Below are positions 1-32,443 of a stretch of 32,443 nucleotides of DNA, one piece after another (position 1 is the first letter of the stretch; each line of letters starts with the position of its first letter). Origin of the DNA: Akkermansia muciniphila (lineage in GTDB: Bacteria; Verrucomicrobiota; Verrucomicrobiia; Limisphaerales; UBA9464); the NCBI GenBank assembly GCA_945861075.1, contig CAMATE010000003.1, positions 1 to 32,443 of the forward strand. Direction: 5' to 3'. Under the pieces are notes generated by a model that was not told where the DNA came from, made no database searches, and saw nothing but the letters and a program-made list of their open reading frames with translations. The position numbers were made by a program, and so were the translations under genes.

Positions 1-433
1 TACGCACCGATGGAGAGAAACTGCCAGCGGCTGCGGTCAAAGCCCCGCCCAAACTGGCATTGGCTCCATAGGCCACCAGGGCCCAACTCCCGCCTCCCAC
101 CAACGTCAAATCCACCAATGCGCCGTCCACACCGCTCACCTGATCCCACATCCGATATTGGATCGTCGCAGTCCCATTGAAATTGGAGTTTGGAACAAAC
201 CGAACCCGATGCTGTTCATCACTCTTGAGCAGCCGCCCTGAAAGGGAAGTCACCCCGGCCAGTGAACTCCAAACACCGCCGCCGTCAGTCGTATACTGCC
301 AGAGGCCATTGGCCAGATCGACCGATGTCACAGCAATGCCCTTCAAAGCACCTACATCGACATCCGAACCCCCACTGGTCAATGCAGCCACGGACGTGCC
401 GGGGTTTGCTGCCGATCCCACATCTTCGGCAAT
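1..433 (-). repeat. Copy 2 of an intragenic duplication of at least 144 codons (copy 1 at 3442-3874)
   Basis: IAEDV..NPGT.V..L...GSDVD.GALKGIA.TS.D..NG.WQYT.DGGG.WSSL.GV...S.RLLK.DE.HRVRF.PN..FNGTATIQYR.WDQVSGVD..LVD.T...G..WALVAYGA.ASLGG recurs at a constant offset of 3441 nt. Confidence 0.9.
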
Positions 434-3400
434 CGCATCCAGGACGAGACCTTGAATGACGGACACGGTGAACTGGCTCAGTTCGGTGTGGTCGTAGACA
501 AAATCACCTTTCGAATCGACGACCAGATAAAGCATCTCGCCAGGCTGCATTTCCACGAGACCGCTTGAGGCCAATGCGACGGAACCACCGCTCACTAAAC
601 TTCCCGAACGCAGGAGCAGGTAACGCGCTGACCCCGCCAAACCCCGCTGGATGAAATAATCAATCCCGTTGGCTGATGAATAGGGCATCCGAAGGGTGAC
701 CCCAAAATTCACCGAAACGGTTTGGTTGGCAGTGTTCTTCCAGCCCACCGCCACCGCTCGAACTGAAGCGTCCGTATTGGCGGGATGGATCACCAACGTC
801 CCCGCAGCGACCGGCGACCGGGCAGAACTCACCCTCTGCACAAAAGGATAGTTATTCAAATGTCCCGAATATCCGTCCCATTGTGGGATGCCGGAAATCA
901 CCTCGTTGCCGCCGGTCTTCCAACTGGTCAACAAGGTCAAACCCGACACGCTGCCTCCCAGGTATTGCCATCGACTGGCGGCAGACTGGAGCGCGGGACC
1001 CTCCACAAAGCCCGTAAATGCATCGTAGGTCGTCGAGATCTCAGAAACCACCGGAGCGTCATTCACCGCATTCACCGTGATGGAAACCGTCGCCACACCA
1101 GAATTCACTGCGCCGTCGTTCACCCGGAAAGTGAAGGAATCACTGCCGTTCATATTCGCATTCGGTGTGTAGGTCAGGTTCGGTGCGATTCCACTCAACA
1201 TCCCCTTCGTCGGCGGCGTCACCACCGCGTAGGTCAATGCTGAACCCTCCACATCCGTGCCCGACAGTGTGATCGGCTTCGCCGTATCTTCATCCGTCGT
1301 CACCGTCTGCGCCGTCGCCACAGGAACATCATTCACCGGGGTGATGGAAACCGACACCGTCGCCACCGAGGAATCCGCTGCACCGTCATTCGCTTTGAAG
1401 GTGAAGGAGTCGCTCCCGTTCGCATTCGCATTCGGCGTATAAGTCAGGTTCGGCGGCGTGCCACTCAAGACGCCCTTTGTCGGCTGCGTCACCACAGCAT
1501 AGGTGAGCGTCGACCCTTCCACATCCGTACCCGCTAACGTGACGAGCTTCGCCGTGTCTTCAAGGGTCGTCACCGTTTGCGCCGTCGCGACTGGCGCGTC
1601 ATTCACCGGGACAAAACGCAGCACTCGCGAAGCCGATACGGTCGAAGTCCCGTCAAACGCGCTGACGGTCAGTGTGCGATCAGAAGAGTTATTGGCAGCC
1701 CCCAAATAGGTCACGCTACCAGCCGTCGCAAAATAGGAGTTCAGATTGGCCACCGAGCCAACGAACGTGCGGGCAATGCTCGAGCCCCCAAGAGTGATAC
1801 CGGTGCCGGGATTTCCGGTGATCACGCCATCCGAAGCCGACAGCGTCACCGTCAGGGAGGCACTGTCCGTATCTTGAATCAGCGGAGATTCGAAGATGAC
1901 GTTCCCAGCCACATCTTCCGTCAACATGGATGCTGAGGTGGGGCCTCGGACATACACTTCAAACTTCAATGAGCGATTCAAACCCGTTGAGTTCTGGCAG
2001 CAACCAATGTAGTCGCCGGCCGACCAATTAACTCGGTCCATTCCCAAGCCACCGCTGACATCGTTGGACCCCTCGTTGCCGTTGGGAAAAAGACCGCCTC
2101 CGTTTTCGTTCCAACCAAAACCGAATCGAACACGGTTGTTGCCGACAGTGCTCACGTAGTTGAAGCCAAAAAAACGCACGTCGGTCTGGGTGGAAAACAC
2201 CCCGGCTCCGGCCGCCCGATAGGGAGTCGTCGCAACCGCGTCTCGGATGAAGATCTTCTCTTCCCCAGCGAAGAGTTCTCGCAGAGTTTTACCGGTGTAA
2301 TTCCCTTGAGTTGGCCTTCCAGTATAAGCGGTCGTGTTGGCCGGCGTCGGCATGGATTCCTTCCAAACAAATCCATAAGATTGTCCCGTGATCGCCCCAC
2401 CGGCCGTGGCCTCGGGAAAGATCACCAGGATTTCGCTGGCCGGCATGGAGTTGAAGACTTCGAACTTGGCGTCTTCGTTAAATGTGTCATTCCGACGAGT
2501 GGCAGCGGTGTTGAGGGTGTTTGCCGTCGTCCAGTAGCTTGAAGAATAATTGAAGGTGGAGCCGGTGTTGGCGCCTTTCATGGCCAACATCCACCCTCCC
2601 CCGAGGGCATCGTTCATCAAGCAATAAACCGGAACGGATGTGCCGTTGAAAAAGAGTGAGTAAACCCCGTCAGCAGTGGCTCCTGTTGAGGCTTTCAGGG
2701 TCGATGCATTCAAGATCGCTGTGTCCGAGCCTGTTATCGTCACTTGAGGCGCGTCGTTGACGGGGGTGACGGTGAGGGTCGCGGTCGCGGCGTTGATCGA
2801 GTAGGAAGCGCTCGCATCGATGTCGAGATACGTGGTTCCAATATTGACCAACGGGTAGTGTCCAGAGCCGCCGACTTGGGACCCTGCCAACGCCAAGACC
2901 TGAGCAGCACTCAACCGCGCCCAGAGGGCCATGGAGGAAGGCACATAGCTGTTCTGGGCTCCTCCGGCGCCTCCCATCACGAGCCCTGTTTTCTTTTCGT
3001 TCCCCGTTCCATGATCGAGGTAGAGGGCCTTGAAAGTCTGATTATCCGGAAACTGTCCGTAATCGAGTTGCGGGTTGCTCCCATTGTTTACGACCAACCC
3101 ATACACCCCACCGTAACCGGCCCCGAAACTCTTGTTTCTCAGGTACATCTGAGCGGGCATGTCCGGTGTTCCGATCAGTGTTCGCACTGTGACTAATGAT
3201 TGGTCTGGATGCGTGCTGCCAACCGCGAATGAATTCAGGAGGTTGCCTTGGGAGAATATCGGAGGGCTCGTGGCCGATCCGTCAAAGCTCATGCCCGACG
3301 CATTGGGCAGAGCAAATGCGACAGCATGTTTGTAGGAAGCGATACCCCCCACCGGAAAGCCTCCACCGGCAACGGTCCAAGACATGGCCAACTCGGAACT

Positions 3401-6400
3401 GCTCTTCAGGAGACTGAGGGCTGGCAGCACCGCGGAACCTGAACGCACCACCGATGAAAAGGTTCCCGTGGCGGCATTCAGGAACCCTCCCAGGCTGGCA
3501 TCGGCTCCATAAGCCACCAAAGCCCACGCTCGCCCGTCGATCGATGTCACATCCACCAAGGAGGCATCGACTCCACTGACCTGATCCCAGGCGCGGTATT
3601 GAATGGTGGCTGTGCCATTGAAATCAGGGTTCGGCAAAAACCGCACACGATGAAGTTCATCCCCTTTGAGCAATCGAGCCGAAGCCGTGCTTACGCCGGA
3701 CAACGAACTCCAGTTCCCCCCCCCGTCGATGGTGTATTGCCAAGAACCGTTGCTAGCATCAATCGACGTGATCGCGATGCCCTTGAGGGCACCGGCGTCA
3801 ACGTCTGAACCGGCGTTCGCAAGCTCCAAAACCGCCGTACCCGGATTATCCGCCAGAGCCACATCTTCCGCGATCGAGGTCAACGCCGCGTTTCCGGCCA
3901 CCGGGGAGTCGTTCACCGGAGCCAATGTCATGGTGACCGTAGCCTCAGCCGACCAAGCAGATCCATCGAACGCCTTCACGCTGAAGGTCTTGGCTCCATA
4001 TTCATTGGCCGCTGGCGTATAAGTCAAAGAACCCAACTGGGCCACCGGGATCACTTGGGCGGCACTTACCGCGGAGCCGGCCAAACTCAAGACTCCCGTC
4101 TCTGGCAGGGATACGATCTGGATGCTGCTCATCGCAACCCCTTCCGGGTCGGTGTAGAACGGTGAAAATATGCCGGATGAGAAGGTGAGAGAGGTGTCTT
4201 CGGTTCCGGAAACACCCACGGCAGCAAGGGTCGGTGGCATTTGAACGGTGAACCATGAACTGAAAGCCGAGCTGTACAGCGAAGCAAACGAGAAGTCGGC
4301 CCGGATCGAGTAGTACTGCCCACCAACAAATGTCAGCCTTGAATAGGAACTGGTAGCTACGTTCGACAAGGCGGACTGAATCTCGAATTGTGCCCACGTG
4401 GAGTCAGCCCCGATCAAGGCGGCGGCACCGCTGTAGATGTCTAGCAACTGGATCGTCGTTACCTGATTCGGATTGATTCCCGATCCGGCGAATTGCCGCA
4501 TATCAATTGCCAGCAGGCTCCGTCCCGCGCCTCGACCATTTGGAATCACGTAGGCCCACTCCACCGCACCTCCAGTGGACGAAGCCTTGTAGCCGCTGCT
4601 GAACCTTAGCCGGTAAGGATTGTTGAGGACACCCGTCATCGTTAGGTCAGCGAAAGTAGCAAAGCCGTTGATGGCATTGACGGTCAAAGCACCACTCAAG
4701 GCACCGCCAGTGCCGGAATCGATGGACACCGTGACAGCTCCTGTGCTGGCAGTCCGGTTCCCCTGGCTATCACGAATTTCAACTACCGGCGGCGTGGCCA
4801 TCAGCACACCGCTGACCACGCCTGATGGCTGCGTCGCCACGGCTAGTTGGGTCGACAACGGCACATCGATCTGGACGGAAAGAGCTCCGCTAGCCATCGC
4901 TACCCCGTCCGACACAGTGAGTGTGTAGACCTCCGATGCAGAGATTAGGAGTGGGTTGATACCTGCCGCCGAGGGCGCAAACGAGTAGGCTCCGGTCGCG
5001 GTGTTGAGGGTCAGGGTTCCAAAGGAGCCCGTCTTGGCCACTTGGCCTGCGGTGGCGGTCGCCGCGCCGCCTTGGATTCCATACACCAGCGTGGTGTTCG
5101 GATCGGGGTCGGTTCCGCTGACAGAACCAGAAATCGCCGGAAAAACCGTCTGGGTGGCAGAACCCGTGACAATGAGCGAGCGAGCCGATGACGTTGCGCT
5201 GTAGCGGACAATGACCACTCCCGATCCCCCCGCCCCACCCAATCCCTCCGGATCACCACCACCGCCACCACCGCCGGAGTTCGGCGTCCCGGCCGCACCC
5301 TGAGCCCAGTTTGAACGAGCGCCCGCTCCGCCTCCACCTGCACCTCCATTACCCCCGAACGTGGTCGGAAATCCCGTATTGTTGTTGGCACCACCACCAC
5401 CACCTCCGCCGTAGAAGATTGAACTCCCTGAAATGGAATGGCTGACACCCGAGCCGCCGTTACCACCGGGTGAGGAAGCGGTGGCGTAGCCATAACCATC
5501 GGCTCCCCAAAGTCCACGAGTGCCCACTCCACCTGCGCCACCACCGCCTCCGCCGGCAACATAACCATCGTTGGCCGCACCATCGGCTCCCCGAAACCCT
5601 TGGGTCGCCGCTCCGGAGGCCGCGGAGGTATCGCCGCCGGTGCCACCACTCGACGCACCAGATAAACCCGCTCCCCGAAATGCGCCACCGCCACCGCCAC
5701 CGAACGCCATCAACGAACCAAAGCTCGAGGAGCCTCCGTTAGCGCCGGCGAGAACCGTGCCGTTCAACGTTCCCCCGGCTCCTCCCGCTCCGACAGTGAC
5801 CGTGACCGATTGAGCGGCCGTCACCGAGAAACTGTTTTGATAAACAACTCCACCGGCGCCGCCACCGCCACTGCCACCACCCCCGCCGCTGCCTACCACC
5901 AAAACCTCCACAGCCCCGGATACCGCCGGCACAAAACTCCCACTCTGCCGAAAGGTATGAATGGTTGAGCCGCCGATTCGAGTCACCTCGCCCCCAGCAC
6001 TTTCTGCGACGAACCCTAAAGTCGGGGGCACGTTGGACATAGAAGCATGGACGAGGACGGGATCTTCGAGGGTGGTGTAAAAGCGCAGCTCGCCAATGGT
6101 TCCCCGAAACCAGCGATTCGAGGTTTCCCGTTCTCGGCCAAACCGAATCAAGTTGGCGACAATCCCCGATCCTCCATCGCTCACCAAGCTGCCTTTCAAG
6201 ACGCCATCGACATAGAACCGGGCTGTCTGGTCACCCACGTCTGAGTCCGACCAGGTCAGCATCATCGTATGAATCGCGCCATCGACTACATTCACCGCAG
6301 ACGGGGTCGAGATCGCTCCATTGAAAAACGCACGAGCCAAGCCGTCGGTGCCGATGGTTAGGCCGAAATCATTCGGGGCGCCGGGGGCTTCCGCGTTGAT

Positions 6401-6844
6401 GGGCCCCGGATATTGCCAGTGATTGCCGTCACTGCCGGTTGCACCTTGGGTGGCTTTGAAGAGTGCGACAATCGTGACGGTTTTCTGTCCGGCGATCGGG
6501 TTGTTGGCCGACGTGACTTCGAAGTAGTCATCGACGCCGTCGAAAACGATTCCCCCGGAGGAGGCACTGCCACCAAATTGGCTGGTGGCTTTGATCGGAC
6601 TTCCATAGGCAGCCGCGATCTTTCCTCCGACCCGGTCCACCCAGTGAGCGCTTCCGCCCGCCCAATCATCTGCAACCCAGCGCGCCACCGGATCGCCTGC
6701 GGTGAGTCGGATCGCGCCCTGAAACAGAATCAGAGCCGGAACCAAGACCGAAAAGATCAGCCGGCGAACGAGGCGAAGCACCCAAATTGTCCACGCGCAC
6801 GCACGATGCGTCTCCCCCTTCGGTCGGGAAGAAGGGACACCCAT
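1..6844 (-). CDS. Giant secreted multidomain adhesin-like protein, 3'-truncated by the window edge (at least 2281 aa): signal peptide, LamG-like, Gly-rich, VCBS/Ig/cadherin-like (tandem-95) repeats, fibrinogen-like and jelly-roll domains
   Basis: Hand translation from ATG 6844-6842 (MGVPSSRPK...RRLIFSVLVPALILFQGAIRLTA) finds no stop before position 1. Motifs include FDGVDDYF...ARFYVDG...FRGTIGELRFY (LamG), TIHTF...VEVLVVGSGGGGG...GGSGVVIVRY (Gly-rich), repeated VNDAP/TxEDT/TDVEG/LTYTPNAN (cadherin-like) and VYCLMNDALGGGWMLAMK (fibrinogen-like). It is absent from the ORF track because it has no stop in the window. Confidence 0.93.
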   Translation of the reverse strand, partial: MGVPSSRPKGETHRACAWTIWVLRLVRRLIFSVLVPALILFQGAIRLTAGDPVARWVADDWAGGSAHWVDRVGGKIAAAYGSPIKATSQFGGSASSGGIVFDGVDDYFEVTSANNPIAGQKTVTIVALFKATQGATGSDGNHWQYPGPINAEAPGAPNDFGLTIGTDGLARAFFNGAISTPSAVNVVDGAIHTMMLTWSDSDVGDQTARFYVDGVLKGSLVSDGGSGIVANLIRFGRERETSNRWFRGTIGELRFYTTLEDPVLVHASMSNVPPTLGFVAESAGGEVTRIGGSTIHTFRQSGSFVPAVSGAVEVLVVGSGGGGGSGGGGAGGVVYQNSFSVTAAQSVTVTVGAGGAGGTLNGTVLAGANGGSSSFGSLMAFGGGGGGAFRGAGLSGASSGGTGGDTSAASGAATQGFRGADGAANDGYVAGGGGGGAGGVGTRGLWGADGYGYATASSPGGNGGSGVSHSISGSSIFYGGGGGGGANNNTGFPTTFGGNGGAGGGGAGARSNWAQGAAGTPNSGGGGGGGDPEGLGGAGGSGVVIVRYSATSSARSLIVTGSATQTVFPAISGSVSGTDPDPNTTLVYGIQGGAATATAGQVAKTGSFGTLTLNTATGAYSFAPSAAGINPLLISASEVYTLTVSDGVAMASGALSVQIDVPLSTQLAVATQPSGVVSGVLMATPPVVEIRDSQGNRTASTGAVTVSIDSGTGGALSGALTVNAINGFATFADLTMTGVLNNPYRLRFSSGYKASSTGGAVEWAYVIPNGRGAGRSLLAIDMRQFAGSGINPNQVTTIQLLDIYSGAAALIGADSTWAQFEIQSALSNVATSSYSRLTFVGGQYYSIRADFSFASLYSSAFSSWFTVQMPPTLAAVGVSGTEDTSLTFSSGIFSPFYTDPEGVAMSSIQIVSLPETGVLSLAGSAVSAAQVIPVAQLGSLTYTPAANEYGAKTFSVKAFDGSAWSAEATVTMTLAPVNDSPVAGNAALTSIAEDVALADNPGTAVLELANAGSDVDAGALKGIAITSIDASNGSWQYTIDGGGNWSSLSGVSTASARLLKGDELHRVRFLPNPDFNGTATIQYRAWDQVSGVDASLVDVTSIDGRAWALVAYGADASLGGFLNAATGTFSSVVRSGSAVLPALSLLKSSSELAMSWTVAGGGFPVGGIASYKHAVAFALPNASGMSFDGSATSPPIFSQGNLLNSFAVGSTHPDQSLVTVRTLIGTPDMPAQMYLRNKSFGAGYGGVYGLVVNNGSNPQLDYGQFPDNQTFKALYLDHGTGNEKKTGLVMGGAGGAQNSYVPSSMALWARLSAAQVLALAGSQVGGSGHYPLVNIGTTYLDIDASASYSINAATATLTVTPVNDAPQVTITGSDTAILNASTLKASTGATADGVYSLFFNGTSVPVYCLMNDALGGGWMLAMKGANTGSTFNYSSSYWTTANTLNTAATRRNDTFNEDAKFEVFNSMPASEILVIFPEATAGGAITGQSYGFVWKESMPTPANTTAYTGRPTQGNYTGKTLRELFAGEEKIFIRDAVATTPYRAAGAGVFSTQTDVRFFGFNYVSTVGNNRVRFGFGWNENGGGLFPNGNEGSNDVSGGLGMDRVNWSAGDYIGCCQNSTGLNRSLKFEVYVRGPTSASMLTEDVAGNVIFESPLIQDTDSASLTVTLSASDGVITGNPGTGITLGGSSIARTFVGSVANLNSYFATAGSVTYLGAANNSSDRTLTVSAFDGTSTVSASRVLRFVPVNDAPVATAQTVTTLEDTAKLVTLAGTDVEGSTLTYAVVTQPTKGVLSGTPPNLTYTPNANANGSDSFTFKANDGAADSSVATVSVSITPVNDVPVATAQTVTTDEDTAKPITLSGTDVEGSALTYAVVTPPTKGMLSGIAPNLTYTPNANMNGSDSFTFRVNDGAVNSGVATVSITVNAVNDAPVVSEISTTYDAFTGFVEGPALQSAASRWQYLGGSVSGLTLLTSWKTGGNEVISGIPQWDGYSGHLNNYPFVQRVSSARSPVAAGTLVIHPANTDASVRAVAVGWKNTANQTVSVNFGVTLRMPYSSANGIDYFIQRGLAGSARYLLLRSGSLVSGGSVALASSGLVEMQPGEMLYLVVDSKGDFVYDHTELSQFTVSVIQGLVLDAIAEDVGSAANPGTSVAALTSGGSDVDVGALKGIAVTSVDLANGLWQYTTDGGGVWSSLAGVTSLSGRLLKSDEQHRVRFVPNSNFNGTATIQYRMWDQVSGVDGALVDLTLVGGGSWALVAYGANASLGGALTAAAGSFSPSVR
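1059..1610 (-). repeat. Two tandem 270-bp (90-aa) cadherin-like/tandem-95 Ig repeats
   Basis: The anchor tcattcaccg (PVND/AVND) occurs at 1059, 1329 and 1599, an exact 270-nt period. Units read VND.PVATAQTVTT.EDTAK..TL.GTDVEGS.LTYAVVT.PTKG.LSG..PNLTYTPNAN.NGSDSFTF..NDGA. Confidence 0.9.
3442..3874 (-). repeat. Copy 1 of the intragenic duplication (copy 2 at 1-433)
   Basis: Colinear protein and DNA similarity with 1-433, with no net indel. Confidence 0.9.
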
Positions 6845-6889
6845 GGGTTTGAACGCGCAGGCAGACATTCGAAGGCCTGAGGCGACTCA

Positions 6890-6980
6890 ACTGTCGTTTA
6901 AGTCTCAGACAACCGGAATCGTTACAAAATTACATTAAACCATCAAAAGAATAGTCTTACTCTATTTATATCTATTTTCA
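6890..6980. promoter_or_regulatory. AT-rich divergent control region upstream of the giant adhesin
   Basis: Strongly AT-rich patch in high-GC DNA. TCTATTT direct repeat at 6961-6967 and 6971-6977, and TTACA at 6922 and 6930. Confidence 0.45.
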
Positions 6981-7185
6981 GACCCAGCCCGTCTGGAATA
7001 TCGACTCCAACGGAGTCTCCGAAGCTGGCTGGAATCCCAGCATCCGACACTCTGAGCCTCCCAAAATCGAGCACAGCCGAGATCAGCGACACCCAACAAT
7101 TTCCCGGCAACGGCCTACTGGCCGGATTCGAAATCCACAGCCCCAAAGCGCTTGCCCGGATTCGATGGGCAGGAAGACTGACGGC

Positions 7186-8814
7186 ATGCCGAACGACGCG
7201 TCGCAGCCCCATCCCGACTCCAGACCCACGGGGATTCGCTGGTGGCCGGCTGGGGTGATTTTGGGGGTGATGGTCTTGGCCATGGGGGTGGTTCAATCGA
7301 TCGGGGAGTTTCCCTTTCAGCGACGCAACCTCATTTGCCTGGGTATCGCGGGTGGCGCCGCCGGATTGCTGCTCTTTTGGTGGCTTTTCCTGTCACGGGC
7401 CCGGTGGACCTTGCGCTTGGCCGGAATCGCCGGGATCGCGCTGCTGGCAGGATTGGCTCGCCTGACCTTACGCATCCGCGGTGTGACCGGCGACCTGATC
7501 CCCATCGTCGAAACCCGCTGGGCGCAACCCTCACCGCCATCCCCCAACGGCAGCTCGGTCGGAAACTCAACGGGAAGCTCCATCGGGAGCTTGGCCAACC
7601 CCACGGGCGCCGCTTCAGCGTCGGTCGCACGTTCCAACTCCACCACGCGTTTAGCCGGTGATTACCCTCAATTTCTGGGATTGAATCGCAACGGTATCGT
7701 TGACGGACCCGCATTCCAAACCAATTGGGCCCAGTTTCCACCCCACTTGCTGTGGCGGCAGTCGGTCGGAGGCGCATGGTCGGGATTTTCGGTGGTGGGC
7801 GATCTGGCGGTGACTCAGGAACAATACGGTGAGGAGGAGTGTGTCGTAGCCCGACATATCGTTAACGGTAATATTGTTTGGAAAACCGGTAATCCAGCCC
7901 GTTATTTCACCCCGATTGCCGGAGAAGGCCCCCGCAGTTCGCCCACGATGGCTCCAGGGCGTGTCGTCACCCTCGGAGCGCGGGGTTGGCTTCAGGTTCT
8001 GGATTTGCGAACGGGCCAGCGGCTTTGGGGCACCAATATTTTGGATTTCGCCCAAGCAGGCATGCCGGAATGGGGCCTTTCGGGCTCTCCATTGGTGATT
8101 TCCAATCGAGTTATCGTTAGCGCCGGAGGGCGAGACGGACGCTCGTTGCTCATGTGGCATTTGGAGTCCGGGCAACTCTTGGCCTCGGGAGGTTCTTCCT
8201 CGGCGCAATACAGTTCGCCTTACCTGACCGAATTGGCCGGAGTGCCCCAGATTCTGCAGTTTAACCATCGTGAGATCAGCTCCCACGATCCCGTGACGGC
8301 TCAGGTGCTCTGGAACCGGCCCTTCGGCATCCACTTCCCTCTCGTGGCCAACCCGGTTCAAGTTTCCTCCAACCGCGTGTTTTTGAGCGCGGGTTATGGG
8401 GTGGGAGCGGAGCTGTTGGAGATTTCGAAGAACCCGTCAGGCACACTCGCGGCTCGACCGGTTTGGACTTCGAAACGCATGAAGGCCAAGTTTTCCAACC
8501 CCTACTTCCGCGACGGGTTTCTGTATGGGTTGGATGATGGAATCCTGGCCTGCCTGGACGCGAAGGACGGCTCACAGCGTTGGAAGGAGGGCCGGCACGG
8601 TCATGGTCAAGGACTGCTGGTGGGCGACGTGTATTTGCTCATGGCCGAACAAGGCGAACTGCTGCTCTTGCGCCCCACCCCCGAAGGCCCGGGTGAATTG
8701 GCCCGACTGAAGGTCTTCGACGACAAGACGTGGAACCCCATCGCTCTGGCCGGAGACCTCCTACTGTTGCGCAACGACCGCGAGGCCGCCTGCTACCGAT
8801 TGGCGGTGCGCTGA
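7186..8814 (+). CDS. Membrane-anchored PQQ-binding-like (BamB-family) beta-propeller protein
   Basis: About three N-terminal hydrophobic helices, a Ser/Gly linker, then DYPQFLGLNRNG, LLWRQSVGGAWSG, GEGPRSSP, WGLSGSPL, YSSP and KTWNPIALAGDLLLLRN, as in PVC PQQ_2 propellers. Start is 7186 (or 7165). Confidence 0.88.
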   Translation: MPNDASQPHPDSRPTGIRWWPAGVILGVMVLAMGVVQSIGEFPFQRRNLICLGIAGGAAGLLLFWWLFLSRARWTLRLAGIAGIALLAGLARLTLRIRGVTGDLIPIVETRWAQPSPPSPNGSSVGNSTGSSIGSLANPTGAASASVARSNSTTRLAGDYPQFLGLNRNGIVDGPAFQTNWAQFPPHLLWRQSVGGAWSGFSVVGDLAVTQEQYGEEECVVARHIVNGNIVWKTGNPARYFTPIAGEGPRSSPTMAPGRVVTLGARGWLQVLDLRTGQRLWGTNILDFAQAGMPEWGLSGSPLVISNRVIVSAGGRDGRSLLMWHLESGQLLASGGSSSAQYSSPYLTELAGVPQILQFNHREISSHDPVTAQVLWNRPFGIHFPLVANPVQVSSNRVFLSAGYGVGAELLEISKNPSGTLAARPVWTSKRMKAKFSNPYFRDGFLYGLDDGILACLDAKDGSQRWKEGRHGHGQGLLVGDVYLLMAEQGELLLLRPTPEGPGELARLKVFDDKTWNPIALAGDLLLLRNDREAACYRLAVR

Positions 8815-8844
8815 GCCGGACCCAAAGGAGCAAGGGTCGGGGAC

Positions 8845-9624
8845 TCAGGGGATTTTAATCCCGTAGAAGCACTGCCACTGACTTTGGCTCGATCCCAATG
8901 TCACGTTGCGGGACGAGATCCATTGGACATGGCCGTCCTCGAAGAGAAAGTTGCCTCCATCGGGAATCCCACGCTGGCCGGCATGGTTGGCTGTCTTGGT
9001 GAGGCGTCCGTTCTCGACCATCATCCACTTGATCCCGGGGTTCCACATGTTGGTGGAGTGGGCCCCATGTCCCTGAAGGCGGTCGATGAGGATGGGAGCG
9101 GCGGAAAACTCGCCACCCATCTTCTTGCGGTAATGCCAGTCACCCAAACCGTCGGAGTTGTAATCCCAGGCACCATCCACGCGGCCTGGGAGAAAGAAAT
9201 ACCCAATGAAAACAGGCCGGCTGCTGTTCGCTCCGTAGCTCCAGGCGTCGGCCTGTCGGTTCCATTGATCGGTTGGGCAAAAGAGAACGTGATTGGCCGC
9301 CTTGCGGTCGTTCCGCGACTTTGGGGCCGCATTCTTCATCAGGTACTTGTCCGTGAAGTTCCGGGCACTGGATCCCAGCCAACTCAGCCCGGTTCCGTCA
9401 GTGTTGTCGGGAAACCGGTCCTCATTGTCATTGGCATAGAGGTTCACCGCGATCCCCCATTGCCGCTGATTGCTGCTGCATAAGGTCTTGATAGCCGTGG
9501 ATCGAGCCCGAGCCAGCGCCGGCAGGAGCATACCCGCCAAGATAGCGATGATGGCGATCACCACCAGCAGCTCAATGAGCGTGAAGGCGGTTGATCGTGA
9601 GGCTGAAATCCGGCGCGGGTTCAT
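8845..9624 (-). CDS. Prepilin-type N-terminal cleavage/methylation protein with C-terminal H-X9-DG motif (DUF1559-like, PVC minor pilin/pseudopilin)
   Basis: [44 protein letters not shown] and NH...[13 protein letters not shown]. Confidence 0.92.
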
Positions 9625-9641
9625 GAAGGGGATGAGCCATC

Positions 9642-9671
9642 ACAATGCTCCAAAGGGAGGATGTGGGTCAA
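9642..9671 (-). promoter_or_regulatory. Possible sigma70-type promoter of the prepilin gene
   Basis: Minus-strand TTGACC (9671-9666), N18, CATTGT (9647-9642). Same -35 and spacing as the candidate tig promoter. Confidence 0.3.
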
Positions 9672-9707
9672 CCGTGTCGGTCAACGACTCCGCCGCTCAT
9701 TGGCCCG

Positions 9708-12371
9708 TCACTCGCCGGCCACAGTCACCCGGTAAAAACGAGTCGGCCCGTCGGGCAGCGGAATGGATGCCTCGGAATCGACGGATTTTGCCCGTGGATC
9801 ATTTTCCTCCACCTCCAACCGGCTCCACTGCGCCGTCGGCGTCATATCCGAAGCCCACTGCACCTCGAATCGCCGGCCCGCCCATCGGGGAAACCGCAGA
9901 ACATATTGGGTACCCTCCCGAAGGAGGGATGGTTTCCAAAGACGCTTCGGATTCAGCGGGCCCTCGCGCAGCAAGTACTCGGTGAAATTATCCAATCCGT
10001 CGCCGTCCGGATCCATGGCCTGCAAACGCAAGCTCTCCCAAGGCTCCGGCATCCACTGCGTCGCCCATTGGGTGTAGCCCTGACGACCCGGCAACTCATC
10101 CACGATCCAGCGCCGCAGCAAATCCACACCTTCCCGCTGAATCTCGGAGGAGCCCAACGGGGGCATGTGGAGGGCTCCCAAGGTGGAGATCCGGAGAAAG
10201 AGGGACGAGTTCTCGGGGTGACCCGGATCGATCAAATAATCCCCACTGCCCAGTCCGGAAGCGGACGATCGGACTCCAATCAACCCCATCTGATCCAAGG
10301 CGGTGCCGATGCGGGCATCCCAAGGCATCCGGGTCAATCCGCCCGGCTGGTGACAGGAGGCGCAGTTGGAATCCAAATAGGCTCTCACCCGACGCTCCAA
10401 CGTCTGGGTTTCGTCGGATGGAGCGACCAGAGCCGGCATTTGATGGGTACGAACCAATGGTGTCGAAAAGTAGCCAGCCGCCGACCAGTCATTCAGTTGG
10501 GAGAGTATCTGCACCCCGTGACGAACGACGCGATTGAGTTGGGCCGTGTTGAAGCCTGCAGGCCCGCCATTGGCCGAATTGTGGCAGGACAAGCATTCGT
10601 TCCGCGCCGGAAACCGCCAGTTCTGGGTAACCAACTCGGTTGGGGTCCAAGCATAGAACATGGCATTGGCCCCGTCGTCCGGAACCAGATCCGCGTCGGT
10701 CCCCTCATCATTCCACCGGTAGCTGGCCCCAGACACACCGTTGGTGGTCTGGATGAGGATCCGGGTTTCCATGGGGAAAAGCAGGGTTTTTGGACGATAA
10801 TACGGACGGTCAAAGTGCTTCACCCAGATCGTCCCCATCGGGAAGCTCCACGGTCCCTCACGACGGAAAGTCATGGTCGAGTCGTCGCCCGGGAGGGCAA
10901 ACCAACGACGCTTGAGGGCGTAATCGGACCAGAAGGGGGCATTGATCTCGTAGGGAACCAATCCAGGGCGAGGCGTCAGGGATTGAACATTTTCGAACAA
11001 GCCGGTCTCCGACAACCGCTCGGGCCAGACCTCCCCCAACACCGGGCGGTGAACCAAGCGGAAAATCCGCCCTGAACCGGAAGTCATCAACACCGATCCA
11101 TCCCGAGGGTCAGCACCAAAGGATATCACACCCGGCAAGTTGGCGATCCAGGTGACCTCGGCTTCACCCGATTGGCCGGGTCGCAGCACCGCAATGTCTC
11201 CGGACCAATCCGCGAAGAGGTAAGTGCCATCCAGTTCGGGATAGAATGTTCCCCGGTAGAAACGGCTTCCCGTGATGGCTGTGCGGCCGGAAAAGTGGCT
11301 GTACTCGAACTCAGGAGAAGTCATTCCTTCGACCGGCGGATTGGCAACCGAGATGGTTCCTTCCCACCAAGGCCATCCGTAGTTGGCCCCGGGACGGATT
11401 CGGTTGACCTCTTCACGCGAACCAAAGCCCACGTCGTTGCACCACAATTCACCCGTCTTGGAATCGAAGCTGAACTGCCACGGATTGCGCATGCCCAACG
11501 CATAGAACTCGGTGCGCAGGGATGCGGGATTGGCGCCGTTCCAGATCCTCTGGTTCCCGACGACGTATTGCCGAATGCCGACAAACGGGTTGTCGGCGGG
11601 AATGGAGTAAGCAGCCGGGTTGACACCGAACCCGGGATTCGGCGGGAGATTTCCCGGCCGTCGATCCACGTCGATCCTCAGGATGCCTCCAAAAAATCCG
11701 GCATCGAGGCGTTGAGCCACGCGGTTGGCACTCAAACTCCCATCTCCGACGGACAGATATAAATAGCCGTCGGGTCCAAAGGCCAAACATCCCGCGTTGT
11801 GGTTGGGACCCGGGTCTTCCTGATGGAACAAAACCACCTCGGATGCCGGGTCCGGGAGTCCATTGCCACCGGGTGGGACGGTGAAGCGCGACAACCGATT
11901 GAAAGACTGCGTCAGTCCGCCAGCCCCTTCCTTGGAGGAATAATAGACAAAGACCCATCCATTGGTCTGGAACTGCGGATGGAAAGCCATTCCCAGAAGG
12001 CCGGATTCTTGCTCAAAGAAAACCCGTTCCGAGAGATCCAAAAACAAGCGGCTTTTCGGAGCACTGGACAGCGAAACCTCGAAGGCGATGCCGCCCATGC
12101 CGACCAAGATAATGCGGTTGGTCTCTCCCGGAGGAACCGCAAAACCGAGAATACCCGGAATGGATTCCAAGGTGGGGAACGCGTCCTCCAGTCGCCACGG
12201 TCCTTGAACTGGGTTTCGCGGAACCTTCCCGCCATCCCAGAACTGCCGGTCCAGAGCGCTCAGCGATCCAACGCTCACCCATAAGCAAAAACCAAGAACC
12301 AGCAACCTGCTCAGCAAGAAGGATCCCGCTGGGTTTTTCCTACTGAAACCGGCACTCGAATACCCCCCCAT
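9708..12371 (-). CDS. Secreted PQQ-dependent sugar dehydrogenase (GSDH)-like propeller fused to a diheme c-type cytochrome (SO2930-like) with a verrucomicrobial C-terminal tail
   Basis: Signal-like N-terminus. GSDH motifs ESGLLGMAFHPQF, NHNAGCLAFGPDGYLYLSVGDG and GMRNPWQFSFD. Cytochrome region PYEINAPFWSDYALKRRW, CLSCH (10581-10595), CASCH (10350-10364) and MPPLG. Ends with DPDGDGLDNFTEY...RFYRVTV. Confidence 0.9.
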   Translation of the reverse strand: MGGYSSAGFSRKNPAGSFLLSRLLVLGFCLWVSVGSLSALDRQFWDGGKVPRNPVQGPWRLEDAFPTLESIPGILGFAVPPGETNRIILVGMGGIAFEVSLSSAPKSRLFLDLSERVFFEQESGLLGMAFHPQFQTNGWVFVYYSSKEGAGGLTQSFNRLSRFTVPPGGNGLPDPASEVVLFHQEDPGPNHNAGCLAFGPDGYLYLSVGDGSLSANRVAQRLDAGFFGGILRIDVDRRPGNLPPNPGFGVNPAAYSIPADNPFVGIRQYVVGNQRIWNGANPASLRTEFYALGMRNPWQFSFDSKTGELWCNDVGFGSREEVNRIRPGANYGWPWWEGTISVANPPVEGMTSPEFEYSHFSGRTAITGSRFYRGTFYPELDGTYLFADWSGDIAVLRPGQSGEAEVTWIANLPGVISFGADPRDGSVLMTSGSGRIFRLVHRPVLGEVWPERLSETGLFENVQSLTPRPGLVPYEINAPFWSDYALKRRWFALPGDDSTMTFRREGPWSFPMGTIWVKHFDRPYYRPKTLLFPMETRILIQTTNGVSGASYRWNDEGTDADLVPDDGANAMFYAWTPTELVTQNWRFPARNECLSCHNSANGGPAGFNTAQLNRVVRHGVQILSQLNDWSAAGYFSTPLVRTHQMPALVAPSDETQTLERRVRAYLDSNCASCHQPGGLTRMPWDARIGTALDQMGLIGVRSSASGLGSGDYLIDPGHPENSSLFLRISTLGALHMPPLGSSEIQREGVDLLRRWIVDELPGRQGYTQWATQWMPEPWESLRLQAMDPDGDGLDNFTEYLLREGPLNPKRLWKPSLLREGTQYVLRFPRWAGRRFEVQWASDMTPTAQWSRLEVEENDPRAKSVDSEASIPLPDGPTRFYRVTVAGE

Positions 12372-12393
12372 TCAAGCGGCCAGACGCCGAGAA

Positions 12394-12470
12394 TGTAACG
12401 AGGGTTTCAGAAATGTTTTACAAATGTAATTCGATCCAAACGGAACCACCGACACAGCAGGTTACCTGCT
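12394..12470. promoter_or_regulatory. Candidate operator palindromes upstream of the GSDH-cytochrome gene
   Basis: TTACA-AA-TGTAA (12418-12429) and AGCAGGT-T-ACCTGCT (12456-12470) in an AT-rich intergenic region. Confidence 0.35.
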
Positions 12471-12598
12471 CAGGCAATGAGGATTTCTGGCTCACGAATT
12501 CAGGCCCTCGATTTAGTAAAATTCAGGAATGGGTTGGACCCCACGGCGCATGTCGGGCATGTCGTCACGACCGCACGCATCCGGCACGCAAGCTGGCA

Positions 12599-13306
12599 TC
12601 AACCGCCCAGGTAGGCACTACGGACTTCAGGACTGTCACGGAGAGCCGTCGAACTGTCGGCCAGAAGGACACGGCCGGTTTCCAGCACGTAGCCAAATGA
12701 GCTCACCTCCAAGGCCAAGTGAGCGTTCTGCTCTACGAGCAAAATAGGCAGCGACCGCTCACGGTTGAGTTCCACCAGACGGGCGAAGATTTCCTTCACC
12801 AAGAGTGGAGCAATGCCCAAGGACGGCTCATCGAGCATCAAGAATCGCGGACGACTCATGAGCGCGCGCCCAATGGCCAACATTTGCTGCTCTCCTCCGG
12901 AAAGGGTTCCAGCAGCCTGATCGCGGCGTTCCTTCAGCCGCGGGAACATGCCGAAGACATGGTCGAGTTCCGCGGTGATCCATTGGTTATCCCGCTGCAA
13001 GTACGCCCCCATGCGGAGGTTCTCCATCACCGTGAGGTTGGCGAAGACCAACCGACCCTCCGGAGAATGGGCCAGACCCCTCCGCACGATTTCATGGGGC
13101 GCCATCCCCGTGATGTCCTGACCGTCAAAAAGGATCCGGCCCGAACTGGGTTTCACCATGCCCGAAATGGCCCGAAGCGTCGTGGTTTTGCCCGCACCGT
13201 TGCCACCAATGAGGGTCACGATACCCCGGGCCGGCACGCTCAACGAAATACCGTGGAGGGCGGTGATGGCACCGTATTGGACGCTCAGGTTTTGGACTTC
13301 TAGCAC
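12599..13306 (-). CDS. livF: Branched-chain amino acid ABC transporter ATP-binding protein
   Basis: GGNGAGKTT Walker A, LSGGEQQMLAIGRALM, LDEPSLGIAP and LLVEQNA. GTG start. Confidence 0.95.
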   Translation of the reverse strand: MLEVQNLSVQYGAITALHGISLSVPARGIVTLIGGNGAGKTTTLRAISGMVKPSSGRILFDGQDITGMAPHEIVRRGLAHSPEGRLVFANLTVMENLRMGAYLQRDNQWITAELDHVFGMFPRLKERRDQAAGTLSGGEQQMLAIGRALMSRPRFLMLDEPSLGIAPLLVKEIFARLVELNRERSLPILLVEQNAHLALEVSSFGYVLETGRVLLADSSTALRDSPEVRSAYLGG

Positions 13307-13338
13307 GGCGGAAAAAGGAGAGGGTTTGGCTCTGGTTT

Positions 13339-14103
13339 TCAGTCACCCAAGTAGGCGGCGATGACTTTGGGATCCGCACGAATCTCCGCCGGCGATCCCT
13401 CGGCGATTTTCCGGCCGTATTCCAGAACATGAATGCGCTCGCAAATACCCATGACCACCTTCATGTCGTGCTCGACGAGCAACACCGCCAGGCGGAAGCG
13501 GTCTCGCACGAAGCGGATCAAGCGCATCAACTCGTCTTTTTCGGATGGGTTCATTCCGGCGGCAGGTTCATCGAGCAAGAGCAGTCGCGGCCCCGTGGCC
13601 AAGGCCCGAACAATTTCCAGACGACGCTGGTCACCATACGAGAGGCTCTTGGCCGGAGCATCCTGGACACGCTCCAAATTGAAGATACCCAGCAACTCGC
13701 GAGTGCGGTCCTGCAAGTCGGCTTCCTCCGCATGAAAGCGGCGACTGCGCAACCAGGACTCCCAAGTCCGGTGCTCCAGATGTCGGTGAAAGGCCACCCG
13801 AACATTGTCTGAGACCGACAAGCTCGGAAAGAGCCGGATGTTCTGAAAGGTCCGGGCGATCCCACGTTCGGTGAGGTGGAATGGCTTCGCACCGGCGGTG
13901 TCCGTGCCCGCAAACTCAATGCGCCCTTCGGTGGGCTGATACACGCCGGTGATGAGGTTAAAGAGGGTGGTCTTGCCGGCACCGTTGGGACCGATGAGCC
14001 CGGCCAACTCCCCTTCCCTCACGTCGGCCGTGACCGAAGAGACCGCCGTCAGGCCGCCAAAGCGGATGGTCACGTCGGTCAGTTGCAGCAAGGAAGTGCT
14101 CAT
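13339..14103 (-). CDS. livG: Branched-chain amino acid ABC transporter ATP-binding protein
   Basis: FGGLTAV, GPNGAGKTT, IARTFQNIRLF, LSYGDQRRLEI, LDEPAAGMNP and VIAAYLG. Confidence 0.95.
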   Translation of the reverse strand: MSTSLLQLTDVTIRFGGLTAVSSVTADVREGELAGLIGPNGAGKTTLFNLITGVYQPTEGRIEFAGTDTAGAKPFHLTERGIARTFQNIRLFPSLSVSDNVRVAFHRHLEHRTWESWLRSRRFHAEEADLQDRTRELLGIFNLERVQDAPAKSLSYGDQRRLEIVRALATGPRLLLLDEPAAGMNPSEKDELMRLIRFVRDRFRLAVLLVEHDMKVVMGICERIHVLEYGRKIAEGSPAEIRADPKVIAAYLGD

Positions 14104-15098
14104 GTGCGCTGCCTCCGACGTTCACCCCGATGGAACAGGCCCTGTGGGCGCATGAGCATCAAGAGGATCAAGAGCAGTGAGTAGAGGATCATCCGCATGT
14201 CCTTGATCCACTCGAGCGACCAGGCCGCTCCTCCAAAAGGATTGGGAACCGAGCGACTGCCCAATTCGCGAAGACCCTCCGGCAGCAAGGTCAACAAGAT
14301 GGCCGCGAAGACAACGCCTGCATGGCGACCCATGCCTCCGAGGATGACCATCACCACGATTTCGATGCTCTTTTCGAAGGAGAATCCGCCCGGGTTGAGA
14401 TACCCCTTGAGGTGCGCGTACAAGCCGCCCGCGATTCCCGCAAAGAAGGATCCGATGCCGAAGGCCGTGATCTTGTAGCGGGTTGTGTCCAGGCCCATGG
14501 CCTCGGCCGCCACTTCATCATCGGCCACCGCCAGAAATCCGCGCCCATGGGTGGAATTGAGCAACGCCCACACCGTGTACACGGTCAGCGCCGCTGATCC
14601 GAAGGTCCAAAAGAGATTGGTGTGGGTTGGCACGCCGGTCAGGCCGCGGGCTCCACCCACCGCATCCACATTCTGGAGAATGACACGAATGATCTCGCCG
14701 AAGCCCAGCGTCACGATGGCCAGATAGTCGCCCTTGAGCCGCAGCGAGGGAGCCCCCACCGCAAGGCCCGCCGCCGCAGCGAGCAATCCGCCCACCAGGA
14801 GGCTGAACGGAAAAAAGACCCATTGCAGGAGAGCCGGGCTCCAACCCAATCGCGGCGCCACCACCGTGGACAACATGGCCGAGGTGTAGGCACCCAAGGC
14901 CATGAAACCGGCGTGACCGAGAGAAAATTGGCCCGTGAAGCCATTGATGAGATTGAGGCTGGAGGCCAGCACCACGCTGACACCCACGCCCATCACCACG
15001 TCCAGAAAGTAGGGGTCGATCGAGCCGGAAACCGCCGAGGCCACTCCTGCCAGAATCAAGGCTGCCAGCAACCAGCGTTGGGCGATGGGAAACGCCAT
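14100..15098 (-). CDS. livM: Branched-chain amino acid ABC transporter permease
   Basis: SLNLINGFTGQFSLGHAGFMALGAY, LRLKGDYLAIVTLGFGEIIR and RPQGLF. Stop overlaps the livG start (ATGA). Confidence 0.95.
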   Translation of the reverse strand: MAFPIAQRWLLAALILAGVASAVSGSIDPYFLDVVMGVGVSVVLASSLNLINGFTGQFSLGHAGFMALGAYTSAMLSTVVAPRLGWSPALLQWVFFPFSLLVGGLLAAAAGLAVGAPSLRLKGDYLAIVTLGFGEIIRVILQNVDAVGGARGLTGVPTHTNLFWTFGSAALTVYTVWALLNSTHGRGFLAVADDEVAAEAMGLDTTRYKITAFGIGSFFAGIAGGLYAHLKGYLNPGGFSFEKSIEIVVMVILGGMGRHAGVVFAAILLTLLPEGLRELGSRSVPNPFGGAAWSLEWIKDMRMILYSLLLILLMLMRPQGLFHRGERRRQRT

Positions 15099-15100
15099 GC

Positions 15101-16006
15101 TCAGACCTTCTCCACCTTGAGTTTGCCCAGCAGACCGGCGGGCCGGAACAGCAGGATGGCGATGAGGATGCCGAAGGCGATGGCATCGCGGAAGGTCGAG
15201 AGCCGCGTTCCCGACACGAAGGTCTCCACCAAACCAATGAGCAACCCACCCAGTGCCGCTCCCGGCAGGTTGCCGATGCCGCCCAGCACCGCAGCCACGA
15301 AGGCCTTGAGGCCCGGCAAGGTGCCCATCAGCGGATCGATGCTGGGGTAGTTCATCGCATAGAGAACCCCGCCCGCTCCGGCCAAGGCTGAACCCAGTCC
15401 AAAGGTGAAGGAAATGATCCGGTCATTGTTGATGCCCACCAACGAGGCGGCTGTGGCATTGAAGGACAAGGCACGCATGGCCGTGCCGATGCGTGTGTGA
15501 TGCACGATCCAGTAGAGCAACCCCAGAAGACTCAGGGCGACTGCCAACACCACCAACTGATGGGTCGAGACGGTCAAGGTGCCGAAGTGGAGCTGCTGGG
15601 AGGGAAAGAGAGCCGGAAAGGCCTTGGGGTTAGGCCCGAAACCGAGCCGAGAGTTCTGCGCCACGTTCTGGATGAGCAACGAAACGCCGATGGCGGTGAT
15701 GAGCACCGTAAGGGTGGATCGCTGACGCAACGGCTTGTACGCGAGCTTTTCAATGACCACCCCCAAGACGGCGCACACCGACATCGACAACAACAAGGCC
15801 GCCAACCCACCGCCGATCGACTGGGTGGGCAACCCGAGTTTCTCTACCGAATACCAGGCGACAAACGCTCCCAACATGAACACATCGCTGTGGGCGAAAT
15901 TGATGAAGCGGAGCACGCCATAAACCATGGTGTACCCCAGGGCGATGAGGGCGTATATAGCCCCCAGGAGCACTCCATTGAGCAGTTGTTGCAGGAACTC
16001 GGTCAT
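15101..16006 (-). CDS. livH: Branched-chain amino acid ABC transporter permease
   Basis: MTEFLQQLLNGVLLGAIYALIALGYTMVYGVLRFINFAH, GLKAFVAAVLGGIG and RPAGLLG. The start is placed at 16006 rather than 16084. Confidence 0.95.
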   Translation of the reverse strand: MTEFLQQLLNGVLLGAIYALIALGYTMVYGVLRFINFAHSDVFMLGAFVAWYSVEKLGLPTQSIGGGLAALLLSMSVCAVLGVVIEKLAYKPLRQRSTLTVLITAIGVSLLIQNVAQNSRLGFGPNPKAFPALFPSQQLHFGTLTVSTHQLVVLAVALSLLGLLYWIVHHTRIGTAMRALSFNATAASLVGINNDRIISFTFGLGSALAGAGGVLYAMNYPSIDPLMGTLPGLKAFVAAVLGGIGNLPGAALGGLLIGLVETFVSGTRLSTFRDAIAFGILIAILLFRPAGLLGKLKVEKV

Positions 16007-16130
16007 CGGGTTCCGCGGGCCCCGCCACGCGGACAAGCCTTCAAGAAAACCCCAGTCGCGCCCAATGTCGAGCGCGGGTGACAAAGACGGCGCAGGAGCG
16101 GATGAGACGCTGGCAGGCTCGACCTCATGG

Positions 16131-19100
16131 CTAGAGGGAAGATTGAGCGGTGACTATGACCCGGCGAGCCAGCATCTGAAGGACTTCATCTCCAGTCATT
16201 CTTTCCGGACGAATATAGCCCAACCGGCGGAAGCGAAGGACTTTCTCCAAGGCACCCTTGAGATCGCCCGCTCTCAGGTCGGCATCGATCAATCGGGCCA
16301 TCATGCCCGCCGGGCACCCCGGATCCTCCGAGAAATCCAACGGCCCAAACCGCTTTTCATCCAGATCAAGGGCTTCCTCGAAGAGCACCCGGGCGCGGGC
16401 ATCATTACCCCGATCCCAGCTCACCTCAGCCAACCGCATGCGGTGTATTCGCTGACGGGCAGGATCCAATTGGGTGAGCACTCCCAGAAACACCTCCAAC
16501 CGGACCGAATCGGGCAAATGGAAAGCCGAGCGCCGAGTGCGGTGCTGCAGCAAGAGCAGGTCGGCCAACTGGCGCATGAGGTTCAGATCGCCCAATTGCT
16601 CTTCATTGGAGAAGGACGGGTGGCTGACCAGCGAGGCCACCTCGCCGTCCGGCGCAGGATTCTGGATGGCGTAGGTGGAAAGCAACCGGAGCACCGTTGG
16701 ATCTTTCGGTTGAAGTTCCTGCCAACGACGCAAGACGGAGCGGAAAACTGGGAGTTGAGGAATGCCGATCTTGGCGAATTGCCGGGCCAAGGCTCGGCAA
16801 TCTTCGGCCGTCAGCGGAGAACGCGCCAGGTGTTCCCCGAGGAGCGTCCGCGGCCGGGGGCGCTGAACCTCGTTGAGCCGATAAGGCACCATGGCCATGC
16901 CTCGGACGAAAAAGGCCTGCTGGGCCCGATACTCGAGTACCGGATGAAAATCGCTGTGGATCGTCGTGCCGTCCGGGGCCAAAAAGAACGCATCCCCGAA
17001 GGCCAGCATTTGCAACGCCAGCACATTGACGGGCCGGGTGATCTCAATGCGCCCGAGGTCGGCCGCGACGGACGGATCGGCCAGGCGGCGGGCCATGGCC
17101 TGCAAGTCGGGACGGTAGGGTTGGGCGGCCCCGATGAGGAGTAGGTCGCTGGTGGAGGTCTGCCAGAGGCTCAGATGCGGGAACACCGAACCGAAGGTGG
17201 CCACGACGGTGGCGAAGGTGTCATCGTCGGTCTCATAGGCTTGGATCCACTGGGCGCAGAGACCACCGGGCTTCAGGCGAGCAAGACAGTCCCGGTAATA
17301 CTCCTGACTGAACACGGCGGCGACACCCGCCATCCAGGGATTCGACGGCTCGGTGACAATGATGTCGAAGGACTCTGGGGTGGTCTGGAGGAAAGTCTTG
17401 GCGTCCTCGATGTGGGTGTGGCACCGGGGATTGCGAAGGGCATCGTGGTTGAAGGGCGCAAAATGCTCACGGGCGACCTCGGTCACCTCCGGGGAAATCT
17501 CGACCAAGTCCACGGCCTTCACCGTCGGATGTTGCAGAATCGAGCCGACCGTCACGCCGCTGCCCGCGCCGACCACGAGGACTCTCTCGGCGGAAGGATG
17601 GAGCAACATCGGCAATTGGCCGGCCAGAATCTGGGTGCTCATGTCCTCACCGGAACTGGCGTCGGCCTTGCCGTTGACCTTGAGGCTGATGCTCGGCTGA
17701 CCCGCGCGGTTGGTGACAGCCAGAATCGCAACCGTCGATCCGGCCCCGTCACGGTGGTAGGCCAGGTTGTAGATGTCGGCGCGTTGACGGAATTCAGCGA
17801 TACTCGCCGGAGGACGAACGTCGCGCCAGAGCCCCAGAACGAAGGCGCGCGACCAGCGTTCGCCGAGCGTGAGCGAGACCACAGCGACCAGCACGGCCGT
17901 GGCCACCAACCCTTGGATCAGGGCCCTGGTGACGCCACCACGCCGGGAGGCCAGGGTGACCCAGCCGATGAGTGCGTTGATGCCGATGCCCAGAGCAAGG
18001 GTCGATGCCAACCCAAGGACGGGCAGGAAGACCAAACCGGTGAGAACGGCCCCCAACACTGTCCCCACCGTGTTGACGGCGAACACCCGACCGACCGATC
18101 CGCCGGTCGTACGGAAGTCGGCCGTGACCACGCGGCTGGCCAACGGCAGGGTCATACCCAGGCATACGGCGGGCACGAAGAGCACACTGAAACAGACAAG
18201 CACCTGGACCAGTTCATACAACGGATAGGCCGCCGGCCGCCGGGCGATGACGTCGGCAAGATGGGCAAAGGCGTACGGAATGAGGTCGTAGAAAAACATC
18301 GAGACCAACAGCGTGCCGGCCAGCGCCCATTCGGCGACAGCGAAGGCGACGAGCGTGTCGTAGCGCCGGCGCCAGGCGGACACCAGCGCACTGCCGACGG
18401 CGATGCCACTGATGAACGTGGCCAGCATCAGCGAGTAGGCGTGAGTGCTGGACCCGAGCGCCAGGGCCAACAGGCGGGTCCAAGCCACCTCATAGATCAT
18501 GGCCACGAAGCCGGACAGGCCGGCGGCCACCAGCGCCACCCGGCACTCCAAAGGCGTGAAGGACTCGTCGGTCGCGGAACGTGCAACCGGCTGAACTGGC
18601 TCATCGAGACCCTCGCCGCTACGGGAACTTAAGACGTACGCGACCAAGGCGATGCCGAGGCTCAGCGTCGCGCCCAACTGCACCACTGCCTCGAGGCCCA
18701 GCGCGGGAATCCACCACCAGTCGGCCAGCAGAATGCCGGCGACTGCGCCCGCACTGTTGATCGAGTAGAGCGCCGCCACCCGGCCACGGAGCTCCGAAAG
18801 TGAACGGGTGACGTATTTGGTGAGCACCGGGAGCGTCGCGCCCATCAGCACGGTCGGCAGGAGGATGATGAGCACGGCGAAGCCGAACTGCAGGGCCAGG
18901 CGCGGAGTCCCCTCGGGATGGACCGTCCGGATAACCGACAGGAAACCCTGTCGGACGGTCTCGAAATACCAGGGGAAAAACACCGCGAAGAGTCCGATCC
19001 CGGCCTCCAGACAGGCATAGAAGAACAGCGGTCTCCGGAGCGAATCGGCCCGCGTGCCCAACAGGGCGTTGCCCGCAGCCAATCCACCCATGAAGGCGGC

Positions 19101-19247
19101 GAGGACCGCGACCACGGCGTAGCTGGTGCTTCCGAGGAAAAGGGCCAGATACCTCGTCCAGACAACCTGATAAAGCAGGCCGGCGAGGCCTGAGACGAAA
19201 AACGAGGCGAGGATGGTCCAGAAGACCCCGCGGGAATTCGACTTCAT
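16131..19247 (-). CDS. Fused MFS-like membrane domain / spermidine synthase-like SAM-binding protein with a helical (TPR-like) C-terminus
   Basis: Duplicated TM module (SGLAGLLYQVVWTR / SGFVAMIYEVAWTR), LKVNGKADAS, VLVVGAGSGVT, VEISPEV, EDAKTFL, FDIIVTEPSNPW and LKPGGLCAQW. Confidence 0.9.
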   Translation of the reverse strand: MKSNSRGVFWTILASFFVSGLAGLLYQVVWTRYLALFLGSTSYAVVAVLAAFMGGLAAGNALLGTRADSLRRPLFFYACLEAGIGLFAVFFPWYFETVRQGFLSVIRTVHPEGTPRLALQFGFAVLIILLPTVLMGATLPVLTKYVTRSLSELRGRVAALYSINSAGAVAGILLADWWWIPALGLEAVVQLGATLSLGIALVAYVLSSRSGEGLDEPVQPVARSATDESFTPLECRVALVAAGLSGFVAMIYEVAWTRLLALALGSSTHAYSLMLATFISGIAVGSALVSAWRRRYDTLVAFAVAEWALAGTLLVSMFFYDLIPYAFAHLADVIARRPAAYPLYELVQVLVCFSVLFVPAVCLGMTLPLASRVVTADFRTTGGSVGRVFAVNTVGTVLGAVLTGLVFLPVLGLASTLALGIGINALIGWVTLASRRGGVTRALIQGLVATAVLVAVVSLTLGERWSRAFVLGLWRDVRPPASIAEFRQRADIYNLAYHRDGAGSTVAILAVTNRAGQPSISLKVNGKADASSGEDMSTQILAGQLPMLLHPSAERVLVVGAGSGVTVGSILQHPTVKAVDLVEISPEVTEVAREHFAPFNHDALRNPRCHTHIEDAKTFLQTTPESFDIIVTEPSNPWMAGVAAVFSQEYYRDCLARLKPGGLCAQWIQAYETDDDTFATVVATFGSVFPHLSLWQTSTSDLLLIGAAQPYRPDLQAMARRLADPSVAADLGRIEITRPVNVLALQMLAFGDAFFLAPDGTTIHSDFHPVLEYRAQQAFFVRGMAMVPYRLNEVQRPRPRTLLGEHLARSPLTAEDCRALARQFAKIGIPQLPVFRSVLRRWQELQPKDPTVLRLLSTYAIQNPAPDGEVASLVSHPSFSNEEQLGDLNLMRQLADLLLLQHRTRRSAFHLPDSVRLEVFLGVLTQLDPARQRIHRMRLAEVSWDRGNDARARVLFEEALDLDEKRFGPLDFSEDPGCPAGMMARLIDADLRAGDLKGALEKVLRFRRLGYIRPERMTGDEVLQMLARRVIVTAQSSL

Positions 19248-19284
19248 GGTGTGAGCGCAGACTACACTGGATTCCCAAAAAAAC

Positions 19285-19800
19285 CTAGGATGCGGTTGGG
19301 ATCTCAGAGCTCAGGCGCTCCCAAATCACCCGGAATGCGCTGGCGAAATCTTCCGGACGCTGCGCAACCCACTCGGAGATCGCACCGATCGTGAACCAAC
19401 CTCCCCCACGGATTTCCGATGGCTGGAGCACGAACGGGCCTTCGTGATCGGCCCGATACACGCCGCAGAATTCCCAACCCGTGGATGCCGTGGCATCCAA
19501 TTCGAAGATTCGACGAGGAGGCTGGGTCAGTTCTACACCCAGTTCCTCGGCGACCTCTCGGAGCGCCGTGCCATCCATGTCGTCACCGGCACTGACATGG
19601 CCCGAAGAGGACGAATCCCAGACTCCGGGAAAATCATCCTTCCAAAGCGCCCGCTGCTGAAGAAACAGCTCACCCCGCTGGTTGAAGACCAGGATATGAA
19701 CAGCCCGGTGACGCAGCTTCAGGCGGTGTACCTCGCTGCGGGGCGCTTGGCCAATGACCCGGTTTTGCTCATCCACCACATCAAACCATTCCTCGGACAT
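19285..19800 (-). CDS. NUDIX hydrolase (YfcD / IPP-isomerase-like fold)
   Basis: HRAVHILVFNQRGELFLQQR, WDSSSSGHV and the Nudix box ALREVAEELGV. Confidence 0.88.
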   Translation of the reverse strand: MSEEWFDVVDEQNRVIGQAPRSEVHRLKLRHRAVHILVFNQRGELFLQQRALWKDDFPGVWDSSSSGHVSAGDDMDGTALREVAEELGVELTQPPRRIFELDATASTGWEFCGVYRADHEGPFVLQPSEIRGGGWFTIGAISEWVAQRPEDFASAFRVIWERLSSEIPTAS

Positions 19801-19942
19801 ACGGACCGGAGGTTCCGACAGGAGCCCGAGACCGGCAACCGCAGAACCGCTTTGCAGAACCGTTTACCTCCCAAGGGCAATCCCGGTGTTTCCCGTGACT
19901 GTCGCTTGACGGATGATGAGCGGCTTTCGAGATTGGAGGCAG

Positions 19943-20350
19943 ATGTCGCAGGCCAAACAACAGAAGTTGGGAAAGCGGGAAACCCGGGATCTCGATGTGG
20001 AGATCGGTTTTCTCGAAGGGCTGGTTGGAAAGGACCCCCAGTATGTGGAGGCGCTCCAACTCTTGGCCGATGACTACACCCGGCGCGGGCGCATCAATGA
20101 CGGCCTGAGAGTCGATCACCAACTCAAGTCGCTCCGGCCCGGCGATCCGGAAGTGCTCTTCAATCTGGCCTGCAGCCTGTCTCTGGCCGGTGACTTGGAA
20201 TCGGCCATCGATGAACTGGTCCGGGCCATCGAGGCGGGCTACCGAGACTTCGATTGGATGCTCAAAGATCCAGACTTGGCCGCGGTCCGCAAGGAACCGG
20301 CCTTTCGAAAGGTCCGAGACCAGCTCAAGACCCTCAAGGCCGAGATTTGA
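19943..20350 (+). CDS. Small TPR-containing protein
   Basis: PEVLFNLACSLSL...AIDELVRAIEAGYRDFDWMLKDPDLAAVR is a TPR end-of-group-like motif. Start is 19943 (or 19913). It overlaps the convergent vWA gene by 17 nt. Confidence 0.85.
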   Translation: MSQAKQQKLGKRETRDLDVEIGFLEGLVGKDPQYVEALQLLADDYTRRGRINDGLRVDHQLKSLRPGDPEVLFNLACSLSLAGDLESAIDELVRAIEAGYRDFDWMLKDPDLAAVRKEPAFRKVRDQLKTLKAEI

Positions 20351-22715
20351 TCTGGCCCGCTGGCGGGGCGGCATTCGATGCCGAATCATTCAAGGCCCGC
20401 GCCTGACGAACCAGCTGCAGGAACTCCATCCGGTATCCCTCTCGATCCGGGCCCTGCCCTTCCTCGGCCAGCGACTGAACCTTCTCCCAGGTCAAGTCAC
20501 CCTTGTAGGGGGAATCCCTCAGCAGCAACCCGTAGCCCACCACCGCGGCGGCGAACTTGTAATCGGCCGTCGCTGCATCCGCACTCCGGTGGACATCTGG
20601 AACACCGACTTGAAGGCTCCGTGCCGGCTTGTTGGTGGTCGTATTCTGAACCGCACCACCCGCCGGAGACCGGTAGCCCACCTGAAGGCTGAGCAAGTCG
20701 TTCGAAGGACTGGCGACCGCTGCAGACGCCTTGTCAGCAGCCGATTCCGGTCGGCTTCCCGAGCGATTGGGAACGATTTCGTACAAGGCGGTCACCGACT
20801 GGCCCGCCTCCATTGGAGTCCCTTTTTGCGCTGCGGCGTTGGTTTTGGAAGCCGCGCGTTTAGGTGAAGGATCCCGACTTTCTTGGCTGAGCAATCGCCA
20901 GCGATCGACGCGATCGGGATTGAACCGGACATCCACCGTCACGTCCTCAGCCGCCGTCGTCGGATCCGGCAGCAATTCTCGCTGCAAGGCCGCGCGCGCT
21001 TCAGCCGGGCTGGCGACCGAGGCGTAGGTCTCGCCAGAAGGCGTGGGGACCCAAGGGGTGGCATTTGGGGCGGCCACGGTATCGGAGCCAAAACCCAGAA
21101 CGCTCAGCAACACACCCCATTCGGTCTGCTCACGAATGAGCGCCGCGAGCTCTTCCCGGGTGCCAACCTCGGCAGAGAATTCTCCGTCGAGGATCCAAAT
21201 CACGCGGTTGATGCCATCACGGACAAGATGCTGAGCGGCCAACGCGTAGGCCCTGCGCAAGCCTTCCAACCCGCGCGGGGCACCCTCGGCCCGCAACAAG
21301 CCCAGGCTTCGGGACAATCTGTCTTGATCACCCGCAGAGGTCGGCGGCAGAAGCACTCTTCCGCGAGGGCCGTCGAGCAACAAGGCCACGGAATCCCGAT
21401 CATTGAGGGTCTCAAAGAGGGTTTGCAGGCTCCGCTGAGCCCACGAGAGCCGAGCCGCAGAGCCGGGACTAAGACTCACCAGCACGACGATGTTGGCTGC
21501 GGGACGTCCAACAGGGCGCATTGGGCGAGCCTGAACACCGATTTTCACCAGACGGTGATCGGGGCTCCACGGAGAATCAGCCACCTCGACATGGGCCGAT
21601 ACGGGATCCGATCCCGCAGGGGCCGGCTGGTTGTATGAAAAATAGTTGAGCAACTCGTCGAGGCGGACCGCATCGGGTGATGGCAGTTGCCCTTCTTGAA
21701 GGGCTTTTCGGACCTGGGGGTAACTCGTATTGCCTGGCTTCAGCGGGAAGGTGGACAGCGGAGAGGTCGCTGCCGACTGGAAGGGAATCTCTCGGGTGGT
21801 CTGAGCCTGACGACGCGGTGACGGCGACTTCGTTGACGATGCAACCGGTTCGCGGGTCTCAGCTGCAGCCACCGCGTTTGGCACCAAAGGGCTGGCCTTG
21901 GCCTTGGCCTGGCCCAGCCATCGAGGGGATTCCTTCGAGTCCTTGGGGGCAAAAGACGCAACATCGCTGCTGCGGGCCGAATCCGACACGGCCCAGCCCT
22001 GAGCCTGCGCCAAGGCCGCTGTGGTCCCACCGGGCGCATCCCCCGAAACCGGCGCGCCCAGCGCCACAGGATTTCTACCCGAATGATCCCAACGAAGCTG
22101 AGGATCACCGCGCTGGATATCTTCTTGAATCGGGCTTTCAGGCACCGCTTCCGTCGCCACCTCAGCGCCCAAGGGTTGCTCCAACTGGTTTGACGCTTCA
22201 GGCGTGGATTCGAGCATTCGAACCGGCGCATTGGACTCCGTGCTGTGGGCAGCGACAGAACCGGCAGGGACGGAGGCAGACTTCCACGGACTCCAGAGAG
22301 CCAAAGCAATGCTCAATGCGGTCGCCGCAGCCAAACCCAACCCCATTGCCGGACGAGTGAGCACCGACCAGAACCGGCGCCAGGGAGAGTCCGCATTGGA
22401 ATACAGTCCTTCAGCAAATCGCCGGGGCAATCCGCGCTCCGGATTGCGGGCATAAGCGAGAACGGCCTGACGACGGTCCAGGCTCAAACGATGGATCGCT
22501 TCCTGCGCCAGATCCGTTTCAACGCTATCGGCCAAGCGTCGAATCTCTCCCACCTCGGCACGCAAGGCAGCCGAACGGGCCACGACTTTCTCGGCGGCGG
22601 CTCGGCGCTCGGCCCAACCGGGGACCGATTGTTCGTACGGGCCGTCCTTCAAGGCGAAGTCGGTCAATTCCGGTGAATCAGGCGTCCAATCCGCAGGTGA
22701 TGAAGAGGATTTCAT
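20334..22715 (-). CDS. Putative transmembrane anti-sigma factor with a YfbK-like vWA/DUF3520 extracytoplasmic domain (MIDAS degenerate)
   Basis: N-terminal cytoplasmic segment, one TM helix (MGLGLAAATALSIALALW) and a low-complexity linker. YfbK-like motifs follow: PLSTF, LPSPDAVRLDELLNYFSY, GINRVI, DV..FNPDRV, GQSVTALYEIVP, FAAAVVGYGLLLRDSPYKG and GYRMEFLQLV. ATGA overlap with the sigma gene. Confidence 0.85.
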   Translation of the reverse strand: MKSSSSPADWTPDSPELTDFALKDGPYEQSVPGWAERRAAAEKVVARSAALRAEVGEIRRLADSVETDLAQEAIHRLSLDRRQAVLAYARNPERGLPRRFAEGLYSNADSPWRRFWSVLTRPAMGLGLAAATALSIALALWSPWKSASVPAGSVAAHSTESNAPVRMLESTPEASNQLEQPLGAEVATEAVPESPIQEDIQRGDPQLRWDHSGRNPVALGAPVSGDAPGGTTAALAQAQGWAVSDSARSSDVASFAPKDSKESPRWLGQAKAKASPLVPNAVAAAETREPVASSTKSPSPRRQAQTTREIPFQSAATSPLSTFPLKPGNTSYPQVRKALQEGQLPSPDAVRLDELLNYFSYNQPAPAGSDPVSAHVEVADSPWSPDHRLVKIGVQARPMRPVGRPAANIVVLVSLSPGSAARLSWAQRSLQTLFETLNDRDSVALLLDGPRGRVLLPPTSAGDQDRLSRSLGLLRAEGAPRGLEGLRRAYALAAQHLVRDGINRVIWILDGEFSAEVGTREELAALIREQTEWGVLLSVLGFGSDTVAAPNATPWVPTPSGETYASVASPAEARAALQRELLPDPTTAAEDVTVDVRFNPDRVDRWRLLSQESRDPSPKRAASKTNAAAQKGTPMEAGQSVTALYEIVPNRSGSRPESAADKASAAVASPSNDLLSLQVGYRSPAGGAVQNTTTNKPARSLQVGVPDVHRSADAATADYKFAAAVVGYGLLLRDSPYKGDLTWEKVQSLAEEGQGPDREGYRMEFLQLVRQARALNDSASNAAPPAGQIKSRP

Positions 22716-23296
22716 GGCGATGAGGTCGGAGGCTGACCGGAGCGGTTATCCAGGTGCTCGAAGCGTTGCCGAAGGGTCTTCAAGGCCGTGTGCAACAAGA
22801 ACCCAACATTGGTCTCGGTCAACCGGGTGAGTTGGGAGATCTCCCGGTAACTGAGCTGATTCTGGAATTTAAGTCGGACCACCTCCCGCTGATTGGGCGG
22901 CAAGGAAGTCATGAGGGACATCAGGTTGCGGACATCGTCCCGCGCCTGAACGGAAGCCGACGGAATCGGGCCATTTCCTGCCACCTCGGACGCTTCAGAC
23001 TCCGCCGCCCGAGGCCAACGGGATTCGCGACGATGACGGTCCATGGCCTGATTGCGGACCACCGTGAAGAGCCAGGGCACCAGACGTCCGCGCAACGTTC
23101 CGGGCTCCTGCTTGCACAACTTGAAGAACGCGTCTTGGACGAGGTCTTCGGCCGAAGGCAAATCACCGACCAGCGAAAGGGCATAGCGCAGTAGTTCCGC
23201 CTCGTGTCGCTCCATCGAAGCCCGGATCCACTCCACCCGCTCATCGGTTTGGTTGGAGGTGGTGGACGGGTTCATGGCGGACGCCGGGCATTCCAT
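22712..23296 (-). CDS. ECF-family RNA polymerase sigma factor
   Basis: Region 2 AEDLVQDAF...WLFTVVRNQAMD and region 4 LPPNQREVVRLKFQNQLSYREIS. Start is 23296 or 23275. Confidence 0.93.
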   Translation of the reverse strand: MECPASAMNPSTTSNQTDERVEWIRASMERHEAELLRYALSLVGDLPSAEDLVQDAFFKLCKQEPGTLRGRLVPWLFTVVRNQAMDRHRRESRWPRAAESEASEVAGNGPIPSASVQARDDVRNLMSLMTSLPPNQREVVRLKFQNQLSYREISQLTRLTETNVGFLLHTALKTLRQRFEHLDNRSGQPPTSSP

Positions 23297-23302
23297 ACTG
23301 AC

Positions 23303-23327
23303 AACGCCCGGCCGGGAAGTGTCTTAG
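23303..23327 (-). promoter_or_regulatory. Candidate autoregulatory ECF promoter
   Basis: Minus-strand CTAAGA, N15, CGTT, N6, ATG directly upstream of the sigma gene. CGTT is a typical ECF -10 element. Confidence 0.35.
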
Positions 23328-23431
23328 GAACAAAAACAGGAATAAAACCGGTCGCTTCTCCCGGATGCAGAAGTGCCTATGGATTGCCTTTTTACCAAAC
23401 CCAACCCGCACGGAAGCCCATTTTCCGAGGT

Positions 23432-25069
23432 TCAGATCTCGCGCCAGCGCTGGGCCACGGGTTGACGACGACCCACTCCGAAGGCGCGGGATGTGACCTT
23501 GAGTCCGGGAGCGGCCTGACGGCGTTTGTACTCGGATAAATCAATGAGTCGAACGACTCGACGGACATCCGCCTCCCTGAAGCCCAAGGCGATGATCTCG
23601 GCCACCGAACGATCTTCGACCACATAAGCCTCGAGGATGGCATCCAACACGTCGTAGGGGGGCAGGCTGTCCTGATCGGTCTGATTGGGCCGCAACTCGG
23701 CGCTGGGCGCCTTGGTGATGGACGAATCGGGAATGAGTTCGCGGTCACGATTCACCCACCGGGCCACGCGATAAACCCAGGTTTTGGGCAAATCGCTGAT
23801 CACGGCCAACCCACCGCACATGTCGCCGTACAGCGTGCAATAGCCGACGGCCAATTCACTTTTGTTGCCCGTGGTCAGGAGCAGCGATCCAAACTTGTTG
23901 GACATGGCCATGAGGGTCACACCCCGAAGCCTCGCCTGCAGATTCTCTTCGGTGGTGTCTTCCGGCCGACCTTCAAACAGCGGCCCCATCTGACGCTTGA
24001 GGGCTTCGAAAGAACCCTGGATGGGCACCACATCGAAGCGAATCCCGAGGTTGGCCGCCAAGGATCGCGCATCATCGATGCTCCCGGCGCTGGAAAACTC
24101 GGTCGGCAAGGCCAGACCCCGGACATTTTCGGCACCCAGCGCATCCACGGCCAAAGCTGCAACCAAGGCCGAATCAATGCCGCCCGAAAGACCCATCACC
24201 ACCGATTTGAAACCGCATTTTCGGACATAATCACGCGTACCCAGCACCAGTGCATCGTGCAACAGCGCCTCATCAGCGACGGAAGCCAGTGGCCGATCGA
24301 GAGCGGCATCCGTGTCGACCAACACAAAATCCTCCGAAAAGTGGTTCGCCTCGGCAATGCAGCCACCCTCGGCGTTGAAGGCCAGACTGCGACCGTCGAA
24401 CACCAACTCATCGTTGCCACCCACCAGGTTGCAGTACACGACCGGCACCTGATGCCGGCGGGCCAAGGATCGCAGCAATCCGCACCGGCGTTGTTCCTTG
24501 CCGAGCTGCCAGGGCGAAGCGCTCAGGTTGATGAGAATCTCGGCACCCGAAGCGACCAAGGCGGCCGCCGGATCCGGCCGGTAACGCCGTTGAACCCCGA
24601 ACTCGGCGTCATTCCAAATATCTTCGCAAATGGTCAATCCCAGCCGACGACCCTCCCAATGGATGACGGCGTTCTCCGAGGCTGGCTCGAAGTAGCGGTC
24701 TTCGTCGAAGACATCGTACGTCGGCAAGAGTGTCTTGGTGCGGATAGCCACCACTTGGCCTCGGTGGAGCAAGGCCGCCGCATTGGTGAGCGGACGCCCC
24801 GGGCGAGCGGGATTCTCACCCACAAACCCGACGATCAACCCCACATCACCCACGGCCGCAGCCAAGCGTTCCAAGGCCGCCTGATTGGCCCGAATGAAGG
24901 CCTCTCTCAAGAGCAGGTCGCGTGGCGGATAACCGGTGAGGGACAGTTCCGGAGTGAGCACCAGATCGACTTGCGCATCGACGCCGCGCCGATAGGCCTC
25001 GAGGACCAGCCTCTCGTTGGCGGCGATGTCCCCGACCGTGGTGTTGAGCTGCGCTAAGGCGATCCTCAT
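23432..25069 (-). CDS. nadE: Glutamine-dependent NAD+ synthetase
   Basis: Nitrilase domain with the E-K-C triad (TPELSLTGY, KTLLPTY, ICEDIW), plus synthetase motifs GLSGGIDS, ENLQARLRG, TTGNKSELAVGYCTLYGD, PSAELRPNQTDQD and EYKRRQ. Confidence 0.97.
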   Translation of the reverse strand: MRIALAQLNTTVGDIAANERLVLEAYRRGVDAQVDLVLTPELSLTGYPPRDLLLREAFIRANQAALERLAAAVGDVGLIVGFVGENPARPGRPLTNAAALLHRGQVVAIRTKTLLPTYDVFDEDRYFEPASENAVIHWEGRRLGLTICEDIWNDAEFGVQRRYRPDPAAALVASGAEILINLSASPWQLGKEQRRCGLLRSLARRHQVPVVYCNLVGGNDELVFDGRSLAFNAEGGCIAEANHFSEDFVLVDTDAALDRPLASVADEALLHDALVLGTRDYVRKCGFKSVVMGLSGGIDSALVAALAVDALGAENVRGLALPTEFSSAGSIDDARSLAANLGIRFDVVPIQGSFEALKRQMGPLFEGRPEDTTEENLQARLRGVTLMAMSNKFGSLLLTTGNKSELAVGYCTLYGDMCGGLAVISDLPKTWVYRVARWVNRDRELIPDSSITKAPSAELRPNQTDQDSLPPYDVLDAILEAYVVEDRSVAEIIALGFREADVRRVVRLIDLSEYKRRQAAPGLKVTSRAFGVGRRQPVAQRWREI

Positions 25070-25102
25070 GAAAGAAAGTGTCGGCGATTCGACGGCGAAG
25101 AC

Positions 25103-25690
25103 TCAGTTCAATTGAGCCAACGGACTCAAAACCTCTGCGAGACTGCCGCGCTCGGTGCTGATGAGGGTGCCCGGACCGAAGCCATTGCGGGTGAAGTAGT
25201 CTGGCGCCGCTTCCAGCACAAACTGGATGCGGGAGGATTTCGACGGCACCCCCTTGGCATCCTGGGCCTTGAGGCGAACAATTTCCTGAATCACTCCGTC
25301 ATGATCGATGTAGGCCACATCGATGTCGAAGGGCACGTTCTTCATGTAGAAGGAACGGTCCCGGGGTCCAGCGAAGACGAAGAGCATGGTTTCTTCAGGC
25401 CCGATGGCCGTGCGATGCATGAGGCCCGTGGCGATTTGGGGCACCGTATGACACAACTCCGAGACAATTTCCTTGGAGCCGATCCACAGCTTCACCCGAG
25501 GCAAATTCACCTGGGCGCTGGCCAGATGAAACACCGGCTCGGAGGCTTCAGCCGGTGGACCCGACGCCGTAGGCGAAGGCGACGCGGTGGACGACTTCTG
25601 CACCGACGGGGCAGCCGGAGCCGGGGCCTGCGGCTGAGCACCACAACCCACCCACCACACACACAACAGGAGCGCGAGCAATCGCTTCAC
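25103..25690 (-). CDS. DUF192 domain lipoprotein
   Basis: Likely GTG start, VKRLLALLLCVWWVG-C lipobox-like signal and a Pro/Ala/Ser linker, then GLMHR...MLFVF...FYMKNVPFDIDVAYID...FVLE. Confidence 0.87.
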   Translation of the reverse strand: MKRLLALLLCVWWVGCGAQPQAPAPAAPSVQKSSTASPSPTASGPPAEASEPVFHLASAQVNLPRVKLWIGSKEIVSELCHTVPQIATGLMHRTAIGPEETMLFVFAGPRDRSFYMKNVPFDIDVAYIDHDGVIQEIVRLKAQDAKGVPSKSSRIQFVLEAAPDYFTRNGFGPGTLISTERGSLAEVLSPLAQLN

Positions 25691-25786
25691 GCCGTCCACA
25701 CTGACCTCACGACGCTCTGCCGGCAATCGGGAGAATGACCAGCCGGCTCAGAGCCTGTCTGAAAATGGGGAGGGGCCACCAAACCC

Positions 25787-26245
25787 TCACGCCCGGGCCG
25801 CTCGTAGAGCCGATGCCGGCGCGACTTCCAATTGCGCGGCAAAATCGGTGGGGAAGGGTTGCGACTTGAGCACTCCACCCGGGCCCCGGGCCACACAAAC
25901 CACCGTCACATGGCCCACGGCCACTTCCTCAGCAGGTCCCGGCTCGATGCGCCAAAACCGAATTTGATAAGTCACCGTCTTCTCACGCTTCTCCTTCACC
26001 AACAGGTGCATTTCGACCAAATCCTCAAAACGCAACGGTTTGAGGTAATCACAATCGGCATGGACCCGCGGTAATCCCAACGGCTCGGCGGTACCCCTCA
26101 AGATCACCGACTGACCAAAGGACCGATAAAAAGCACCTTCCACCGTCTCCATGTACCGGAAGAAGTTGGAAAAATGGACAATGCCGGCCAGGTCGGTTTC
26201 ATTGAACTCAACACGTCGGGTCGCTCGGAATTCGTAGAACGGCAT
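25787..26245 (-). CDS. Acyl-CoA thioesterase (4HBT/YbgC hot-dog family)
   Basis: RRVEFNETDLAGIVHFSNFFRYME and CDYLKPLRFED. Confidence 0.9.
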   Translation of the reverse strand: MPFYEFRATRRVEFNETDLAGIVHFSNFFRYMETVEGAFYRSFGQSVILRGTAEPLGLPRVHADCDYLKPLRFEDLVEMHLLVKEKREKTVTYQIRFWRIEPGPAEEVAVGHVTVVCVARGPGGVLKSQPFPTDFAAQLEVAPASALRAARA

Positions 26246-26278
26246 GGGGAAATCAGGGGGTTTGCATGAATGCGCAAA

Positions 26279-27616
26279 TCATTCGGGTCCGGTCGAATGC
26301 GGCGTTCGGGAACCGGCGATGAGAAAACGGGTTTGATCCAGAACCTCCCGGGCCATGGCGGCATCACTGAACCGTTCGGCCACCGCCTGTCGACCGCAGT
26401 CGCCCAACCGCCGCAGCTCCACTGGATCCGCGAACAACTCGCCAAGGGTGGCCGCCAGGGCCGATGACGTGTTCGACGAGCACAGGCGTCCACCGCCCGT
26501 CGCCTCGATGATCTCGCGAAAACCACAAACATCGGGCTGGACCACCGGTGTTCCGGCAGCCAGTGCTTCGACGACAAACAAACCGAAGGCCTCGCTGAAG
26601 CGGGACGGCACTGAAAGCACATCCACCGAGGCCAGGAAGGCTACCTTCTCATCTCGGGAGAGATTGGGATGAAACGAAGCCGCATCCGACAATCCCGCCT
26701 CAACCAACCGACGACGCAACGAGTCCACAAAGGGCTGATCGCTGGGCCCGCAGCCCCCACCCACCTTGAGTCGCAAGTGGGAGAATCGCTCCTGGCGCCG
26801 CAGTTCAATGAAGGCGTCCACCACGGTATCCAACCCCTTGTCGGGGCACATGCGGGCGAAGAATCCCAGCGTGGGCACGGAACCGCGGAAACCCTGCCCT
26901 GATCGGCTGGGGAGATCCCGGTAGCCGTCGAGGGAAATCCCGCTCTGGGCCACGCGGACCCGGTCGGGCGACAAACCCAGCCGGAGGATCATGCGATCGG
27001 CGAAGTAGCGGGTCGGAGCGATCCACCCGTCGAGTTCCCGACCCCGCTCGGCCATCAGTCGCCAGGATTCACTACGAAACGGTTCGGGCAGGGAATCGAG
27101 GAAGGATTCCTCGCTTTGGAGAAAACTAATCACCTTCGTTCCCAACCCAGAACGCAACCGGCGGGCAAACCCCAGCAACAGCGCATTGGAAAGATAGACG
27201 GCATCGGGTCGGGGTAACCGGGACATCCAGGCGATCATGTCCTCCAGTTCGCGAGTCTGGCAGCCCTCCTCACCCCGCAGCATGGAAACCGTGAGTTCAC
27301 CCACATCCTGGGGCCGGGTCTTAGCGGTCTTGCCCGCGGCCCATTTCAGCAACCAGGGCGCATCCACGGCCTGACGCAGCCAAGCCGGGGCGCTCCGGTA
27401 CCAGGGCAACTTCTGGGAAAGGAAGACATTGATCCCACCGAAGAAGGTGGGCGTGGTGCCCACGGTGGGAGCCTCGTCCAGCGTCATCGGCAAGTACAAG
27501 GGCACCATCACCGTGTCATGGCCTTGTCGACGCAGCTCCGCCACCAAGGCGTTGTCGCGGAAACAGTTCCCGCAATACATGCCCCCGGCTCCCGGAGTGA
27601 TCTGGATCAGGTTCAC
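26279..27616 (-). CDS. Glycosyltransferase family 4 with an N-terminal YCGxC motif
   Basis: GTG start, [28 protein letters not shown] and [28 protein letters not shown] (GT4 E-x7-E). Confidence 0.9.
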
Positions 27617-27777
27617 GCTTTCAAGGACTCCTAACCTTCACTCCGGTTCCTGTCGAGGCAGGGAACGGATTTCGAGACAATCGGGGCAAGCCCACCGACG
27701 GAACCCTCTGGAGACACGGACTGCCCCCTCTCCTCCTGCTGACAAGGCAAAGCCGTTCTGCCACGGTCGGAAAACCG

Positions 27778-28617
27778 ATGAACATCAAGAAGGCTCTGAT
27801 CACCGCCGCCGGGCGCAACCAGCGCACGCTGCCGCTGCAAACCCTGGTGGATCAAGACGGCGTCTCCCGCAGCGCCTTGGGAGTGGTGATCGAGGAAGCC
27901 CTCTCGGCCGGCATCGAAGAAATCGCCGTGGTCATTCATCCGGGAGACCAAGCGGCCTACACCGAGGCAGCGGGAATCCACGGTCGCAAGCTCCGCTTCA
28001 TCGAACAGGCCGAACCACGGGGCTACGGCCATGCGGTGGCCTGCGGGCGAACCTTTACCCGAGAGGAACCCTTCCTCCTGATGGTCGGCGATCACGTCTA
28101 TGTCAGCGCCACGACGGTCCGTTGCGCCCGACAACTGGTGGAGACCGCGGCCCATGAGCGCTGCGCCGTTTCCGCAGTGCAAGCCACACACGAGAGCAAA
28201 CTCCCCTACTTCGGCGCGATTGGTGGCCGTCGGGTGAGTGGCCGTGACGCGTTGTATGAGATCACGGAGGTCTTGGAGAAACCGACCCCCACCTTGGCCG
28301 AACAGCGCCTGGTGATCCCAGGATTGCGCGCAGCTCATTATCTCTGCTTCTTCGGAATGCATGTGCTCACCCCTTCGGTCATGGACTTGATCGAACGTCA
28401 GGTGAGCGAGGCGACCGGTTCGGTGACCTTGTCCAGCGCCCTCTCGAACCTGGCACGAAAGGAACGCTATCTGGCGTTTGAAACGGCCGGACGTCGCTAC
28501 GACATGGGCGCCAAGCACGGATTCCTCACCGCCCAACTCGCACTCAGCCTGGCGGGCAACGACCGCGAAGAAGTGCTGTCCGGATTGGTCGAGTTGCTGG
28601 CGCAGCGTTGCCGCTGA
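27778..28617 (+). CDS. Sugar-phosphate nucleotidyltransferase, GalU-like, with a degenerate N-terminal motif
   Basis: [34 protein letters not shown] and RRYDMG. Confidence 0.85.
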
Positions 28618-28652
28618 GCGCAGCCGCGGCACCGTCCGGAAACACGGACTCC

Positions 28653-28690
28653 AAAAAGCACAACGGCGGCCAAGGGTTGGCCGCCGTTGT
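28653..28690 (-). terminator. Rho-independent terminator after tig, possibly also serving the convergent nucleotidyltransferase gene
   Basis: Perfect 14-bp stem ACAACGGCGGCCAA-ggg-TTGGCCGCCGTTGT (28660-28690), followed on the minus strand by GCTTTTT. Confidence 0.85.
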
Positions 28691-28730
28691 CGTTGAAACC
28701 TCAAGTCCCCTCAGGAGGGGCGGGTCCCCA

Positions 28731-30059
28731 TCAAGCCTTGGTCTCGGACGGAGACGGGGTGGCCACTTCTTCGACCTGGGCGTTGAGTTCGACGAAGTCG
28801 AGCACCTTGCCGATGACGATTTCCTGGGCCAATTCCTGGAAGGCGTTCCGCTCTTGCAGCGTCTTGGCCATCTTCTCCGGGGCGACCTTGTTCTGCTCGG
28901 CCAAGGCGATGATCCGCTGGGTCATTTCCTTCTGCTCAGCCTTAATGTTCTCCTTGTCGGCAATACGACCCAGGATGAAGGACGCCTTGACGCGGTCCTT
29001 CGCGCTGGCGGCGGCGCTGGTGAAGATCTCGTCCTTACGCTCCTCGATGATCTCCTTGGCGACACCGCGCTGCTGGTTCTCATTGACGATGTTGTACACC
29101 ACGTTGCGGGTCTCGTTGGCGATCACGCTCTCCGGGAGATCGAAGCTGACGGAGTCCAAAAGGCTCTTGAGCAACTGGTCGCGCAGCGCCTTGCGGCCGC
29201 GGAACTCCAGCTCATTCTTGAGATCCTGACGGATGCCCTCGGTCAGCTTGGCCAAATCCTCAGCACCGAAGCCCTTGGCGAACTCGTCGTTCACAGCAGG
29301 GAGAACCTTCTCCTTCACACCCACAACTTCGAGCTCATAGACCACGTTCTTGCCGGAGAGACCGGCGATGACGAAGTCGGCCGGCAAGGTCAGCGGCACC
29401 GTGCGCTTGTCGCCGGCGCTGGCACCGACCAGCGGGGTGGTGAAGCCCGGAATGAAGGATTCTTCCTTCACTTGGACCCAGAAATTCTGCTTCTCGGTGA
29501 GGCCACGGGCCGTGGGGAACTCATCGGTCAAGGGCTTGCCATCGAGGGTGCCTTTGTAATTCACCACGGCGATGTCGTCAGCCTGAATGGCGCGGGAGAC
29601 GTCGTTGTAGCGGACCTGCTGGTCGCGCAGGATATTGAGCGCGCGTTCCACATCCGCATCGGTGGGTTGAGACACCGGGCGCTGGGCCTTGAGGCCCTTG
29701 TATTCAGGCACCTCGAACTCCGGAGCGTGCTCCATGGTCGCCGTGTAGGAAAACGGCAAACCACGACCAAAGGCCAACTCCTCGACATCGAGGGTGGCCA
29801 GGATGCGCAACTTTTCCTGGGCAGCGGCGGCGGCGTAGGAATCGCTGAAGAGCTTCTTGCGAACCTCGTCGCTGATCTGACCCTCGTACGACTTGACGAT
29901 CAGGTGCTTGGGAGCCTTGCCGGGCCGGAAACCGGGCAACTGGGCCTGCTTCTGAAAGCTGGCGGTCACGGTGTCAAAGGCGGCGTTGACCTGCTCGACG
30001 GGCACCTCGACGCGGAGGAGCTTCTTGCACGGACCCAGATTCTCGACGGAAACGTTCAT
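28731..30059 (-). CDS. tig: Trigger factor
   Basis: MNVSVENLGPCKKLLRVEVP, the ribosome-binding signature LPGFRPGKAP, an FKBP domain (FIPGF...GASAGD) and a C-terminal SurA-like domain. The start is placed at 30059. Confidence 0.97.
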   Translation of the reverse strand: MNVSVENLGPCKKLLRVEVPVEQVNAAFDTVTASFQKQAQLPGFRPGKAPKHLIVKSYEGQISDEVRKKLFSDSYAAAAAQEKLRILATLDVEELAFGRGLPFSYTATMEHAPEFEVPEYKGLKAQRPVSQPTDADVERALNILRDQQVRYNDVSRAIQADDIAVVNYKGTLDGKPLTDEFPTARGLTEKQNFWVQVKEESFIPGFTTPLVGASAGDKRTVPLTLPADFVIAGLSGKNVVYELEVVGVKEKVLPAVNDEFAKGFGAEDLAKLTEGIRQDLKNELEFRGRKALRDQLLKSLLDSVSFDLPESVIANETRNVVYNIVNENQQRGVAKEIIEERKDEIFTSAAASAKDRVKASFILGRIADKENIKAEQKEMTQRIIALAEQNKVAPEKMAKTLQERNAFQELAQEIVIGKVLDFVELNAQVEEVATPSPSETKA

Positions 30060-30121
30060 GTGCTTCTTGCTGCGATAGGATGACGCCAGAACGCACAACT
30101 GCATTCCGGCAAAGAGGCGGG

Positions 30122-30151
30122 ACACTACGAACCGCCGGACAAGCCGGTCAA
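30122..30151 (-). promoter_or_regulatory. Possible sigma70 promoter of tig
   Basis: Minus-strand TTGACC (30151-30146), N18, TAGTGT (30127-30122). Confidence 0.45.
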
Positions 30152-30288
30152 GCGCCCGTTCCGGGACACGGATCGGCCCGGATGATCGGGAAGCCTCCCT
30201 CAGGGAGCGGCACTGAGGCATTCCTCGTGATGCGACAGGGCCCGCATTGACTCAGGAAGATCGGCCTGTTAACGCCTTGGACCGCCCC

Positions 30289-31695
30289 ATGAAATCCAAG
30301 CCATCGATCGGCCTTTCCGGTCTCAACCGTCGCCGCTTCCTCCGCCAAAGCGCCGCTGCCACCGCCGCTGCGTTCGCCTTCCCCTACGTGGGCTCGGTGC
30401 TCGGCGCCAATGACCGGATCCAGATCGGTTGCATTGGCGTCGGTGGCAAGGGTTCCAGCGACACCGACGACGCGGCACGTTGTGGCGGCACCATTGTCGG
30501 CTTGTGCGACGTCGACCGGACCACGCTCGCCCAGAAGGGGCAGAAGTATCCGAAGGCCCAGCAATTCCAGGACTTCCGGAAGATGTTCGACCAGATCGGC
30601 AAATCGATCGACGCGGTGACCATCTCCACGCCCGACCACGTCCACGGCATCGCCGCCGCCACGGCCATGCGCCTGGGCAAGCACATCTACTGTCAGAAGC
30701 CGCTCACCCAGACGGTCCATGAAGCCCGCATCCTGCGGCAGTTGGCCCGCGATGGAAAACTGGCCACCCAAATGGGCAACCAAGGCAGCGCCGGCAGTGG
30801 CCTGCGTCGCGCGGTCGAGGTGATTCAGTCGGGGATCATCGGCAACGTCACCGAACTGCACGTCTGGTCCAACCGCCCGGTGTGGCCGCAAGGTCTGGCC
30901 CGGCCCGAGGGTTCCGACCCGGTGCCCGAGTCGCTCGACTGGGACTTGTGGCTCGGACCGGCGCAACACCGTCCCTTCAAGAAAGGTGTCTACCACGGCT
31001 TCGCCTGGCGCGGCTGGAACGACTTCGGTACGGGTGCCTTGGGCGACATGGCCTGCCACACGGTCAACATGCCCTTCCGCGCACTCAAGCTGGGCTACCC
31101 GACCCGCGTCGTGGCCGAACTCACCTCGCAATCCTTCCCCGAGACCTTCGCCAAGACCTCGCGCATCCGCTTCGAGTTCCCGGAACGCGACGGCCTGCCG
31201 CCGCTGAAGTTCTGGTGGTACGACGGCAATCCGTCGGACAAGGACTTGGCCCCGCTCCGTCCGAGCGCCGATCTCACCCGCGAAATCGTCACCCTAAAGG
31301 GATCGTTGCCGTCCAGCGGGTGTCTACTGGTGGGCGACAAGGGCAAGCTGTTCTCGCCGGACGATTACGGTTCCCAGTTCTTCATCATGGTGGGTAACGA
31401 AAAAATCTTCCTGCCCGGTGATGCTCACGAAGCGGTCAAAGCCGTGCCCCAGAGCATCCCCCGTTCGCCGGGCCACAACGAAGAGTGGTTCCAGATGATG
31501 CGCGACGGCACGCCCGCCTACTCCAACTTCGACATCGCCGCCTACCTCACCGAAATCATCCTGCTGGGCTGCATCGCGGTGCGGGTCGGCGAAGGCAAGG
31601 TCATGGATTGGGACGGCCCGAACATGCGCTCGACCAACTTGCCGGAGGCAGCCCGCTTCGTGAAGCGCGACAGCCGCAAGGGCTGGGATATCTGA
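30289..31695 (+). CDS. Tat-exported Gfo/Idh/MocA family oxidoreductase
   Basis: Twin-arginine NRRRFL, IGCIGVGGKG, STPDHVH, HIYCQKPL, TQMGNQG, WDLWLGPA and GALGDMACH. Confidence 0.93.
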   Translation: MKSKPSIGLSGLNRRRFLRQSAAATAAAFAFPYVGSVLGANDRIQIGCIGVGGKGSSDTDDAARCGGTIVGLCDVDRTTLAQKGQKYPKAQQFQDFRKMFDQIGKSIDAVTISTPDHVHGIAAATAMRLGKHIYCQKPLTQTVHEARILRQLARDGKLATQMGNQGSAGSGLRRAVEVIQSGIIGNVTELHVWSNRPVWPQGLARPEGSDPVPESLDWDLWLGPAQHRPFKKGVYHGFAWRGWNDFGTGALGDMACHTVNMPFRALKLGYPTRVVAELTSQSFPETFAKTSRIRFEFPERDGLPPLKFWWYDGNPSDKDLAPLRPSADLTREIVTLKGSLPSSGCLLVGDKGKLFSPDDYGSQFFIMVGNEKIFLPGDAHEAVKAVPQSIPRSPGHNEEWFQMMRDGTPAYSNFDIAAYLTEIILLGCIAVRVGEGKVMDWDGPNMRSTNLPEAARFVKRDSRKGWDI

Positions 31696-31769
31696 CCCAT
31701 ATCTCGGACCTGGGCCCCGACACCCGGTCTCCAACACTCCGTCTCCAACATCTCGGTCGACACCCTCCG

Positions 31770-32443
31770 ATGAAACCCTGCTCAGGCCCACTGTCCCGAC
31801 GCAGCTTCCTGGAACTGGGAAGCCTCAGCGCGTTGGGCTTGGGCCTGAGTGATTTTCTGCGCCTGCGCTCCCTGGCTGCGTCCGGTGCGCCCTTGGGCAT
31901 TCCGAACTCGCAAGACAAGGCCGTCATCTTCGTGTGGCTGCCGGGCGGGCCCTCGCAGCTCGACACCTACGACATGAAGCCGGATGCGCCTGCGGAATTC
32001 CGCGGCGATTTCCGACCCATCCGGACGAACGTGCCGGGCATCGACATTTGTGAGCTCTTCCCGCGGCAGGCCAAAGTCGCCAACCGCTTCACATTGGTGC
32101 GCTCGGTGTGCCACGACTTCTCCGACCATGGTGGCGCGCACAAGCGCTTCATGACCGGACGCATTCCGGCCACGCCCACTGAATTCGTCAACGACGCGCC
32201 GGCCGTCACCTCCATCGTGAGCCGGGCGTTGGAGAGCCGACAAAAATCCGGTCTTCCGGCCTGCATCGCTGGCGTGGACGACGGACGCAGCCACATCGAC
32301 GTCTTCAGCCTCGGACCCTCCTATCTGGGATCCAGCCACACGCCCTTCATGGTGGTGGGTGACCCGAGCGCGCCGAACTTCAAGGTGCAGAACCTCAGCC
32401 TCACTCCGGACATGGCCACCCGAATGGAGGATCGGTCCCATTT
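31770..32443 (+). CDS. DUF1501 domain protein with a Tat-like signal, 3'-truncated
   Basis: Hand translation gives MKPCSGPLSRRSFLELG...VIFVWLPGGPSQLDTYDMKPDAPAEFRGDFRPIRTNVPGIDICE. The frame is open to the window end and absent from the ORF track. Confidence 0.92.
   Translation, partial: MKPCSGPLSRRSFLELGSLSALGLGLSDFLRLRSLAASGAPLGIPNSQDKAVIFVWLPGGPSQLDTYDMKPDAPAEFRGDFRPIRTNVPGIDICELFPRQAKVANRFTLVRSVCHDFSDHGGAHKRFMTGRIPATPTEFVNDAPAVTSIVSRALESRQKSGLPACIAGVDDGRSHIDVFSLGPSYLGSSHTPFMVVGDPSAPNFKVQNLSLTPDMATRMEDRSH

Follow-up and report, generated by a model that had tools for sequence, protein, structure and literature searches.

Along a giant bacterial surface protein, domains of several kinds alternate with immunoglobulin-like and cadherin-like units. 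The locus raises the question of whether these domains are nested inside the stalk units, so that each host unit is split in two, or whether they lie between complete units. The window, that is, the whole stretch of DNA analyzed (32,443 nucleotides), belongs to a metagenome-assembled genome of a freshwater Verrucomicrobiota (86% complete, 7% contamination). A sequence-only reading had counted six inserts, all inside Ig units. We consider it probable, at roughly 0.72, that the product is a giant adhesin with six or more modules foreign to the stalk, three nested before the last strand of a host unit and three arranged in tandem.

The truncated protein and its stalk units

The minus-strand open reading frame at window positions 2..6868 codes for 2289 amino acids from its first ATG and is open at its 3' end, in agreement with the earlier estimate of at least 2281. 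The window begins at the start of contig C3, and the gene is therefore truncated by the assembly. The orthologs G001-G003 likewise run off their contigs and lack the C-terminus, contig ends having cut the ortholog open frames of 3216, 3581 and 3020 amino acids. The full product is thus predicted to be a giant surface protein, with its N-terminal 2289 residues encoded in the window. Its features, all on the minus strand, are as follows.

2..6868, minus: whole ORF, predicted N-terminal part of a giant surface protein (translation, orthologs)
6695..6868, minus: N-terminal basic stretch and hydrophobic segment (..RLVRRLIFSVLVPALILFQGAIRLTA), read from the translation
6074..6538, minus: Laminin_G_3 (ConA-like), aa 111-265 (Pfam 30.4 bits, cut-off 27.6)
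5201..5935, minus: Gly_rich_2 (PF21722), aa 312-556 (Pfam 69.5 bits, cut-off 24.3)
4868..5197, minus: VCBS-like unit, aa 558-667, complete alone (alignment to the P0044 unit; TIGR01965 16.7 bits)
4592..4864, minus: Big-like (invasin/intimin-type) Ig unit up to ..YRLRFSS, aa 669-759 (AlphaFold pLDDT 70-87)
4295..4591, minus: ins2, insert of about 100 aa within the Big-like unit, aa 760-858 (ortholog comparison)
4265..4294, minus: ..SSAFSSWFTVQ, putative displaced last strand of the Big-like unit, aa 859-868 (aligns with SSAFTVQ of L032)
3914..4264, minus: cadherin-like unit (Big_9/Cadherin_5), aa 869-985 (Pfam; pLDDT 76-92)
3533..3916, minus: WQY1, strands A to F (the body) of a cadherin-like unit, aa 985-1112 (profile 1-129 of 151, 128 bits)
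2813..3532, minus: ins3, about 240 aa, putative member of the fibrinogen-type 'YCDM..GGGW' family, nested in WQY1, aa 1113-1352 (profile split)
2747..2812, minus: putative displaced last strand of WQY1 and VNDAP junction, aa 1353-1374 (profile 130-151, i-E 3.7e-5)
1946..2734, minus: predicted fibrinogen-related/intelectin-like lectin domain, aa 1379-1641 (pLDDT ~90; 4wmq_A, Z 14.7)
1604..1945, minus: LTEDV-type cadherin-like unit, uninterrupted, aa 1642-1755 (canonical positions 7-107 = aa 1640-1741; AlphaFold pLDDT low)
1034..1603, minus: two tandem-95/Big_9 units, aa 1756-1945 (Pfam Big_9 142 bits; NF012211 180.8 bits)
458..1033, minus: jelly-roll module (CBM/MAM-like beta-sandwich), aa 1946-2137 (VIA Z 8-9.8, model residues 622-788)
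110..457, minus: WQY2, another cadherin-like unit (body), aa 2138-2253 (117.5 bits over profile positions 13-131)
2..109, minus: putative beginning of another ins3-type insert (ins3 residues 2-35 matched at 65% identity; cut by the contig end)

The N-terminal hydrophobic segment is read as a putative Sec-type signal peptide or anchor. It is followed by the Laminin_G_3 domain (PF13385), which passes its gathering score. Among the stalk families, PF17963 (142.1 bits), PF17892 (100.8 bits) and NF012211 (180.8 bits against a cut-off of 90) place tandem-95, Big_9 and Cadherin_5 units above threshold. In uninterrupted units VNDAP and T-x-ED are separated by 8 residues, as had been proposed. The Big-like unit matches positions 2-98 of 110 in a profile built for this analysis from 12 tandem units, and its structural matches in VIA are the Runt domain, intimin and InvE (Z 6.3-8.1).

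Modules within stalk units

A natural variant bears directly on ins2. L032, a 73%-identical ortholog, has the Big-like unit without ins2 and keeps both flanks: it reads YRLKFSSVGLILATSSAFTVQLPPTLAAIGVSGTED, where the window reads YRLRFSSGYKASS, about 100 further residues and then LYSSAFSSWFTVQMPPTLAAVGVSGTED. The foreign segment postulated between YRLRFSSG and SSWFTV is a true insertion relative to L032, and it is conserved in G001, G002, L030, L031, L006, P0002, P0003, P0044 and P0055. By this comparison ins2 is nested inside the Big-like Ig unit, just before the last strand. Neither Pfam nor NCBIfam has a match to ins2, and ESM Atlas pointed only weakly to DUF6623 (score 0.91; recognition 1817, under the tool's 2300 mark). 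AlphaFold left ins2 and the displaced strand unfolded or unplaced (pLDDT 26-49), and the profile of tandem Big units failed to detect the displaced strand after ins2.

The host of ins3 is a unit with the pattern W-Q-Y..RAWDQ..AFS..VNDAP. A profile of 151 positions, built from 21 uninterrupted units of this kind, is split collinearly over the protein: aa 985-1112 match positions 1-129, and the remaining positions, 130-151, follow at aa 1353-1374. The insert of about 240 residues reported after RAWDQVSG..VDVTS does, then, divide a cadherin-like unit, at profile position 129/130. Deleting the insert left the score against the unit profile the same (138.5 versus 137.6 bits for the native sequence), so that the collinear split is the informative result. 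The strand AFS..TxTV..VNDAP is kept after ins3 in all orthologs and in an 18-protein set sharing the cassette described below. In the second WQY unit of G003 an entire Laminin_G_3 domain (E 1.1e-25; profile 1-151 of 151) lies between the identical two WQY-profile positions.

AlphaFold models the WQY1 body, ins3 and a strand standing alone at model residues 702-709 with pLDDT values of 55-91, and the linkers with values below 50. The isolated strand is assigned by DSSP at pLDDT ~80, and of the seven two-domain Ig/cadherin rows of VIA covering WQY1, six extend as far as model residue 708-718. As judged from DSSP, pLDDT and alignment ranges, strand pairing in the model is consistent with ins3 being nested in WQY1, just before the last strand. 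Foldseek with the whole 726-residue model gave generic multi-Ig matches and nothing else. A Rickettsiales record, L015 (31% identity), was considered as a relative and rejected as He_PIG repeats; the alignment behind model 1 nevertheless includes it as a row.

The sixth insert, said to begin near window position 110, is the start of an ins3-type copy: the stretch of WQY2 plus insert is 68% identical to WQY1 plus the start of ins3. By its sequence it is a second nested copy, again before the last strand. Its continuation was sought on the contigs of the metagenome-assembled genome and was on none of them.

At corresponding sites the orthologs may have a different cassette or none, which bears out the proposal of modules interchangeable among homologs. 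Apart from the Laminin_G_3 domain in place of ins3 in G003 and the presence or absence of ins2, Gly-rich plus VCBS replaces jelly-roll plus WQY2 after an identical VNDAP in G001 and P0002. G003 lacks the Big-like unit and ins2 altogether. The LTEDV-type unit of G002 carries an insert too, for which Pfam has no family. Jelly-roll, WQY and ins3 occur in this order in 18 of the 120 relatives listed, in otherwise different proteins, and the Pfam lists of relatives combine such cassettes with RCC1, LRR, NHL and sulfatase-modifying domains.

Modules at VNDAP junctions and their folds

The Gly_rich_2 domain comes after the VNDAP-like linker NVPPTL (aa 279-284). The fibrinogen-like domain, described between VNDAP and LTEDV, is present and has an intelectin-1 fold match; the jelly-roll, described between VNDAP and IAEDV, is present as a beta-sandwich with CBM and MAM matches. 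Positions 8-112 of the canonical 119-aa unit of P0044 align to aa 558-667, behind the Gly-rich domain; behind the fibrinogen-like domain, canonical positions 7-107 align to aa 1640-1741. With alignments that begin at canonical positions 8 and 7, nothing is missing from these two units, which are complete from 2-3 residues past VNDAP. The units following each of the three modules are complete or nearly complete, and tandem order is most likely the arrangement of all three. The locations of the six inserts thus stand, and nesting is shown for the second, third and sixth (ins2, ins3 and the second ins3 copy) but not for the first, fourth and fifth, which lie 2-7 residues after VNDAP. A common site "after the first strand" for three of the inserts is not supported, the units behind the Gly-rich and fibrinogen-like domains being complete.

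Both the jelly-roll and the fibrinogen-like modules are found elsewhere in plain tandem order with other partners. The latter is also seen between two FN3 domains (FN3-domain-FN3) and on its own, 211 small proteins being essentially this domain; a search for small jelly-roll homologs gave 2 of 806 candidates and one extra genome locus. The jelly-roll has no Pfam family. The AlphaFold model has pLDDT below 50 at the Gly-rich, fibrinogen-like and jelly-roll junctions. Values are equally low in the truncated WQY2, at the start of the jelly-roll module (~60 residues) and in the LTEDV unit. The suggested AlphaFold check for Ig folds made of discontinuous pieces gave a consistent model for WQY1 and ins3, and left ins2 and the VNDAP junctions below pLDDT 50.

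The modeled fibrinogen-like domain (model residues 28..290) superimposes on human intelectin-1 (4wmq_A) with Z 14.7 and an rmsd of 3.7 over 218 of 283 residues, the next unrelated structural row having Z 10.4. The family profile matches 7e1e_A, a "Serum lectin", at E 7.6e-4. NCBIfam GGGWT_bact (NF040941) reaches 23.7 bits (E 3.5e-5) and so falls short of its cut-off of 30, and in phmmer against the PDB the fibrinogen-related domains of tenascin-R and angiopoietin appear at E 0.14-0.24 only. Judged by this model, aa 1379-1641 has a fibrinogen-related/intelectin-like fold. The fold and the motif GVY..VYC.M....GGGW are shared with human intelectin-1 (PDB 4WMQ), but identity to it is 14% only, and the window domain forms part of a giant bacterial stalk protein. 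Intelectins bind microbial glycans. A literature search on bacterial intelectin-like domains listed nothing relevant.

By its sequence ins3 probably belongs to the fibrinogen-type 'YCDM..GGGW' family; 33 of the 60 family matches that keep the N-boundary start with YCDM.TDGGG. It lacks the N-terminal Cys-containing subdomain, reading VDVTSIDGRAW where relatives carry VYCDMTTDGGGW. VIA aligns 177 residues of ins3 (model residues 439-659) with intelectin-1 at Z 7.7, which is within the tool's common range. No significant similarity of the ins3 family to the fibrinogen-like family was found by hhalign (probability 2%). A MAFFT alignment of 126 rows (A2) had put the fibrinogen-like family onto ins3 columns and was set aside. 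For the jelly-roll, the structural matches are CBM and MAM domains (Z 8-9.8), CBM4, 22, 27, 36 and 51 among them. In these fold matches the passengers look lectin-like or CBM-like, in keeping with the suggestion that they are binding modules, and we regard them as putative ones.

Alternative readings and relation to known systems

A stalk of cadherin-like and Big-like beta-sandwich units would, in the preferred reading, bear the six or more modules. Ins2, ins3 and the second ins3 copy each sit in the loop preceding the last strand of the host unit; a host of this kind is a "split domain", and its passenger, with its ends close together, should project sideways from the stalk. Gly_rich_2, the fibrinogen/intelectin-like domain and the CBM-like jelly-roll would stand between units, just after VNDAP junctions. 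Secreted or displayed on the cell surface, such a protein may mediate adhesion as a multivalent binder of the glycans of particles, algae or other cells.

That all six modules are nested, as originally proposed, now seems unlikely. All three junction modules do start 2-7 residues past VNDAP, and the WQY2 profile is collinear across the jelly-roll, with positions 1-12 before it (2.3 bits only) and 13-131 after it. "N(R/D)AP plus 6 residues" precedes the jelly-roll in 18 of 18 cassette proteins, 13 times after an LRR region, twice after LamG and three times after a cadherin-type unit; and in RTX adhesins split extenders project ligand-binding domains after the first strand. However, L005 has the jelly-roll with the identical conserved leader followed by a complete LTEDV-type unit instead of a WQY unit, so that the leader may belong to the jelly-roll itself. 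P0007 and P0019 have LTEDV-type units directly behind non-cadherin domains, and the completeness of the units behind the Gly-rich and fibrinogen-like domains, the FN3-flanked and stand-alone forms of the latter and the low pLDDT at all three junctions also speak against universal nesting. The opposite extreme, linear beads on a string in which the split units are truncated Ig domains joined to unrelated linkers, draws on the placement of ins2 and its displaced strand without confidence by AlphaFold. It is very improbable in view of the profile split at 129/130, the variants L032 and G003, the orphan strand conserved after ins3 in all orthologs and 18 cassette proteins, and the VIA alignment ranges over WQY1 and its displaced strand.

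The same architecture might also do another job, as a glycan-capturing, nutrient-foraging or envelope scaffold of a polysaccharide-degrading Verrucomicrobium. Lectin- and CBM-like passengers are typical of glycan-foraging proteins too, and relatives pair the cassettes with RCC1, LRR, NHL and sulfatase-modifying domains. Pfam and NCBIfam scans, however, found no catalytic domain in the 2289 residues, and the long repetitive cadherin-like stalk is a hallmark of fibrillar adhesins, also in the literature consulted; a foraging or scaffolding role is thus rather improbable. It is possible, if doubtful, that whole domains can generally dock in the loop ahead of the last strand, in at least three kinds of Ig-like scaffold of this Verrucomicrobial protein family (Big-like, WQY and LTEDV units), and that one WQY unit is split twice. 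If so, a WQY unit split by the CBM-like jelly-roll after its first strand and by an intelectin-like lectin before its last would form a self-contained "bivalent lectin cassette" of three domains, shuffled between giant proteins with no other relationship, a natural plug-and-play display outside the RTX/T1SS world.

The variants are natural controls of a seldom available kind, a unit with and without its insert and one site with two unrelated domains. They mark insertion-tolerant loops and could guide domain mapping and construct design. Split units escape profile searches, their last strand being hundreds of residues further downstream. Two abundant, unannotated bacterial fibrinogen/intelectin-like families (211 small homologs; 90 cluster representatives) become candidate lectins.

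Bacterial giants with tandem-95, Big_9 and cadherin-like units ("VCBS" and DUF4347 proteins) have similar stalk units and VNDAP junctions. The WQY unit is common to them in uninterrupted form (P0005, P0025, P0039, P0054 and loci L007-L020). Their units are contiguous, whereas here and in a small Verrucomicrobial clade a domain of 100-250 residues precedes the last strand.

Ligand-binding domains that project from "split" Ig-like domains, with the split either behind the first strand or shortly ahead of the last ones, are documented for RTX adhesins in PMC12077191, PMC10865825 and bioRxiv 10.1101/2025.09.30.679566. The display is thus not the new design that had been claimed. In this window, a search for a retention module at the N-terminus (NCBIfam and Pfam; whole protein and aa 1-290) returned only Laminin_G_3. 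The RTX repeat PF00353 occurs neither in the 2289 residues nor in the Pfam lists of P0003, P0044, P0055 and P0065, and the 10 neighboring ORFs scanned include no T1SS component. As far as the same sources go, the discontinuous Ig-like extenders of AhLap (Aeromonas hydrophila), FrhA (Vibrio cholerae) and MpIBP (Marinomonas primoryensis) bud CBM, vWFA or other domains, several per protein, and resemble WQY1 with ins3 and the Big-like unit with ins2; fibrinogen/intelectin-like or Gly_rich_2 passengers are not mentioned there. Those adhesins are proteobacterial and have a C-terminal ligand-binding region, whereas the present protein is from the Verrucomicrobiota and carries its passengers from near the N-terminus along the stalk. 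As far as its N-terminal 2289 residues show, it is a Verrucomicrobial, non-RTX variant of the split-domain design, and although the principle is not new, it extends split-domain display beyond the proteobacterial RTX adhesins that have so far been its documented home.

A giant gene cut by the contig end

The giant open reading frame proposed from sequence alone was confirmed by the ORF listing and its translation. It lies at positions 2..6868 of the window on the minus strand and encodes 2289 residues counted from the first ATG, remaining free of stop codons to the end of the window. Base 1 of the window is also base 1 of contig C3, in a metagenome-assembled genome (MAG) of 340 contigs (completeness 86%, contamination 7%), so the gene is truncated by the assembly. 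A tblastn search of the whole MAG with the window protein found no continuation elsewhere, the other matches being cadherin-like genes on C29, C137 and C102. Those on the minus strand of C29 (about 200-8800) and the plus strand of C137 (about 160-1800) are further tandem-95/cadherin-like giant genes with 40-58% identity to the window repeat units, and both touch contig ends. The insert boundaries predicted earlier were correct to a few residues.

Domain map of the window ORF (residues; gene on the minus strand)
N-terminus: signal-like hydrophobic segment
111-265: Laminin_G_3
279-284: linker NVPPTL
312-556: Gly_rich_2
558-667: VCBS-like unit
669-759: Big-like unit
760-858: ins2
859-868: displaced strand SSWFTVQ
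869-985: cadherin-like unit
985-1112: body of the first cadherin-like "WQY" unit (WQY1)
1113-1352: ins3
1353-1374: displaced strand and VNDAP
1379-1641: fibrinogen-like domain
1642-1755: LTEDV-type (cadherin-like) unit
1756-1945: two tandem-95 units
1946-2137: jelly-roll
2138-2253: body of the second WQY unit (WQY2)
2254-2289: second ins3-type insert (the sixth insert), initial 36 residues

Judging from the N-terminus, export is probably Sec-dependent. Three same-genus genomes have orthologs whose WQY1/ins3 part is 95%, 75% and 76% identical to that of the window, and their open frames of 3216, 3581 and 3020 residues each run past a contig end. The arrangement was seen again in independent assemblies (loci L027, L029, L030, L031 and L006, proteins P0002 and P0003), which rules out an assembly chimera. 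Among records L001-L006, genomes of the same genus bear clashing titles ('Verrucomicrobiota bacterium', 'Akkermansia muciniphila', 'uncultured Verrucomicrobia bacterium'), and 'Prosthecobacter debontii' is the title of a further close relative; such public species labels look unreliable.

The giant gene is adjoined by an ORF for a PQQ_2/BamB-like beta-propeller protein (7165-8814, plus strand). Beyond it, on the minus strand, are an ORF with an N-terminal methylation (pilin-like) motif (8845-9624) and one for an 887-residue GSDH and cytochrome c protein (9708-12371). Upstream of the orthologs there are ORFs of 884-927 residues with the tail ..RFYRV(T/I)VAG(D/E), and complete giant relatives have similar tails (..RFYRLVQP, ..RFYKFRWIP). 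These may represent a shared C-terminal sorting motif.

Inserts ahead of the last strand

Beta-sandwich units make up the stalk of the protein, and three domains are inserted in it, each ahead of the last strand of its host unit. The sequence-only reading had placed all six passengers inside Ig/cadherin repeats, which holds for ins2, ins3 and the sixth insert. A WQY profile of 151 positions, built from 21 uninterrupted units of five unrelated proteins, gave two collinear matches in native residues 975-1385: positions 1-129 with residues 985-1112 (128 bits) and positions 130-151 with residues 1353-1374 (i-E 3.7e-5), with ins3 (240 residues) in between. The second WQY unit of the same-genus ortholog in G003 is split at the same place as WQY1 (profile 13-122, then 111-151, i-E 3e-7) by a Laminin_G_3 domain that is complete (positions 1-151 of a 151-position profile, E 1.1e-25); that of P0003 runs without interruption (profile 16-151). 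In the window, WQY2 matches positions 13-131 and is followed by an ins3 start, GGGSWALVAYGANASLGG.., and the contig end.

The AlphaFold2 model of WQY1/ins3 (31 alignment rows, mean pLDDT 68) has the WQY1 body folded at pLDDT 57-88 and ins3 at 55-91. An eight-residue strand, model residues 702-709, has a pLDDT of about 80 between linkers below 50. Seven of 50 structure matches cover WQY1, six of which (intimin D00-D0, MfFcnA4, protocadherin gamma-A4, SraP, BbgIII and cadherin-23) reach model residue 708-718, the seventh stopping at 436. This pattern fits completion of the WQY1 sandwich by strand 702-709.

The metagenome locus L032, a 73%-identical ortholog, has the Big-like unit, last strand and next unit as in the window but lacks ins2. 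It reads ..YRLKFSSVGLILATSSAFTVQLPPTLAAIGVSGTED across the site, where the window has ..YRLRFSSGYKASS, about 100 residues and then LYSSAFSSWFTVQMPPTLAAVGVSGTED; Big and ins2 are both absent from G003. Because ins2 and its displaced strand have AlphaFold pLDDT below 50, and in the native sequence a profile of 12 tandem Big units covers no more than its positions 2-98 of 110, it is this comparison that points to ins2 being nested in the Big-like unit.

In L029, the ortholog from G002, an LTEDV-type unit (residues 2393-2759 of the open frame) is broken after ..TLTTAVVDGT by about 250 residues and resumes at ..STTSTIYLTPVNDAP. The same kind of interruption occurs in the related protein P0044 from residue 2346. 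LTEDV-type units thereby join the other two kinds of Ig-like host that are interrupted ahead of the last strand; the inserted stretch matched no Pfam family.

Since the chain passes into a nested insert and back to the host by way of a single loop, the insert would lie beside the stalk, not in line with it. By analogy with cadherins, stiffening of the VNDAP junctions by Ca2+ is plausible.

Modules following VNDAP and passenger identities

For the Gly-rich, fibrinogen-like and jelly-roll modules, the claimed nesting was not demonstrated. A canonical 119-residue VCBS-type unit of P0044 aligns from position 8 to 112 with residues 558-667, so that a whole VCBS-like unit follows the Gly-rich domain and only 'TL' precedes it. 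Likewise, residues 1640-1741 align with a canonical G002 unit of the LTEDV type from its position 7 onward, and the unit downstream of the fibrinogen-like domain is therefore complete. Non-cadherin domains directly precede LTEDV-type units in P0007 and P0019, and elsewhere the fibrinogen-like domain stands alone, is fused to a pilin N-terminus or lies between two FN3 domains. Nesting of these two modules is accordingly considered unlikely. For WQY2, profile positions 13-131 match behind the jelly-roll and positions 1-12 are left in front of it, at a non-significant 2.3 bits. N(R/D)AP and six residues precede the jelly-roll in 18/18 cassette proteins, regardless of the upstream domain, which is compatible with the jelly-roll splitting WQY2 after its first strand. 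Because L005 has the same leader and jelly-roll ahead of a complete LTEDV-type unit, the leader may be part of the jelly-roll itself, and nesting here is somewhat less probable than a linear order. AlphaFold model 2 (69 rows, mean pLDDT 64) falls below 50 at all three junctions. Residues 600-830 of the L005 translation run LTEDV-type unit, jelly-roll, LTEDV-type unit, not WQY, an order unlike that of the window.

The fibrinogen-like domain was modeled at pLDDT about 90 and matches human intelectin-1 (Z 14.7, rmsd 3.7, 218/283 residues aligned; next match 10.4). Its sequence support is weak: the fibrinogen-type family NF040941 falls under its cut-off, FReD matches have E 0.14-0.24, and its profile gave one match, 'Serum lectin' (E 7.6e-4). 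It has 211 small homologs (145-464 residues), and most of the 120 listed have no Pfam domain on record. One, P0218 (399 residues), joins a type IV pilin N-terminus (PF07963; start ..KGFTLLEILLVIAAIGILAAI..) to a full fibrinogen/intelectin-like domain and could be a lectin-tipped pilin. The ins3 family is small, with 90 cluster representatives among 1.84 billion at E <= 1e-3 and 64 at <= 1e-10. Sixty matches keep the N-boundary: 33 start with fibrinogen-type YCDM.TDGGG and 17 with TYVD, a variant that lacks the Cys, while 4 lie nested inside WQY units and 6 fall in none of these classes. The other 30 matches are fragments. Its resemblance to intelectin-1 is moderate (Z 7.7), and hhalign found no link between the ins3 and fibrinogen-like families. 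The jelly-roll has MAM, CBM, PirA and GOLD-type matches (Z 8-9.8) and no Pfam family. For ins2, neither Pfam nor NCBIfam gave a match. Small secreted proteins P0126, P0127, P0130 and P0148 carry ins3-type and Gly_rich_2 domains (E 2.4e-12 for Gly_rich_2 in P0127); two passenger types of the giant protein thus pair in small proteins too. The lectin-like folds suggest a surface fibre that would bind glycans multivalently.

Exchange of modules and comparison with RTX adhesins

The passengers are interchangeable, as had been proposed: homologs hold different modules at the same sites (Laminin_G_3 in G003, no ins2 in L032). After a common tandem-95 junction, the window has the jelly-roll and WQY2, the ortholog in G001 and P0002 have Gly-rich and VCBS, and P0003 has yet another domain. 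Jelly-roll, WQY and ins3 occur back to back in at least 18 of the 120 relatives listed, and elsewhere these proteins have LRR, RCC1, LamG or NHL domains; copies truncated at the N-terminus account for two more. With the usual caution for incomplete MAGs, ins3 was found in 5/61 related genomes including that of the window: 4/23 of the same genus, 0/13 of other genera of the family and 0/24 of other families of the order.

Profile scans found no retention module in the available 2289 residues, RTX repeats were not found there or in the nearest longer relatives, and none of ten neighbouring ORFs is a T1SS gene. These searches give no support for membership in the RTX adhesin family. According to three reports (PMC12077191, PMC10865825, bioRxiv 10.1101/2025.09.30.679566), 'split' Ig-like domains of RTX adhesins hold CBM, vWFA, peptide-binding and RTX-like domains off the fibre axis, the split falling after the first strand or right before the last two. 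The display principle that the sequence-only reading took to be novel was thus already described. That reading was largely right in what it observed and half right in its interpretation, three of six inserts being nested and the cassettes interchangeable and lectin-like, in a variant of a known design. Inserts carried by split Ig-like domains are common to both systems, and the window protein would work like the ligand-binding region of an RTX adhesin.
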